A stretch of 61,148 nucleotides of DNA. Origin: an uncultured candidate division Zixibacteria bacterium (lineage in GTDB: Bacteria; Zixibacteria; MSB-5A5; UBA10806). The position numbers and the translations under genes were made by a program. A model generated the notes under the pieces. That model ran no database searches and had not been told where the DNA came from. It saw only the letters and a program-made list of their open reading frames with translations. Shown piece by piece: positions 1 through 61,148 of this stretch (within the stretch, counting starts at the first letter, position 1; every line of letters starts with the position of its first letter). The stretch spans positions 1 to 61,148 of the forward strand of contig CAWFQL010000007.1 of assembly GCA_963817915.1 (NCBI GenBank). The letters run 5' to 3'.

Positions 1-923
1 GCCGCCACCATGGCGCCGTTGTCGGTGCAGAGCTCCGGCGACGGGAAAAATACTTGGTATTTATTAGAAGCTTTCTCCAAAAATAATTCCCGCAGCCTTC
101 TATTGCGCGCCACCCCTCCAGTCACGGAGATTTGATTGACCTTAAAGCTTTCAGCAGCTGCGAGCGCCTTTCGCACCAGAATATCCACAACCGCCTCCTG
201 AAATGACGCGGCGATATCGGCCCTATGAGCCTCGATAAACTCCGGTTCTTTTTCTTTTATATATAATGATACCGCGGTCTTCAGGCCTGAGAATGAAAAC
301 TCGAAGCTGTCCGCCCCCATTTGCGCCCTGGGGAATTTCACGAATTTCTTATCGCCATCGGCTGAGACTTTTTCGATAATCGGGCCGCCGGGATAGCCGA
401 GACTCAATAGCTTGGCGACCTTATCGAACGCCTCCCCCGCGGCATCATCGCGGGTCGAACCCAGCAAACGATACCTTCCCCACTCCTCGACCAGATACAG
501 ATTCGAATGACCCCCTGACGCCACCAACGCGATATGCGGCGTGGTCAATTCCGGATGATCTAATTTTCCCGCAAAAATATGACCTTCGAGATGATTAACG
601 CCATAATACGGAATACCCTTGGCCATATGAATCGATTTCACGAATGAAAGCCCCACCAACAAGACATCCGACCAGCCCGGGGCCGTGGGTCACTGCCAGA
701 CCGTCGATTTTGTCGAGACGATACACCGGCCTTTGATAAGTGATTTATCGAATATCCCCAGCAATTCGCTGATATGCACTCGCGAGGCAACCTCGGGCAC
801 GACTCCCCCGTATTTCTCGTGAATTTCCTGCGAAAAAATTATATTGGAGATGATTTCCCGGCCGTCTTTTACAACTGCGGCGGCGGTTTCATCGCAGGAG
901 GTTTCAACTCCCAAAACCAGCAT
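1..923 (-). CDS. tsaD: tRNA N6-adenosine threonylcarbamoyltransferase TsaD (3' end runs off the window; at least 2 indels near 650-730)
   Basis: N-terminus [17 protein letters not shown]...[13 protein letters not shown]. Other frames continue with [40 protein letters not shown] and CTDNGAMVA. Confidence 0.95.
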
Positions 924-929
924 GATAGA

Positions 930-1326
930 CTATGTCTTTTCTTTTAATATTATGGTGTATCGATCACCATTAGAGAAGGAAATCCTATGAAAAACAGAGG
1001 TGTCAATCTCGTAAAGATTCGAAAGGCTCAGATAATACACATATTCGCCGGGCTTTGTGTATTTCATCAGATTGACTTCTAACCTGACCCCGCCCGAAAT
1101 CATCAATTTCAACAATTGCTTGCCGGTGCCAGTGAAGATTACGTCGGTTTCGGCAGGCTCAATGCTATCGAACGCCAGCTTATTAGATAAGACCGACAAT
1201 TTCAAGTTTAGCCTTGAAGCTCTTTTCGTAGACTTTTTCGGTGGCCAGATGAAACCACAGCGCCAACGCCAAAATAAGGCCGACTATCTTCCAGCCGACA
1301 TTTTTTGTAAATATCTCGCGTATCAC
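930..1326 (-). CDS. YbbR/CdaR-like membrane-anchored protein (one frameshift near 1190)
   Basis: GTG at 1326 gives VIREIFTKNVGWKIVGLILALALWFHLATEK, the typical YbbR-like N-terminal TM, which shifts into ORF 930..1205. The gene abuts tsaD. Confidence 0.6.
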
Positions 1327-1331
1327 TTAGC

Positions 1332-1520
1332 TTATTTGTCTGAGTGTCTGATTATTTTTCCCAATGACACTTCACCGTTATCTATTCTTATATTGAATCC
1401 GCATTCGGGATTGGAACAGACCCAAGCCTTGTACCTGATTTCGGCACCATCGCGCCCATAATCAGAAAGAGGCACAAGTACGCCAGTCGAACATTTAAGA
1501 CATGTGGGGAAATTGTCCAC
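1332..1520 (-). CDS. small zinc-ribbon protein (62 aa)
   Basis: CLKC...CSNPEC Cys pairs, GGGAGG RBS before the GTG, and an upstream TTGACA-N17-TAGTTT. Confidence 0.8.
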   Translation of the reverse strand: MDNFPTCLKCSTGVLVPLSDYGRDGAEIRYKAWVCSNPECGFNIRIDNGEVSLGKIIRHSDK

Positions 1521-1994
1521 TTCGTCCTCCCAGTAAAATTACGTTGGCGAAAACTAATAGATTTCATCATATTTGTCAACTCGGAAATATCTATAGGTCG
1601 ATATTATTCCGAGTCTGATTAATCTATAAGATTTTGATACTGATAATAGTGCAATGACCATAATGGCTCTCAATTGCATGAGGGAACTGGTCTTTTTTGA
1701 GTAGCTCATCCCAATTCGAGCACTTGATAAGTATTTTGCCTCATTCTATCACACAAATCGGGCTCAAGCTAAGCACAATATTGGCATTAGTCAGCAACCA
1801 CTTACCGGCACAGACAGGGTGACATTTTATCCATTAAATAAGACCACGGTTTGGCCCAAAACGAGGGATTAGGTGCCGTGGTTCGCACCATAACATATGC
1901 TCGAATAGCGGAGCAAGAACCGCCAATTAGTCATCGTCTTGCTAATTATCTTGTTTAGAGGCATGAGCTTATGCCGTGGAAGCTTCTCTTTTCA

Positions 1995-2828
1995 TCAAAT
2001 CAGCATTAATGAGATCATCAGAGCGGAAAAAATGGTGCTTATTAGATTTACCATATCGTTGTTAACCCATCTAACACCATGCTTGAATTGGGCCGGAGCT
2101 CCACAATGATTATGTCTTTCAACAAGTTGCCCGCAAACCTGACATTGATATGTGCCCTGAATTGAGCCTCCTAAGATGGAATCCATAATCGATCCGGCAA
2201 ATCCGGCGTTAGCGGCACCCAGCCATAACGGCAAGGAAATCGCCGAGTGATTGCCGGTAACGGATAATATCAAGAAGGAAACCAGCATTGTTGCGCCGGA
2301 ACCGGCCGCGGAGGCAATAATTCCGAGGATTGTGACACCACCGGATTGGCCTGTCTCGATTTTTTTTAGGGTAACAATAGAAATGGGCTTGATCGGGGAT
2401 AATGTCCCGATTTCGGAAGCCCAGGTATCTGCGGTCGCCTCGCAGATGCTCGCCAAATATGGGAAAAACCAAAAAGGACTGCCTGAAATCAGAAAAATAA
2501 TCGAGCAAACCGCGCCAACCCCGCCATTAGCCAAAATCTGCCATACATCGCGGGGCCCGGTCTTTTCGCTGTAGATCAACGCATTCTTCTTCGGGGCTGT
2601 CTTGATTTTTGATAAAAAGGATGATGAGATGAAGAAGAATAAAAGCGGTATGGCAAATTGAATCCCACCCGACCCGAATATTATAGTGCCGATAGCCAAT
2701 GCCCCGATCGCGCCTGAGAGTGACAGCGATTTAAATAAGTAGGCGGCTACGACAATAACTAAAGCCCCGGCAAATCCAACCAAAAATTGTGTGCCGCTTA
2801 GATTAGCTATTAATGGCATCGCCGACAT
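1995..2828 (-). CDS. DUF92/TMEM19-family integral membrane protein
   Basis: Multi-TM protein with RDVWQILANGG, ATADTWASEIG, GQSGGVT, DSILG and NNDMVNL motifs, plus a CxxC...HC insert. Confidence 0.9.
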   Translation of the reverse strand: MSAMPLIANLSGTQFLVGFAGALVIVVAAYLFKSLSLSGAIGALAIGTIIFGSGGIQFAIPLLFFFISSSFLSKIKTAPKKNALIYSEKTGPRDVWQILANGGVGAVCSIIFLISGSPFWFFPYLASICEATADTWASEIGTLSPIKPISIVTLKKIETGQSGGVTILGIIASAAGSGATMLVSFLILSVTGNHSAISLPLWLGAANAGFAGSIMDSILGGSIQGTYQCQVCGQLVERHNHCGAPAQFKHGVRWVNNDMVNLISTIFSALMISLMLI

Positions 2829-2864
2829 GATATCAATTATATGCTGTATTGATTAAATTTCAAA

Positions 2865-3566
2865 TCATTTTGAAATTTTGTTCATTGGAAGCGCTGATAT
2901 TTTGAATTTCTCGGATTTAATTTCGCTGGTCTTATTCTTCAAGCCGGTTATTTTTAGAGCAGTTTCGAATATGAATTCGCCAAGCTGATTCGGTGCTTTG
3001 TCTAAATCCGGCTTTTGGGCGCTGGATATCTCCCCTTTCAGCCAGGATTCGACTTCCCTATAGTTTGAGAAACTCATCGTTTTGATCGATAATTTTCCAT
3101 TCAGATAGTAGGTAGCCGTGGTATCGCCTATTTCCAGAAATGATTTGCCAGATGATTTCAGTAAGTCCCATACCGCGCGCCAGTCATCGAGTGAATTATC
3201 AAAATCAAGATCGCGGGATTGAATAATCATCGAATATTTTTTCTCCCAGGGATCGAAGCGCAATTTAATGGCAACTTTTAGCTTGTCCGACAATTTGTCG
3301 AACCATCCGGACTTATATTGCCACAGCTCAATATCATATTCGAACGCGATCGGAACCCCTTTTTCTATATGATCGATAAGAGCGGAGGGAAGAGAATCCA
3401 GCACCGAAAGCGTTGTTAATATGTTTTGGTTTTCATATTTGATATAGGAAAATCCGATATTCTGAGCATTCGATGTCGTAACCATCAAGCATATTAAGAA
3501 AAACAAAGTACAACACGGCAGAAATTTCCCGAAACAACCCGATAATACCTGACGAGGATTCAACAT
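2865..3566 (-). CDS. exported DUF4390-like protein
   Basis: Signal peptide. The segment IEKGVPIAFEYDIELWQYKSGWFDK...LRFDPWEKKY resembles DUF4390. Confidence 0.65.
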   Translation of the reverse strand: MLNPRQVLSGCFGKFLPCCTLFFLICLMVTTSNAQNIGFSYIKYENQNILTTLSVLDSLPSALIDHIEKGVPIAFEYDIELWQYKSGWFDKLSDKLKVAIKLRFDPWEKKYSMIIQSRDLDFDNSLDDWRAVWDLLKSSGKSFLEIGDTTATYYLNGKLSIKTMSFSNYREVESWLKGEISSAQKPDLDKAPNQLGEFIFETALKITGLKNKTSEIKSEKFKISALPMNKISK

Positions 3567-3630
3567 GGTCTTTTTATAATTTGATCGCGGCGATTTAGCA
3601 ACTGATTATGAATGCCAACCGCCGCGATAT

Positions 3631-5365
3631 TTAAAATGAAATGTGTCCTCGAAGCGAGACTACCGGATGTTTGCTCGTATCATCCAGACGTTGAGCGATA
3701 TCGATTCTGATATCATTGTTGATCAATAACGATACTCCGATATCAGTTTTGAGCCCACCTGTCTTGAATTGACTCTCCGACCATTCGGCCTTGCCGCCAT
3801 CGAAGAAAAGCCCTGCTCCCAAATCGCTCTTATAGAAACGCCAGACATATTCGGCATTGAGCAGCAACATGCGATTGCCTTCGAATTCTTTATAGTCGTA
3901 TCCGCGTAATGAGCCTATTCCACCCAGGAAAAATTGTCTGAATAACGGCAGGTTGTCATTGGAATACCCCCCGCGCGCCCGGAATGACACATTCTGATTC
4001 GATGTCAATGGGTAATATCCCTGCACTTCGCCTGTGATCATTTGATAAACAAAATTGGCGCTGTCGCTTTTGACTGTCTTGCTCCAATCGATCTTCGCGT
4101 AAACGCCCGAATGCGGCACTTCGATATCGTTCCGGGTGTCATAGGAAGCATGTAAAGTAACTTCGGCCAGTTTGCCGGCATTGCTCAGTATCAGTTCTGA
4201 ATCCGGCAAGGATTGTTGACCAGTTCTCGCGAAATTTCTTTTTGCCTCCAAAAATCGCCTTGTTAGCGGTGCGCTTCAGATTTGACATAGTTGCCGCCGT
4301 ATAGGTCGCGCCGACTCTGAAGGCCTTCTGATAAAACAGTCCACCATCCACCGCCAGCCCTCTCGACCAATAGAAATCGTAGAAATCTTCTTTGAATATC
4401 AATGCCGCGATCGTGTTTTCGGTCCCGGTGATCATCCAGTCGTCCGGGGTTTCAGCCAATTGGAACATGCGAACTCCAATGTATGGTCCCAAATTAATAC
4501 CAAAATCTTTGGAGATTCCCAGATCATATTCCCATCGTTTCAATGAAAAGGCATATGCGGCCTGAATATCAAGCGACGGTAAATTATGCAGCTTGTCGTT
4601 ATACTTCAGGTCCATAGGTATGGTAATTCCCTCGACTCTATTAAATCTCAGAGAAAGTCCGAATTGCACTTGCTGTTTTTCCTTTTCCTTGGATTTTATT
4701 TCCTTTTCCGACGATACGATATCACCACGAGTCTGGGCTTTTTCGTCTTTGAAAATTTTCCCGACAGGAGCGTAAACATCCCCACCGACATAAGCGCCAT
4801 CGATGAGATATATATCACCGAACAATGCCAGGACATCGCCGCTCACTCTGCCTGAAATCCTGATATCGCCTTTTAAGGAGACGACATCGCCGAGTACATT
4901 GACGCTCGAATCAACGATAACATCTCCGAATTTGAAAATGTCATCTCGCGAATCCGAGTAAATTGTCACAAGTCTTTTCCTCTTGATTCGGTGATGTTCT
5001 CCAGTGCTGAATTGCCATCCCTCGGCGCCGCGCTCATCCTTATCAACGAATAGCCGCTCGATCTGATTCTCGGTGAGTTCCACGCCATCGACATAGATTT
5101 TACCGTTTTCGATTCGAAGTTTATCATCGATCACGATTCCGGTGGAATCCCGTTTGATTCTGTTGTTGGCGACAGAAACAACCCTGATTTCATTGTCTTT
5201 TTCGATTTCGATTTTGGTCGAATCGTCAGAAATTGTAATCCCGATTTTCCCATTCTCTTGAGAAATGACCGCCGATTTGGCATTGGAGAAAAGCAGTATT
5301 ATGAATACTATTCCTACAAATACTCCTAATGCCAGGCCCCAAACTACTTCTTTTCTGATATTCAT
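3631..5365 (-). CDS. Omp85/BamA-TamA-like beta-barrel outer-membrane protein with an N-terminal bactofilin-like beta-helix (frameshift near 4210)
   Basis: ORFs 4139..5389 and 3631..4251 join into one gene. C-terminal QFFLGGIGSLRGY motif and terminal F; GDVVSLKGDIRISGRVSGDVLALFGDI repeats; AGGAGG RBS before ATG 5365. Confidence 0.8.
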
Positions 5366-5402
5366 TTTAGTCCTCCTGTTTATGTTCATGCAATTCTAAT
5401 AG

Positions 5403-5418
5403 GCAAATTCGATGCCAG
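5403..5418 (-). promoter_or_regulatory. sigma54 (-24/-12) promoter of the Omp85-like gene
   Basis: Minus strand reads CTGGCATCGAATTTGC: GG-N10-GC spacing matching TGGCAC-N5-TTGC, about 38 nt before the ATG. Confidence 0.65.
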
Positions 5419-5615
5419 CGACCCCTTTATCCAACTCGTTGACACATAATGAATTAAAAAGGGCGCTGACATCCGCAGTGTGTGATATCACCACGTTTTA
5501 TCGATATGGGCGTGGCCTTATTTCATGGATTGAGTGAATTATTGGTATTACATTGATTGACCTCTGCATATTATCTCGATATATTTGGAGATGATTTGGT
5601 ATAATATAATCGCAG

Positions 5616-5683
5616 TTGCGTGTCAGGGCTTGCCCTGACCGCGAATGATAGAAGGATGCGGTCACGTCAAGACGTGACTCGCA
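5616..5683. repeat. inverted pair of REP-like palindromes (REPIN-like)
   Basis: GCGTGTCAGGGCTTGCCCTGACCGC and the reverse complement of GCGGTCACGTCAAGACGTGACTCGC are the same element with compensatory stem changes. Confidence 0.7.
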
Positions 5684-5709
5684 GGAAAATCAGGATTGGA
5701 GAAATAGGG

Positions 5710-6664
5710 ATGCACAGGAAAAGAATCGTACTCATTGATATTGGCTGTTTGTTTGGTTTTAATTTCCATTAGGGGAATCCAGGCCGCGGAAAAGATTGAT
5801 TTAAAGTTGAATCTCACTCCGGGGACTCATTATGTCTGCACCATGGAAAACAATCAGTCGGTGACTCAGACTGTCGATGGTTTCGATCATTCGATGACAC
5901 AGGAGATGACTATTCGCTGGAACTATGATGTTATCGGGAAAGACAGCGATGGCAATTTCGATATCAAGCTCACATACTCGGGGATAAAATCAAAGCAGAG
6001 TATGGAAGAGCGAACCGTAGAATACGATTCCGACAATCCGCCCGCCTATCTTGACCCATCGATGAAAAGCTCCGAGGCAATGCTTGGTTCTGAGATTCGG
6101 CTGAAAATTTCTCCGGCCGGAAAGACAATCGCGATAGACGGCGCCGATTCTTTGGTCGCCAGGATGATAACGGCATTGGCCCTGCCGAATTCGCCGCGCA
6201 ATGACGCATTTATTAAAGACTTAAGCGATAAATTCGGAGCGAAGGCCCTGACACAATCCATGGATCAAATTACCAGCTATATTCCGAATAAACCGGTAAG
6301 GGTGGCAGATAGCTGGAAATCAGAGACAATGATGAATTTCGGATTCCCCATGAAAATCGTATCAGAATATTCGTTGGTTTCGGTTGGCGATAGTGTAGCT
6401 TTGGTAAGAGACTCGTCCAATGTGATCACCAATCCGGATGATAATAAAGTGAAGGCCGGCGAATTAACCATGGCCTATGATATATCGGGGACACAAATCG
6501 GCACTATAGAGATTGATAAGGCTACCGGTTTGCCATTAAGGTCTCAGATTGATTTGAATTCTACGGGCAGTGTCACGGTTTCAGGTATGAAGGACAAAGA
6601 GCCCCAAACATGGCCGCAGAAGATTTCCGGCACCGTGGTTGTGACATTCGAGAAGGTGGAATAA
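5710..6664 (+). CDS. exported DUF6263-like beta-rich protein (probable indel in the signal peptide)
   Basis: 309-aa ORF with a signal peptide, KIDLKLNLTPG N-terminus and GTIEIDKATGLP C-terminal motif. ATG 5710 is out of frame with the main ORF. Confidence 0.65.
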
Positions 6665-6684
6665 TATTTTTGGTTCGAAACTAT

Positions 6685-6713
6685 TGTAGGGGCGAGGTGA
6701 CTTCGCCCCTACA
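6685..6713. repeat. GTAG-type REP palindrome
   Basis: TGTAGGGGCGAGGTGACTTCGCCCCTACA near-perfect hairpin right after the stop codon. Confidence 0.75.
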
Positions 6714-6784
6714 GGTATTAAGAGCGTCGTCAAGAACCCATTACTGAAGCCATATAATTTATTCGGACAGGTCGTAGAATTTTT

Positions 6785-6830
6785 GTCGGGTTTCTCATCC
6801 GCCTATGGCGGATTCGGAACACCGACCTAC
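6785..6830 (-). repeat. GTAG-type REP carrying an inserted ATCCGCCTATGGCGGAT palindrome
   Basis: Minus strand reads GTAGGTCGGTGTT...AAACCCGAC, related to the copy at 46354-46378. Confidence 0.65.
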
Positions 6831-6897
6831 CAAGACATTTATTCTGGTGTGGCAACTCGACGACATGTGAAGCTGTAAATGCTTTTCAATTTCGGTT

Positions 6898-6926
6898 TTG
6901 ACATTTAGGGAAGGCCTGTCTATATT
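6898..6926 (+). promoter_or_regulatory. sigma70 promoter of the acpS...panC operon
   Basis: TTGACA-N17-TATATT, followed by GAGG RBS and ATG 6944. Confidence 0.75.
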
Positions 6927-6943
6927 CAAACGAGGTAATAAAT

Positions 6944-7333
6944 ATGATAGAAGCAGTAGGTATTGATCTTGTCGAAATTCCACGAATAAAAAAAGCCATT
7001 GACCGTTACGGCGACAGGTTCACATCGAGAGTATTCACGCCGTGGGAAATACAGTACTGCCTTTCGAAGGTAAACCCTGAGCTGTCATTTGCGGCGCGAT
7101 TTGCGGTAAAAGAGGCGGTTTTCAAGGCGATTGGGACCGGTTTCGCCGAGGGTGTCAAATGGACATCGGTGGAAGTTGTTAACGACCGCAAGGGCCATCC
7201 TGAAGTCAGACTGGGTTTGGCGATTACCAATGTTATCGGCAGTAAAAAGATCATAATCTCGCTTTCACACACGCGCGAGCACGCGGTCGCATCGGCAATA
7301 TTGATATCCGATGGAGCAAGCCCATCTAAGTGA
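6944..7333 (+). CDS. acpS: holo-[acyl-carrier-protein] synthase
   Basis: GIDLVEIPRI, AARFAVKEAVFKAIGTG and ISLSH motifs. Confidence 0.97.
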   Translation: MIEAVGIDLVEIPRIKKAIDRYGDRFTSRVFTPWEIQYCLSKVNPELSFAARFAVKEAVFKAIGTGFAEGVKWTSVEVVNDRKGHPEVRLGLAITNVIGSKKIIISLSHTREHAVASAILISDGASPSK

Positions 7334-7382
7334 TCGGCCCATTTTTCAAAGTCAATGACTTATCAGAACCCGGCTGAATCCA

Positions 7383-8066
7383 ATGACAGATACCCGGCAG
7401 ATATTTGAAGAGATAATCGAAACAGGCAAATCGCTTTATAATCGCGGCTATATCATCGCCAACGAGGGGAATCTTTCGGTCAGACTCTCCGGCGGCAATA
7501 TCGCAATTACGCCTGCCGGAATGAATAAATGGCAGATGAAACCCGAAGACCTGCTTGTTTGCATGGCCGATGGTACAATAATAGAGGGAAGCGGGCGTCC
7601 GTCATCGGAGATCAGGCTGCACCTGGCGATTTATCGATGGCGCCCGGATATCGCCGCGATCTGTCACGCCCACCCTATTTACGCGACCGCCCGGTCAGTA
7701 GCGGGCAAATCACTTATGAGACCCATCCTTCCGGAAATTCTGATGACTTTAGGCGGGATACCGCTGGCATCCTATGGCGAGCCCGGTACCGATGAGCTTC
7801 CCAAGACATTGGAAAAACTGATCGCCGATTACGACGCGTTTTTGCTTGAATCGCACGGCGCGGTAACATTGGGCAAAGATATGTCGGATGCCTTCAATAA
7901 AATGGAGACAGTGGAACGATTTGCTCATATACTCTATATTGCAGAAACGATTTCCGAGGTAAGGGAGCTACCCTCGCATGAAGTCGAAAGATTGCTTCGA
8001 AAATCGGGGCGTATGAATATTATGGATGATATAATCAGAGCGTCCCATAAAGAGAGTCGGAAATAG
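7383..8066 (+). CDS. class II aldolase/adducin family protein
   Basis: GNLSVR, PSSEIRLH, HAHP and SHG metal-binding motifs. Confidence 0.92.
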   Translation: MTDTRQIFEEIIETGKSLYNRGYIIANEGNLSVRLSGGNIAITPAGMNKWQMKPEDLLVCMADGTIIEGSGRPSSEIRLHLAIYRWRPDIAAICHAHPIYATARSVAGKSLMRPILPEILMTLGGIPLASYGEPGTDELPKTLEKLIADYDAFLLESHGAVTLGKDMSDAFNKMETVERFAHILYIAETISEVRELPSHEVERLLRKSGRMNIMDDIIRASHKESRK

Positions 8067-8096
8067 GTTAACAGGATTGAAGGTTATAAGAATAAG

Positions 8097-9279
8097 ATGA
8101 AGGTAATAATCGATAAAGCGGAACGGCTCTGGAAAATCCCGCAGCAAGCATTGGGGGCGATGAAATTCAGCCAGAAACGATTGGCAGCCCGCAATGTTAA
8201 CCTGATAGACTTATATTCAGTCGCGCCATTGATACCCCAATGCGAAGGCTATCTGAATGCCAGAAATAAAATTATGTCGTCCAAATTGGATGCCAGGGCG
8301 GATGTCGATTTAATCAATGAACTAAAATCGAAAATATTGGAGAAGCATTCGTCTTTCAAATCGCTCGCGATTAATATAGAAAACGAGATTGCAATTATTC
8401 CCAATATCCGCATGACAACAGCGTTTCTGGCGCTCTCTTTGTTAAATCGAGGGGAAAGCGCCTATATACCGGATCCCGGTCTGCCGCATTTTCGAACTGC
8501 AGTATGCATGGCCGAGGGAAATCCGGTAAGATATTCGTTACTGGAAAGTAATGACTACATATTGAATATCTCTTCGTTTCCATCCCGGCCCAAAAAGACG
8601 AAATTGCTCTTTGTAAATTACCCGCATAACCCGACCGGAGCAGTTGTCGATTATTATTTTTATAGAGACCTGATGAAGTCCCTACGCGCGGAGAATATCT
8701 TGGTAGTTGCCGATTGCGCTTATATTCATCCGGGTGACGAAGATGGAGTTAGCATCCTGCAGGCAAAATCAGCTCAAAAGAGGGCATTGGAGCTTCACTC
8801 ATTTTCGACATCATTTGGAATTCCAGGAATCGGTTTCGCGATCGGCCATCGCGACGCTATCGCCGCTTTGAATGTCATGCTGAAGAGCTGTTGGATATTC
8901 CCCCGATGAATATTCCATTCGAATGGCTATCGCGGGCATTGAGAATGCGAAAGAGATATTCGCGGACAAAATGGCGAATTTCGAGCGCAAAAGATCGATA
9001 CTTGCCGAGGGCTTGAAGGAGCTCGGCTGGCGAATTAGAGGAGGGAAATTGACTCCATTCATCTGGGCTAAATCGCTGACTCGTAGCACATCGGTAACAT
9101 TGGCCAGACGTCTTTTTGTCAAGGCAGGTATCAAGGTTTCGCCGGGCTCTGATTTCGGTGAAGGCGGCGAGGGCTGGCTAAGAATGTCATTATCACCCGA
9201 TGAAAATATCCTGGCGGATGCTATTCAACGTATTTCAAATCACTCCAAGATATTTCAACGGAAATATCGTCCCCAGTAA
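8097..9279 (+). CDS. class I/II PLP aminotransferase-like protein (LL-DAP aminotransferase-like; frameshift near 8886; catalytic Lys appears replaced by Thr)
   Basis: NYPHNPTG, ADCAY and PGSDFGEGGEGWLRMSL motifs. ORFs 8097..8909 and 8923..9279 join. Confidence 0.85.
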
Positions 9280-9299
9280 ACGATAAACCAGGAAGAATT

Positions 9300-9941
9300 A
9301 TGGGATACAACGGTTATATCGCGATCGAAGGACCGATTGGAGTTGGCAAGACAACCCTGGCCGAGAAAATAGCCAATTATTTCAATGGGCGGTTAATATT
9401 AGAATTGGCTGAGGAGAATCCATTTTTGCCGGATTTTTATAAAAACAAAAATCAATTCGCGTTTCAGACTCAGATATTTTTCCTCATGTCCCGTTATAGA
9501 CAGCAAGACGAATTTAATCATTATGATCTTTTTTCGGAGACATTGGTCGCGGATTATTTATTTGCTAAAGACAGAATTTTCGCCCATATCAATCTTGCCG
9601 AGCGGGAGCTGGCATTGTATGACAGGGTGGCGACCGCGCTCGAACAGAACATTACGCAGCCTGATCTGGTTATATACCTGACAGCTTCTGTCGATATTCT
9701 ACTTGAGAGGATCAAGAGAAGAAATCGAAATTTCGAGAAAGGTTTTGATCGCGAATATCTGACCAGGCTTTGCGAAGCTTATAGCGATTACTTTTTTCAT
9801 TATAATAAAACGCCGCTCTTGATTATAAGGACCGATGATAGCGATTTTGCCAGCGATTCCGAGAAATTCGATTATCTGATGAATCAGATAATCTCGAAGC
9901 ACGAGGGCACTAATTATATTTCATTCGATAATCCGAAATAA
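9300..9941 (+). CDS. deoxynucleoside kinase
   Basis: IAIEGPIGVGKTT P-loop, ENPFLPDFY, AFQTQIFFL, PDLVIYL and RIKRRNR. Confidence 0.95.
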   Translation: MGYNGYIAIEGPIGVGKTTLAEKIANYFNGRLILELAEENPFLPDFYKNKNQFAFQTQIFFLMSRYRQQDEFNHYDLFSETLVADYLFAKDRIFAHINLAERELALYDRVATALEQNITQPDLVIYLTASVDILLERIKRRNRNFEKGFDREYLTRLCEAYSDYFFHYNKTPLLIIRTDDSDFASDSEKFDYLMNQIISKHEGTNYISFDNPK

Positions 9942-9959
9942 ATGGAGGCTCTGCCAATA

Positions 9960-10310
9960 ATGGGAACAATCAGACTTGTTAATATGACATTTTACGCCTA
10001 CCATGGAGTCGCGGCGGCCGAGAAGGAGACCGGAAGACGATTCGAGGTCGATTGCGAAATAGAAACTGATACTGCCAAAGCGGCCGCGACCGACAATCTC
10101 GAACATGCAGTTAACTATGTAAATATTTATAATATCGTCGAGCATTTCCTTGAAAATCATCGGTATAATCTTCTGGAGACTCTAGCGGAAAGATTGAAGG
10201 ATGAGATTAAGAAGCAGCCGGGAGTCAATAAGGTGAAGCTTCGGGTAAGAAAAAGAATTCCGCCGGTGCCCGGCAATATTGATTATATCGAGGTCGAGAC
10301 CAACGGTTGA
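9960..10310 (+). CDS. folB: dihydroneopterin aldolase
   Basis: FYAYHGV...EKETG, VNY and NLLETLAE motifs. GGAGG RBS precedes ATG 9960. Confidence 0.95.
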   Translation: MGTIRLVNMTFYAYHGVAAAEKETGRRFEVDCEIETDTAKAAATDNLEHAVNYVNIYNIVEHFLENHRYNLLETLAERLKDEIKKQPGVNKVKLRVRKRIPPVPGNIDYIEVETNG

Positions 10311-10328
10311 TATACGGGGGCGATTCTT

Positions 10329-10856
10329 ATGGTTGTGGCATACTTAGGGTTGGGCTCCAATGAAGGTGACAGAAAAACGAATCTCAAAAGGGCGGTTGTA
10401 TTGTTGGACCAATTCACTAAGATCGACGTCAAAGCCATATCGTCATTATATGAAGGTGAAGCGATTGGCGTTTCGGGTCAAGGTGATTTCGTAAATGCCG
10501 TGGTCAAGATCGAAACCCAGCTCGAACCGAAGACGCTATTGGAAAAAATCAAATCCATTGAGACAAAGATGGGACGAAAACCATCGACTCATAATCGCCC
10601 TCGCCCTATCGATATTGATATCCTGCTTTACGGCGATGTGATATTCGAATCATTTGATCTGAATATACCGCACACGCGATTACTAAAACGGCGATTTGTC
10701 ATGGAACCATTGGTAGAGATAGAGCCCAAGATTGTCGACCCGGTCTCAATGAAACCGATCAAAGAATATTTGGAGCTTGTTAAAGATCAAAGGCTGAAAA
10801 GAATCTCAGATTCTATACATATGTGGGTAAAAAAGACTGGAGTAAAACATGTCTAA
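10329..10856 (+). CDS. folK: 2-amino-4-hydroxy-6-hydroxymethyldihydropteridine diphosphokinase
   Basis: YLGLGSN, PRPIDIDILLY, IPH and RRFVMEPL. Confidence 0.96.
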   Translation: MVVAYLGLGSNEGDRKTNLKRAVVLLDQFTKIDVKAISSLYEGEAIGVSGQGDFVNAVVKIETQLEPKTLLEKIKSIETKMGRKPSTHNRPRPIDIDILLYGDVIFESFDLNIPHTRLLKRRFVMEPLVEIEPKIVDPVSMKPIKEYLELVKDQRLKRISDSIHMWVKKTGVKHV

Positions 10857-11658
10857 TATAGAAAAAGTTACGACACGAATATTTTCGAAAATGAAAAGAG
10901 AGGGCCATAAAATCTCTGTTTTGACCGCGTACGATTATCCCACAGCCAAAATCCTCGATGGCGCCGGAATAGATTGTATATTGGTCGGAGATTCTGCCGG
11001 AGTAGTTGTGTCGGGCCATGAAAGCACTTTGCCGATTACAATGGATGACATGATTTATCTTACCCGCAATGTTACCCGCGCCGTGAAACGGGCGCTGGTG
11101 GTCGGGGATATGCCATTTACGAGCTTTCAGGTTTCCGAGGCTGAAGCGATGCGCAACGCCGGACGTTTCCTGAAGGAAGGGCGAGCCAACGCAGTCAAAC
11201 TCGAAGGCGGAACGGAGATTGCGCCGCTGATTCATCGCATGGTGGATTTTGGCATACCCGTTATGGGCCATATAGGTTTGACTCCTCAAGCGATAAATAA
11301 ATTCGGCGGCTATATTGTGATGGGCAGGACTGAGAAACAGGTAAATTATATGATGCAATCAGCCAGAGCGTTGCAGGATGCCGGATGTTTTGCGATTGTG
11401 CTTGAGTCGGTATTGCCCGAGGTCTCTAAAATGATCAGCCAATCGATCAAGATACCGACTATCGGAATCGGCGCCGGACCTCATTGCGACGGACAGGTAT
11501 TAGTAATTTCAGATATGATCGGTCTTTATGAGGATTTCAAGCCGAAGTATGTCCGCCGCTACGCCAATATCGCAGATACTATCCGCAAGGCGACGAAGGA
11601 TTTTGTCTCCGATGTCCAAAAAGGCTCCTTCCCCAATAAAGATGAGAGCTACGAGTAA
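10849..11658 (+). CDS. panB: 3-methyl-2-oxobutanoate hydroxymethyltransferase
   Basis: LTAYD, LVGDS, DMPF, VKLEGG, GHIGLTPQ and TIGIGAG..CDGQVLV. Confidence 0.98.
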   Translation: MSNIEKVTTRIFSKMKREGHKISVLTAYDYPTAKILDGAGIDCILVGDSAGVVVSGHESTLPITMDDMIYLTRNVTRAVKRALVVGDMPFTSFQVSEAEAMRNAGRFLKEGRANAVKLEGGTEIAPLIHRMVDFGIPVMGHIGLTPQAINKFGGYIVMGRTEKQVNYMMQSARALQDAGCFAIVLESVLPEVSKMISQSIKIPTIGIGAGPHCDGQVLVISDMIGLYEDFKPKYVRRYANIADTIRKATKDFVSDVQKGSFPNKDESYE

Positions 11659-11685
11659 GAAATTGCGTTAGTGAAAATCAGATCT

Positions 11686-12541
11686 ATGCCCCTTCTAATA
11701 ATAAAAACCCCTCATAAGCTGCAAGCTCTGGCGGAATCATTACGCCGGGATGGCAAAGTCATTGGGCTTGTACCCACAATGGGTGCATTGCATAACGGCC
11801 ATTTGAAACTGGTTGAAATTGCCCGAAAGAGAGCCGATATCGTAATCGTTTCGATTTTCGTGAATCCAACACAATTTGGGCCGAATGAGGATTTCAGCAA
11901 ATATCCAAGGGCATTCAAGGCCGATTGCGATAAGATTGAAAAAGCGGGGGCCGGTATCGTCTTTCATCCATCGGTCGATGATATGTATCCATCCGATTTT
12001 TCCACCTATATTAATGTTGAAAAGATGACTGATATCCTGGAGGGCGCACGCAGGCCGGGGCATTTCAAGGGAGTCGCAACAATCTGCGCCAAGCTTTTCA
12101 ATATTGCGAAACCCCATTTTGCGGTTTTCGGCCAGAAGGATGGCCAGCAACTGGCCGTGATTAAAAGGATGGTCAAAGACCTCAATTTCGATATGGAAAT
12201 AATCAAGGCGCCGATTGCCCGCACTAAGGATGGTATCGCCATGTCATCCCGCCATTCTTATCTGAACCGGGATCAGCTTGTAAAGGCAACGATAATTAAA
12301 AAATCATTGGATCTGGCGGCTTATATGGTCAAAAATGGCGTAATCGATTCCAAAATAATCGAATCCAAAATGAGAGAGCTGATAAAAACCGTACCTGAGA
12401 CTAAAATTGACTATATCTCGTTCAATCGTTGGGATAATCTTGGAGACATTGAAAAATTTATCGGGCGAGGTTATGATATCATTGGTCGTGATTATCGGCG
12501 GCGTAAGATTGCTGGATAATATAATTATCAAAGTAAAGTAG
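11686..12541 (+). CDS. panC: pantoate--beta-alanine ligase (frameshift near 12458)
   Basis: VPTMGALHNGH, FVNPTQF, RPGHFKGV, FGQKD and AMSSR. A shifted frame gives the C-terminal GVRLLDNII. Confidence 0.96.
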
Positions 12542-12654
12542 TATTCACCATTATTTTCTAGGACTATATTAAGCCAGGAGTGAACTCATCAGATGGTTTA
12601 ATGGCATTTCCATACCTGAAAATGAAAGATGGATGCCGCATCAGCTGCCGTGCA

Positions 12655-12742
12655 GTCCGGCCGCTGCCGGACGGAGCAATCTGAAGGACGCTACCCACAG
12701 ATTGCTTCGTCGTCCGTCAAATGCCGGACTCCTCGCAATGAC
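12655..12742. repeat. intergenic palindromic repeat (AGATTGCTTCG...CTCGCAATGAC family)
   Basis: GAGCAATCT...AGATTGCTTC inverted arms, each carrying a GTCCG..CGGAC hairpin. Confidence 0.55.
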
Positions 12743-12794
12743 CATTATTGCGAAATTTCGAGCAAGATTCGTCTACAAAACTGCTTCAAAAAAT

Positions 12795-12824
12795 AAAAAA
12801 GGCAGATCCGTAAACCTGCCTTTT
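12795..12824. terminator. bidirectional intrinsic terminator between panC and the GNAT gene
   Basis: AAAAAAGGCAG-atccgtaaac-CTGCCTTTT. Confidence 0.7.
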
Positions 12825-12842
12825 GAAATATTGGGTATCAAC

Positions 12843-13565
12843 TTATTTCAGTTTTTTGGCCATGACGGCTTCCATATAGGCTGGCGAGCCTTTTGGCTGT
12901 TGTCGTTGGTAAACCTCGCGAAGGGCATATCCGCCGCGTTCCCAGTAATTGACAATGCCATGTTCCATTACTGTGCGGAGCAGCATGTAATCATGCTTTC
13001 CTTCTTTGCGGCAGAATTCTTCGAGTTCATGAAGTACTGCGCGGGCAACACCGAGATGGCGATATGCCGGCAAAACACTTAGATTGGAAAGCTCGTAATA
13101 AGGCTTTTCTTCCGATAAATTTTTGTGCTGACTGGCGGAATCCAATTGCACCGCCCCGATGACTTTGCCCATCTGTAATGCCACAAAAAACCTGCTCCCA
13201 TTTTCAATCATCAAACCGATATCTTCGGAATTTATCGGCGGCACCGGAAATGGCGACAGGCCTCTCAGCGGTGTATTGTTGCGATTGGCCTCGCGCATGA
13301 TATAGGCGATATTGGCCAGATCGCTATTATCCGCGGGTTCCATTATCGTCGTGGGCATCAGGTAACGGCGTAGATTAGCGCCGCGTAAATCGCGAGGGTA
13401 TTTATCGCCATCGATTTTTTGGACTTCATCAAGAAATGGCATTCCATCGAGATGGATTGTCCAATCTTCACTGTTCATCATGGAATCGGCGATTTTTTGA
13501 AGACGCCATTCCTGGCCTTCCCATCGTTTCTGCAGAGCTTCGATTCTCTTATGATCCAATAGCAT
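12843..13565 (-). CDS. GNAT family N-acetyltransferase with an N-terminal extension
   Basis: LSVLPAYRHLGVARAVL acetyl-CoA motif, YWERGGY and a GGAGG RBS. Confidence 0.85.
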   Translation of the reverse strand: MLLDHKRIEALQKRWEGQEWRLQKIADSMMNSEDWTIHLDGMPFLDEVQKIDGDKYPRDLRGANLRRYLMPTTIMEPADNSDLANIAYIMREANRNNTPLRGLSPFPVPPINSEDIGLMIENGSRFFVALQMGKVIGAVQLDSASQHKNLSEEKPYYELSNLSVLPAYRHLGVARAVLHELEEFCRKEGKHDYMLLRTVMEHGIVNYWERGGYALREVYQRQQPKGSPAYMEAVMAKKLK

Positions 13566-13707
13566 TCAGCATTCCTCCTTCTTCTCATCATCAAATAAGA
13601 CCATTCAAATATAGGAACTGTATTTCCGCTTGGCAACTGAATTATCGTTTGAATGTAATACATTAATTATAAAGCAATAATGATTCTTGATAAAGAAACC
13701 TGATATT

Positions 13708-13736
13708 AAAAAAGGCGCCGCATTGGATGCGACGCC
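13708..13736 (-). terminator. intrinsic terminator of the 31-aa gene
   Basis: Minus strand GGCGTCGCAT-cca-ATGCGGCGCC-TTTTTT. Confidence 0.8.
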
Positions 13737-13762
13737 ATCATATTAAATCCTGAACTACCGAT

Positions 13763-13858
13763 TTAGTGCTTGGTAGTGCGTTTGCGAGTCTTGTTCCAGC
13801 TAGTGGACTTCTTTGTTGTCCTGTAGCTTTTCTTTGTGCGAGATGTCTTCTTTTGCAT
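13763..13858 (-). CDS. 31-aa highly basic microprotein MQKKTSRTKKSYRTTKKSTSWNKTRKRTTKH (not in the ORF track)
   Basis: TAAGGAGG RBS 4 nt before the ATG, an open frame to TAA and its own terminator. Confidence 0.75.
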   Translation of the reverse strand: MQKKTSRTKKSYRTTKKSTSWNKTRKRTTKH

Positions 13859-13972
13859 GCTTCCTCCTTAGTATTTTGAAGCTATTATTTTATCGTCCAT
13901 ATAAATACTTTATAAACTTGCCTAGTAATTTTTCCCAACGTTATCGAAACCGGTTTTTCAAAATTGAACAAT

Positions 13973-13997
13973 AAAAAAAAGGGCCTTTGGGGCCCTT
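13973..13997 (-). terminator. intrinsic terminator of the 33-aa gene
   Basis: Minus strand AAGGGCC-ccaaa-GGCCC followed by a run of T. Confidence 0.8.
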
Positions 13998-14019
13998 ATT
14001 TTAAATTCGCGAAGCTATT

Positions 14020-14121
14020 TTAGTGCTTGTGCGAATAGCAGTATTTGGAGCGACCCCAAGTGGAGTTTTTGCAACGCTTGTTGTCTTTCGTCCATCCTGC
14101 GCAACGTGTTTTCTGTGCCAT
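14020..14121 (-). CDS. 33-aa basic CCCH zinc-finger-like microprotein MAQKTRCAGWTKDNKRCKNSTWGRSKYCYSHKH (not in the ORF track)
   Basis: AAGGAGG RBS 5 nt before the ATG, a C-x9-C-x10-C-x2-H pattern and its own terminator. Confidence 0.8.
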   Translation of the reverse strand: MAQKTRCAGWTKDNKRCKNSTWGRSKYCYSHKH

Positions 14122-14325
14122 TAAATCCTCCTTTTAAGGTGTAATCATTATTATCTATCGGGTCTATCATATCTATATTCACTTTCAATTCGAGAACGTT
14201 CAATGCCTGTGTTTATTTTTGTAACGAGGATTTTAATACGAGAAACGAGGTCAGGCCGACCATAAGCATCATTGAATAAAGCAATGTCGCTTTAATATGA
14301 TATGAAATTTGAAATGGAGAAATTT

Positions 14326-15306
14326 TTAAACAGTAATAAGCTTCGGCTTGTTTTCGAGTTTCGGTCCCATGATATTTATCATCGAGGCCACTATCTCGGG
14401 ATCGAATTTATGCGACTCCGATTTGATCATTGCCAATGCGTCATAAGATGTAATCGCCTTTTTGTACGGCCTGTTGGTTGTGACCGCGTCGAATACGTCG
14501 GCCACTGCCACTATTCGTCCGAAAAGATGAATATCCCTTAAGCCGCGCGGATAACCCTCGCCCGACAACCTTTCATGATGCTGAATCACAGCGGGATAGG
14601 CACCGAATGGGACCGATGGCGATTCACGCATTATCTGCAGCCCGAAGACAACATGATGTTTGATAATTTCATATTCGGGATCGGACAATGGCCCGTTCTT
14701 ATTGAGAATCGATTCGGGGACTTTCGATTTGCCGATGTCATGCAATAACGCCCCAATGGTCAGTTCAAACAGGCCGTTATTGGGATTCAATCCCATGCTC
14801 CTGCCCAATGCCAGGCTGTAGGTAGCTACATTAACACAATGGGTATGCGTATAATAATCTTCCGGAAGGATTTCTATAATGTGCTTGTAAGAATCCTTGT
14901 TGTGGCTCGCGAATGTTATGATGCTATCTAAAACCGCGCTGGCTCTGCGAATCGTATCGCTCGAAGTCGGGTCGAAAAAAAGCTGTTTGGCCAAATTGGT
15001 GGCGGCATCGTAAACAAGCGTAGCCTTTTCTCTTGGCAGAACATTTTCATCATTTATGATATGATCAAGATTTTGTTCTATATATTGGTAAAATTGAGCC
15101 TCATCGCCGGATCGAAAATAAAGATATTTGACATCGTTTTCTAATAATGATGTCAAGATCTTATCCGTAAATGGCAAAGCGCGACTTCTATATAATATAG
15201 GCCCCCTTGGCCCCATGAGATAAAGATCGAAGCCCGGTATCGACTCAAGTCTCATTACTTCCAGGCTGATTGCCGAATACCCTGAAGATGTTACTAGTCT
15301 GCCCAT
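14326..15306 (-). CDS. HD-GYP domain cyclic-di-GMP phosphodiesterase
   Basis: HCVNV, LLHDIGK, HHERLSGEGYPRGL and ADVFDAVTTNRPY. Confidence 0.93.
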   Translation of the reverse strand: MGRLVTSSGYSAISLEVMRLESIPGFDLYLMGPRGPILYRSRALPFTDKILTSLLENDVKYLYFRSGDEAQFYQYIEQNLDHIINDENVLPREKATLVYDAATNLAKQLFFDPTSSDTIRRASAVLDSIITFASHNKDSYKHIIEILPEDYYTHTHCVNVATYSLALGRSMGLNPNNGLFELTIGALLHDIGKSKVPESILNKNGPLSDPEYEIIKHHVVFGLQIMRESPSVPFGAYPAVIQHHERLSGEGYPRGLRDIHLFGRIVAVADVFDAVTTNRPYKKAITSYDALAMIKSESHKFDPEIVASMINIMGPKLENKPKLITV

Positions 15307-15314
15307 TGCTTATT

Positions 15315-15341
15315 TGTTCGGCCAATAAACGCCATCATTTA
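15315..15341 (-). promoter_or_regulatory. sigma28/FliA-like promoter of the HD-GYP gene
   Basis: Minus strand TAAA-N15-GCCGAACA versus consensus TAAA-N15-GCCGATAA. Confidence 0.5.
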
Positions 15342-15416
15342 GCATTAAGAAAATACCCACGGTTCAAATGACGACCGCGCCATATATGTTTTTATTCTGT
15401 AAACCAAGGCAATCCT

Positions 15417-15444
15417 TTGACTTGTAATCCCCAATGTTTATATT
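15417..15444 (+). promoter_or_regulatory. sigma70 promoter, probably leaderless tatD transcript
   Basis: TTGACT-N16-TATATT, 6 nt before ATG 15451, with no SD. Confidence 0.55.
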
Positions 15445-15450
15445 CATCAT

Positions 15451-16827
15451 ATGATTGACTCTCACGCCCACTTGGATTTCTCCCAATTTGATTCGGATCG
15501 AAACATAGTTATTCATAAAGCATTCGAGAGTGGGATCAAAGCCATAGTCAATATTGGTACCGATTTGGCGACTTCGATAAGCACTGTCGAATTGGCGTCA
15601 CGATACGAAAATATTTATGCGTCAATAGGAGTCCATCCTCATGATTCTCAAAATTGCCCCAATGATTATATCCAACAAATCGAAAAAATGGCCGCTGAAG
15701 CCGCCGGAAAGAAGATTGTGGCAATCGGCGAAATCGGCCTGGATTACTATCGCGACCTCTCCCCCCGCGATATTCAGAGAAAGGTTTTTCGAGAGCAGAT
15801 CGATCTGGCATTGAAATTGAAATTACCGATAGTAGCGCATATTAGAGAGGCTATGGACGATGCCCTTAAGATATTGGAGGAATCGGGCATCAAGCGAGGC
15901 GTGCTGCACTCATTCCCCGGAAATATCGATGAAGCGGCTCAGGCAATTAATATGGGATTTCATATTTCATTTGCGGGTCCAATAACATATCCGAAGTCGA
16001 CAAGGGCGTCAGTTGCCGCCTCGATACCACTTTCGAGAATTTTGACAGAAACCGATTGCCCTTATCTTTCCCCACAGGTTTCGAGAGGTAAGCGAAACAG
16101 CCCTGATAATGTCAGATTTGTAGTTGAAAAATTGGCCGAACTATTTTCGCCTTATACATTCGATGATATAGACCGTATCACATCTTTGAACGCTCAAAAG
16201 CTCTTTGGCTTTTCACTCGAAGCTGTTCCCAAAATTATCTATAAGATTCGCAGATCGCTATATATCAATCTTACCAATCGATGCAGTTGCAATTGCTATT
16301 TTTGCCCGAGAATCGGCAAGGGACGCGGATATGTCGCCGGACATTATCTTCTATTGAAAAAAGAGCCGACTATAAAAGAGGTGCTTGATGCCATTAAAAA
16401 TGAGCATGATTTCAATGAAGTTGTCTTTTGCGGGCTGGGAGAACCTACGATAAGATTAGCAGAAATGCTTGAGATTGCGTCGAAATTAAAAAAGGCCGGG
16501 CACTTCGTGAGATTAGACACCAACGGTCATGGAAGTCTTATAAATAAAATCGATATCGTTCCTAAATTAAAGGGATTAATAGACAAAGTTTCGGTTAGCC
16601 TTAATGCCGCCGACGCGGATACCTATATAAAACTGAATAAGCCGGATCGCGGAGAAGAAGCTTACCATGCATTGCTGAAATTCATAAAGGATTGTGTCGC
16701 AAACGGCATCTCGGCTGACGCTTCGGTAGTAGAATTACCGCAGGTCAATCTCGATGATTGCAGGAAATTGGCCGGCCAGCTTGGTGCCGGATTCAGGATA
16801 AGGAAATATTCGAAAGGTGATAATTAG
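15451..16827 (+). CDS. TatD-family hydrolase fused to a TatD-associated radical SAM domain
   Basis: DSHAH, GVHPH, GEIGLDY and ETDCPYL, then LYINLTNRCSCNCYFCPR (CxxxCxxC) and VVFCGLGEPT. Confidence 0.93.
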   Translation: MIDSHAHLDFSQFDSDRNIVIHKAFESGIKAIVNIGTDLATSISTVELASRYENIYASIGVHPHDSQNCPNDYIQQIEKMAAEAAGKKIVAIGEIGLDYYRDLSPRDIQRKVFREQIDLALKLKLPIVAHIREAMDDALKILEESGIKRGVLHSFPGNIDEAAQAINMGFHISFAGPITYPKSTRASVAASIPLSRILTETDCPYLSPQVSRGKRNSPDNVRFVVEKLAELFSPYTFDDIDRITSLNAQKLFGFSLEAVPKIIYKIRRSLYINLTNRCSCNCYFCPRIGKGRGYVAGHYLLLKKEPTIKEVLDAIKNEHDFNEVVFCGLGEPTIRLAEMLEIASKLKKAGHFVRLDTNGHGSLINKIDIVPKLKGLIDKVSVSLNAADADTYIKLNKPDRGEEAYHALLKFIKDCVANGISADASVVELPQVNLDDCRKLAGQLGAGFRIRKYSKGDN

Positions 16828-16832
16828 TTAAA

Positions 16833-17630
16833 ATGGATTTTACGGCAAAGAAAAGGTTCGGGCAGAATTTCCTGATCGACTCATCCAAGGCGGATGAGCT
16901 GGTGGATTCGCTGAATATAAAAAAGGGCGAAACAGTTATTGAAATAGGCCCGGGCAAGGGAACTCTAACGGAGAGAATACTTTCAAGGGGGGCCAGGCTC
17001 ATAGCGGTGGAGTTAGACCGAGAATTGGCGCCATTCTTGAATAATAAATTCGGACAGAACGGCAATTTCAGCCTGATCGAAAGCGATATTATTAGAGTCG
17101 ATCCCAGGGAGATAACCGACCATCCGGTAAAGATAATAGGAAATTTGCCATACAACATCAGCGGAGCCATAATCGAATGGTTGATCAGCTACTATAAATA
17201 CACAAACTTGGCCGTCATAACGGTGCAGGCCGAGGTTGCAGACAGGCTAAAGGCCAATATCAATTGCCGGGATTATGGAGCGCTGACGATATTAATTCAA
17301 TCGTATTATGATCTTACAAAGCTTTTCGATATTCCGCCTGGCTGCTTTTCCCCAAAACCGAAAGTGCTTTCCACTGCTTTGAAATTAGTGCCTAATCTCA
17401 AAATCAGCGAAGATATCGAATATCATGGCTTCAGAAAATTTATCAGAGCCTGTTTTTCGCAGAAACGAAAAATACTGATCAATTCGCTTTCTGCATCTAC
17501 GATAATCTCAAAAATCGAAGCCGAAAAATTATTGGTTTCAATGGATAAAAAGACCGATATTAGAGCAGAGCAAATGACATTGCAAGAGTTGGTGAAATTA
17601 TATAGATTGGTCAATGAAAAGAATGGGTAG
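16833..17630 (+). CDS. rsmA: 16S rRNA m6,2A dimethyltransferase
   Basis: KKRFGQNFL, EIGPGKG, GNLPYNIS, FSPKPKV and QKRK motifs. Confidence 0.96.
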   Translation: MDFTAKKRFGQNFLIDSSKADELVDSLNIKKGETVIEIGPGKGTLTERILSRGARLIAVELDRELAPFLNNKFGQNGNFSLIESDIIRVDPREITDHPVKIIGNLPYNISGAIIEWLISYYKYTNLAVITVQAEVADRLKANINCRDYGALTILIQSYYDLTKLFDIPPGCFSPKPKVLSTALKLVPNLKISEDIEYHGFRKFIRACFSQKRKILINSLSASTIISKIEAEKLLVSMDKKTDIRAEQMTLQELVKLYRLVNEKNG

Positions 17631-19440
17631 TCTGGTTAAGATAGTCCTTATTATTGCATCGATCACCACGATATTATCCGGCTATTGTCTGGCAGGCATT
17701 CGAACCGATTTCAACTATAATAATCAGACGTACAATTGGTCCACCATGTATGGGCAACTCGTAAATCGTAAAAATTTCTATTTTCAAACATCATTTGTCG
17801 GTGTCTCTAATTTGATCAAGATAAACGGCAACCGTTGGCAGGAAAATGCCACGGCAGGACTTGATTCGAGAATATCACTTTCAGAACGATTTAAAATTAT
17901 CGCTGGGGGCGAATATACTGTTAACGGGCTTGATAAACGGCGCGTGAGATCATCAAATCTCGATCTGGGATTATCCTATAGCCCGGTAAAATATATTGAA
18001 ATTCAGCCGGTTGTAAAAGTGGTTAACAAGCGAAGGGTCGACACCGGGAGCAAGCGGGTCGACCAGGGTATCGGGTATAGCATAAAGGGTTTGCTGAATC
18101 CATTCAGCGGGAGCGGCTTCGATATTTCATCATCGATATCCTATGACAAGACAAATCTAACCAATATTCCCTCCCAAGAAGGAATCGGTATATTTTCAGC
18201 TAAGAAGGCGTTCGGCGCCAGCGATTCGCTGCAACTTTCATTAAGGGGCCTGGAATCAACCAAGAAATACTATAATATGGTCGGAGATCAAACCAATATT
18301 ACAAAGCAGATCAAACGTGAGCGCGAAGCGGCCGTTGCGGTAATTAAAGCGCTGCCATTGGATTTGAAATTAACATTCGATGGTAATGCTCACCTTTCGA
18401 GTTATTTATATCGATCCGATATAGGGGAATTAGTCTCTCAATCGCAACGGGATAATTACGGCATGGGCGGCGGTTACCGCGGCGGACTATCGTGGAATAT
18501 CGACGGAACCGCCGAAACAATTATCGGTTATGCCTGGAATAGATCAAAGCAGGATTACCAGGGCACCAAATTAGACCTGAACACGGAGGTCGGCGAGCTT
18601 TCATTTTCAGGGAAATTAACTTTATCATCGAAGGATTCCGTAAGCGCCGATATGTTTTTCGGAGTTACTTCATATTCGAATCCCAATAGCGAAGCAAACA
18701 ATTTTGATCGCGACCAGAAGAGTATAGTCGTCAATGGCAGGTTCAACCATGTATTCAGCAAATACTTCAATGCCGGATTGACCGGCGGCGGCAATAGCTT
18801 TCACCAGATATATGTCTCCGGGGCCGAATCAGCTAATAATAATCGCAATGACACTTATTCACTCACGCCATATTTTTTATGGAGGCCCTACGATAAATTT
18901 TTCCTCAATCAGTCTTTCGATATTCAGGCGAATTATATTACTTTCGATTTCGACAGAAAAACAATTGGCACGAGAAACAGAATTTTCCGGCGGGCGACTA
19001 CGACTACAGAAATGACGGTATTGATTTCCGACAATCTTACCTGGGTTCAGAGCTATGCCTATCGATATGAGGACTATGGCCAATTGATCTGGAGCGATGG
19101 ATGGCAGCAGGCAGTTGGCTGGGACAGGAGACGTCACAGCATAGATACAAAATTTGATTATTCGCCAAATAAAATATTTAGAATTATTCCATATTTCGAA
19201 TGGGAAAAGACGGGCGACTATGATCACACGGCAGTTATTAAACCCGATATAAAAACGCCCATCGAGATAAGAAATTTGAGCGAACAACAGGTAAAACAGA
19301 TTTTCGAAATAAAATTGCTTTTTAAATGGCACGAGAACAGCAGCCTGAGCGCCGATTTTATTCATAGAATAAGAACATTCAAGAATCGTCCGCATGAGAT
19401 AACCGATTATGTGACCTTATCGATGGAGTATCTATTTTGA
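17614..19440 (+). CDS. hypothetical outer-membrane beta-barrel protein
   Basis: Signal peptide, amphipathic beta-strand pattern rich in aromatics, C-terminal MEYLF. Confidence 0.65.
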   Translation: MKRMGSLVKIVLIIASITTILSGYCLAGIRTDFNYNNQTYNWSTMYGQLVNRKNFYFQTSFVGVSNLIKINGNRWQENATAGLDSRISLSERFKIIAGGEYTVNGLDKRRVRSSNLDLGLSYSPVKYIEIQPVVKVVNKRRVDTGSKRVDQGIGYSIKGLLNPFSGSGFDISSSISYDKTNLTNIPSQEGIGIFSAKKAFGASDSLQLSLRGLESTKKYYNMVGDQTNITKQIKREREAAVAVIKALPLDLKLTFDGNAHLSSYLYRSDIGELVSQSQRDNYGMGGGYRGGLSWNIDGTAETIIGYAWNRSKQDYQGTKLDLNTEVGELSFSGKLTLSSKDSVSADMFFGVTSYSNPNSEANNFDRDQKSIVVNGRFNHVFSKYFNAGLTGGGNSFHQIYVSGAESANNNRNDTYSLTPYFLWRPYDKFFLNQSFDIQANYITFDFDRKTIGTRNRIFRRATTTTEMTVLISDNLTWVQSYAYRYEDYGQLIWSDGWQQAVGWDRRRHSIDTKFDYSPNKIFRIIPYFEWEKTGDYDHTAVIKPDIKTPIEIRNLSEQQVKQIFEIKLLFKWHENSSLSADFIHRIRTFKNRPHEITDYVTLSMEYLF

Positions 19441-20042
19441 AGATCCTTTCAGCTGTAATTTCGGTATTTATGATTCTGTTATCGGGATGCGCCAAAGATC
19501 CGTTTTCCACCAGGCATTCGCAGGCGCCCTACGGCGCGACGGGAACATGGGATACGCCGCAAACTCCGGATATTGTTATCAAGAATCTGACCAATGCCTA
19601 CAATGAAATGATTTTGGCAAACTATCAGCTTTGTTTTTCGGATTCATTCAGATTTTCCGCTCCCGAGGATTCGATCGATGCTGTCAATAACGGCCACGGA
19701 GAGCTCTTTAGCAATTGGAATAAGCAAACAGAATTGGCAGTTACTAATAATATAATTTCAACATTCAAGAATAATGATTCGACGAGCTTTTTGCTTTTCG
19801 TAAATCCGGTGCCAGGGGTGAACGACCTTATTGGAGATTCGTTAGCTACTTTATATAGGAATTATACACTTGTATTAACTGTCAGACATTCGGGCTCGAC
19901 GGACACGACCAAGGCAGAAGGCCGGGCAAAATTCGATCTCGTGCAAGAACAGCTCAATTGGTGGACAATTAATTTCTGGGGAGATATTCCCATACAGGCA
20001 GGAAGCTACGACTGGGGCGATTTTAAGGCGAGTTACCGATGA
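19437..20042 (+). CDS. hypothetical lipoprotein (NTF2/SnoaL-like fold suspected)
   Basis: Lipobox LLSGC, overlapping the previous stop, and paralogous to the next gene. Confidence 0.75.
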   Translation: MKILSAVISVFMILLSGCAKDPFSTRHSQAPYGATGTWDTPQTPDIVIKNLTNAYNEMILANYQLCFSDSFRFSAPEDSIDAVNNGHGELFSNWNKQTELAVTNNIISTFKNNDSTSFLLFVNPVPGVNDLIGDSLATLYRNYTLVLTVRHSGSTDTTKAEGRAKFDLVQEQLNWWTINFWGDIPIQAGSYDWGDFKASYR

Positions 20043-20623
20043 CGAAAAAAGACAAATTATCAATAATGGCCGTTATCGCTTTAATGACGTTACTGGGCTG
20101 CTCGAATCCATTTGCGCCGCCAAAGGCCTCGCCGGGATTATTAGCGCCAATAATGGCCCAGAATTGCGCCGAATGCTCCGATTCCTCGAATGCGTATGCC
20201 GTGATCTCAAATTTTAAATATGCCTATGAAAATCGGGATATCGATATTTATGAAAATTGCCTCGATGCCAATTTTATTTTTTCATACATTGACCAGGATC
20301 GCGAGGGGCAGATCGAGACAGTGGAAATCCCGCGCAACGGAGATTCTGGGGATATCAATAGAACTCAACGGCTTTTCGCGGCGTTCAGCGAAATTCGGCT
20401 CGATACCTGGTCGCCAAACCGCCTCGATCCGGAGAGATCCCCCGATAACAGCGAGACCTGGGAAGTATGGCTGGTGACATTTTATCTATCATTGAGAGAT
20501 GTACAAGGAACCTATAATTATCAGCAATTCGAAGCCAACGGATTAGCGCTATTTAAGATACGAAAATCATCCGATGGCTACTGGAGAATTGTGCTCTGGG
20601 AAGACCATTCATTTACACGTTAA
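20039..20623 (+). CDS. hypothetical lipoprotein (paralog of the previous gene)
   Basis: Lipobox LLGC. VISNFKYAYENRDIDIYENCLDANFIF aligns with VIKNLTNAYNEMILANYQLCFSDSFRF; both end W.I..W.D. Confidence 0.75.
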   Translation: MTKKDKLSIMAVIALMTLLGCSNPFAPPKASPGLLAPIMAQNCAECSDSSNAYAVISNFKYAYENRDIDIYENCLDANFIFSYIDQDREGQIETVEIPRNGDSGDINRTQRLFAAFSEIRLDTWSPNRLDPERSPDNSETWEVWLVTFYLSLRDVQGTYNYQQFEANGLALFKIRKSSDGYWRIVLWEDHSFTR

Positions 20624-20626
20624 ACA

Positions 20627-21787
20627 TTGGATAAACAAGGTAGAATAAGCCGCAGAGAACGGCAGAAGCTTTATGGCGACCTGAAAACTTGGATCGCGCT
20701 TGTTCTGGCTATAGTTGTATTTGCCCTTATCATCGATCGACTGGGCGAATTCAAAGTAGGTGCGATTATCAGACCATCGGAGTTCGGCAAGATCAATTAT
20801 GCCAAATACTCGTCATTGGCCGATTCGACTATTATTAAGACAATCGGCTCGTTTCAGCTGGCCGATTCGCCGAAGATCGATATTCCCGACGTTAATTCTG
20901 ATTCCGGCCTTAAGAACTTTCCATATCAACGAATAACCCAATCATGGCCGAAAGGTATTGCATTTATCTATTTCGTCAGGGAGCTGCGCGAATTGGCATC
21001 CAAATCCGGAATGAACTGCGATTGCGTGGAATCCGAGGATAACGAAAAGCTCGACTGCGATATCTTGAAAAACAGTACCATAGTTTCTAATGTCTCACTG
21101 ACCTCAAGCGAAAACATAAGGCTATTGAACCGCAAAGTCGCGATAATATTCGAAAATCTGGCCAGATTAAATGAAGGCGATCTTCTTCAAATAATAAATA
21201 GCGGGCTAAAATTCAGTTATATTTCCACGCCCGATATTTTTCCATCGGACGAGATAAAACGGATAATGTCCAATGGCGGCGTGAACACTATTATCACTGT
21301 TCCGGGCAATAAAAAAGAATGGATACAAATAGCCCCGCAAATTATTGGCGAATCCGGGGCATCCAATATTATCGATGTCGCCTTATTCGGCGAACTGCTC
21401 GATAAATACCCGGGCCCTACCGCCATCGAATTCAATCCTGAAAATGGCCTTGATACGCTGGTTGTCAGCCAGATTATAGAAGGATCGAGAAGAAAAAATC
21501 TGGCCTATCTTTATTCCAATAGCGTCCCAGATCTCGCCGACAGCCTTGCCTATTTGATGGGTATGAGGGTAATACGACTGGAGATGTTTCTGGCGGGTCA
21601 GGGATTTTCATTTGAAGACATTGAAGAAAAGATATTGAACCCAGGAGATGAAAGCGCCTTATGCTTGCGGATTAACCTTAATTCAGTATCAGTAATAAAT
21701 CTGCTGAGCTTCAAGAGCAGATGCGACAACTTAGGGATTAAGTTGGTATCATTTATAGAATTGGCTAGACCTTTAGAATCATTGTAG
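20627..21787 (+). CDS. membrane-anchored protein, possibly a degenerate divergent polysaccharide deacetylase
   Basis: Single N-terminal TM. KVAIIFENL is reminiscent of the AIIIDD motif and the C-terminus GIKLVSF resembles the family, but catalytic residues are not evident. Confidence 0.5.
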   Translation: MDKQGRISRRERQKLYGDLKTWIALVLAIVVFALIIDRLGEFKVGAIIRPSEFGKINYAKYSSLADSTIIKTIGSFQLADSPKIDIPDVNSDSGLKNFPYQRITQSWPKGIAFIYFVRELRELASKSGMNCDCVESEDNEKLDCDILKNSTIVSNVSLTSSENIRLLNRKVAIIFENLARLNEGDLLQIINSGLKFSYISTPDIFPSDEIKRIMSNGGVNTIITVPGNKKEWIQIAPQIIGESGASNIIDVALFGELLDKYPGPTAIEFNPENGLDTLVVSQIIEGSRRKNLAYLYSNSVPDLADSLAYLMGMRVIRLEMFLAGQGFSFEDIEEKILNPGDESALCLRINLNSVSVINLLSFKSRCDNLGIKLVSFIELARPLESL

Positions 21788-22021
21788 TGGGTTGATATGG
21801 AGTTGGCAAAACGATGCGCACTTTAGGTCGGGAAGCCTTTGCTCAATAAATGTCTGATCATTGAGCCAGACATGGAATCTTGAGGCAAGCTGTCTTGGTG
21901 TCAAGTCCTCTTGCCATCCGATTTCGAAGTAATCGATGACCTTTTCACCAATCTGAGCGTCCTTCATTTGCAGGCTGAATTTTACCAACATATTAATTAG
22001 GTCGGCATATACCAAAATTTC

Positions 22022-22050
22022 TTGACAAGTTATTATCAGATATCTATATT
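22022..22050 (+). promoter_or_regulatory. sigma70 promoter of the giant surface-protein gene
   Basis: TTGACA-N17-TATATT, about 195 nt upstream of ATG 22245. Confidence 0.75.
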
Positions 22051-22244
22051 AAGGCGGTAAGTATTAACCGCTTAATTTCTTGGGGTTCCAGGAAATCAGC
22101 AGGCCGAAAGGCCAACCCCAAGCCTTCAGAAAAAAATCTTCTTCGCAAGCGCACGAATAAAACGTGTGTTTAGGATTTGAGTTTAAACGAAAATGGGCAG
22201 GTTCTAATAATTCATCACGTAGTTTCGCTTTGAGGGCAGGCACT

Positions 22245-25200
22245 ATGGCGAAAATTGCTAACGGTTTTGTTACGTCGCTTTTACTACTGAAAATTTTTAT
22301 AATTTCAAATGTGGCATTAGCCGATGTTGTGTCTAAAAAATATGACGGCCCCTATCCCGTGAATGAGACGTGGATTGAAAGCAGCAGCGGGCCCTATCTT
22401 CAAATCAACGGCGTTACGGTTCAGCCGATGGCCAATGAGTCATCGGATGTCCTGGTAACTCTCGGGGCCGCGCCTCAGACATGGTCTCTTCTCAAAGAAT
22501 ATACGCCTTGGATAGACGTAAACAGATTCGGAATTTATCTGGATCTTGGAGTCGGCCATAATCAGACACTGATATTCCGGGGTCCCAATAGCGAGGGTTT
22601 TTCCGCTACGACCAACGTGGCCGCTGGAACAACTACAGGACTGTGGCTTTTGAATGATTGCAATGGCGATACAATTTACAATGGCCAGGATTCATATCTT
22701 TTTAGCCAGCGGAGCCTGACTAGAGGCTCATATTCCTGCGAACATCAATGGTTTATGGTCTACGATGTTCGAGCCTATAGAGGCAGTTATGCCGATTATA
22801 ATTTCATAACGCCGACCGAAGATTATCGAATGAATGGCGATTATGACTATTTGGTTTATATTGATGATGATCATACTACAGCTAATTTTGATCACAATGA
22901 CATGATTTTGGGAGTGAAGTGCAACAGCGCCCCCGTCGTTTCCTGCCCGGGCGACACGGCGTTTTCTGTTTGCAATCTCAACCAAATTTGTATTCCGGGA
23001 TTCAACTATGCCGATCCCGAGGGAAACATAGTATCCGTAACAGTGTCATTGGGAACGCTTACCGGCAATACCGTATGTTTTGCACCGACAGGAAGCGGAA
23101 ATTATCCCATAACTTTGATTGCCACAGATTCAGGTGGTTTGGCCGATACCTGCACAGCCAATATCAATGTATCAGTCAATAGGCCGCCTGTCGTCTCCTG
23201 CCCGGGACAAGGCAACCTTACGACATGTGATTTATATATGACGGTCTGTGATTATGGTGAGATTTGTTTGCCGGGATTCACATATAGCGATCCGGACAAT
23301 AATATTACTTCCGTCCTGGCAATTGGCGGTACGCTAAGAAGCGATTCGATGTGTTTTGTGCCGGTTGAGGGTGTTAATACGCTCAAATTAATTGTTGGCG
23401 ATGCTTGCGGCGCGGCCGATACATGCATTACTACAGTCGGTATAACTTTGAATCGTGCGCCAGTAGTGACTACTCCGGCAGATACGGCAATTACTGTCTG
23501 CAATCTTAATCAGATCTGCCTGCCGGGATTTTCGGTTACCGATCTCGATAATAATATAGTATCCACCAATATTACGGGTGGAACATTAAATGGCAATTCG
23601 GTCTGCCTCACCCCTGTTGCCGGAATCAATACAATAACTATTATAGCAGTTGACGCCTGCGGCAAGGCGGATACCGGAATTACTCACGTAAATGTGTCTT
23701 TGAATAGTTTCCCCGTAGCTACATGTCCCGGAAGCAGGACGATGGTAGTCAGCAATTTGAATTCTATTTGTATCTCCGGATTCAGTTGTGCAGATCCCGA
23801 TAATAATATTGCGTCTATTCAGGCGGTCGGCGGAGTTTTGCATGGTGATTCTATCTGTTTTACGCCTGTATTGGGGATCAACAATATAGGGATTATTGGA
23901 ACTGATGCCTGCGGATTGGCCGATACCTGTATGACTCAAGTTACGGTTGTTCAGGCGTTATCATTGTCATTAATTGGTGGAAACGCGCCCGAGTTTACGG
24001 AGGAGTTGGCTGATTCATTTGTAGTGCAGATATCCGGCGGTGATCAGGGAAGCCTTGCCTATGCGATATCATTTATCGGACACGCTGGGGCTCCGAGTAG
24101 ATACACCAATTCTTATGCATATCCAAATATCAAAAATGTGATGACTTTCGACTACCTCGGTGAATTTTCTTCTGCCAATTCGCCATTCGGATATAAAATA
24201 ATTGTTCATGATACCTATTCGGCGGACACGCTTGATCTATCATTGATAGTGCACGATAATAATCGCCAGCCGAATATCGCGCCTTTGGCGGATACTTCTA
24301 TAATCATCGGTCAGGCATTATCCTTTAATGTGACTGCAACCGACCCCGATTTGGACAATACATTAACTTTGACGAAGACATTGGGACCGGGAAGCTTCTC
24401 ATCGGTTCCCGGATTCTCACCTGTCAACGGCACATTCTCGTGGACACCATCACCAGCGGATGGCGGCGTTCATGCTGTAGCATTCAGTGTGGCCGATGGA
24501 CGCGGAGGATTGGCAACTCGGAGCATGCAGATAACAGTACTGCAGAATCAGCCGCCGATTATTCATATTCTCAATTTGCCGGTTGATTCGACATATAATT
24601 TCACGGAAGAACGGCCCGATTCGATAATAATTATAGCCAACGACCCTGAGAATGCCCCGGTGACATTCGCGTTTACATTCCCCAATGAGAGCGGATACCC
24701 GAGTCGTTTCAGTTCTACGACGAATGGCGATTCGCTTATATTGCATTTGACGTTTGATTTCCTGGGCACCTGGTCGAATATAGATTCGCCCTTTGAAGCT
24801 AATATTGTGGCGCATGATCCATATGGATCATCCACGGCCCATTTCAGCATAGCTGTTGCCGATTCCAATAGAGTTCCCGGAATTACTTCGATCAATGACA
24901 CGACTATATTTGCCGGATCAACACTGGCATTCGCAGTAACAGGGTCTGATCTTGATTCAGACAATATAATATCACTAAGCAAGACAAGCGGTCCCGGTAC
25001 GTTTAATTCGCTTCCGGGCTATCCTCCCGTGACAGGCAACTATAGCTGGACAACATCGAATATCGATGTCGGTTCGCATCAGGTTATGTTCCATGTGGGC
25101 GATGGCAGGGGCGGATACGCCAATGACAATGTTAATGTCACCGTAGTTCCATCAGGAATTAACCTGACTTTGATCAATGGTAATCCGCCGGTGTTTACAG

Positions 25201-27770
25201 AAGAGATTGCCGATTCGTTTATGGTTGATCTTGGCGGATTTGACCCGGCCAGCCTTGCCATAGCCGGTACTTTCACCGGTCATACAGGTTCACCCGCACG
25301 TTATTCCGCTACTCTTAGCGGCAATAGCATCAAGGTAAGAATAACATTCGATTATTTGGGAGAATTTTCTTCTGCTCACTCGCCATTTGCTTTTAGATTG
25401 ATCGCGCACGATAATTTTTCGAGTGATACGCTCAATGTCTCGCTGACGGTTCATGATAATAATCGCGCACCGGATATAAATGTATTCCCGTCCTACGCCT
25501 TCCAAATCGATCACCTGACCAGCTTTGCAGTTGTCGTCAATGATCTGGATACGGATAATTTATTACATTTGGTTAAGGTATCGGGGCCGGGGACATTCTC
25601 AGAAGCAAATGGAGCTCCGCCTATTTCGAGCTTATTTAGCTGGACTCCAACTGATGCAGATCTACCCAATTCGCCGTATACAATTGTATTCGCCGCGACT
25701 GATGGCGCTGGCGGTCACGATACGGCAAATGTCGTAATTACGATTCTCCCTGATGGTGTACCTGTTCTTCAGATATTATACCAGCCTCAGAATTTCCGCG
25801 AAGGGATTCAGGATTCCTTGGTATTTACGGCAAACGATCCGGATGGAGATCCGATTGCGGGTCTGAGCTACAAATTTCTTGGTCCCGATTCGACATTCCC
25901 CGGAGCAAGCTTCACTTACGCTAACAACATCGGAAAAATCAGATTAACATTCGATTATAACGGCATATGGTCGTCGGCTCATTCACCATTTGGATTAAGA
26001 TTGATGGCCTGGTCGACAACTTCCCTTGCAGGAATCGATTCGACACATTTAGATGTGCCGATAACGGTGTTCAATACCAATAGACAGCCGAATCTGATTG
26101 TCGCCGGACCTCATTCTGTTTTCGCCGGAAACAGTGTTGGATTAACATTGATGGCAAACGATCCGGATACCGATGATAATATTTCTCTGACAGCGTCCAA
26201 CCTTCCGTCTGGCTCTTCTTTTATAGATAATGGCAGCGGCAATGGAATGTTTAACTGGAATCCTGCAAATTCCGATGTCGGGGCACATGAATTCAGATTC
26301 TTTGCCAATGACGGAAAAGGGACCGCTAACAGCATAGACACAGTATTTTGGCCGTTGCAGGTTAATCCTCAGGATACCGGCGGATCGTCTACAAATGGTC
26401 TGGTCATAGGCTGCACTTCTGCCGCCCCGGGAACCCACGTGCTAGTTCCGGTTTATCTTCAGGCTCCCAATTTTTATACAGGCGGATTCGAAGTTTTGAT
26501 TGGAACCGATCCAACAGTATTAACAGCCGACAGCATCATTTGGGGTTCGCGAATTAACTATGGCAATGAATATCACTACTGGAATCATCACGCCGAGGGA
26601 CCCGGAACCGATAGATTTGTCTGGTTAGCAAATATATCCGATGGTCAATATACGCCGCCTGCGGGCCCCGGCAATGATGTCATATTCTGGATTCGTTACA
26701 GAGTTGCCGCTGGTGAGTATTTATTCGGAACACATGTACCCATACAGTTTATCATTAATGATTATACCGACAACACGATTTCGGATTCGACCGGATATAT
26801 ATTCGTGCGTCCGCCGTTCCTAACACTTACGGAAGGCTGTGTTGATGTTGTCAGTCCCGCGGAATATCTGGGCGATCCCAATATGAATTGTCAACTATAC
26901 GAGATCGCCGACGTGGTCTTGGTGGCTCGCCGTTTGGTTAATAGCTACTCGGTCTGGAGCGAAGACGACGCCATGGGCGATACTCCGCCGGGTTGCGGCA
27001 GACATTATTCAGGAAACGATCCTCTTCAAGAAGCGGCTTCAGACTTAAATCACAACAATTATGTCGATGTCGCTGACCTGGTTCGCTTCATAAATATTAT
27101 CAATGGTTATGCCGATCCGCCTCCCGGAAAAATCGACCCGGCTTCATTGAAGGCCAGTATTTCGATATCCGAAAATTTCGGTAATAATATCGAGATTAAG
27201 CTTATGTCGAATACCGATATCGCCGGAGCGATGATAACTATCAATCATCCCGGTATCGAGCTCGGTACGCCGACCGCCCCGGACGGAATGGATATTATGT
27301 CCAGCGACTCGGATGGAGTTTTGAAGGTATTGATCTATTCGTTAGAATTGAATAGTATTCATTCAGGAAATTCCACTTTATTTACTATTTCCAAATCCGG
27401 CGATGGCGAACTGTCGTTCGGCGAACTCTCGGCCTCGGATTTGAATGGACAATTGATTCCTATTACACAGAGATTAGAAGCGCAATTGCCTCTGTCGACA
27501 TCACTGGAATCGAATTTCCCGAATCCATTTAATCCCTCGACCAAGATTAAATTCTCGCTGGCTGACGGTGGAAATACATCGCTGATTATTTATGATATCG
27601 CGGGCCGCAAGGTTTGCGACCTGGCCGGTGGTTATATGGAAGCCGGTTATCATGAGTTGGTCTGGAACGGCCGGACGTCCTCCAATGACGAAGTCGCCAG
27701 CGGTGTCTATTTTGCAAGATTGATTCATGACAGGTACGATAAGATCATCAAAATGTCGTTGATTAAATAG
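22245..27770 (+). CDS. giant secreted modular protein: DUF4114-like domain, 4 Cys-rich Ig-like repeats, alternating cadherin/Ig-like repeats, cohesin-like, dockerin, FlgD-Ig/T9SS-type C-terminal domain
   Basis: Signal peptide; IDDDHTTANFDHNDM; repeats PVVSCP...ADTC x4 and FTEE..DSF...FDYLG..SS..SPF / DPD.DN...GPG...WTP x4; GDPNMN...SDLNHNNYVDVADLV; NFPNPFNPST...SGVYFARL. Confidence 0.85.
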   Translation: MAKIANGFVTSLLLLKIFIISNVALADVVSKKYDGPYPVNETWIESSSGPYLQINGVTVQPMANESSDVLVTLGAAPQTWSLLKEYTPWIDVNRFGIYLDLGVGHNQTLIFRGPNSEGFSATTNVAAGTTTGLWLLNDCNGDTIYNGQDSYLFSQRSLTRGSYSCEHQWFMVYDVRAYRGSYADYNFITPTEDYRMNGDYDYLVYIDDDHTTANFDHNDMILGVKCNSAPVVSCPGDTAFSVCNLNQICIPGFNYADPEGNIVSVTVSLGTLTGNTVCFAPTGSGNYPITLIATDSGGLADTCTANINVSVNRPPVVSCPGQGNLTTCDLYMTVCDYGEICLPGFTYSDPDNNITSVLAIGGTLRSDSMCFVPVEGVNTLKLIVGDACGAADTCITTVGITLNRAPVVTTPADTAITVCNLNQICLPGFSVTDLDNNIVSTNITGGTLNGNSVCLTPVAGINTITIIAVDACGKADTGITHVNVSLNSFPVATCPGSRTMVVSNLNSICISGFSCADPDNNIASIQAVGGVLHGDSICFTPVLGINNIGIIGTDACGLADTCMTQVTVVQALSLSLIGGNAPEFTEELADSFVVQISGGDQGSLAYAISFIGHAGAPSRYTNSYAYPNIKNVMTFDYLGEFSSANSPFGYKIIVHDTYSADTLDLSLIVHDNNRQPNIAPLADTSIIIGQALSFNVTATDPDLDNTLTLTKTLGPGSFSSVPGFSPVNGTFSWTPSPADGGVHAVAFSVADGRGGLATRSMQITVLQNQPPIIHILNLPVDSTYNFTEERPDSIIIIANDPENAPVTFAFTFPNESGYPSRFSSTTNGDSLILHLTFDFLGTWSNIDSPFEANIVAHDPYGSSTAHFSIAVADSNRVPGITSINDTTIFAGSTLAFAVTGSDLDSDNIISLSKTSGPGTFNSLPGYPPVTGNYSWTTSNIDVGSHQVMFHVGDGRGGYANDNVNVTVVPSGINLTLINGNPPVFTEEIADSFMVDLGGFDPASLAIAGTFTGHTGSPARYSATLSGNSIKVRITFDYLGEFSSAHSPFAFRLIAHDNFSSDTLNVSLTVHDNNRAPDINVFPSYAFQIDHLTSFAVVVNDLDTDNLLHLVKVSGPGTFSEANGAPPISSLFSWTPTDADLPNSPYTIVFAATDGAGGHDTANVVITILPDGVPVLQILYQPQNFREGIQDSLVFTANDPDGDPIAGLSYKFLGPDSTFPGASFTYANNIGKIRLTFDYNGIWSSAHSPFGLRLMAWSTTSLAGIDSTHLDVPITVFNTNRQPNLIVAGPHSVFAGNSVGLTLMANDPDTDDNISLTASNLPSGSSFIDNGSGNGMFNWNPANSDVGAHEFRFFANDGKGTANSIDTVFWPLQVNPQDTGGSSTNGLVIGCTSAAPGTHVLVPVYLQAPNFYTGGFEVLIGTDPTVLTADSIIWGSRINYGNEYHYWNHHAEGPGTDRFVWLANISDGQYTPPAGPGNDVIFWIRYRVAAGEYLFGTHVPIQFIINDYTDNTISDSTGYIFVRPPFLTLTEGCVDVVSPAEYLGDPNMNCQLYEIADVVLVARRLVNSYSVWSEDDAMGDTPPGCGRHYSGNDPLQEAASDLNHNNYVDVADLVRFINIINGYADPPPGKIDPASLKASISISENFGNNIEIKLMSNTDIAGAMITINHPGIELGTPTAPDGMDIMSSDSDGVLKVLIYSLELNSIHSGNSTLFTISKSGDGELSFGELSASDLNGQLIPITQRLEAQLPLSTSLESNFPNPFNPSTKIKFSLADGGNTSLIIYDIAGRKVCDLAGGYMEAGYHELVWNGRTSSNDEVASGVYFARLIHDRYDKIIKMSLIK

Positions 27771-27775
27771 GTGCC

Positions 27776-27824
27776 AAATGGTTTCTTTCTCACATGAAGA
27801 GGTCATTGGATAAAGAAACCATTT
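27776..27824. terminator. 13-bp inverted repeat downstream of the giant gene (terminator or stability hairpin)
   Basis: AAATGGTTTCTTT ... AAAGAAACCATTT. Confidence 0.5.
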
Positions 27825-27906
27825 TAGATTTCGATAAAGTCATTAGTGGCTCATCCGGGGGCTGCAAAAACGCGCCCCTATTGGATTCAGTGGAGATTGG
27901 CAGGTA

Positions 27907-29724
27907 ATGAAAAAATCAGTACTAAAATTAATCGCACCAGCGTTTGCCATTATGGTATTGGCCCACGCGACGACTTCGCTGGGCTCCGAGCCGCAATCGC
28001 ATAAGACTATCGATATTTCTTCGAGAGACAAGGCATCGCATCCAATTTTATTGAGACAGGGATTGAATCCCAACGATCAGATTCGCCTTCTTGATTCGCC
28101 GGGCCTCGGCATTGGAAGAACTTATTTCGATATGCAGACCAACGGTTCGGCCGGAAATAGAATCGCAGTGGACGCGCTCGGCGGTATTCATTACTGCTGG
28201 ATCGGCGCGGCTACTCCCTCGTTGGATACGCGCGGAATTTGGTATGGCTATCGCGCCGCTAATAGCGATTCTCTGCCGGGATTTCAAATCAGCAACAACG
28301 CCTTATCCGGCTTTGGCACGATTGGCATTCTGAACGGTGCCTCGATTCCGGGCCTGGCCAACTCCGCGGTGCTCGGATTCCATAGCGCTTCCGCGAATCT
28401 GGTGCGGCTCGCCATAGACTCATCGATGGCGGAAGGCCGTTTCGAATTTGACATGAATGGTTTTCCATCGGGCGCGGGCGAATGTATCTGGCCCACCATA
28501 TCGGTTGATATTAATGACAATATTCATGCCGTAGCGACTCAATCTAATTCTGAAGATGGCATGTTGCGATACAATGTCTATTCTCATCGCTCAAGTATTT
28601 CCGGCTCGGCCTGGTCGGATCCGACAATTTTCGATTCTACATTTACGATATCAGCCAATGTGACATCATCCAAAATTTCCGGCAAATCCGCTGTTGTCTG
28701 GACCTCGCCGATACATCAGGATGATAATCAATTCGATAACGATGTCGTCTTTGTGGAATCAGCCGATGGCCAAACCTGGGATTTCATAGATGGAAAGATG
28801 AATGTCACTAATTACTCCGCGACTGCTATCGGAGATACGACCTTCAGGGCTTATACCGATCTCGACGCGGTTTATGATGCTAACGACAATCTCCATATTA
28901 TCTGGAATGCTCCAAGAGTTACGAGGGACGCGCAGGACAATTTAGAAGTTCTGTATCAAACCGGGCTTTATCATTGGTCACAGGCTACCGGAATCACGCC
29001 GATTTATTTGGATTCCACGACCGAGTGGGTCTGCGACATGGGAGCCTGGAATCTGCCGATTTCCAAGATGTCGATCGGAGTGGATGCCGACTCCAATTTC
29101 CTCTACACGGTTTTCACGAAATATGAGCCGACCGATTATTCTCATTTTGGATTGGGCGAGACCAATCCCTGCGGCGGCGATAACGCCATGCCATGCTGTA
29201 ACGGCGAGCTATACATGTGCTATTCACGCGATGGCGGGCTGACCTGGTCAACTCCGGTTAATATCACCAATAGTGCCACCCCCGATTGTACAGCCGGAAA
29301 TTGCGATAACGATAACTGGTCCAGCCTGGCCGAGGTTGTTGATAATTATCTTCATATTATATATATCGATGACAAGGACGCCGGCAGCGCTGTTCTGGGC
29401 GAAGGCGATATTACATCGAATCCGGTCATCTATCTGAAATATTCAAACCCGACAAGGACTTTAGGTGGATGCGAATATGTTGTCGGCGATATCAATAATA
29501 GCGGCACTACAAACGGCCTTGATGTTACTTATGGAGTTAATTTCTTCAAGGGCGGCGCGGTTCCCCCGTATTCTTGTCAATGCGCTGAGCATGGCGAATT
29601 CTATGTGGCCGGCGATGTCAATGCCAGTTGCAGTTTCAATGGTATAGATATTACCTATTTGGTCAATTATTTCAAGGGCGGTGCGGCATTGATAGCTTGC
29701 CCCGATTGCCCGCCGATACAATAG
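27907..29724 (+). CDS. secreted BNR/Asp-box beta-propeller protein with a C-terminal dockerin
   Basis: Signal peptide, Asp-boxes SADGQTW and SRDGGLTW, and duplicated GDINNSGTTNGLDVTYGVNFFKGG / GDVNASCSFNGIDITYLVNYFKGG. Confidence 0.85.
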   Translation: MKKSVLKLIAPAFAIMVLAHATTSLGSEPQSHKTIDISSRDKASHPILLRQGLNPNDQIRLLDSPGLGIGRTYFDMQTNGSAGNRIAVDALGGIHYCWIGAATPSLDTRGIWYGYRAANSDSLPGFQISNNALSGFGTIGILNGASIPGLANSAVLGFHSASANLVRLAIDSSMAEGRFEFDMNGFPSGAGECIWPTISVDINDNIHAVATQSNSEDGMLRYNVYSHRSSISGSAWSDPTIFDSTFTISANVTSSKISGKSAVVWTSPIHQDDNQFDNDVVFVESADGQTWDFIDGKMNVTNYSATAIGDTTFRAYTDLDAVYDANDNLHIIWNAPRVTRDAQDNLEVLYQTGLYHWSQATGITPIYLDSTTEWVCDMGAWNLPISKMSIGVDADSNFLYTVFTKYEPTDYSHFGLGETNPCGGDNAMPCCNGELYMCYSRDGGLTWSTPVNITNSATPDCTAGNCDNDNWSSLAEVVDNYLHIIYIDDKDAGSAVLGEGDITSNPVIYLKYSNPTRTLGGCEYVVGDINNSGTTNGLDVTYGVNFFKGGAVPPYSCQCAEHGEFYVAGDVNASCSFNGIDITYLVNYFKGGAALIACPDCPPIQ

Positions 29725-29799
29725 CATAATTTTATATAAATTCATTATTTCGGGAATATGAATATCGCCCGATTGTATTATATTCCAAGGGGAGGGACG

Positions 29800-30558
29800 A
29801 TGCGGCAGGATTATATTAAAAATAATGCAAAACATATCATCCTAATTTTTTTATCCATTTGCGTGTTTCCGTTTCCATCTTTTTCCTCTGAGTATGATAG
29901 TACGGAAGTTCAGAAACAGGTAGTCGATACAATCATTCACCGATTTCAGATGACTCGTTGGGAAGGAATACGGATTAATGTCGATAAAGACGGCAAAGTC
30001 GGATATATATCCCGTATCGTAGGAAATACGGGAATAACATCATCAGATCTAATTGAAGGTACATTTCAATTCCTCGAAAAGAATCGCGATTTATTCGACA
30101 TTGAAAATCCGAGACTTGAATTTGTATTTGAAAGAATCGATACAAGCTATGGCCACACAGGCAAAGAAATAAATGTCGGTCTAAGTCAAGTCGAGAATGG
30201 AATAGAATTCCTCTATCATTTTTCAGGGTTCAGGGCAAATTTTCAGCCCGACAGCGCTGGAAATTATAAACTATATAGTATATTTGCATCGATTTATCCC
30301 GAAGCCAGAACAATAAATCCCAAACCGACTATTAGCGCTGAGATGGCGAAAGAAATTGCCCTGAATGATTCAGTGAATATTGGATGCGACCCGAAAGTAG
30401 CTAGAGAACCTACGCTTTGTTTCTGCAAATTTGACGAATGCATTTATTTAGCGTGGGAAACTTTAATTTTGGGCAAGGTAGGACTTTGCGGCGGAACATA
30501 TCTTATTGATGCTCATTCAGGGAACATCCTTAAAGGATACGGCGGCAATATACAATAA
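29800..30558 (+). CDS. exported FTP/PepSY propeptide-like protein without a peptidase domain
   Basis: GGGAGGG RBS and signal peptide; FLEKNRDLFDI, QVENGIE, PTISAEMAKEIA, LAW and YLIDAHSGNIL. No HExxH. Confidence 0.65.
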   Translation: MRQDYIKNNAKHIILIFLSICVFPFPSFSSEYDSTEVQKQVVDTIIHRFQMTRWEGIRINVDKDGKVGYISRIVGNTGITSSDLIEGTFQFLEKNRDLFDIENPRLEFVFERIDTSYGHTGKEINVGLSQVENGIEFLYHFSGFRANFQPDSAGNYKLYSIFASIYPEARTINPKPTISAEMAKEIALNDSVNIGCDPKVAREPTLCFCKFDECIYLAWETLILGKVGLCGGTYLIDAHSGNILKGYGGNIQ

Positions 30559-30704
30559 ATTAGCACTTACCAGAGAGTAGTCTGCTCAATAAATATTTAT
30601 AGACATAGCGGAAATCCTGACATTCCGCTACATTGTCACAATCTCCAAAACTATTGACACGAGCAACCAAGGCGATTATTTTGCGTATAGTAGGTTGCTG
30701 GATA

Positions 30705-30726
30705 GTGGTCAGGTCTCCGCACCTGA
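30705..30726 (+). repeat. REP-like palindrome (GGTCTCCGCACC family)
   Basis: GTGGTCAGGTCTCCGCACCTGA matches the elements at 49201-49263 and 50078-50139. Confidence 0.55.
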
Positions 30727-30832
30727 TAAAATAGACTGTCATTTCTCGCGGAAATGACCACTGACGGGTCGGATTCGACACCATGGAATGAAATTTTGGT
30801 TAATCAGTTGGTATTATTGAAGCGAGGTCAAT

Positions 30833-31712
30833 ATGTTTGGAGATAAAGAGTTTAAGGTCAAAGTCGGGTTGGCGGAAATGCTCAAGGGCGGCGTCATCAT
30901 GGATGTTACCAATGCCGACCAGGCCAAGATCGCCGAAGACGCCGGAGCCTGCGCCGTGATGGCATTGGAGAAGGTCCCGGCCGATATCCGCGCCGAGGGC
31001 GGGGTGGCCAGAATGGCCGATCCGACAATTATCGAGCAGATCAAGAAGATAGTTTCGATACCGGTTATGGCCAAATGCCGTATAGGCCATTTCGCCGAAG
31101 CTCAGGTATTACAGGCATTGGAAGTCGATTTTATCGATGAATCGGAAGTCCTGACTCCTGCCGATGAAAGCTATCATATCGACAAGCATAAATTCACGAT
31201 ACCCTTCGTTTGCGGTTGCCGCAATTTAGGTGAATCGCTTAGGACGAATCGGCGAAGGCGCCGCCATGCTGCGCACCAAGGGCGAAGCTGGTTCGGGCAA
31301 TATAGTCGAGGCTGTCCGGCATATGCGGGCGGTCAATGACGCTATCAGACGAATCACCACTCTCGATGACGAACAATTGATGACCGAAGCCAAAAATCTC
31401 GGCGCGCCGTATGAATTAGTCCGATATTTAAAAGAGCATGGCAAATTGCCGGTGCCTAATTTCGCCGCCGGAGGAATAGCGACCCCGGCCGACGCGGCCC
31501 TGATGATGCAGCTTGGCGCTGAATCGGTATTCGTGGGATCCGGCATTTTCAAATCGACCGATCCGGCTCGCAGAGCCAAGGCGATTGTGCTTGCCACGAC
31601 TCATTACAAAGAGCCGAAGATTGTCGCGGAGGCGTCGAAGGCGCTCGGCGAGGCGATGAAGGGTCTGGACATCAAGCAGATTCCCGAGGATCAATTACTC
31701 CAGACCAGGTAG
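30833..31712 (+). CDS. pdxS: pyridoxal 5'-phosphate synthase lyase subunit (frameshift near 31243)
   Basis: [41 protein letters not shown] and [20 protein letters not shown]. Confidence 0.98.
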
Positions 31713-31722
31713 TTATATCACA

Positions 31723-32280
31723 ATGAAAAAGATTATAGGCGTTCTGGCGATACAGGGCGATTTTTCGGCGCATATCGTTGTCTTAAATCGTCTCAAAATT
31801 AAAAATCGCGAAATCCGAAATCCGGCGGATCTGGATGGCGTAACCCATCTGATTATTCCCGGTGGTGAATCGACTACGATTCGAAAAGTAGCGCAAAGCA
31901 ATGGATTATGGGACTTGCTCTCCAAATTCAGCGGGCCGGTCATGGGCACCTGCATGGGCTCTATCATGATGGCGAATAAGATTACCAACCCATCGGGCGA
32001 TGGCTGGAGAATGATTGACATGACTGTCGAGCGTAATGGTTATGGCCGTCAGATAAATTCATTTACGGCCGAGGGAAAAGTCGATTTTAGCGAAAGTCCT
32101 TTTGAAATGGTATTTATCAGGGCCCCCAAAATAGTCAAAATAGGCAATTCTGTTAAGCCGATAGCCTGGCTGAATGACGATATCACTGGAGTCATCAGCG
32201 GCAATAAACTGGCGTTGACATTTCATCCGGAGCTTACCGCAAGCAGCAAAATACATGAATATTTTATCGATCTGAACTAA
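31723..32280 (+). CDS. pdxT: PLP synthase glutaminase subunit
   Basis: GVLAIQG, PGGESTT, GTC, RNGYGRQ, FIRAP and FHPEL. Confidence 0.97.
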   Translation: MKKIIGVLAIQGDFSAHIVVLNRLKIKNREIRNPADLDGVTHLIIPGGESTTIRKVAQSNGLWDLLSKFSGPVMGTCMGSIMMANKITNPSGDGWRMIDMTVERNGYGRQINSFTAEGKVDFSESPFEMVFIRAPKIVKIGNSVKPIAWLNDDITGVISGNKLALTFHPELTASSKIHEYFIDLN

Positions 32281-32317
32281 TTTCACTTAAGAAAGTTGAA
32301 CCCATAGGGACATATTA

Positions 32318-33215
32318 ATGAATATCTATCTGGCCAAAGCTCGCGGTTTCTGCATGGGGGTTCAACGTTCTATAAGCATGGCTGAAAAGACCCGTGCAAA
32401 GATCGAAGGGCGAATTACTATCTTAAACGAGATCGTGCATAATTCATCCGTTGTCGATGAGCTCGAGAAAAAAGGCATCGAACGTACCACCGATTTGAAT
32501 AAAGTCCAGGATGGCACTTTGATAATTTCCGCGCATGGAGTAGCACCATCGGTTATCGATGCCGCATGCGCCAAGGGTCTCAATGTTGTCGATTCGACCT
32601 GTCCCCTCGTTAAGGTTATTCACAAAGCCGCGGATCATTTTATTAAGGAGGGTTATACCGTAATAGTATTCGGCGACTCCAACCATGACGAGATGAAAGG
32701 CGTCAAAGGACATAATCCCGAAAAAATTATAATAGTAAATAAAATCGAAAACCTCGACGATCTTCCTGAGATCAAAGGGAAGGTAGCATTTATCTCTCAA
32801 AGCACTCAATCGATCGAGCTTTTTGACAAGGCAGCTATTTTAGTTAAGCAAAAATACCAGGATGTTCAGATCAAGAATACCATTTGCAAGGCCACGCGAC
32901 AACGTCAGACATCGATCCTTGAATTAGCGCCAAAGGTTGATATAGTTTTGGTAGTAGGCTCGCATACATCGGCAAATTCCAAGAGGCTGGCTCAAATATC
33001 GAGAGAGCTGGGTACGCCATCTTTCCTGATTGATAGAGTCGAAGATATCGAGCCTGACATGGCTGCAGGAAAAAGAAAATATCGGAATAACAGCAGGGGC
33101 ATCGACTCCCGACTGGGCAGTCGATGAAGTGGTAAAGAGAGTAAAAGAACTGGCCTCGGCCGATGGTTCCAAGAGCGTAAATATCTTTGATGAGAGTAAT
33201 GATGATCAGGCGTAA
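32318..33215 (+). CDS. ispH: 4-hydroxy-3-methylbut-2-enyl diphosphate reductase (frameshift near 33059)
   Basis: GFCMGV, IVHN, AHG, TCPLV, TICKAT and SANS. GITAGASTP lies in the shifted frame. Confidence 0.96.
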
Positions 33216-34260
33216 ATCACGGGTCGTGAAAATCGGCAAATTCTTAATCGGCGGAGATTATCCGATCGCGGTACAAACAATGGTGACATCATCACCGGCC
33301 GATACTCAAAAGGCGATCGACGAGATAAATCGCGCCGCGCTGATGCGGGAGCAGAGATTGTCAGAATTGCAGTCCCGGATAAGAAGGCTGCTGATGCTTT
33401 ACCCAGATATTAGAAAAGGCACTGAAGTGCCATTGGTAGCAGATATTCACTTCAACCATAATTTCGCTATCGCCGCCGCCGATGCTGGATTCGATAAGCT
33501 TCGAATCAATCCTGGAAATATTGGAAATGAGAATAATGTAAAAGCAGTTGTCGATAAGGCGGGCGCAAAAGGAATTCCGATTAGAATCGGTGTAAATAGC
33601 GGTTCAGTCGAACGGGATTTGGTTGATAAATTTGGAGGCCCGAAACCTCAGGCCATGGTTGAATCGGCCATGCGCCATGTCGAGCTTTTGGAAAAAAATA
33701 AATTTTACGATATAGTTATCTCGATCAAGGCCTCATCCGCGCTCGAGACAATCGAATGCTATCATCTAATCGCGGAGAAATGCGACTATCCTTTGCATCT
33801 GGGAGTTACTGAAGCCGGGCCTGCGTTCAGCGGCGCGATAAAATCATCAGTGGCCTTGGGTCATTTGTTGCTCGAAGGAATTGGGGACACATTACGAGTC
33901 TCGCTTTCAGCGGATATCGAATTAGAAATCAAGGCCGCCTGGACAATCCTGAAATCGCTTGGATTGAGACGGAGGGGCCTGGAGCTGATTAGTTGCCCAT
34001 CGTGCGGACGGACGGAAACTGATGTCTATAGTTTGGCGGAAAAAGTAGAAAAGGCAGTAGAGGGTATCAATAAAGATATCAAGATCGCGGTGATGGGATG
34101 TATCGTCAATGGGCCGGGCGAGGCGGCTGAGGCGGATATCGGGATTATCGGTGGTAAAGGGAAGATAATGCTGACTCGCAAAGGTGAGTTAGTCGGCAGA
34201 TACGACGAATCGGAGATATTAAAAGTTCTGCTTGATGAAATTAGAAAATTTGTTTCTTAA
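33199..34260 (+). CDS. ispG: (E)-4-hydroxy-3-methylbut-2-enyl-diphosphate synthase (short segment scrambled by compensating indels)
   Basis: ADIHF, RINPGNIG, RIGVNSGS, HLGVTEAG, GDTLRVSL, SCPSCGR and MGCIVNGPGE. Confidence 0.97.
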   Translation: MMIRRKSRVVKIGKFLIGGDYPIAVQTMVTSSPADTQKAIDEINRAALMREQRLSELQSRIRRLLMLYPDIRKGTEVPLVADIHFNHNFAIAAADAGFDKLRINPGNIGNENNVKAVVDKAGAKGIPIRIGVNSGSVERDLVDKFGGPKPQAMVESAMRHVELLEKNKFYDIVISIKASSALETIECYHLIAEKCDYPLHLGVTEAGPAFSGAIKSSVALGHLLLEGIGDTLRVSLSADIELEIKAAWTILKSLGLRRRGLELISCPSCGRTETDVYSLAEKVEKAVEGINKDIKIAVMGCIVNGPGEAAEADIGIIGGKGKIMLTRKGELVGRYDESEILKVLLDEIRKFVS

Positions 34261-34447
34261 AATAATCTGAAATTAGTATTCCAATTCGAATAAATTATAT
34301 ATTTCTGCGGGAACCGGGCTTAAATGGAGCATGTTTGATATATATGATTGCCATTGGCAATCAAATTATTGAATTACAACGTCGAAACGGGACGGGCTTT
34401 GGGGAAAACAAATGAAAATTATTTGAAATTCAGGAAAAGGAGAAATA

Positions 34448-34939
34448 ATGATTAGCGAGACAATCCAAAAATTGATTAATGACCAGATTAACGAAGAACT
34501 GTATTCATCGTATCTTTATCTGGCCATGTCGGCTTACTGCGAATCCCTAAACTACAAGGGTTTTGCGGCCTGGATGAAAGTCCAGTCCGATGAGGAAAAG
34601 AAACATGCCGAAAGGTTTTATAGCTATTTGATAGACAGAAATGGCCGTGCTATTTTGAAGGCGGTATCGGCCCCACCAGCCGAGTTTGGCTCAATTCGCG
34701 AGTTATTTGAAAAGACATTGGAGCACGAAAAGAAAATCACGGGTTTGATTAATAATATCTATGACCAGGCTGTCAAGGAAAAGGATTTTGCGACGCAGGA
34801 ACACCTGAATTGGTTTGTGAAAGAGCAGGTGGAAGAGGAATCCAGCGCAATGACAGTCCTCGAGCAGGTGAAAATGGCTGGCGACAAACCGGGCAATTTG
34901 ATGTATATTGACAGGCATGTTGGCAAGAGAGGCAAATAG
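34448..34939 (+). CDS. ftnA: non-heme ferritin
   Basis: QINEELYSSYLYLAM, EEKKHA, HEKKIT and WFVKEQVEEE ferroxidase motifs. Confidence 0.95.
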   Translation: MISETIQKLINDQINEELYSSYLYLAMSAYCESLNYKGFAAWMKVQSDEEKKHAERFYSYLIDRNGRAILKAVSAPPAEFGSIRELFEKTLEHEKKITGLINNIYDQAVKEKDFATQEHLNWFVKEQVEEESSAMTVLEQVKMAGDKPGNLMYIDRHVGKRGK

Positions 34940-34967
34940 CAGAATTTTTTTGAAGATATTATGACTG

Positions 34968-35007
34968 AAAGCCTGGCATTTTGAATGATGACAGGCTTTG
35001 TTTTTTG
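34968..35007 (+). terminator. probable intrinsic terminator after ferritin
   Basis: AAAGCCTG...CAGGCTTT followed by GTTTTTT. Confidence 0.55.
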
Positions 35008-35278
35008 TGAAACCCATAAAGAGCGGGAGACAAAAAAGTAAATCACCGGTTAGTTATTTTCGAATTGTTCGGCAAGGTCTAAGATATCATTTTCACAGAT
35101 TAGGCTTGCATTGCGGCTTAAATGGCTTATTAATTTGTAATATGAATGGAGGTTTGGGAAGCAAAACGGGTAGAATTCGGGATAAGCTGCCTATTAGGTG
35201 ATCGTTCTATTTTAGTTTATGCCCGGCGAATTTAATTATTATATTTATTTAATAAACTATTAAAAAGAGAGTATTGGA

Positions 35279-35893
35279 ATGGCATTATTTTCAAAAACCG
35301 GATTCAGGGAAAGAGTGATGATCTTTATTGACGGCAACAATCTATATCATAGCCTCAAGCATGTTATTGGAAAAACAAACATGGATTTCAAAAAATTTGC
35401 CGACAAATTGGTTCAGGACAGACAATTAATCAGGGTTTATTACTATAACGCTCCTCTTAATCGCGACGACGATGAAGAAAAATTCCGCATGCAGCAATCA
35501 TTTTTTGATTCGTTGGATACTGTCCCCTATTTGACAAAAAAGTTCGGAAGATTAGAAAAACGGCTTGTTAAGCAGACCTTACCTGATGGCACGTTTGTCT
35601 CCGTGCCCACTTATGTGGAAAAAGGTGTAGATACTTTTATTACTATCGATATGCTATCGCATGCGTATAAAGATAATTATGATACTGCTATTCTGATTTC
35701 GGGCGATGAGGATTTTATGGTATTGGTCGAGGTTGTCAAGGATATCGGCAAGCATGTAGAGGTGGCCAATCTGGGTGGTTCGTATATTTTACGTCAATCA
35801 GCGGACAAGTACATATTGATAGATAAGAATTTCCTCGATGGTATTCAACAGCCGGATCGAAACGGCGGGACTGAAAAAAGCTGGATCGATTAA
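35279..35893 (+). CDS. NYN domain (LabA/DUF88, PIN-fold) protein
   Basis: FIDGNNL, EKGVD and ISGDEDF acidic motifs. Confidence 0.93.
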   Translation: MALFSKTGFRERVMIFIDGNNLYHSLKHVIGKTNMDFKKFADKLVQDRQLIRVYYYNAPLNRDDDEEKFRMQQSFFDSLDTVPYLTKKFGRLEKRLVKQTLPDGTFVSVPTYVEKGVDTFITIDMLSHAYKDNYDTAILISGDEDFMVLVEVVKDIGKHVEVANLGGSYILRQSADKYILIDKNFLDGIQQPDRNGGTEKSWID

Positions 35894-36009
35894 TTTTCGA
35901 TGATTGATGAGAAAACTATTATCAGATATTTTTCTGAGGATATTCATATTGTCACCGTTGAAGATCGTACATTTTGACGCTGAATCTTGAAGATAAAACT
36001 ACTGATTGA

Positions 36010-36911
36010 TGATTGATGGAAAGAAAAGATTGTTGTTAACCGGCGCGTCCGGATTGCTTGGAAATAATCTAATCCCGATTCTTAGGCCCCATTATGAAAT
36101 TGTTTCCATAGGAAGAACAGCTCCGTTGGTGCAGGTGGATCAAATTGAGCATTTTACTCTGGACTTAACAAATCCGGCTTCTCTAAATGAATTCTTAAAT
36201 TCCCATCGTTTTGATTTGATTATCAATTGCGCGGCCATGACCGATGTCGATTTCTGCGAGCGCAATCGTGAAAACGCAAAGTTAATTAATTCGGAGTCGG
36301 TAAAGCAGTTCTCATCATATAGTCACAGTTCTGAGACATTGCTGGTACATATTTCCACTGATTTCGTATTCGACGGGCATTCTGGGCCGTATCCCGAATC
36401 ATTCAGACCCCATCCTATCAATTATTATGGGACGACTAAAATGGAAGCGGAAAATTTTATCATCTATTCCGGATGTCATTATGTCATTATTCGAACCAGC
36501 CATATTTATGGAATAAATCAAAAGGGCGGCGCCAGGATTGTACAGATGATGAAAGACAAGATCGATAACGGTTTGCAATATTGGGCGGCTATTGATCAAT
36601 ATATCAATCCGACCCTGGCATCAAATCTGGCCGAATCGATATTGGAATTACTAAAAATTGATTTTCGTGGCGTCATTAATATTGCGGGCGCGGAGTATTT
36701 ATCCAGATATGAAATCGCCAAGATAGTCGCGTCGAAATTCGGACTCGACAAGAATATGATAATTGAAAAGGAAATGAAGGAAATTCCACTAGCAGCCGCC
36801 AGACCGCTACGCGCCGGGTTAAATATAGATAAAATGAAAATGACCATTCCTACAAAACCGGTTGGAATTTCCGAGGGCCTGGAAATATTAAAGAAATATC
36901 TCGGAAAGTAA
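36010..36911 (+). CDS. dTDP-4-dehydrorhamnose reductase-family SDR
   Basis: TGASGLLG, NCAAMTDVD, HISTDFVFDG, YGTTK and AARP. Confidence 0.9.
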
Positions 36912-37007
36912 TTCATGGAATGGTTATGATCACAATCGTTGGAATCAACAATAGAAGTCGGGAATATTCGATAAGCAAATTTGATGGGCTTGAGCAACGG
37001 GCTAAGA

Positions 37008-38147
37008 ATGACAAATACTCCTCCTAAAATATTTCTAATGTACGCATCCGCCGGATCGGGCCATCGCAGTGCCTGCGAATCGATAAAATATTCATTACTT
37101 CAAATCAGGCCCGACGCCGAAATTAAAATGGTCGATATTCTTGATTATATGCCGCGCATTGTGTCGAAAATTTATTCGCAGGGATACCTTCTTGCCGCGA
37201 GCAAATTCCCAATGTTATGGTATTTTATTTATGAAAGCGGCTCGGATTTATCCAATTTTAAATTACCAGGGATTGCGCATAGAATATTCTGGCACTCATT
37301 GCTCTCCTCATTATTCCAATATCTACGTTATGAAAAGCCTGACTATATTGTTTCAACACATTTCCTTTCGAGTTGGGCCGCGGGATACTATAAAAAGAAA
37401 ATCAATAATAATTGCCGAACTTCGACCGTGATCACCGATTATGGTCTTCACCCGGCGTGGATAACCGCCGGGCAGGATGTCGTTTTCGTGGCCACGGAGC
37501 AACTAAAAGCTGAATTAAGACCATTCGCCAAATATTTCGAGACAGAAAAGATTGAATCCGTCGGCATTCCAATTCATCCAAAATTTGGGGTTGCCAAAAA
37601 TGTCGATGCCTTGAGGGCCAAATATAAAATCGATGGCTCCAGGCCTACATTGCTAATCCTTGGCGGCATGTTTGGCGCGAAAAATATCAAATTCATCTTG
37701 AGCTGGCTGTCCGAATGCCACGCCAGTATTCAGGTCATATTAGTGGCAGGCAAATATTATCCCATACCGGAGTACCTTAAAGAAAAGATGATCCTTAGGG
37801 ATATCAAATATCAATTATATGGATACGTAGATTTTATGGATGATTTGATGGCGATTGCTGACGTCGCAATTACCAAAGCGGGAGCTCTTACTACATCGGA
37901 GTGTCTCGCATCCGGCTTGCCTTTGATAATCTTCAGACCGTACCCCGGCCAGGAGGAAAGAAATTGCGACTATTTTCTCGAGCACGGAGTTGCGGTCAAG
38001 GTAGATCAGCTTCCAGGTTTGTGCTACAAGATCGATTCTATATTGAATAATGCCGGGGAATTGGATAAAATGCGAACGAATGCAAGACAGATTGCCAAAT
38101 CCAATTCATCGGAGATGATAGCAAAAATGCTGCTGGAATTAGAATAA
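37008..38147 (+). CDS. MGDG synthase/UgtP-family diacylglycerol glycosyltransferase
   Basis: SAGSGH, VITDYGLHPAW, GIPI, ITKAGALT.SE and PGQEERN. Confidence 0.9.
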   Translation: MTNTPPKIFLMYASAGSGHRSACESIKYSLLQIRPDAEIKMVDILDYMPRIVSKIYSQGYLLAASKFPMLWYFIYESGSDLSNFKLPGIAHRIFWHSLLSSLFQYLRYEKPDYIVSTHFLSSWAAGYYKKKINNNCRTSTVITDYGLHPAWITAGQDVVFVATEQLKAELRPFAKYFETEKIESVGIPIHPKFGVAKNVDALRAKYKIDGSRPTLLILGGMFGAKNIKFILSWLSECHASIQVILVAGKYYPIPEYLKEKMILRDIKYQLYGYVDFMDDLMAIADVAITKAGALTTSECLASGLPLIIFRPYPGQEERNCDYFLEHGVAVKVDQLPGLCYKIDSILNNAGELDKMRTNARQIAKSNSSEMIAKMLLELE

Positions 38148-38175
38148 CAAAACATGGTATAATTGACAGGACATT

Positions 38176-38520
38176 ATGGCTGAAATTGATAAAGAGAAAA
38201 CCAGGGAGCTCTTACTTCTAATCAAGGCTGATTTACAAAAGACCTTAGATATTTATAGAAAAGCTACTGTAGATAGGGCTAAGAAGATAGAACAAGATTT
38301 AGAGCAAATAAATGTGTACTTTGAAATTTTGGAAAGTGGTGAAAAAAGCAGGACCTTAAACGCTCGAATTATCAAGAAAATTAACCGTCTGATTTCTTGG
38401 ACGGACAAAGCTAAGACCAAAAGCACTACACTAAAAAAGCAACAGGATCGTTTCGAAGATCATTTTCGTGAAATTCAGAAGACTCTTGTAATTCTATTAT
38501 CGAATAAATTCAAATATTAA
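38176..38520 (+). CDS. hypothetical helical, Lys-rich protein
   Basis: 114-aa ORF with an AGGA RBS and upstream TGGTATAAT extended -10. Confidence 0.65.
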   Translation: MAEIDKEKTRELLLLIKADLQKTLDIYRKATVDRAKKIEQDLEQINVYFEILESGEKSRTLNARIIKKINRLISWTDKAKTKSTTLKKQQDRFEDHFREIQKTLVILLSNKFKY

Positions 38521-38544
38521 TATAAAACGTGATTGGTTTTTCAA

Positions 38545-40971
38545 TCACTTTAATAGAATCAATTTCTTGATATCGACCTTAGTACTCGCTGATAGCCTGC
38601 AGAAATAGATTCCCGATGAAAGCGCCGAACAATCCCAAATTACTGAATGCGCGCCCGCAGACATTACGCCTTCAGCCAAAATCGCAACTCGTTTTCCAAG
38701 CAAATCAAACGCTTCCAATGATATATTTTCAGAGTTTGGGAGATAATATTCGATAATTGTCGATGAGTTGAATGGATTTGGATAATTTTGCATCAAGCTT
38801 AATTTTTGCGGGAGGGCACTATTATTGTTAACTGAAGTTGGATTGAGATACAAACTCATACTAAGAGAATCATTGTTTGGATTTCTGTCATTCTCAAGTG
38901 TGTGAAAGAAGCTAAAGGTGTACATTTCCCTTGCCGTTGGAGAGAATTCAGGGAATTCGACAATGGCGTTGTCTCTAAAATTTAGTAGGTTTGTGTAATG
39001 AACTTGTCCATAATATACTATTGTGTCTTCATCAGAAATCGAACAATATAAATCAAAATCGGTTTCGGAATTAATCCCAACATTCTCAATAAGCAATTTC
39101 GGAATTATCGGATAATAAATTGTATCTGGATCGGGGCCTAAGATTGCTACGTTGGAAATATCATGCGAATATCCGCTATACATTGTGGCAATTGCCGTAT
39201 CATTTCTTGGTGTGTTGTCTCCAAGAAGCTTGGTAATTCCCATAAAATTATAATCATTACCACAATTCTGGAAATCAAATGGGCCAAAATCCGCGATTGT
39301 ACTATCACCTTCCGCAAGAAATGTAATAATTGAAGTATCGGAAACAACCATCGCTGTATCATGCGAAATGTGACAGATGACCTTAACATTGTTGACATTG
39401 ACATTGCCCATATTTTTCACTTTTACATAAATTGGGTACTGCTGTTCGCAATCTAAGAGCGAATCGGTAGTGCTTATCAGCAGGCTGGCAACATCGAGAT
39501 CAATGTCGGGCAATGCAATATATCTATTGGGGGCGACATCGGTATAGGTTATTGGAGGCACGGTCAGATTTGGAAATGAAATAATAAGTGAGTCTATTAT
39601 TGTCGCAGTTCCCAGGCCAAAGTGAAGGGGCAGCATGTTTTGACATCCGAACCCGGCACCTCCAGAAACTTCTCGAATTTGCGATATTCCCCCAGCCACT
39701 ATTTTTACTCTCGCCCCTATAGCATCATAATTTGGATAGTAGCCGTTGACCTTAATGATGACCCAGTTGTTATCGTTTTCAGTAACATTACGATAAAGAG
39801 TTGTCTTATTGGGATTATCCTGATTCTCTGCATAATGGGCAACTACAATATCCAATTTGCCGTCCCTATCAATATCGCCAACCGATGAGCCGCAGCACCA
39901 ATGTCTATCTGTCACGCCGGCTGCAGATGCGCATTCGCGGAATGTGCCATCATGATTGTTCATATACAGGCGAGCACCATAACTCCCGGTAACAACATAG
40001 AAATCCAACCATCCATCATTATCGAAATCGCCCCAGGTCCCGTTATTGGCCCAGACCTCAAGCCCTACGCCTGCGGCTTCGGTTACATCCGAAAATGTGC
40101 CATCACCATTATTATGCCATAATTCTCCGCTCTGATCTGCCAATATGAAACATAGAGGTCTATTAACCCATTATTGTCAAAATCGGCCCAAGCAACGGCC
40201 ATGCCTGTCATATTTGGATTATTTGGATTATTGAATCCTGCCGAATCGGTGATATTCGCAAATCGATTGTTTCCGTTATTGCGATAAAATTATTCGGTTC
40301 TCAGCGGAAATAAATATATCTAAATCGCCATCATTGTAAAATCCGCACATGCCACTCCATGCCATAAAAGACTGGAATCTGAAAGGTCCTAGCTTCCTCG
40401 ATATATCGGTAAAGGGACCGATAACATGACCCTGAAATAAGGCCAGTTTGATTGCTGCTTTCGGGCCAGTGCTGGTTAATCACTAATAGATCTAAGGGAA
40501 AGATTTTTAGTAAGCGGCGCAAACATGCAGCGTATCCAAAACCTCCGCGGATCATCCACTCGAAATTCGGATGCTGCTCAGTAAAATACCATTAGTCAAA
40601 ATATAAAGATCATCTTTCCCGCCATCCCGCCTTGAAATATAGATTTCTTCTTCATAATCGGCATTGAAATCACCGTAACATACGCCCCATCCCGAGCCTT
40701 GACCCTGAATATTCATCTCTGCCGTAACATCATTAAATGTCATATCTCCGTTATTTCTATATAATCGGTTGAAACCATCATGCCCAACAACGAATATGTC
40801 CATATTCCCATCATGATTATAATCAAGCATAGCAGTACCCCAACCCAACTCACTGTAAGAACCAAGTCCAGATGATTCAGTGATGTCTGAAAATCTAACT
40901 TCGCTAAATACTGATACTGACAATAACACGATAATCGAAATTGAGACGGTGGCTACTTGCTTAATTCTCAT
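38545..40971 (-). CDS. secreted FG-GAP/CRTAC-ASPIC/UnbV protein with CARDB-like domains and a C-terminal NYPNPFN domain (many indels in 40143-40580)
   Basis: DYNHDGNMD, DFDNDGWLD and DIDRDGKLD repeats; AIGARV...LHFGLG; QNYPNPFN. The gap between the two ORFs still yields FG-GAP-like text across frames. Confidence 0.85.
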
Positions 40972-41042
40972 AAATACCCCCAAAATGGGTTATTAAAATT
41001 CGGCTCGTTTTCAAATCAACGTTTCAAATATTCAATTAGTTT

Positions 41043-41071
41043 AATATAGCCGCGTTCCTCTATTATGTCAA
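41043..41071 (-). promoter_or_regulatory. sigma70 promoter of the FG-GAP gene
   Basis: Minus strand TTGACA-N17-TATATT. Confidence 0.7.
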
Positions 41072-41097
41072 GAATAATTTAGAGTATATTTTCAAAT

Positions 41098-41132
41098 ACA
41101 AACGGAGGATCAATACTCGATCAATCCTCCGA
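41098..41132 (-). terminator. intrinsic terminator after the S8 peptidase
   Basis: Minus strand CGGAGGATTGAT-cgagt-ATTGATCCTCCG followed by TTTGT. Confidence 0.65.
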
Positions 41133-41209
41133 CAAACCCCTGACATCAAATGAACAGTGATCCCACCTCCCAATTTAAGCTTCGCGCGGAAATCGGAGGA
41201 TGGTTATCT

Positions 41210-44110
41210 TTATTTTAGTAACATCATCTTTTTTATGTCAGATTTTCCATCAGCCGACAACCTGTAAAAATAAATTCCAGAAGATAGTTTAGAACAATCC
41301 CAGTTAATCTGTTGATTCCCTGAATCCATTTCGCCATCAGCCAAGACACCGACTTTCCTGCCCAATAAATCGAAGGCTTCTAATAAAACATGACTCTTGG
41401 CGGGGAGCACAAATGAGATTGTAGTGCGAGCATTAAACGGATTCGGGTAATTTTGAAGCAGAAAGTAATTCTCTGGAATTATCGAATTATCACGATCAAC
41501 AGATGTCATACTGGCATATTTGGCTAATGCTGCCGTGGCGTTGGTTTGAATATCATTCAAACTGGTGCCACCCAAAATGCCAAATGCCGCAACCACGGAC
41601 TGTTGTGGCGCGATATCATATGGTCCCGTAGTAATCATCATCGAATAATCAGCCGGGGTTATAAGAGCGGTATCGGCTATGCCAGCCGTCATGTAGCTCC
41701 ATTTATCCTGCAAAGTAAAACGGGGTGGATAAACTTCAGTCGTATTATCAAGAGCCTTAAATGACGATACGCCGAGGTCTGAAAGTACCTGCTGCCCTCG
41801 GTACACATTGCTATTGTATTGATATCCCAAATTCCTGCTTCTATCAAAATTGACATGATCGGTCGGGGCCGAATTGGGTATATCCCAATCCTGATAATGC
41901 GATACCAATAAACCGTTAATAGCCGAACTCGAAGTGTTACGAATAGTATACTCAATAATAATATAGTCATTATCCGGTGAAGCCGAAAACGCGAAAGATT
42001 TCTGGGTTACCTCAACTCCTAATGGATCGGCCGCATCTTGGTCACTAAAAATAGTATGGAATTCCTGGTCTGCAAATGGGCCTGGGATAAACGATTGAAT
42101 TGTATCGATTGGCTGGAAATCCTGTGGGATATTCTGGTCTTGGTCGCGGGCACAATTTGAAAGGCGGGTTGGACCGGTTCCGATGAGCAAAGCGCCTTCA
42201 TAGAGATTGTTAAGACCATTTCGAGGCATTTTGAACCCCTGCCCTTGCCAATTGGGATTAATACCACCCGGGTTAAGACCATATTGCGCAAAATTTGAAA
42301 TCGAAAACCCGACATTGCCAACATTATGTGTCGCTATTCTCAAAGGCGCAACACTGCCAATTTTTATAAGGATTTGGCTATTGCTCGTATACCCGCCCGA
42401 AGCGACTATATTCAATTGGAAAACAATTCTGCTCCCTACTGGAGCTGATGAAGATAAGGCAATCGTATATGGAGTTGCCGAAACTAATGTATCATTCTGA
42501 TTGATTGTGCCATAATAAGCCGAATCTTCCGTAATAGTAGCATATTGATTTTCAGTTGAAAGTACAGCCGCGATATTATTGGCAGAAACACCCGTATTTC
42601 TGATTTTTACAAATAGCGAAATTGTCTCTCCCGGGTCGGGAATATTGTCATTTTGATCGCTAATCCGAACTCCATCCGGCACCAGTCGCGGGAGATTATT
42701 TGCAGGAAGAAGATCCATCGCCGCACGAACATTAATTATTCCAAAGCCATAGCTATTATCTTCACCGGTATTTCCCAGATCATGTGCAGAATTCATCAAC
42801 GCCCATTTAATTGTATCAACTGAAGCATTCGGATTTACCTGTCTCAACAAAGCAACAGCCCCGGCAACGTGCGGACATGCCATGGATGTGCCGGACCAGC
42901 CGCCTTGATATGACCCGCCAGGGATCGAGGATCTAACATTTACTCCCGGAGCTACGACTTCAGGCTTTATAGTCACTCCGTCGCAATTGGACGGTCCCCT
43001 TGATGAAAATGAGGCGATTGGAAAATTGCCATTATTCCCATCTATAGCTCCAACTGCGAAACAATTATATGGTGTGGTGATTCTATTGGCTGGAACTCGG
43101 AGAGTTTGAGGTTCGGGCCCCTCGTTACCTGCCGCGAAAACCACTACGATTCCGGCGGCTTCGCAGTTATCGATTAAATTATAGTAATCGGGCGGACATT
43201 CGCTGGTTAGGATTCCCCATGAATTTGAAATTACGTCTGGCACATCGCTCATCGTATTCGGATCGCCATCGGGATCTACGGCCCATTGGAATGCCGAGGC
43301 AATATTGCCCCCAGTAACATCGACTGCTCGAGCCGCGATCCATTCGGCGTCGATTGCTACTCCGACGGTATCAGCGGTTGTAGTGCTTCTTCCGCAGATC
43401 GTCCCCATTGTATGAGTGCCATGTTGGCCCTCGTCATGAGGAAAATTGTTGCTTCTATCAGCCGTATCCAACCAGGATTCTCGTGCCGGATAACCATTAG
43501 CGCCGCGCCAGCTATGATTTAAGGCCGGATGCGAACCGTCTACTCCCGTATCGATATTGCAAACCAATCGGCCTCTTCCCGTAAATCCCAATGCCCACAT
43601 TTCGTTGGCTCGGATCGCCCTCACTCCAGCTTCAGTTCCTGCTATGATCGGGGGATTATCTGCGTTGTCATCTATAATAGGCTTAACCAATTCACCCTTG
43701 AAGTCCAAATAAATTCTTGCCACGTCACTTCTGGAGGCGAGACTTGTTATCTCGTCAGGAGTTAACTCGGCATAAATCATATTATTTATCCAAAAACCTT
43801 CGTAAGAGCCGACCGTATTTCTCAATTTCCCGTTGGCAAGATTCGCCATGATATCCGCCTGGCTTTCGGTGGCTTTTTCCTGTAATGCCGTAATAATCTC
43901 TAAATGCCGTTGAGCCAATGACGCCTGGGACATATCGAGTCGATGGCTAATCGATGCCACATCGACTTGATCCTTCATAAAAATGAGAACCGATATCTGA
44001 GCGTCGGATTTGGATTGATCAATTTTGTTGGCTAATTGGGGATCAATTTCCCCCCCATAAGCCAAAGAGAAAATTGACAAAACCACTACAAACAATTTCA
44101 CAATTCTCAT
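41210..44110 (-). CDS. secreted S8 subtilisin-like serine peptidase (bacillopeptidase F-like) with a C-terminal NYPNPFN domain
   Basis: Catalytic triad IDTG / HGTHTMG / GTSMACP, AAGN oxyanion motif, signal peptide and GGAGG RBS. Confidence 0.95.
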   Translation of the reverse strand: MRIVKLFVVVLSIFSLAYGGEIDPQLANKIDQSKSDAQISVLIFMKDQVDVASISHRLDMSQASLAQRHLEIITALQEKATESQADIMANLANGKLRNTVGSYEGFWINNMIYAELTPDEITSLASRSDVARIYLDFKGELVKPIIDDNADNPPIIAGTEAGVRAIRANEMWALGFTGRGRLVCNIDTGVDGSHPALNHSWRGANGYPARESWLDTADRSNNFPHDEGQHGTHTMGTICGRSTTTADTVGVAIDAEWIAARAVDVTGGNIASAFQWAVDPDGDPNTMSDVPDVISNSWGILTSECPPDYYNLIDNCEAAGIVVVFAAGNEGPEPQTLRVPANRITTPYNCFAVGAIDGNNGNFPIASFSSRGPSNCDGVTIKPEVVAPGVNVRSSIPGGSYQGGWSGTSMACPHVAGAVALLRQVNPNASVDTIKWALMNSAHDLGNTGEDNSYGFGIINVRAAMDLLPANNLPRLVPDGVRISDQNDNIPDPGETISLFVKIRNTGVSANNIAAVLSTENQYATITEDSAYYGTINQNDTLVSATPYTIALSSSAPVGSRIVFQLNIVASGGYTSNSQILIKIGSVAPLRIATHNVGNVGFSISNFAQYGLNPGGINPNWQGQGFKMPRNGLNNLYEGALLIGTGPTRLSNCARDQDQNIPQDFQPIDTIQSFIPGPFADQEFHTIFSDQDAADPLGVEVTQKSFAFSASPDNDYIIIEYTIRNTSSSAINGLLVSHYQDWDIPNSAPTDHVNFDRSRNLGYQYNSNVYRGQQVLSDLGVSSFKALDNTTEVYPPRFTLQDKWSYMTAGIADTALITPADYSMMITTGPYDIAPQQSVVAAFGILGGTSLNDIQTNATAALAKYASMTSVDRDNSIIPENYFLLQNYPNPFNARTTISFVLPAKSHVLLEAFDLLGRKVGVLADGEMDSGNQQINWDCSKLSSGIYFYRLSADGKSDIKKMMLLK

Positions 44111-44461
44111 CTAATCCTCCAGGAGTCATTGGATGTTACGGATCTTAACATTTCATTATGCGAAATATAAGAAATTTACCTGATTAAACAACAATTAAAT
44201 GCACTAAACCCGCTATGATTCATAAAAATAGGGGATTAAGATAGCTATGTATTTCAGGAAATTCTAAGGTAATTATTTCAATTTTTTTCATGATATTTCA
44301 CTAACATATAGACCCTTCCCCATGCTTTTAATTGCACAACTAATCATAATTATTTTTATCCGGTTGCATCGTGAAATCCGAAAATTGAACATGGTTCTAC
44401 TTGAAATATCCTCGATTCAGATGATTACTATTAAGAGTCGATTTCGGTGTCGGAGGAATAA

Positions 44462-46301
44462 ATGGCACGAAATCGATCACACAGTTTTTATCATAAAGTT
44501 CCCTTATGGATTATAATGGTATTTCAGATCATCGTATTTAATCTCGACTTGGCCAATGCTGGCTGGCGCGATGAAGCAAGGGTAAATACTGTAAGCGACG
44601 GTAAACAGGCCAGCCGCGGATCGGATTCTCCCTGGTCGATTGCGGTCGATCGCAATAATCGCGTGCATGTCGTATGGGAGGATCGAAGATACGGCGGCTC
44701 ATTAAGGATTTTCTATAGAGGCAAATATCCCGATCCCACCTGGTACGCGTGGGATGATAACGACCATGAAATTTCGCTGGTAGATACGGTTAATTTCTTC
44801 GGCCACCCGTCTATAACCGCCATGGCGAATGGTGAGCTATTATCTGTATATGCTGAAGAGACTAACGGATACGGAGAGCTGTTTGGGTCGGTGATGCTGA
44901 ATAATCCGGATTCCCTGATTGTCCCTCATTATGTATCGGAGCCCGGCGGGCATTCGCTGGCGTTTTCCTCGACCGGCTGGCAGACAACATTGGCAAATAG
45001 CGGAAATCGCACTATCGCGTTCTGGCCATATTCGGGAGATATTGGAACTCAGTCTCTTCCCGTATTTTATAGAATCTATGAAAATGCCGCGCCGGTGACT
45101 GGCGAACTAGAACTGACTCCGCTTCAATTGGGAGATCAATATAGCGGTCTTAATCTTTCGGCGGCGGGCGGATCAAATGGGCGCGTTTATCTCGTTGCCT
45201 CAGTCAGTTATATACAAAATCCGATATCGCATATTTACCTTTTCACTATCGATATTAACACCGGCGCTATTATTGATGCGGAAGACCTTACTCCCCTCTC
45301 CGAGATCAACTGCATATTTCCATATATCGCCGTAAAATCATCCGAAAATGGCCGCGATATTATCTATGTGACATATTCGATCGGTTCGATAATTGGTAAT
45401 TCGCAAGCGGTTTTTATTCATAATTCGAATGAATACTGGTCCGACCCGATTTTATTATCATCTGAAAATGAAACCGGCGGATTCCCATGTCTGGCAATTA
45501 ATGGCGATTATGTGGATTTCGTTTATGAATCACCCAATAATACGCCGAATAGCCAGATTTTTCACAGGCGATATGATCCTTCGGCCGATACTTTGTCCGA
45601 ACCTGTTCAGATTACGCATTCCGATTACTTCAGCAAAAGACCGGTGATCGCTACAGATGGTTTTGGAAATATCCATTTAATATCCATAACAAACCGAGAA
45701 CACCCCGCTCAATTTGGCGATGAAGAGGTTTATTATTGTATTTACGATGCGCCGCCATCGATGCCGACCGGTGTTGCATACGAAAACAAATTCAATACGC
45801 TTATCTGGAATCGAAATACAGAGCCCGATATTGCCTTATATGAAATCGAAATAGATAATAACGTCATCTATACTACGGCGGATACATCAATTTCGATGGG
45901 AGCGAATAATTTTGGATTGATCAAAGTCACCGCAATCGATTTGCAGGGACAAAAATCGCAACCGGCAATAATCGCGATACCTGATATTCCCGAACCTAAT
46001 CCTCAGCCGAACAATCTGCCCGCAATCAGCACATTGGGTCAATGCTATCCTAACCCGTTTAATTCATCGACTTTGATTCCAATTTCAGTCTCGCACGTCG
46101 CAAGCGCCTTGTTATTTGATAATCTACGATATCGCCGGCAGGGTCGTATATTCCAAGGGTCTTTATTCGCCCGGGAATTACGCTGTATCCTGGAATGGCC
46201 AAAATGTACAGGGGTATGGAGTCTCATCGGGTACTTATTTCTATCAGATAAAACATGCTGGCGTAACCTTGACAACCAGACGAATGATATTGCTACGTTG
46301 A
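44462..46301 (+). CDS. secreted beta-propeller-like protein with Fn3-like and FlgD-Ig C-terminal domains (frameshift near 46110)
   Basis: Repeats IAVDRNNRVHVVWED and IATDGFGNIHLI, WNRNTEPDIALY, and YPNPFN continuing in ORF 46116..46301 (IYDIAGR...WNG...SSGTYFY). Confidence 0.8.
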
Positions 46302-46353
46302 TCGGACATCTTTCCCAATATTTATTATCTTGACGATTCAAAATTAAGCTTGA

Positions 46354-46378
46354 GTAGGTCGGGTTTGAAAAACCCGAC
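46354..46378 (+). repeat. GTAG-type REP palindrome
   Basis: GTAGGTCGGGTTT-gaa-AAACCCGAC. Confidence 0.65.
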
Positions 46379-46401
46379 AAAAAATTAGGCCATGATTTTA
46401 T

Positions 46402-46430
46402 TTGAGTATTCCGCGGAATCACCCTATAAT
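46402..46430 (+). promoter_or_regulatory. sigma70 promoter, probably leaderless
   Basis: TTGAGT-N17-TATAAT, 7 nt before ATG 46438, with no SD. Confidence 0.6.
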
Positions 46431-46437
46431 AATCGCT

Positions 46438-47517
46438 ATGAAATTAAGACTGGTTGATGTGCGCAAGTATTACCCCAATGGCGCAGTCGGGGTTGACAAT
46501 ATTAATCTCGATGTCGATGACGGCCAGATGATCGTACTGCTAGGGCCATCGGGATGCGGTAAAACCACGTTATTGCGTCTGATTTCCGGGCTCGATGTAC
46601 CCGAAAAGGGTTCGATAGTCCTCGATGGCATCGATATCACTCATTGGACGCCCAAAAAGCGGGATATCGCCATGGTCTTCCAGAATTACGCATTATACCC
46701 TCATATGACAGTTAAGCAGAATCTCGAATTCGGCCTGAAATCGAGAAGAGTGCGCCGTTCGGAACGAAAAGAAGTGGTCAAATGGGCCGCCGGCATGTTG
46801 GGGCTTTCCGAATATCTCGGCAGGAAACCGAAAGAACTTTCGGGTGGTCAAAGACAGAGGGTCGCTCTGGGACGAGCCATAGTCCGCAAACCACAGCTCT
46901 ACTTATTCGATGAACCGTTATCCAACCTCGATACCGAACTTCGCATGCGCATGAGGGGTGAAATTTTATCGTTGCATAGAAGGGTTAATGGCACCTCGAT
47001 ATATGTCACTCACGATCAGGTGGAAGCGATGAGTCTGGCAGATTTGATTTTCATTATGAAAGAGGGCCGGATTATCTCATCCGGCACACCGAGAGATTTG
47101 TACGAAAACCCGCCCGATCTTTTTACGGCGGGATTCCTGGGGTTCCCATCGATGAACCTGCTCGAGGGTATGATAGCCGATGAATCGAATTTCGTATCAT
47201 CCAAGGGCTTGGCAATACCATTGGTCGATATTGAAGAAGGCAAAGCGGATAAACCGATTTATGAACGTAGAAAAAATTTGGTTTTAGGTATCCGCCCGGA
47301 GGATTTTCAGATATCATCTGAGGGTAAGGTGACAGGCGAGGTCGTCTCGGTAGAAAACTTGGGACGGAGCAGTCTTGTTCTGGTCAGGACCGAATCCGAT
47401 GATGGTATCAAGATCGTCGCCTTGGGCGATTATGAAATCGGTGAGAATATCAGATTCAACCCGCCAACCGATAGATTCTATCTTTTCGAAAAGGCTACAG
47501 GACGAAGGATTAGCTAA
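46438..47517 (+). CDS. carbohydrate ABC transporter ATP-binding protein (MalK/MsmX family)
   Basis: GPSGCGKT, MVFQNYALYPH, LSGGQRQR, DEPLSNLD, YVTHDQ and C-terminal GIRPE. Confidence 0.95.
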   Translation: MKLRLVDVRKYYPNGAVGVDNINLDVDDGQMIVLLGPSGCGKTTLLRLISGLDVPEKGSIVLDGIDITHWTPKKRDIAMVFQNYALYPHMTVKQNLEFGLKSRRVRRSERKEVVKWAAGMLGLSEYLGRKPKELSGGQRQRVALGRAIVRKPQLYLFDEPLSNLDTELRMRMRGEILSLHRRVNGTSIYVTHDQVEAMSLADLIFIMKEGRIISSGTPRDLYENPPDLFTAGFLGFPSMNLLEGMIADESNFVSSKGLAIPLVDIEEGKADKPIYERRKNLVLGIRPEDFQISSEGKVTGEVVSVENLGRSSLVLVRTESDDGIKIVALGDYEIGENIRFNPPTDRFYLFEKATGRRIS

Positions 47518-47540
47518 GATTTCAAAACCTGAGACGCCAG

Positions 47541-48418
47541 CTATCGTTCGTGTTTTATAACTTTATATCCCTTTATTGAGTCTGCAACGACTATCAAACC
47601 AAGCTCAATCAAGACCCACGTAGCGTTTTCGCCAGCAGGGTACATTTCCTCGCGAAAATCACCGCCCGGATAATCATGATCTGTTTCGACAATAACTTTA
47701 TATGTATCCGAAAGGGCCTAGGTCAAAATTGATATATCTGTTGAGTTATTATATCCAGACTAAAGCGGAAGCAGCAATTCCCCTTAGACTCGGATTTTTA
47801 AATCGGTCTTCAATAAAAATATATTTGCTGTTTGCTGATATAAAAAAATCAGGAGGATAGACTCCCCCCAATGCAGTCAATCCATTAATTTTCTTGATAA
47901 ATTGGAAATTGGCGGCATCAAATACATATGTCGATAGCATATTGGGGTCATCCCAGTATGACTTTTCCGAATCGTAATCTTAGCGGAAAACTATAATATA
48001 TTTACAATTGGGTGTAATGTATACTCCACCCAAAAGGCTATTGAGAGTATCTGCATTCAGCCGATAAATCGTCAGCATTTTTAAATCTATGACATGCCAT
48101 TCGGGCGTGAACCCTCCGCCATTCGGGGCATAGATTATTCTATCATGCACCGAATCTTCGATGAAACTACCTTCGTACATTATTGGAGTGTCAAATTCAT
48201 CTAATTCAATCTGTCCGATTGTCCTTGTTTGGCGAGTTTCAAAATTAAATATATTGACGGTAACAAGACGTTGATAGGTGCCACCATAGGATACAACTTT
48301 TGGATCGGAAATATTCACCACTTCATTTTTGCCTGATAATTTGGCGGCCGTTCGACTCTGCCGCAAGCGATACCGCGTACAATGCTATGGTCAAAAATAA
48401 TATCTTTGCCGAGCGCAT
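47541..48418 (-). pseudogene. chimeric remnant: exported beta-rich protein N-terminal part joined to the C-terminal third of a HEAT-like paralog
   Basis: Start MRSAKILFLTIALYAVSLA at 48418, several frameshifts and an in-frame TAG at 47718-47720. The tail ALSDTYKVIVETDHDYPGGDFREEMYP matches LLADKYSVIMRLDHDVPDGDFQQVIFP of 48441..49178. Confidence 0.65.
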
Positions 48419-48440
48419 AAGAGTCCTGTTACGCATAGTT

Positions 48441-49178
48441 TTATTTGTTTCTCTCAATAGTATAATTTCCGAGCGAATCGATTTTTACGATGAATCCGAT
48501 GCCCCTAAGCGCAGCCGCTGCCTGGTCTCGTACCGGGAAAATTACTTGCTGAAAATCTCCGTCGGGCACATCGTGATCCAAGCGCATAATCACGCTATAT
48601 TTATCTGCTAATAGGCTCTTAAATAATGTTGTATCAGCTGGATCTTTATTTGAAGCCAGCGCTCGCACTGCCATTGCGCGGAGTTGGCCATTACAATCTT
48701 CTGAAAGTAGAGATTTTATTTTACTCATAGCATCCCTGTCTTTCAAAAAGGCTAATGACAGCAATAGCCAATTTTGGAATTCGCCGGTTGAATTTTTAGC
48801 CCTTAGCTTTAACACTAGAGCCTCCGCGCCGCCCAGTCGTATTAATGCAAATACATATTGGCATTTAAGCATATCAGAAATTGTTGAATAAGATCCCGAT
48901 CTCATCTCTTTCGAAATAGGACTATCAAGTTCATTTTGAATCGCATCAAATAATGAATTGATAGCGCTGATAGTGTCGTTTTGTGATAAGGGGCAAATAT
49001 TTGACGCAGCTCCATATCTTTCTACCCACTCAGAAGAACTGAGATTCTGCCGGAATAGGTTTATATCAGTAATTTTATTCTGCGATGAGTCGGGAATGGT
49101 CGCGTATACTTTAGATGAAAACTGCGCGTTAACGGAACAAAATGCAAATAAGATTAGTAGACCTACAGCATTCCTCAC
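48441..49178 (-). CDS. exported HEAT-like repeat protein (paralog 1)
   Basis: Signal peptide, helical repeats ALIRLG / SLAFLKD / LRAMAVRAL / PVRDQAAAAL. Homologous to the next two genes. Confidence 0.8.
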   Translation of the reverse strand: MRNAVGLLILFAFCSVNAQFSSKVYATIPDSSQNKITDINLFRQNLSSSEWVERYGAASNICPLSQNDTISAINSLFDAIQNELDSPISKEMRSGSYSTISDMLKCQYVFALIRLGGAEALVLKLRAKNSTGEFQNWLLLSLAFLKDRDAMSKIKSLLSEDCNGQLRAMAVRALASNKDPADTTLFKSLLADKYSVIMRLDHDVPDGDFQQVIFPVRDQAAAALRGIGFIVKIDSLGNYTIERNK

Positions 49179-49200
49179 ATAGATTCCTTTTAATCAGTTT

Positions 49201-49263
49201 GGTCGGGTCTCCGTACCCGACGATAACTCCTGCGATGTGGCAGGTGCGGAGACCTGCCACCAC
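49201..49263. repeat. inverted REP pair (second copy at 50078-50139)
   Basis: GTCGGGTCTCCGTACCCGAC and GTGGCAGGTGCGGAGACCTGCCAC share the GGTCTCCGYACC core in opposite orientations. Confidence 0.75.
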
Positions 49264-49304
49264 AAGTTGATATTTTTTCCGAGCGCATAATGGCCCCTTT
49301 ACTA

Positions 49305-50006
49305 TTACTTTAAATACGGATTGCCTTCAGCATCGAGTGCCACTTTGTATCCCATTTTCAGCAATGCCCTTATAGCAGTTTCTCTCACCGGGCGTACCAC
49401 GGAATCAAGGGGCTGACCATCTTCTAAAAAAACATCCGTATGAACTATTACTATCGAAGTATCAGATAATGCCTGCCCAAATATCGGAATATCGGTTGAA
49501 TCAGCGTAAAAACTCAACGAAAAGATTGCGTGAGATCTAATGAATTGAGATGTATCCACCCTAGCCATGTTCTTTAGTTCGTTGTGCACGGAATCATCCT
49601 TTAGCCTGCCTAATGCAATAATCGACCACTTTTTTAAGTCACCGTCGGCACTATTCATAACCAATCGCAGTTTGGGAATTGCCGATTGACCTAACTTCGT
49701 TAAAGCGGACAGATATTGAACCATAAGCCTTTCGGAATTTGTCGCATACGACCCATGTATATATTGTGAGGAAGTCGGGCGGGCTACTTCCGATTTTATA
49801 ACATCGATAATAATATTAATGGCCATTGAAGTATCGAGGTTCGGTGTATTTATGATTTTTTCCGCCACTCCTTGACGATCAATCCAATTCGGCAATTGCA
49901 GCTTCGCCGCCAAACTATCTATGTTGTTTCCAATTGCAGGATTTGCCATAAACTGCCTTAATATCATGATCGAAAATATCGAAATTAATATCTTTGCCGT
50001 TCGCAT
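49305..50006 (-). CDS. exported HEAT-like repeat protein (paralog 2)
   Basis: Signal peptide MRTAKIL..., ALTKLG..AIPKL, IIALGRLKD, IRSHAIFSL and PVRETAIRAL. Confidence 0.85.
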   Translation of the reverse strand: MRTAKILISIFSIMILRQFMANPAIGNNIDSLAAKLQLPNWIDRQGVAEKIINTPNLDTSMAINIIIDVIKSEVARPTSSQYIHGSYATNSERLMVQYLSALTKLGQSAIPKLRLVMNSADGDLKKWSIIALGRLKDDSVHNELKNMARVDTSQFIRSHAIFSLSFYADSTDIPIFGQALSDTSIVIVHTDVFLEDGQPLDSVVRPVRETAIRALLKMGYKVALDAEGNPYLK

Positions 50007-50180
50007 TTTCCGCCTTGCTCGTATTCCCTAATTTTTTAACTATCCAAAAATCGTTTCAACAAGAATTTCGCGGTGTCGTCGGGTCTCCGTACCCGACGAT
50101 AACTCCCTCGATGTGGCAGGTGCGGAGACCTGCCACCACAAGTTGATATTTTTTCCGAGCGCATAATGGCCCCTTTACTA

Positions 50181-50882
50181 TTACTTTAAATACGGATTGC
50201 CTTCAGCATCGAGTGCCACTTTGTATCCCATTTTCAGCAATGCCCTTATAGCAGTTTCTCTCACCGGGCGTACCACGGAATCAAGGGGCTGACCATCTTC
50301 TAAATAAACATCCGTATGAACTATTACTATCGAAGTATCAGATAATGCCTGCCCAAATATCGGAATATCGGTTGAATCAGCGTAAAAACTCAATGAAAAG
50401 ATTGCGTGAGATCTAATGAATTGAGATGTATCCACCCTAGCCATGTTCTTTAGTTCGTTGTGCACGGAATCATCCTTCAGTATGCCTAACGCAATAATCG
50501 ACCACTTTTTTAAATCACCGTCGGCGCTATTCATAACCAATCGCAGTTTGGGAATTGCGGATTGACCTAACTTCGTTAAAGCGGACAAATATTGATCCAT
50601 AAGCAATTCGGAATTTGTCGCATACGATCCATGCATATATTGTGTGGAAGTCGGGCGGGCTACTTCCGATTTTATTACATCGACTAAGATGTTGATTGCT
50701 CTTGCGGTATCGAGGTTTGGGGTATTTATGATTTTTTCCGCTACTCCATAACGATCAATCCAATTTGGCATTTGCAGTTTCGCCGCCAAACTATCTATGT
50801 TGTTTCCAATTGCAGGATTTGCCACAAACTGCCCTAATATCATAATCGAAAATATCGAAAATAATATCTTTGCCTTTCGCAT
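50181..50882 (-). CDS. exported HEAT-like repeat protein (paralog 3)
   Basis: 16 substitutions out of 233 aa versus paralog 2 (manual count). Confidence 0.85.
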   Translation of the reverse strand: MRKAKILFSIFSIMILGQFVANPAIGNNIDSLAAKLQMPNWIDRYGVAEKIINTPNLDTARAINILVDVIKSEVARPTSTQYMHGSYATNSELLMDQYLSALTKLGQSAIPKLRLVMNSADGDLKKWSIIALGILKDDSVHNELKNMARVDTSQFIRSHAIFSLSFYADSTDIPIFGQALSDTSIVIVHTDVYLEDGQPLDSVVRPVRETAIRALLKMGYKVALDAEGNPYLK

Positions 50883-50991
50883 TTTCCGCCTTGCTAGTAT
50901 TTCCTAATTTTTTACTATCCTATTATCGTTTCAACAGGAATTATAAGAGTTACAATCCGAAAGGCAAGTAATTCCTCCATTTTTTAATCGC

Positions 50992-51020
50992 TTGACTCAA
51001 TCCCCGAAGTTTGGTAGCGT
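50992..51020 (+). promoter_or_regulatory. sigma70-like promoter, probably leaderless
   Basis: TTGACT-N17-TAGCGT, 6 nt before ATG 51027, with no SD. Confidence 0.45.
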
Positions 51021-51026
51021 AATTAT

Positions 51027-51935
51027 ATGGCCGGAAGGATACTTCGACTCGAAGAGCTGTCATCACCATTTATCCAATCACTCGATAAGAATAAGACTGT
51101 CTTTTTTGTGGCGATTTCGCCTATCGAAGGGCATGGCCCGCATTTGCCGCTGGGAGTCGATTATTTCGACGCCATCTATTTTGCTGATTCGATTGCCAAG
51201 ACCACAATCGAGCGAAAACCCGAATTCGATGCCATAATCTGCCCGCCGATTCCATTGGGGACCCAAGTGTACCGGCAAGCCGGTTCTCTGCGAATCAGCA
51301 ATATCACTTTGTATAATATTGTTAAGGGATTCGGGGAGTCGTTGGCATCGTATGGATTTCGATATGTTTTCCTTTTATCCGGCCACGGCTCGCCAAAGGA
51401 TATTGTGGCGATAGAGTCGGCCTGCGTGAAAGTATCAAAAAAGCATAAAATCCAAATGCATAATCTTTCAGGCGCGCTGGCAGTCAGATTTTTAATGGGA
51501 GAATTTGTCGAAAAAATCTCATCGCGACTGAAATCGCCGATTTCCGATGACGACAAAAAACTGCTCAAGAAAGATATTCATGGCGGCTGGTGGGAAACCT
51601 CGATGATGATGATGCTAAAACCTGATTTAGTCAATGATGTTTATAAAAATCTTCCCGACACGACGCAAGATCAATCAAAGTCGGAGCCAAAGCCCGGCTA
51701 TTATGGTTCGCCATCGAAAGCCAGCCGAGAATTTGCCGAAATATCGATCTCCGTGCTTACAAATGAGGGTGCGGCGATTATCCAAGCCTGCCTTGAAGGA
51801 AAATCGGTAAACGATAAAACGATATCGCCACTCTATCGAATTTTGCCGCTAAAACCATTTTTTGTAAGAAATCTCATTGTTTCAGCTATTCTGCTAATTT
51901 TAATATTGGCGTTTCTTGCCATTACCCCGCGCTAA
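51027..51935 (+). CDS. creatininase/amidohydrolase family protein with a C-terminal TM
   Basis: EGHGPHLPLGVD, SGHGS and HGGWWETSMM motifs, and a hydrophobic tail. Confidence 0.9.
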   Translation: MAGRILRLEELSSPFIQSLDKNKTVFFVAISPIEGHGPHLPLGVDYFDAIYFADSIAKTTIERKPEFDAIICPPIPLGTQVYRQAGSLRISNITLYNIVKGFGESLASYGFRYVFLLSGHGSPKDIVAIESACVKVSKKHKIQMHNLSGALAVRFLMGEFVEKISSRLKSPISDDDKKLLKKDIHGGWWETSMMMMLKPDLVNDVYKNLPDTTQDQSKSEPKPGYYGSPSKASREFAEISISVLTNEGAAIIQACLEGKSVNDKTISPLYRILPLKPFFVRNLIVSAILLILILAFLAITPR

Positions 51936-52084
51936 GCCGCTGCCCCGGTCATCTTATTGTAATTCAATAGCTTATCGGCCTTGCCAAGTATTGTGTCGAC
52001 TTGGCAGGAAAAATCATACTCGACATTAATTCCTTAACTCAAAAGCCGATATATGATTTGGAAGGAGAATATAAAGTGGTTGGA

Positions 52085-52648
52085 ATGCCCGCTGGTAGGA
52101 CATCATCTATAAAAACACTCGATAAGACTTTTATCCTCCAAACAGAATTTTTAACTAAGCCGCGAACCCGAATTGTTACGTCGGTGGCTCTCGAGGGTCA
52201 GGTCATTCACAAGGTCGAGCGAACCTTTGATCGTCATTTAACCAATGAGGAAGATCTAAGATTCGCCGAAAATGCTGTTATCTCCCAGCATGAAAACCTC
52301 GCCAAGAAAATAATGACCGACGGCGCGGATTTTATCAAGAAGACAAGATCGATCATGATATCAAGGGTGGACAGGCTGGCCGTGATTCCGGGAGTTTCAT
52401 ATGTCGCCGATATCGATGAAAAATTGAATACCGAAAATCCGTTGCCAATTTATAATCATGCCGGTAACGTTATCGATATTGCCATGGCTATTTCACAATC
52501 CTCTCGCATCGGGGCATTCAAGCTAGCCGCAATGATAAGCGAACAGGGCAAATTCATCATAGACAAATCCGAGGGCAAAAGGCTGCTGGTCAGTATCAAG
52601 CCCGATGCCGATATCGGATCGGTGCTAAAGGAAGCGATCAGAGGATGA
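52085..52648 (+). CDS. hypothetical protein, C-terminus roadblock/longin-like
   Basis: Long ORF overlapping the next gene (ATGA). IPGVSYVA...KRLLVSIKPDADIGSV is reminiscent of Roadblock/LC7. Confidence 0.6.
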   Translation: MPAGRTSSIKTLDKTFILQTEFLTKPRTRIVTSVALEGQVIHKVERTFDRHLTNEEDLRFAENAVISQHENLAKKIMTDGADFIKKTRSIMISRVDRLAVIPGVSYVADIDEKLNTENPLPIYNHAGNVIDIAMAISQSSRIGAFKLAAMISEQGKFIIDKSEGKRLLVSIKPDADIGSVLKEAIRG

Positions 52649-53385
52649 ACAAGATATTGGCGAATATACGCGCCGTCCCCGGTGTCTGGGGTACGATCGC
52701 GATCGATAAAAAGAGAGCTCTTACTTATCAGCTGCTGCCATCAAGCTATACCGCGGAAGATATCAAGAGAATCGCCCTGTCGACACTAAATCTCGGCCGT
52801 TCACTCGACAAAAGTCTGGTGGTCGATTTCTTTTTTGAAAATGGTCGCGGACGGCTTTATAATCGCGGCGAAGCTATCGTGCTTATTTTGGGAAGAGAAG
52901 AGCTTAGCTTCGACGATTTAGGGTCCATATGCAAAGAAGCAATTCCCGCAATCAGCCGCCGTTTTGCCAAGGCCGACTTGTCAGTCTCAGCCGTAGAATC
53001 CGGTTCCGGCAATAGTAGCATCAGCTTCGATCTGATGCTCAAGGCTATAAATATTATCGCCTCCAATGTTCAGCAGAAGATCGGCGCCTATCTTGTTACC
53101 AAGCATCTGCGAAATTCAAAAGATTCGTTGGTGGAAAAACATCAGTTCCTGGCCTTCATTACTGTTGATAATAATGGAGTCGCCACCTTGATTAAGGGAT
53201 GTGCACCTGATAATAGCGAAGATCTGCTGCGCGGGTTCGCCCATTGGGCCAATGTCTTTATTTCCAGTTGCGCCAAATCGACTGACAAGCTGAATCCCGA
53301 AGACATTTTGGGGTTGACTCTCGATATCCGCGAAAAATTGGAGTTAACCGGCTTCTATCAATTGTATGCCGATGTTGGCATCTAA
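52645..53385 (+). CDS. hypothetical protein with an N-terminal Roadblock/MglB-like domain
   Basis: MNKILANIRAVPGVWGTIAID...FFFENGRGRL...IVLILG fits the roadblock pattern. Confidence 0.6.
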   Translation: MNKILANIRAVPGVWGTIAIDKKRALTYQLLPSSYTAEDIKRIALSTLNLGRSLDKSLVVDFFFENGRGRLYNRGEAIVLILGREELSFDDLGSICKEAIPAISRRFAKADLSVSAVESGSGNSSISFDLMLKAINIIASNVQQKIGAYLVTKHLRNSKDSLVEKHQFLAFITVDNNGVATLIKGCAPDNSEDLLRGFAHWANVFISSCAKSTDKLNPEDILGLTLDIREKLELTGFYQLYADVGI

Positions 53386-53463
53386 ATCCAATTAGTCATT
53401 CTACTGAGCAAAATTCCCATACGTTCTTTATACTTCATTTTTGGTGTCATCATAACATGCTCA

Positions 53464-53646
53464 GCCGGGTCGTAGTCCCGACATGAAATGTCGGGGCGTG
53501 AACCGTTCAATTAGGGCGTATTCCCCGATATAATATGAAGCAGAAAAAAATTCATACTAAGCGATGTCCATCACAGCACTGCCTTCCGGTTCACGCCCGT
53601 CAAAAGCCCAATTTTCTTTCTGGCTTTTGACGGACTACGACCCGGC
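53464..53646. repeat. MITE/REPIN-like element with long inverted arms
   Basis: GCCGGGTCGTAGTCC-[hairpin]-GGGCGTGAACCG at 53464-53505 and its reverse complement at 53587-53646 with a different inserted hairpin. Confidence 0.7.
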
Positions 53647-53743
53647 GCAACATTTTCGCACTTTCCCGCTTGACATTATCTCTTGTCAAATCTATTTATC
53701 ACTGGCCTATTGATAATGGAGAATTTGAAGCGATGGAGGCTTT

Positions 53744-55057
53744 ATGAAAAAACTTCTCTTCGTTGCCCTGCTTTTATTGATGTTATTCGGTAGTGCTTTT
53801 GCAGGGAAGACGAATATCTACACCCTCTCAAACGGCATGCAGGTAATCCTAAAGGAAAACCATGCCATGCCCCTGATATCATCGGTCGTTGTCGTAAGAG
53901 CGGGCAGCAAATACGAAAATGACCAGAATAACGGATTTACCCATCTTCTCGAGCATATGCTTTTCAACGGCACCGAAAAGCGAACCCGTCTGGAGCTAAA
54001 TGAAGGCATCAAAGATTATGGCGGGTATATCAACGCTTTCACCAGGCAGGAAATGACCGGATATTTGATTGTAATACCTGCCGAATTTATCGATGAAGGA
54101 CTTGATCTACAATCGGATCAGCTATTCCATTCAATCCTGCCGGAAACTGAATTCCCGAAAGAACGAGATATAGTCGCGGAAGAAATCAAAAAGGATAATG
54201 ACGCCATCGATAATGTCGCGTCGGATTATTTTAATTCCGTAGTATTCGCCGGCACCCCTTACGCCAGGCCGGTAATCGGGTATGATTCCACTATCCGCAA
54301 TGTCAGCCGCGATGAAGTGATGAAGTATTATAAAGAGCATTATGTCCCGAATAATATGATCGCCCTTATTATTGGCGATTTTGAGACAGTTCAGATGCTG
54401 GAAAAAGTAAACAGATATTTCGGATCGATCCCCAGAGGCGAGCTTCCCAAGCTTGCCGAATTCAATATCAATCCGCCCTACGGGACAGAAATTCATGTAA
54501 AGAAATATCCAACTGATGTGACTTATCTCCAAATGACTTTTCCGGCGCCGCTATTTAGCGACCCTGACTATTATGGATTCGATATTTTTTCGCAGATTCT
54601 GAATTCCGGTGAGTCATCTCCCCTCAATCAGGCTCTTACATCAGGAAACGATCCGCTCGCGGTTGAAGTCTCGGCATCGCTTGAAATTCAAAAGGAGTAT
54701 AGTCTTCTTAATATTTCGATTAAAACCGACAAACCGGATAAAATACAGGCCGCGATTGACACTACTGTTCAATTCTTAAAAAGATTTTCATCCAGCAATT
54801 TCACACAAGCGGACTTAAATCGAATAATTGTTCCGAGCAAGGTAAATGAGATCAAGCTCGAGGAAAAACTCCATTACTACGGTATTATGAAGGCTCCCTA
54901 CCTTGCGACCTGCGGATATGATTTCCTGGAAAATTATATCGATAATCTTTCGGGAGTGAAGCCTGAAATGGTATCGAAAGCCGCAAAAAAATATTTTTCC
55001 AGTCCGCAATATATTGCCTGCGCGCTTGAGCCTGATTCGACGGAGGTGAAAAAATGA
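53744..55057 (+). CDS. M16B zinc peptidase, catalytic subunit
   Basis: HLLEHMLFNGT (HxxEH), NAFT, ERDIVAEE and YVPNNM, with a signal peptide. Confidence 0.95.
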   Translation: MKKLLFVALLLLMLFGSAFAGKTNIYTLSNGMQVILKENHAMPLISSVVVVRAGSKYENDQNNGFTHLLEHMLFNGTEKRTRLELNEGIKDYGGYINAFTRQEMTGYLIVIPAEFIDEGLDLQSDQLFHSILPETEFPKERDIVAEEIKKDNDAIDNVASDYFNSVVFAGTPYARPVIGYDSTIRNVSRDEVMKYYKEHYVPNNMIALIIGDFETVQMLEKVNRYFGSIPRGELPKLAEFNINPPYGTEIHVKKYPTDVTYLQMTFPAPLFSDPDYYGFDIFSQILNSGESSPLNQALTSGNDPLAVEVSASLEIQKEYSLLNISIKTDKPDKIQAAIDTTVQFLKRFSSSNFTQADLNRIIVPSKVNEIKLEEKLHYYGIMKAPYLATCGYDFLENYIDNLSGVKPEMVSKAAKKYFSSPQYIACALEPDSTEVKK

Positions 55058-56418
55058 ATTCGCCCATTAAATTGATAAAGAGATATTTTAGGGTAATTTG
55101 CTATGCCGCGTTAATCTTGGCGACTTTATCGGGATCATTATTCGCGCAGTCTGGCAACAAATACGATAAGTTTATTCATGAAATCCTGCCAAATGGTCTC
55201 GACCTCATAATCAAGCATAATCCCGATAGCAAGGTTTTCGCTATTAATATACTTGGTAAAAATCGCTCGGCTAATGAACCAGTTGGCAAGGACGGCATCA
55301 CGGATTTTGTTAATCGCATGTTGGTCCTCGGTGCCGATGGTATGGATGCCGCCACATTACAAAACAGACTCGATGATATTGGCGCAGTGATTACCGCCAA
55401 CGATAATCCGTATATACCTTACGATGATCGCTATACAACCCGTTCATATTCGTTTATCAAATTCGAGACTATCGATGAATACGCATCTTCAGCGACAAAA
55501 TTGCTTTTCCAAATTGCCTGCAAGCCGGATTTCCCTCAGGCCGAAATTGATAAAACTAAAAAGAAGGTAATGGGAATCTATCGCATGTACTCGGGCTCAA
55601 CGGTTCAATCATGTCGGGATTTGCTATATAGAAATTTATTCGCCGGATTTCCATTCGAAAAAACTGAAGTCGGTAATCCAACAACGTTCAATACATTTAC
55701 GCGTGATGACCTTGTTGCCTATCATAAACATTTCTACGCGCCGAATAACATTATTATGGCGGTGGCGACCAGTATCGACCCCGATACAGTGAAAGCCTGG
55801 ATAATGAATACATTCGGGAAAATGCCTAAAGATCCTTCCGTCTACGCCACCATGAATGTCCCGCCGAAGCCGCAGGGACTCAAAGAAGTCCATCAAGAAA
55901 TGGAAAAAGAGCAGATTTATATCTATTTAGGGACTATTATCCCCGGACTGAAATCACCAGACGCCTCCGCCATCGATATGGCATCATCGATAACCTCATC
56001 GAGAATGGCTTTGAATCTTCGAGAGAAAAAGGGGTTCGCTTATTCAGTCGGTATGGGTGTAGACTTTATGCCTGATTTTGGATGGGCCGCGGCCGCTATC
56101 GGCACTAGCCCGAAAAATCTAATTCCCGCCAAAGAGGGAATGATCGCAGAAATTAATGGCATGAAGGACGCGGAACCATCTCCAAAAGAGCTTCAAACAG
56201 CCCAAAACTCAACATGGGGCTCTATGCTTTTGGCCCGCGCTTCACGCATAAACCAGGCGTATTATATGTGCAGAAATGAGTTCCTTGGAGTCGGGTATGA
56301 TTATGAAGAAGATTATCTTGCCAAGATCAGGAAGGTCTCACCCGCCGATATTCAAAGGGTAGCCAAAGACTATTTTGACACTGAAAATATGGTTATCGCG
56401 ACTGTAGGCAAAAAATAG
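55054..56418 (+). CDS. M16B peptidase, non-catalytic partner subunit
   Basis: HxxEH is replaced by DFVNR. Retains FYAPNN and SSRM..NLREKKGFAYSV (R/Y pair). Confidence 0.9.
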   Translation: MNSPIKLIKRYFRVICYAALILATLSGSLFAQSGNKYDKFIHEILPNGLDLIIKHNPDSKVFAINILGKNRSANEPVGKDGITDFVNRMLVLGADGMDAATLQNRLDDIGAVITANDNPYIPYDDRYTTRSYSFIKFETIDEYASSATKLLFQIACKPDFPQAEIDKTKKKVMGIYRMYSGSTVQSCRDLLYRNLFAGFPFEKTEVGNPTTFNTFTRDDLVAYHKHFYAPNNIIMAVATSIDPDTVKAWIMNTFGKMPKDPSVYATMNVPPKPQGLKEVHQEMEKEQIYIYLGTIIPGLKSPDASAIDMASSITSSRMALNLREKKGFAYSVGMGVDFMPDFGWAAAAIGTSPKNLIPAKEGMIAEINGMKDAEPSPKELQTAQNSTWGSMLLARASRINQAYYMCRNEFLGVGYDYEEDYLAKIRKVSPADIQRVAKDYFDTENMVIATVGKK

Positions 56419-56435
56419 AATATTTTGTCATTCAA

Positions 56436-56470
56436 ATAAAAAGGGCGTCAAATCGACGCCCTTTTTTATT
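56436..56470. terminator. bidirectional intrinsic terminator
   Basis: AAAAAGGGCGTC-aaatc-GACGCCCTTTTTT between convergent genes. Confidence 0.85.
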
Positions 56471-56486
56471 CTATATTTGTCTAATA

Positions 56487-57230
56487 TTACATAGGCGGAT
56501 AAATTAAAGTCTGCAGTCCGGGCTCCGCCACTCGATAAAGAGTAAGGGCATCCTCGACCTGCATATTAAGTGTAATTCTGCTTTCTCCAAATGGACTTCT
56601 GAGGACTCTTCGTATTTCGATCATAGTATTCTTATAATTGGACACAGGCTTGCCGCTGATATCGGTTTTAATTTCAAGTATTAAACCGTCCTCCCATAGA
56701 AGCTGGAATTTTTCAGGCAGCTCGCGCTGGAGCAGGTCGGGATTAACCCTGACCGCTTCGCCAACAATCGCCAGTACCGAATCAGGAGTCTTACCTTTGG
56801 CGGAGAAGAGATGCTTTGCCACGAGGGGTCTTACAAGAATATCATCACTCCCCTCGAACCGTTTCATGAATTCCAGCATTTGCGAAGTATCTGTAGTGGC
56901 CCAATCCATCGGATAATTCCAGACAACCACGCCCTTCATTTTCAGTTTTAATTTGCCCTTCTTGAAGTCGAAGACCAAATATGGTTTTTCGGTTTTCGCC
57001 AGCGCCAACTCGGATTTTATCAAACGATATTCCAATTCGGCCTTAGGGCGATTCCATTTTTTGTCGCTCTGGACACCCCTTTCCGCGGCTTCATGTCCCT
57101 TACGGCCGCAGGCCACAAACGCCATTGAGCAAACCAATAGAAAAGGTATGGCAAGTCTTTCTATTCTCGAAAATTTCGGAAAATTAAAAAATGTAAACCG
57201 CTGTTCCAACTTTGGCCCTGTCAAATACAT
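56487..57230 (-). CDS. lipoprotein with a degenerate L,D-transpeptidase-like fold (start uncertain)
   Basis: Lipobox FVAC. YLVFDFKKGKLKL and the C-terminal RITLNMQVEDALTLYRVAEPGLQTLIY parallel YkuD, but the His/Cys motif is absent. Confidence 0.6.
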   Translation of the reverse strand: MYLTGPKLEQRFTFFNFPKFSRIERLAIPFLLVCSMAFVACGRKGHEAAERGVQSDKKWNRPKAELEYRLIKSELALAKTEKPYLVFDFKKGKLKLKMKGVVVWNYPMDWATTDTSQMLEFMKRFEGSDDILVRPLVAKHLFSAKGKTPDSVLAIVGEAVRVNPDLLQRELPEKFQLLWEDGLILEIKTDISGKPVSNYKNTMIEIRRVLRSPFGESRITLNMQVEDALTLYRVAEPGLQTLIYPPM

Positions 57231-57834
57231 ATTTCAAATCATCGGTACCCAGACGAACACAGCCGTGCGTTACGCTAATACCTAAAAGCCGTTCGTAAAT
57301 AGTCCCATGAATAAAATAGCCGTTGCCGAATCCCATAGCGAAATCGCCGAGCATTTCAGGATCGTAACGTTCATTTTCGTTCTTGGGAATCTTCTCGCCC
57401 TCTTCAATAAATGCCCAATCGGGTTTCCGCCACCAGGGTTGTTTCAGCTTGCTGTTAATTTTAAATGCACCGTGCGGTGTGTTAAAAATCCATTTACGGC
57501 CGGTGACACTATCGATCACCTCGCCGCCGGAACCGGTAGATGCTGTCCCGCGAAAATATACGGAATCTTCTGAGCGCAATGAAAGCTTGTTGGCGTGTGT
57601 ATTGATAACGATATATTGTCCAAACGGCCTAAGTTTGGCTAGCGCATCGCGAGCCTTCTGAAGCTCTTTCTGGGCAAGTTTATCGTCCTGAGGTAATTTT
57701 GCCTGAAGAGAATCGCTGAATTCTTCAGCATCGGCAGGCGGCCTCTGTGTAAGGACAAATGTCCCCAGAAGCATAATTCCAAAAAATAGCCCAAGGCCTA
57801 TAAGCAAAATCAAGACCCAACGTTTCATGGCCAA
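57184..57834 (-). CDS. membrane-anchored L,D-transpeptidase (YkuD)
   Basis: N-terminal TM, TPHGAF, IHGT...SVTHGCVRL and VGTAVYIF. Confidence 0.93.
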   Translation of the reverse strand: MAMKRWVLILLIGLGLFFGIMLLGTFVLTQRPPADAEEFSDSLQAKLPQDDKLAQKELQKARDALAKLRPFGQYIVINTHANKLSLRSEDSVYFRGTASTGSGGEVIDSVTGRKWIFNTPHGAFKINSKLKQPWWRKPDWAFIEEGEKIPKNENERYDPEMLGDFAMGFGNGYFIHGTIYERLLGISVTHGCVRLGTDDLKYVFDRAKVGTAVYIF

Positions 57835-58928
57835 ATATCCGATCTTCGCACGATAGTCACAGGCATGCCCACCGTTGCATATTGCATTATACTATCCATT
57901 TGATTATTTGTTACGGCTACACAGCCATCGGTCCAATCGTCATTCCGACCGCCATTACCATGAATTTCGATCAATGCTCCTATGCGAGCATATCGGGATA
58001 TTATACCTTTTGATTTATTCTCAGAGAATCTTTTTTTATCAAGTTGATTGGGATAATTTATAAGGAGCGCTTTATAGAATTTACTTCCATTATGCTTTGT
58101 TTTCGTAACTATATATTGGCCTTCAGGCGTAGCGCCATCTCCCGAAAAAAACTTTTGCTTCCCGGAATTATACCCGAGTTCGCAATCGAATTTGCGGATA
58201 ACCTTGCCGCTTTGGACTATATACAATTTATGCGCTGACTTATCTACTATAATCGCCGGCGAGCCGTTCGCCCTGGAATTATCGATTGTCTCCTGCACCC
58301 ATCGGCGCCATATTCTTATTTTTTGCGCTTCGTCATTAGCATATTCATTGAGTACCTGGCTTAGTTTACTTAATGATTCCCTGCCGCTTCGAACAGCTTC
58401 TATGGCCGCTACGAATTCGCCTTTGATAATCAGCTGCTGGCTCATTTTGAGAGCCAGATCGGCGGTCGACCAGTATCGTTCTGCGTTGAAATTAGCTAAT
58501 GCCCCATCGAGCGCTTCTCTATAATTAGTGAGTTCGTTTTTTAAGCCTTCGCGGGCATTCTCCGCCTGCGTGTCCAATTCCATGTATCTGTCTTTGGCGT
58601 CGATCGCGGCTTTGTTGGCGGTCTCGTACGCGATACTTAATATTGAATCGGCGTTATGATAATTGCGGAATGGAGCCAGACGGCCTTTTTGTCTGGCGAT
58701 TTCCAGATTGCCCTTTTGAAGCAGGCTTTCCGCTTCCCTGTATTGCGTCTCGGCAAATTTGATTGCGCCGGCTCCCTCGGCCAATTGCAATGCCAATCGA
58801 GCGCGATGCATCGATGAAATCGGCGGTTCCTGGCAACTCGCGATAATTATCGAAACTCCGCTTAGTGCAAGGGCAATATATTTTATTGTGTTGATTGTTT
58901 TCAAGATTAAACTAAGATGATTTATCAA
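57825..58928 (-). CDS. lipoprotein: DUF4398-like helical domain + L,D-transpeptidase (YkuD)
   Basis: Lipobox IASC, IIVDKS, GDGATPEGQY, INYPN and IEIHG...WTDGCVAV. Confidence 0.92.
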   Translation of the reverse strand: MINHLSLILKTINTIKYIALALSGVSIIIASCQEPPISSMHRARLALQLAEGAGAIKFAETQYREAESLLQKGNLEIARQKGRLAPFRNYHNADSILSIAYETANKAAIDAKDRYMELDTQAENAREGLKNELTNYREALDGALANFNAERYWSTADLALKMSQQLIIKGEFVAAIEAVRSGRESLSKLSQVLNEYANDEAQKIRIWRRWVQETIDNSRANGSPAIIVDKSAHKLYIVQSGKVIRKFDCELGYNSGKQKFFSGDGATPEGQYIVTKTKHNGSKFYKALLINYPNQLDKKRFSENKSKGIISRYARIGALIEIHGNGGRNDDWTDGCVAVTNNQMDSIMQYATVGMPVTIVRRSDIWP

Positions 58929-59004
58929 TGATGATTCGGATTTTCCGGGAAGGGCCGATCTAATTTCGGCCCATTCCCATAGATACTTCTTTTAATCCGA
59001 TAAT

Positions 59005-59607
59005 CTACTTCTTAACGCCAGCCTTCTTAGCCTTTGCTGCATCGATTTCGGTAATAATACTCTGTGCCTTTGCCATAACTGTTTCCAGCTTGCCTTTTGC
59101 AACGAGGAACTTACCTGCGTCAAAATCGGCCTTCGCTTCGGCGTAACCGGTATTGACACCGGCCAGATCTGCCTTAATCAATTCGATATCGGCCTTGCTG
59201 CCTTTGCCGCGCGGTGCTTTATCCAGAGCCTTGGTTGCCGCATCTATATCAGCTTGGGCCTTGGTCAGCATATCCATTACTGCCAATCTGACTTTTTCCT
59301 TCTCAGCCTGAGCCTCGGTTACAGCCTTCTCCGCGAGAGCCTGGGCTGCGACATACATATCCTTAGACTTGCCGTAGCTTCTGAAAAGAGCGAACTTGGA
59401 ATCTTGTTCCGTCTTTGCAGCATTGGCGGCGTTAAGGGTGTCAGCGGCTATGCGGTAAGCATCGGGAGCATACTGCTCGGCCTCTGCTGTCTTGGCAGCC
59501 GTAATGGCGTTGTTAGCATTCTGCATTTCGGTCTCTGGCGGTTTGCTGCAACCAACAACCAACAAAAGGGCGATCACAGCCAACACAATTGAAACGCGCT
59601 TGAACAT
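59005..59607 (-). CDS. Ala/Lys-rich all-helical lipoprotein (DUF4398-like)
   Basis: Lipobox VVGC, AKTAEAEQYAP motif, AAAGGA RBS, ends AKKAGVKK. Confidence 0.88.
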   Translation of the reverse strand: MFKRVSIVLAVIALLLVVGCSKPPETEMQNANNAITAAKTAEAEQYAPDAYRIAADTLNAANAAKTEQDSKFALFRSYGKSKDMYVAAQALAEKAVTEAQAEKEKVRLAVMDMLTKAQADIDAATKALDKAPRGKGSKADIELIKADLAGVNTGYAEAKADFDAGKFLVAKGKLETVMAKAQSIITEIDAAKAKKAGVKK

Positions 59608-59993
59608 TTTGAATTTCCTTTCTTTCCGGTTTACACTTCAAAAAAAATCAGACATGTGCGAGCCCGGTTTGCTCACGCCTGCCTATTCCAGTACTCTTAG
59701 TCAATACATTCCGTGATAAATGCTGGTTAAAAATGATATACTAAAACTGTCTTTCGTCCTTTCTCCTTTTCTTTGATGTTCAACTCGATATTTTTCATTC
59801 AGTTTCATTCAAATCAACATAGATTTTCGGGGCTATTAATATATTGTCATTTCCTTGATGTCAAGATTTTTTTCTGATTTATTCTCGGCAAGTCCTGTTG
59901 CTGCTCAAACCCTCGTCTTCAATATTGCAAAAATTATCTATGCTTTTCTGTCTCGCGAATATCTATAAACTCGAGAAACTATCGCTGTGATGC

Positions 59994-61148
<1,155 letters not shown>

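Follow-up and report, generated by a model that had tools for sequence, protein, structure and literature searches.

A stand-alone Cys3His zinc-knuckle candidate and an adjoining, probable lineage-specific polycationic microprotein gene in a Zixibacteria genome

Two short, adjoining open reading frames encoding basic peptides, ORF1 and ORF2, lie on the minus strand of the window, which is the whole 61,148-nt stretch of Zixibacteria DNA analyzed here, and the coordinates at which they were first called proved to be exact (Table 1). The initial annotation described each as a complete transcription unit with an RBS (ribosome-binding site) and a terminator of its own, and both of these elements are present: an AAGGAGG RBS is located 4-5 nt 5' of the ATG of each frame, and a G+C hairpin followed by a T-run lies 3' of each, at 13997-13979 for ORF1 and at 13736-13714 for ORF2. 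The region as a whole contains four terminator-like sites, where 0.9 would be expected from shuffled sequences. The two frames also have a common 3' end, as had been noted, in which the final 10-11 bases are identical and encode K-H-stop. No Rfam families and no tRNAs were found in the window.

Table 1. Features of the ORF1 and ORF2 units, with positions in the window
Feature	Position	Strand	Basis
ORF1, 33-aa basic C-x9-C-x10-C-x2-H putative zinc-finger microprotein, stand-alone DUF5763-like module	14020..14121	-	ORF, orthologues, dN/dS, AF2
ORF1 ribosome-binding site, AAGGAGGA	14126..14133	-	AAGGAGG invariant in 15/15 aligned loci
Conserved upstream DNA block of the ORF1 unit, CCGATA ... TGA, candidate promoter or operator	14141..14162	-	CCGATA invariant in 15/15 loci
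Weak sigma-70-like promoter candidate for ORF1, TAGATA-17-AATAAT, 9/12	14147..14175	-	Consensus match only
Second upstream block, CGTTwCAA...rAC, near-palindromic, conserved in alignments of ORF1 loci	14210..14226	-	
ORF1 intrinsic terminator, 7-bp G+C stem, loop, T8	13971..13997	-	Hairpin and T-run prediction
ORF2, 31-aa K/T/S/R-rich orphan peptide, Cys-free and acid-free	13763..13858	-	ORF; X4 contig comparison; AF2
ORF2 ribosome-binding site, TAAGGAGG	13863..13870	-	Unchanged in X4 contig
Weak sigma-70-like promoter candidate for ORF2, TTTATA-18-TAAAAT, 9/12	13887..13916	-	Consensus match only
ORF2 intrinsic terminator, 10-pair stem, T-run	13708..13736	-	Hairpin and T-run prediction

ORF1 is a real, conserved gene under purifying selection. 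The check on frame conservation that had been proposed for related genomes recovered orthologues with 70-78% identity in 10 of 13 genomes of the same family (E<=2.6e-12), and the accompanying dN/dS check returned a median of 0.09 (84 unsaturated pairs of 105). A profile of the ORF1 family has matches, the majority of them in short open frames, in 131 of the phylum's 285 genomes, and a search with an ORF1 pattern gave four loci. Comparison with a metagenomic contig that is ~91% identical to the window (X4) gives 2 differences in 102 nt within ORF1 and 23 in 176 nt in its flanks. An alignment of 30 sequences shows no variation at C7, T11, C17, C28, or H31, and K12, which together with T11 follows the first Cys, is also conserved.

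The RBS, terminator, and upstream DNA blocks of ORF1 are conserved across 15 loci, with a hairpin and T-run following the stop codon in all 15 as judged by eye. With a weight matrix for the CCGATA block that was derived from the orthologues, the ORF1 site obtains a score of 10.8, a value equaled at only 20 positions in the genome. The sigma-70-like candidate overlaps this block and is not conserved as such among the orthologues, and no consensus RNA structure was found in the 5' region of the aligned loci. Expression of ORF1 would be driven by its own conserved promoter/operator region and a very strong RBS. The CGTTwCAA block has been kept in the window though the kinase gene found upstream of it in relatives is missing; no relics of that gene or of the PD40-like gene were found in the intergenic DNA, and the genome is without close orthologues of either.

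The C-x9-C-x10-C-x2-H pattern attributed to ORF1 by the initial annotation is read directly from its translation, and the suggested comparison with DUF5763 revealed a genuine kinship. A profile built from 15 ORF1 homologues, which matches 502 representative proteins at E<=1e-3, recovers DUF5763 proteins, and 38 of its top 60 matches pass the Pfam cut-off for that family. ORF1 itself scores 9.5 bits (E=0.9) against a gathering cut-off of 26.3; sub-threshold DUF5763 matches are present in 11 of the 15 homologues, and none of those tested attains the cut-off, the best single-module homologue reaching 20.5 bits. On sequence grounds, ORF1 is a free-standing, sub-threshold copy of the DUF5763 module (PF19067). 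This uncharacterised Cys3His module of ~30 residues, which often occurs in tandem, has the same ligand spacing as ORF1 and, like it, a T and a K following the first Cys, whereas typical DUF5763 proteins contain two to eight copies, often with a hydrophobic N-terminus or a fusion to nuclease, DnaJ, or peptidase domains, and ORF1 consists of a single 33-aa module. The literature search under 'DUF5763' or 'PF19067' found no paper.

Among the best 150 proteins of the family, 149 carry C-x9-C-x8-12-C-x2-H, and the x10 spacing is found in 319 of their 362 modules. Several of the top 60 matches are fusions of the module to a nuclease (Endonuclease_NS in four cases, GIY-YIG, HNH, and T5orf172), while the small single-module relatives have Lys/Ala-rich tails. 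A hydrophobic N-terminus suggesting export is present in 67 of the top 150 family proteins, so the module would not always act on cytoplasmic nucleic acid. Other collections returned weaker leads for ORF1. A match in PHROGs to a stretch of terminase small subunit is weak (E=0.012), and all leads from the protein atlas fall below 0.9. The N-terminal GvpO model of NCBIfam gives a sub-threshold match (17.1 bits vs 52), which is read as the same Cys3His motif, and membership of ORF1 in GvpO was rejected.

The AF2 model of ORF1 (pLDDT 84.8) comprises hairpin-like strands and a C-terminal helix. Searching the PDB with the ORF1 sequence gave no matches, and a wide VIA search with the model returned an unrelated zinc finger as its best match (Z 2.0). 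The best Foldseek match of the model is the CCCH finger of MCM10 (3ebe_A; TMq 0.73, rmsd 1.3 A over 29 columns), at an E-value of 5.1 that is not significant. The same finger, which belongs to the MCM10 internal domain (zf-primase, PF09329; PDB 3ebe and 3h15), recurs as weak profile matches in the ORF1 family, with scores of 14.6-15.0 bits for single-module homologues where the cut-off is 28.8, and the DUF5763 module bears some resemblance to the CCCH fingers of MCM10 and TRM13. The MCM10 finger is reported to contribute to binding of both ssDNA and dsDNA without sequence preference (PMC5333062). It does so, unlike ORF1, in concert with an OB-fold on a large protein.

A parallel in ligand spacing is offered by the WRC domain of the plant GRF transcription factors (PF08879), which is reported to be a CX9CX10CX2H domain that coordinates a single Zn(II), requires zinc in order to fold into a hairpin plus helix without a hydrophobic core, and binds dsDNA (10.1101/2025.01.03.631214). 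The spacing is identical to that of ORF1, the context is basic in both, and the order of elements in the AF2 model of ORF1 matches that of WRC. ORF1, however, has K-R-C in place of W-R-C, lacks a QLQ partner domain, and is bacterial and free-standing. It has no WRC match in Pfam at E<=10 (cut-off 28.6 bits), and its family shows weak WRC matches, with 16.1 bits for the best single-module member, although some multi-copy proteins exceed the cut-off (e.g., 45.1 bits). The relation of ORF1 to WRC is best treated as a functional analogy, possibly a distant homology, and not as membership.

The initial annotation had taken both peptides to bind nucleic acid as a zinc-binding and a zinc-free partner. 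The nucleic-acid-binding part stands for ORF1, as the best inference from its conservation and its kinship to DUF5763, and the zinc/zinc-free pairing does not. ORF1 probably binds DNA or RNA; this, its putative coordination of zinc, and whatever role it may play in the cell are all inferred. The proposed mechanism is that this 33-residue polycation carries a single Cys3His zinc knuckle with C7, C17, C28, and H31 as ligands, that one Zn(II) would fold it into a β-hairpin and a short helix, and that the Lys/Arg surface around the knuckle would contact DNA or RNA with no strong sequence specificity, allowing the protein to serve as a small nucleoid- or RNA-associated protein. ORF1 exemplifies a class of zinc-finger genes of about 33-35 residues that are conserved, strongly selected, and, by prediction, highly expressed. 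In uncultured sediment bacteria, their products may belong to the abundant factors associated with the nucleoid or with RNA. This class has matches in nearly half of the genomes of the phylum yet is absent from public protein sets: none of 12 exact sequences looked up in a collection of 15 billion proteins (the two ORFs of the window and ten orthologues) was present, consistent with the earlier description of the two peptides as unannotated.

ORF2 has a different standing. As originally described, it contains neither Cys nor acidic residues; 13 of its 31 residues are Lys/Arg and 12 are Ser/Thr, and it has almost no hydrophobic residues. The AF2 prediction has no secondary structure (pTM 0.15), and the modeling suggests that ORF2 is probably disordered. 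The check on related genomes gave a divided answer for this frame, which is kept in the one ~91%-identical contig, whereas searches of 40 close genomes and of the 284 other genomes of the phylum found no relatives. A genus-level genome search found only the genome of the window itself, a wobble-degenerate ORF2 pattern had no matches in metagenome contigs, and neither Pfam, NCBIfam, and PHROGs nor the protein atlas provided a family match or lead.

This isolation is what would be expected if ORF2 were non-coding, that is, a chance frame in a decaying or non-coding stretch such as a small-RNA gene or the remnant of a unit that had been duplicated, with its conservation reflecting a short divergence time. 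Language-model recognition of ORF2 (1226) lies within the range of shuffled sequences. The fold of the ORF2 transcript is somewhat more stable than those of shuffles (z = -2.83), a difference to which the terminator contributes most. Frames of 20-60 codons behind a Shine-Dalgarno (SD) sequence are no rarer by chance, numbering 25 in the real genome and 28 in the reversed control. The full design, however, in which AGGAGG-N3-9-ATG and 20-60 codons are followed by a terminator within 80 nt, occurs five times in the 3.33-Mb genome and not at all in the reversed-genome control, and ORF1 and ORF2 are two of these five. The comparison with X4 also argues for coding. The frame, SD, ATG, and stop of ORF2 are all kept there, while the three bases directly 5' of its RBS (13871-13873) are changed. 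ORF2 differs from X4 at 6 of 96 nt and its flanks at 9 of 67 nt, so that its divergence is about half that of the flanks. This evidence for coding comes from a single relative, about 91% identical, and from four substitution events. These are the replacement of codon 2 and three single-base changes at 13814, 13817, and 13847, the latter three being synonymous third-position changes in ORF2, where the antisense frame would have Cys-to-Gly or other non-synonymous first-position changes. Taken together, a non-coding origin is judged quite improbable, and ORF2 is probably a real small gene that is translated, as its pattern of substitutions suggests.

The locus is best read, with reasonable though by no means full confidence, as two small monocistronic genes that are independent of each other and differ in standing, in which ORF1 encodes a putative Cys3His zinc knuckle and ORF2 a lineage-specific polycation. 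ORF2 would then be an intrinsically disordered peptide that probably also contacts nucleic acid, electrostatically. If confirmed by further genomes, it would be a very young, disordered, polycationic microprotein, perhaps representing gene birth via duplication and frame decay.

The initial annotation went further in proposing that the two peptides are paralogues. On this view, the ORF1 unit was duplicated in tandem in this lineage and gave rise to ORF2 as a Cys-free copy, and the two would form a zinc-dependent and zinc-independent pair like the C+/C- ribosomal paralogues. The units are indeed adjacent, co-oriented, and built to the same design, and they share the identical 3' end described above. 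When the two coding sequences are aligned globally as DNA, only 9 of 5000 base shuffles and 19-30 of 5000 codon shuffles attain the score, and this result is robust over five scoring schemes, though the schemes were picked after the data had been seen. The likeness is also specific to the ORF1 of the window (score 13), with its 14 orthologues scoring from -9 to 0. The 3' UTR alignment is attained by 130 of 5000 shuffles, but flank scores are inflated by the SD and terminator features common to both units. Most of this modest similarity derives from the identical last three codons and stop, together with part of the 3' UTR, and when the last three codons are removed 320 of 5000 shuffles attain the coding-sequence score.

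No profile or protein signal connects the two, and the proposed pairing is not sustained. The ORF1 family profile finds no similarity in any of the six frames of the ORF2 unit (best -0.5 bits), and a DNA profile of the ORF1 loci has no match there, with ORF1 as the positive control at E=1.2e-31. In protein alignments, the local score is attained by 2611 and the global score by 340 of 5000 shuffles, and none of the four putative metal ligands, nor any of the residues invariant in the ORF1 family, is retained in ORF2. The 'CGATA...AATAAT' element said to precede both genes fared no better: the matrix of the ORF1 block places the site upstream of ORF2 at background, with 18125 positions equally good. 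An AT-rich palindrome upstream of ORF2 is likewise not enriched (12 matches with <=2 mismatches vs 27 in the control, plus strand scanned). C+/C- ribosomal pairs resemble the present case in that Cys-containing and Cys-free small basic proteins occur in one genome, here side by side. Such paralogues, however, are clearly homologous along their length and are members of ribosomal protein families, whereas ORF1 and ORF2 have no profile-level homology, and neither matches any ribosomal protein model of Pfam or NCBIfam at E<=10.

ORF2 is absent beside ORF1 in all 14 other loci examined; none of the four loci given by the ORF1 pattern has an ORF2-like neighbor. Its place is occupied by another gene in relatives, which indicates that the locus has been rearranged. 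Given the modest DNA-level similarity to the ORF1 of the window, an origin of ORF2 by duplication is possible but unproven, and its status as the Cys-free half of a paralogous pair is considered unlikely. A fuller version of this history, in which a lineage-specific tandem duplication placed the zinc-knuckle unit into a rearranged locus and frame-breaking indels then yielded a Cys-free, disordered polycation under purifying selection, possibly a zinc-independent counterpart of ORF1, is doubtful to the same degree. If true, a zinc finger would here have been observed while giving rise to a new microprotein.

The reading of ORF2 as an independent small gene was also weighed against a role as a Thr/Lys-rich regulatory leader peptide, whose translation would govern termination at 13714-13736 and, through it, how much transcription continues into the GNAT gene downstream. 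A strong terminator does follow ORF2 at a distance of 27 nt, with a co-oriented gene beyond it, and 8 Thr and 9 Lys are found among the 31 residues. The fold, however, shows no conspicuous antiterminator pairing as an alternative, and X4 keeps the peptide but has 80 unlike letters in place of 13649-13729, the region of the ORF2 terminator, which is the reverse of what an attenuator would lead one to expect. Such a role is regarded as extremely improbable: a -35/-10 promoter (TTGCCx-17/18-TATATT) belonging to the GNAT gene itself lies between the terminator and the start of that gene, and this promoter is conserved in three orthologous loci without ORF2, which argues that ORF2 is not the leader of the GNAT gene.

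The two short minus-strand open reading frames quoted in the initial annotation are both present, one encoding a basic zinc-finger microprotein (ORF1) and the other a basic protein (ORF2) that has no cysteine, acidic or aliphatic residue after Met1. Each carries the ribosome-binding site (RBS) claimed for it, AAGGAGG 4-5 nt 5′ of the ATG, and a terminator, consisting of a G+C hairpin followed by a T-run, 3′ of the stop codon. Terminator-like sites number 4 in 1.1 kb, vs 0.9 expected from shuffles, and promoter-like hexamers near the two ORFs are weak (9/12 consensus match); no Rfam family, and no tRNA by ARAGORN, is found in the window. A design scan over the entire 3.33-Mb assembly (22 contigs, 44.8% G+C), with the reversed genome as control, retrieves AGGAGG-N3-9-ATG followed by a 20-60-codon frame 25 times in the genome and 28 times in the control, so that a Shine-Dalgarno (SD) sequence with a short ORF carries no meaning by itself. 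The same design with a terminator <=80 nt away occurs 5 times in the genome and 0 times in the control, and ORF1 and ORF2 are two of these five complete units. Their description as unannotated fits the finding that 0 of 12 exact sequences (ORF1, ORF2 and 10 orthologues) occur in a collection of 15 billion proteins, and the observation of the two units was essentially right.

Features of the ORF1/ORF2 locus and of the DNA upstream of ORF1
Feature	Position	Strand	Remarks
ORF1	14020..14121	minus	33 aa; Cys7, Cys17, Cys28, His31
ORF2	13763..13858	minus	31 aa; 9 Lys, 4 Arg, 8 Thr, 4 Ser
Conserved block 1, CCGATA...TGA	14141-14162	minus	~40 nt before RBS; alignment of 15 loci
Conserved block 2, CGTTwCAA...rAC	14210-14226	minus	~110 nt before ATG; alignment of 15 loci

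Elsewhere in the same genome, a 20-codon ORF is found in three copies, two of them identical (C16:452497-452559, C20:5789-5851 and C21:3643-3705). All have AGGAGG and end in a Lys/Pro/Glu-rich tail, and two share the same terminator; the ORF may be a repeated element or a further family of small basic peptides.

ORF1 is a real, conserved gene. When 40 related genomes were searched in six frames, full-length open matches (70-78% identity, E 6.7e-14 to 2.6e-12) were found in 10 of the 13 same-family genomes; weaker, paralogue-like matches turn up elsewhere, and at E<=1 a match exists in 29 of 41 genomes. With a profile of 15 homologues, 131 of 285 phylum genomes match at E<=1e-4, mainly in open frames of 35-140 codons. 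In the alignment of 15 loci, which come from the window, 10 genomes and 4 metagenome contigs, AAGGAGG never varies, every stop is succeeded by a hairpin and T-run, and median dN/dS is 0.09 (maximum 0.30; Nei-Gojobori, gap-free 31 codons, 84 of 105 pairs, those with unsaturated dS). A metagenomic contig from run X4, ~91% identical to the window, differs from ORF1 at 2 of 102 nt, one synonymous and one causing T21A, and from its flanks at 23 of 176 nt.

Both upstream blocks are kept over at least five genera, and CCGATA is invariant. No consensus RNA structure is predicted for them (0 pairs in the 15-locus alignment), which makes promoter or operator DNA the more likely reading; neither matches a clear sigma-70 promoter, and an unknown regulator or an alternative sigma factor may act there. 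One orthologous locus (L011) carries a 12-nt tandem duplication in its leader (…GATCACACTAA twice) downstream of the CCGATA block and ahead of the RBS, so the distance between the two tolerates a change in length.

Comparison with DUF5763, also suggested at the outset, leaves ORF1 itself below threshold (9.5 bits, E=0.9; Pfam cut-off 26.3), as it does 11 of 15 homologues (best 20.5 bits); further scattered weak Pfam matches are to WRC, zf-TRM13_CCCH, zf-C3Hc3H and zf-primase. The profile of these homologues, however, retrieves bona fide DUF5763 proteins with the same module pattern, and ORF1 is thus a free-standing, divergent copy of a DUF5763-type module. Among 1.84 billion representatives, the 15-sequence profile matches 502 proteins at E<=1e-3, of which 26 reach E<=1e-10; most are matched over 2-8 stretches each. 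C-x9-C-x8-12-C-x2-H occurs in 149 of the best 150, with x10 spacing in 319 of their 362 modules; 123 of the 150 have at least two modules, 67 a hydrophobic N-terminus, and 15 contain one module and are at most 80 aa long, several of them bearing Lys/Ala-rich tails. The DUF5763 cut-off is passed by 38 of the top 60, where partner domains include Endonuclease_NS (4), GIY-YIG, HNH_5, T5orf172/MUG113, DnaJ (4), a caspase-like peptidase and M48. Four proteins matched (P0016, P0017, P0021 and P0029) are secreted-looking DNA/RNA non-specific endonucleases with two DUF5763-type modules, at least one of them with a C-terminal PBCV-type basic adaptor motif, an architecture that hints at nucleic-acid tethering through the module. 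A second DUF5763-like module of the window's genome (contig C3, locus L039, 1510-2079, minus strand) is C-terminal in a 189-aa protein whose N-terminal segment is hydrophobic; the module is not recognized by Pfam at E<=0.001.

From a 30-sequence alignment, AlphaFold2 (AF2) models ORF1 as short strands plus a C-terminal helix (mean pLDDT 84.8). Among PDB entries, Foldseek places this model closest to the CCCH finger in the internal domain of MCM10 (TMq 0.73, rmsd 1.3 Å over 29 columns), a match that is not significant (E=5.1); an independent fold search reaches only Z=2.0, and a PDB sequence search gives no match. The MCM10 finger is described as contributing to sequence-independent binding of ssDNA and dsDNA (PMC5333062). 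The WRC domain of plants has exactly the ligand spacing of ORF1, and the available account describes one Zn(II) per domain, dsDNA binding and zinc-dependent folding into a hairpin and helix without a hydrophobic core (bioRxiv 10.1101/2025.01.03.631214). Together with the nuclease fusions and the basic tails, these analogies lead us to infer that ORF1 would be a zinc-folded nucleic-acid-binding knuckle, both bindings being predicted, though the many apparently exported multi-copy relatives indicate that the module is not confined to cytoplasmic DNA or RNA. Neither 'DUF5763' nor 'PF19067' appears in any paper of the literature searched. ORF1 is new, and of a kind that is known but uncharacterised, a DUF5763-type Cys3His module as a free-standing microprotein; its value is that it points to a widespread, overlooked and easily testable family.

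For ORF2, the search of relatives gave no convincing match: the 13 same-family genomes yielded none at E<=1, the 40 relatives chance-level matches only, and 284 other phylum genomes a single match at E<=0.05, interrupted by an internal stop (E=0.0498). Its wobble-degenerate pattern has 0 occurrences in metagenome contigs, no family in Pfam, NCBIfam or PHROGs matches it, the protein atlas returned no match (recognition value 1226), and AF2 predicts no secondary structure (pTM 0.15). The X4 contig shows 15 differences over the 175 nt of 13730-13904: 6 in the 96 nt of ORF2, 0 in the 12 nt of SD and spacer, and 9 in the remaining 67 nt, including three bases directly 5′ of the SD and 2 of the 5 bases after the stop. 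Within ORF2, those at 13814, 13817 and 13847 fall on the third base of Thr or Lys codons and are synonymous, and 13853-13855 replaces the Gln of codon 2 with Thr; read in antisense, the same substitutions hit first codon positions (Cys to Gly). Further downstream, the contig has 80 unlike letters in place of an 81-nt stretch that holds the terminator. This pattern, four events in one relative, is probably that of a translated frame, and ORF2 is probably a lineage-specific, translated, disordered polycation.

The initial annotation took the two for a zinc-binding and a zinc-free paralogue, by analogy with C+/C- ribosomal proteins. Neither matches a ribosomal protein family, and the pairing, attractive as it is, is unsupported by protein, profile and DNA-profile tests: protein alignments are unremarkable (equalled by 2611/5000 shuffles locally and 340/5000 globally), the family protein profile reaches at best -0.5 bits over six frames of the ORF2 region, and a DNA profile built on 14 orthologous loci detects unit 1 (E=1.2e-31) but gives no match in unit 2, with every filter disabled. 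The supposedly common CGATA...AATAAT motif scores at background upstream of ORF2 with a matrix built from ORF1 orthologues. A derivation of ORF2 from the ORF1 unit by duplication is favoured by a lenient global alignment of the coding DNA, matched by 9/5000 base and 19-30/5000 codon shuffles (five scoring schemes), and by a likeness that only the window's own ORF1 shows (score 13; 14 orthologues, -9 to 0). Alignment of the 3′ UTRs is modest (130/5000 shuffles with the hairpin, 270/5000 before it), and the alignment of the 5′ 60 nt is equalled by 566/5000. The coding signal, however, lies mostly in the last three codons and stop, without which 320/5000 shuffles equal the score; local DNA alignment recovers nothing beyond the 10 terminal nt that both share (139/2000 as good), the favourable tests were chosen after the data were seen, and shared functional signals inflate scores. 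Given the alignment tests on both sides, duplication seems somewhat improbable, and a full functional pair of zinc-binding ORF1 and zinc-free ORF2 quite improbable.

Gene order in same-family relatives runs from an HD-domain protein through an 810-aa GAF/histidine kinase, the zinc-finger ORF and a ~345-aa PD40-repeat protein to a 240-aa GNAT acetyltransferase. Compared with loci L003-L012, L026, L027, L030 and L033-L036, window positions 13566-14325 are without the kinase and PD40 genes, and ORF2 takes the PD40 place; there are no remnants of either gene in the window's intergenic DNA, no close orthologues elsewhere in its genome, and no basic ORF adjoining ORF1 in 14 other loci. ORF2 is very unlikely to be a GNAT leader, since the GNAT gene is served by a separate TTGCCx-17/18-TATATT promoter, which is conserved at three orthologous loci where ORF2 is absent. 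The ORF1/ORF2 locus is a possible case of microprotein birth. Nearby, 15451-16827 on the plus strand holds a single 458-aa ORF in which a complete TatD-type DNase/hydrolase (residues 2-253) is fused to a radical-SAM domain (272-421).

What the first reader, a model, noticed from the sequence alone, without database searches (positions are those of the whole stretch)
56487..59607. Four-gene L,D-transpeptidase operon with a Lys-terminated helical lipoprotein: candidate non-Lpp outer-membrane-to-peptidoglycan tether
Seen: a 200-aa all-helical lipoprotein ending ...KAKKAGVKK is followed by three YkuD-like genes. The first is a lipoprotein LDT whose N-terminal domain is homologous to the helical lipoprotein (PPISSM...AIKFA...PFRNY vs PPETEM...AEQYA...LFRSY). 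The second is a TM-anchored LDT, and the third is a lipoprotein with an LDT-like outline but no His/Cys. The last three ORFs overlap. A hairpin at ~58948-58977 after the first gene could raise its stoichiometry. Known: E. coli LdtA-C attach the C-terminal Lys of the coiled-coil Braun lipoprotein to mDAP, and YafK/DpaA-type YkuD enzymes release it; the GD..TPEG.Y/I.YPN motifs of 57825..58928 resemble that subgroup. Inference: a self-contained tether, attach, edit and scaffold system built on an unrelated, longer helical lipoprotein.
Basis: partly seen in the sequence, partly recalled or inferred. Interest (0 to 1): 0.75.

Follow-up and report, generated by a model that had tools for sequence, protein, structure and literature searches.

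The report
Rod lipoprotein with L,D-transpeptidase partners
An uncultured Zixibacteria-like bacterium carries a strictly conserved four-gene cell-envelope set (a rod-shaped lipoprotein, a cutting-type and a joining-type cell-wall enzyme, and a dead copy of the latter) that may fasten the lipoprotein to the cell wall, though probably not through the end lysine that was first proposed.

Summary
p1 is a 200-aa helical lipoprotein. p2 is a lipoprotein with a p1-like rod plus a DpaA/Csd6-type YkuD hydrolase domain. p3 is a TM-anchored canonical L,D-transpeptidase. p4 is a dead YkuD paralogue of p3.

The order p1-p2-p3-p4 holds in 71 of 71 species-level loci long enough to show it. A stable hairpin follows p1 in 69 of 78 loci.

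The terminal residue is Lys in only 85 of 147 non-redundant homologues (Arg in 34), and tail Lys gives way to Arg as GC rises. Stand-alone paralogues in genomes without any YkuD gene keep the basic tail.

A different lysine fits better. K135 sits in an A-P-x-G-K-G loop placed at the distal tip of the predicted rod. It is Lys in 403 of 410 family members, as conserved as the lipobox Cys, and the loop is missing from 20 of 20 stand-alone paralogues.

p3 and p4 are predicted to form a heterodimer (ipSAE 0.77, best control 0.00).

My best reading, at about 0.4, is a reversible covalent lipoprotein-peptidoglycan tether through K135. The function is untested and I found no description in print. Four earlier notes of this scan describe the same module.

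The parts
59005..59607 (-). p1: 200-aa lipoprotein (Cys20), predicted rod of two consecutive three-helix bundles that share one 51-residue helix. The N-terminal bundle is DUF4398.
   Evidence: ORF. Pfam DUF4398 E 1.5e-4. AF2 pLDDT 97.2, pTM 0.87. VIA-align to PA2901 (4fm3): Z 12.3, rmsd 3.0, 93 aligned. To the BB0323 N-domain (6rjx): Z 10.5, rmsd 6.1, 149 aligned.
59200..59217 (-). Distal-tip loop A131-P-R-G-K135-G of p1. K135 is the candidate attachment or docking lysine.
   Evidence: K in 403 of 410 distinct family members (R 2, S 2, gap 3), equal to the lipobox Cys. The loop lies between helices 59-109 and 118-143 of the mature model. 0 of 20 stand-alone paralogues have P.GK.
59008..59037 (-). 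Basic C-terminal tail AKAKKAGVKK of p1.
   Evidence: About 3.2-3.8 basic residues in the last 8 across 147 homologues. Terminal K in 85 of 147. The tail's K share falls with GC (rho -0.41).
58929..59004 (-). p1-p2 intergenic stem-loop (inner stem 58947-58978), without a T-run.
   Evidence: z -3.83, 0 of 200 shuffles as stable. An equivalent hairpin occurs in 69 of 78 related loci against 3 of 78 control segments.
57825..58928 (-). p2: lipoprotein (Cys32) with a p1-like rod lacking the A-P-x-G-K loop, plus a hydrolase-type YkuD domain (Cys336, motif TDGCVAV; Cys codon 57921-57923).
   Evidence: Profile hits in the PDB: DpaA 8ikr 1.3e-8, Csd6, Pgp2 (two sequences), Bd1075.
57184..57834 (-). p3: TM-anchored canonical L,D-transpeptidase (H190-G-C192-V-R194; Cys codon 57259-57261).
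   Evidence: Pfam YkuD E 1.2e-20. Invariant HGCVR. Best PDB match is the Klebsiella L,D-transpeptidase 4lzh, 6.8e-9.
56487..57230 (-). p4: lipoprotein (Cys41) with a degenerate YkuD fold lacking His and Cys. Predicted partner of p3.
   Evidence: hhalign 95.2%. AF2 model. Foldseek hits. Complex score 0.77 against best control 0.00.
56438..56466 (.). Terminator-like hairpin flanked by A-run and T-run, between p4 and the convergent M16 peptidase gene.

Best explanation
The four genes form one envelope module in which p1 is a structural strut that is reversibly and covalently fastened to peptidoglycan.

p1 is a lipid-anchored rod about 8 nm long. It consists of two three-helix bundles on one long helix, with the lipid anchor at one end. 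The invariant loop A-P-x-G-K135-G and a basic tail sit at the other end.

p3 is the only canonical L,D-transpeptidase of the genome. It works as a heterodimer with its dead paralogue p4, both anchored in the inner membrane. It forms the usual acyl-enzyme with a stem peptide and passes it to a lysine at the tip of p1. I take that lysine to be K135 rather than the terminal Lys.

p2 is a DpaA-type hydrolase mounted on its own copy of the rod, so its active site sits at the same height as the p1 tip. It cuts the link again. The hairpin after p1 makes p1 more abundant than the enzymes.

Shown: the gene content, the folds, the conservation patterns and the predicted p3-p4 pairing. Inferred: the rod geometry (from helix lengths and bundle topology, not from coordinates), the membrane assignments, and the covalent bond itself with its site.
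For: - Linkage: the order p1-p2-p3-p4 holds in 71 of 71 species loci long enough. p2 and p3 follow p1 in 40 of 41 metagenome loci with at least 2 kb downstream, identical copies not removed. No fifth conserved gene was found.
- K135: it is Lys in 403 of 410 family members and Arg in only 2. The tail, by contrast, swaps K for R freely.
- The loop goes with the enzymes: 0 of 20 stand-alone p1-like paralogues have P.GK or any p2-p4 gene within about 3 kb. Ten of them come from genomes with no YkuD match, and most of the 20 still end in a basic tail. p2's own rod lacks the loop (consensus).
- p2 is of the hydrolase type. It has Ala two residues after Cys in 74 of 74 loci. All 5 PDB sequence hits are DpaA, Csd6, Pgp2 or Bd1075. 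It keeps the equivalents of DpaA Lys83 and Tyr109. It has an invariant Glu where LD-carboxypeptidases have the D-Ala-pocket Trp and DpaA has Met (PMC10653827, sections 6 and 8).
- In a sample of the phylum, 84 of the 86 genomes with a strong p1 match have YkuD. 20 genomes have YkuD without p1 and 95 have neither. The own genome has no YkuD gene outside the module and no Lpp.
- The hairpin after p1 is present in 69 of 78 loci.
- Precedent: attachment of the lipoprotein LimB through an internal lysine, and DpaA-like enzymes with unknown substrates in Lpp-less Acidobacteria and Bacteroidetes (PMC8263019, passages).
- p3-p4: ipSAE 0.77 (runs 0.75, 0.78, 0.77), best of 3 controls 0.00. That mark was reached by 116 of 157 solved and 2 of 215 mismatched pairs. 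The runs agree in at least 79% of contacts and the partner pLDDT is at least 80.
Against: - No biochemical datum exists for any member, so the bond is pure inference.
- An invariant loop lysine can equally be a non-covalent docking or structural residue. I could not see coordinates, so its exposure is inferred from its place in a loop.
- Co-occurrence of p1 with the enzymes is partly trivial, because they share an operon and related genomes are not independent.
- The module was not found in about half of the phylum's genomes searched (99 of 201) and in 8 of 9 other genomes of the own family. It is therefore dispensable.
- p3 is the only transpeptidase-type YkuD in the genome, so it may simply make 3-3 cross-links.
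- The terminal-Lys version fails its own test.
- The match of the p1 rod to BB0323 (Z 10.5) is within the range common for helical bundles.
- The p3-p4 score used my own alignments, so the calibration holds only roughly.
Confidence: 0.4

Rival explanations
1. Non-covalent strut plus local wall remodelling. p1 spaces a membrane from the wall and touches peptidoglycan only through its cationic tip. p3-p4 make ordinary 3-3 cross-links and p2 trims stem peptides. The genes travel together because they act at the same place.
For: What is conserved in the tail is charge, not lysine. Basic tails also occur on paralogues in YkuD-less genomes. The nearest structural analogue, BB0323, and LipL71 pair such a rod with a non-covalent LysM domain (PMC5462797 passages; PMC5406399 table row). 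p3 is the genome's only transpeptidase-type YkuD. MEROPS groups some DpaA homologues with LD-carboxypeptidases (PMC8263019 passage).
Against: It does not explain why K135 never becomes Arg (2 of 407), nor why the loop is found only in operon-linked copies. p2 lacks the D-Ala-pocket Trp of LD-carboxypeptidases. In this phylum YkuD genes are rare without p1: 20 of 104 YkuD-positive genomes.
Confidence: 0.28
2. Regulator or adaptor. The distal loop of p1 docks non-covalently into p2, p3 or the dead cleft of p4 and switches on or positions the enzymes. This would resemble the way outer-membrane lipoproteins LpoA/LpoB activate PBPs (recalled).
For: The loop occurs only with the enzymes. A dead YkuD fold with a conserved surface is present. 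p3-p4 pairing is predicted.
Against: The conserved hairpin suggests that p1 is made in excess of the enzymes, which is unusual for a stoichiometric regulator. No p1-enzyme complex was tested, because the single complex job went to p3-p4.
Confidence: 0.15
3. One reading: an Lpp-like link through the epsilon-amine of the C-terminal Lys200 of p1 to the stem peptide.
For: The window's tail ends in KK, like Dickeya Lpp and OutB (PMC12274547, section 9). The terminal residue is K in 96 of the 120 closest homologues. 142 of 147 homologues keep at least one Lys in the last 8 residues.
Against: The terminal residue is K in only 39 of 71 full operons and 85 of 147 non-redundant homologues. R, M, H and C endings all keep intact p2 and p3. 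Among basic termini the K share (85 of 119) is about the same as the K share among basic residues in the rest of the protein (0.72-0.80). Five tails have no Lys at all.
Confidence: 0.1

Closest known systems
E. coli Braun lipoprotein system: Lpp with LdtA/B/C (attach) and DpaA/LdtF/YafK (detach)
   Same: It combines a lipoprotein strut of about 8 nm, a joining-type YkuD enzyme and a cutting-type YkuD enzyme. p2 shares DpaA's Cys-x-Ala and the equivalents of Lys83 and Tyr109 (PMC10653827).
   Different: p1 is unrelated to Lpp: no PF04728 hit, and NF040598 scores 24 bits against a cut-off of 43. It is a predicted monomeric tandem three-helix-bundle rod of 180 residues, not a 56-residue trimeric coiled coil. 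The terminal Lys is not conserved. All genes sit in one operon. The hydrolase carries its own rod. A dead paralogue is an obligatory member.
Coxiella burnetii LimB (lipoprotein attached to peptidoglycan through an internal lysine)
   Same: It is a precedent for a lipoprotein joined to a stem peptide by a non-terminal Lys in an Lpp-less diderm (PMC8263019 discussion; PMC11841132 passages).
   Different: No sequence relation was tested. The enzyme that attaches LimB is unknown (PMC11841132). No operon of this kind is described there.
Borrelia burgdorferi BB0323 N-terminal domain and Leptospira LipL71 (DUF4398 + LysM)
   Same: Both are lipoproteins with a helical rod of two bundles. BB0323 matches the whole p1 model (Z 10.5, rmsd 6.1, 149 aligned). 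The NCBIfam LipL71 model matches p1 residues 6-82 at E 1.5e-4. BB0323 is needed for outer-membrane stability and cell fission (PMC5462797 introduction).
   Different: The spirochaete proteins carry a non-covalent LysM wall-binding domain and no YkuD partners. The structural score is in the range common for helical bundles.
Pseudomonas aeruginosa PA2901 (DUF4398, PDB 4fm3)
   Same: It is the best structural match to the first bundle of p1 (Z 12.3, rmsd 3.0, 93 aligned, 25% identity).
   Different: It is a 13-kDa single bundle of unknown function (listed in PMC12893005), without the second bundle or the A-P-x-G-K loop region.
Dickeya dadantii OutB (inner-membrane protein attached by Lpp-type Ldts)
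   Same: It shows that proteins other than Lpp, anchored in the inner membrane, can be stapled to the wall by L,D-transpeptidases (PMC12274547 abstract, sections 8-9).
   Different: It needs a C-terminal Lys in an Lpp box, which the p1 family does not conserve.

Membership tests
Lpp/OprI (PF04728, NF040598) | Sequence match above the family threshold | tested here: not met
   No PF04728 hit at E<=1. NF040598 scores 24 bits against a cut-off of 43, mostly over the signal peptide.
Lpp/OprI (PF04728, NF040598) | Conserved C-terminal Lys used for attachment | tested here: not met
   Present in the window. K in only 85 of 147 non-redundant homologues and 39 of 71 full operons.
Lpp/OprI (PF04728, NF040598) | Covalent bond to the stem peptide | not testable with these tools
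   Needs mass spectrometry of sacculi.
DUF4398 (PF14346), for p1 | Sequence and fold of the three-helix bundle | tested here: met
   The window protein scores 22.6 bits, below the gathering score of 27.9. Many close homologues carry PF14346. The model matches 4fm3 at Z 12.3.
YkuD L,D-transpeptidase (PF03734), for p3 | Domain match and catalytic His...Gly-Cys-x-Arg | tested here: met
   75 bits against a cut-off of 23.4. H190-G-C192-V-R194 is invariant in 40 sequences.
DpaA/YafK amidase (NF040599), for p2 | Equivalog score | tested here: not met
   30.4 bits against a cut-off of 365.
DpaA/YafK amidase (NF040599), for p2 | Ala or Asn two residues after the catalytic Cys; equivalents of Lys83 and Tyr109 | tested here: met
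   GC[VIL]A in 74 of 74 loci. The alignment to 8ikr places the invariant K227 (mature numbering) at Lys83 and Tyr/Phe at Tyr109 (PMC8263019, PMC10653827).
DpaA/YafK amidase (NF040599), for p2 | Amidase activity on a protein-stem peptide bond | not testable with these tools
   Needs an enzyme assay.
LD-carboxypeptidase Csd6/Pgp2 type, for p2 | Aromatic D-Ala pocket (Trp158 of Csd6) | tested here: not met
   The aligned residue is an invariant Glu in IEIHG.
YkuD fold, for p4 | Fold present, catalytic His and Cys present | tested here: not met
   The fold is supported (hhalign 95.2%; L,D-transpeptidase hits). The catalytic motif is replaced by ESRITLN and there is no Pfam YkuD hit. It is a dead paralogue, not an enzyme of the family.

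The most novel reading that the evidence does not exclude
Several Lpp-less diderm phyla share a wall-tethering system of a new design. These are Zixibacteria and Calditrichota here, and Acidobacteriota and Bacteroidota according to earlier notes of this scan. In this design a spectrin-like rod lipoprotein is stapled to peptidoglycan through an invariant internal loop lysine. The stapling enzyme is an L,D-transpeptidase that works only as a heterodimer with a dead paralogue. The rod is released by a DpaA-type amidase that carries its own copy of the rod as a ruler. This would identify the long-sought substrate of DpaA-like enzymes outside the Proteobacteria.
Probability: 0.33. Interest if true: 0.85.

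Novelty: new variant of a known kind. Interest (0 to 1): 0.68.

Why it matters
Surveys of outer-membrane tethers describe Lpp as confined to part of the Gammaproteobacteria. They leave open what DpaA-like enzymes do in Lpp-less phyla (PMC8263019, section 11 and discussion).

This module offers a concrete, testable substrate and a specific residue, K135. It also gives a defined set of four proteins for reconstitution and a first example of an L,D-transpeptidase paired with a dead paralogue.

If the covalent link is real, envelope mechanics in a large part of the FCB group and its neighbours would rest on an undescribed tether. If it is not, the invariant lysine loop still marks a specific interface between a rod lipoprotein and wall enzymes.

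Tried and rejected
- RNA evidence for an excess of p1: no RNA holder was listed for window 56400-59900.
- Fused forms of p1: the 'longer' search gave one protein, a 353-aa peptidylprolyl isomerase fusion. This is weak evidence that p1 stands alone.
- Sequence search of p1 against the PDB: nothing below E 0.36. Foldseek of the p1 model: no match at E<=0.001. Only the VIA second look gave 4fm3 and BB0323.
- Taxon names for distant Arg-tailed homologues: the listing of cluster members returned no names.
- A fifth conserved gene in the flanks: none. The largest flank clusters (21, 13 and 11 of 80 loci) include antisense ORFs lying about 75 nt from p1.
- The wide alignment A7 was too diverse for a contig scan. 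I used the smaller A8 instead.
- Literature searches: 'DUF4398' found 3 papers, none on function. Bacteroid + LD-transpeptidase + lipoprotein + covalently + outer membrane found 6 papers, none describing the module. YkuD + catalytically inactive + lipoprotein + heterodimer found nothing relevant. Zixibacteria + peptidoglycan + outer membrane + lipoprotein found 0 papers. Subscription journals and bioRxiv supplements were not searched.
- Rejected reading: p1 as an Lpp homologue.
- Rejected reading: p2 as a D-Ala-specific LD-carboxypeptidase.
Full report
**What is in the window**

Four ORFs lie head to tail on the minus strand:
- p1, 59005-59607
- p2, 57825-58928
- p3, 57184-57834
- p4, 56487-57230

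p2/p3 overlap by 10 nt and p3/p4 by 47 nt. p1 is set apart by 76 nt that fold into a stable stem-loop (-28.5 kcal/mol, z -3.83, 0 of 200 shuffles as stable). A terminator-like hairpin at 56438-56466 closes the unit against a convergent pair of M16 peptidase genes.

p1, p2 and p4 have lipoboxes, and p3 has an N-terminal TM helix. Pfam finds YkuD in p2 and p3, a sub-threshold DUF4398 in p1, and nothing in p4. Close relatives are labelled Zixibacteria.

**The parts**

*p1.* It is predicted with very high confidence (pLDDT 97.2, pTM 0.87) as five helices, at mature residues 5-20, 28-49, 59-109, 118-143 and 147-178.
- Residues 1-103 match the DUF4398 crystal structure of PA2901 (Z 12.3, rmsd 3.0).
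- Residues 83-171 match antiparallel three-helix bundles.
- The whole model matches the BB0323 N-domain (Z 10.5, rmsd 6.1).

I read this as two up-down-up bundles sharing a 51-residue helix. That places the lipid anchor at one end, and the H3-H4 loop and the C-terminus at the other, roughly 8 nm away. This geometry is inferred from topology, since I had no coordinates.

*p2.* It repeats the rod (BLASTP E 1e-9; up to p1 profile positions 3-193 in relatives) and ends in a YkuD domain.
- The motif is G-C-V-A, with Ala in place of the transpeptidase Arg.
- All five PDB sequence relatives are hydrolases: DpaA, Csd6, Pgp2 (two sequences) and Bd1075.
- It keeps the equivalents of DpaA Lys83 and Tyr109.
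- It has an invariant Glu where LD-carboxypeptidases have the D-Ala-pocket Trp and DpaA has Met (PMC10653827, sections 5, 6 and 8 read).

*p3.* It is a canonical enzyme, with H-G-C-V-R invariant.

*p4.* It is a paralogue of p3 that has lost His and Cys (hhalign 95.2%, E 2.6e-8; model pLDDT 86; weak but uniform L,D-transpeptidase fold hits).

**Conservation of the module**

- In 80 species-level genome loci the order p1-p2-p3-p4 is seen in all 71 that extend far enough. The other 9 stop at a contig end or, in one case (L006), my ORF caller merged p2 and p3.
- In 80 more divergent metagenome loci, 41 have at least 2 kb downstream of p1. p2 and p3 follow in 40 of them, and L163 has p3 and p4 without p2. 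Identical copies were not removed.
- The flanks share no further gene.
- A hairpin of different sequence but similar stability follows p1 in 69 of 78 loci (z below -2). Only 3 of 78 control segments inside p1 reach that.
- In a sample of 201 genomes of the phylum, 102 have a p1 match and 104 have a YkuD match. Of the 86 with a strong p1 match, 84 have YkuD. 20 have YkuD without it and 95 have neither.
- Only 1 of 9 other genomes of the own family has the module, so it is an accessory unit that is gained or lost whole.
- The own genome (94% complete) has no YkuD outside the module, no Lpp, and four OmpA-domain genes.

**The terminal lysine**

- Among the 120 closest homologues the terminal residue is K in 96.
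- Among the 71 full operons it is K 39, R 14, M 13, other 5.
- Among 149 distant cluster representatives it is K 31, R 49.
- Among 147 non-redundant homologues with context it is K 85, R 34, M 14, H 4, other 10.

The K share of the tail falls with GC (rho -0.41, p 2e-7), more steeply than in the rest of the protein (rho -0.24). At GC of 0.6 or more, 23 of 48 end in Arg. Five tails have no Lys in the last eight residues, yet they keep p2 and p3 wherever the contig extends far enough to show them.

What is conserved is three to four basic residues. Lpp-type attachment needs a C-terminal Lys (PMC12274547, section 9), so the Lpp-like mechanism cannot be the family's conserved function.

**A better candidate**

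I aligned 410 distinct family members to the p1 profile.
- The most conserved residue is K135, in the loop A131-P-x-G-K135-G. It is Lys in 403 of 410 (Arg 2, Ser 2, gap 3).
- That equals the lipobox Cys and P24.
- The loop joins the long helix to helix 4. In my reading of the model it is therefore at the distal tip, beside the tail.
- p2's copy of the rod lacks the loop.

As a control I fetched 20 stand-alone p1-like paralogues. Ten come from genomes with no YkuD match, five from genomes with YkuD elsewhere, and five are second copies. None has a p2, p3 or p4 gene within about 3 kb, and none has P.GK anywhere, although most still end in a basic tail. These 20 fall into a few related groups, so they are not 20 independent events.

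The loop, not the tail, therefore tracks the enzymes. A lysine that never becomes arginine suggests chemistry or a very specific pocket. Attachment of the lipoprotein LimB through an internal lysine is the precedent (PMC8263019 discussion; PMC11841132 passages).

**p3 and p4**

The single complex job gave ipSAE 0.77 (runs 0.75, 0.78, 0.77). The best of three controls scored 0.00. That mark was reached by 116 of 157 solved and 2 of 215 mismatched pairs. The runs agree in at least 79% of contacts and the partner pLDDT is at least 80.

The model supports binding but does not show it, and my own alignments were used. The helices that follow the two membrane anchors pair in parallel (54 with 24, 58 with 27/28, 61 with 31/32, 65 with 34/35). 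I infer from this that p4 sits in the same membrane as TM-anchored p3, the inner membrane.

**Verdict**

| Reading | Confidence |
|---|---|
| Reversible covalent tether through K135 | about 0.4 |
| Non-covalent strut with local wall remodelling | 0.28 |
| Regulator or adaptor | 0.15 |

Four earlier notes of this scan describe the same module in Acidobacteriota and Bacteroidota. I did not verify those phyla and do not count the notes as evidence. My literature searches found no description in print.

Noticed in passing
window 57809-61106 and own genome contig C3:164825-168128 (L089): The end of the window's contig and the end of another contig of the same assembly overlap over 3.3 kb at 97.6% identity, with 68 mismatches and 10 gaps. 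This suggests strain mixture or error-prone contig ends. p1 is identical at protein level in both copies.
   Followed up: partly
window 59994-61147 (minus strand): gyrB is split into two overlapping frames (60674-61147 and 59994-60722) in the window but is one open frame in the C3 copy. Conversely, p2 is truncated in the C3 copy (233 aa). These are probably assembly indels, not biology.
   Followed up: partly
L039, L040, L043, L047, L048, L051, L052, L054, L055, L058, L061, L145, L159 (p1 C-termini): One clade of p1 homologues ends in Cys-containing tails such as CKAYEAKGKKCM or KGKKCPMGM. This recalls the redox-active -RICK end of Salmonella LppB (PMC12681736, abstract only). A disulfide loop or an intermolecular link at the rod tip is possible.
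   Followed up: no
L171-L190 (for example G176:C31:10354-10860): A second family of 175-209-aa lipoproteins distantly related to p1 (E 1e-22 to 1e-31). Most have basic tails, but they lack the A-P-x-G-K loop and the KFALFRSY motif. They stand alone, also in genomes without any YkuD gene. Their function is unknown.
   Followed up: partly
window 59640-59666 (minus strand): A terminator-like hairpin with a run of eight T lies only about 35 nt upstream of the p1 start codon, and a sigma-70-like TTGACA box lies near 59857-59862. The p1 leader may be long and structured, or p1 may be read from an unrecognised promoter type.
   Followed up: no
window 59374-59400 (p1 residues 70-78, SKFALFRSY) and p2 RLAPFRNY: A second conserved patch (F72, R76 and Y78 in 378-401 of 410; Y46 in 400) lies at the lipid-anchor end of the rod and is shared with p2's rod. 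It may contact the membrane or a membrane protein.
   Followed up: no
L163 (metagenome locus): This is the one locus where p1 is followed directly by p3 and p4, with no p2.
   Followed up: no
window 53744-56418 (plus strand): A pair of M16-family-like peptidase genes with signal peptides, overlapping by 4 nt, converges on the module. The neighbourhood is not conserved in related loci.
   Followed up: no
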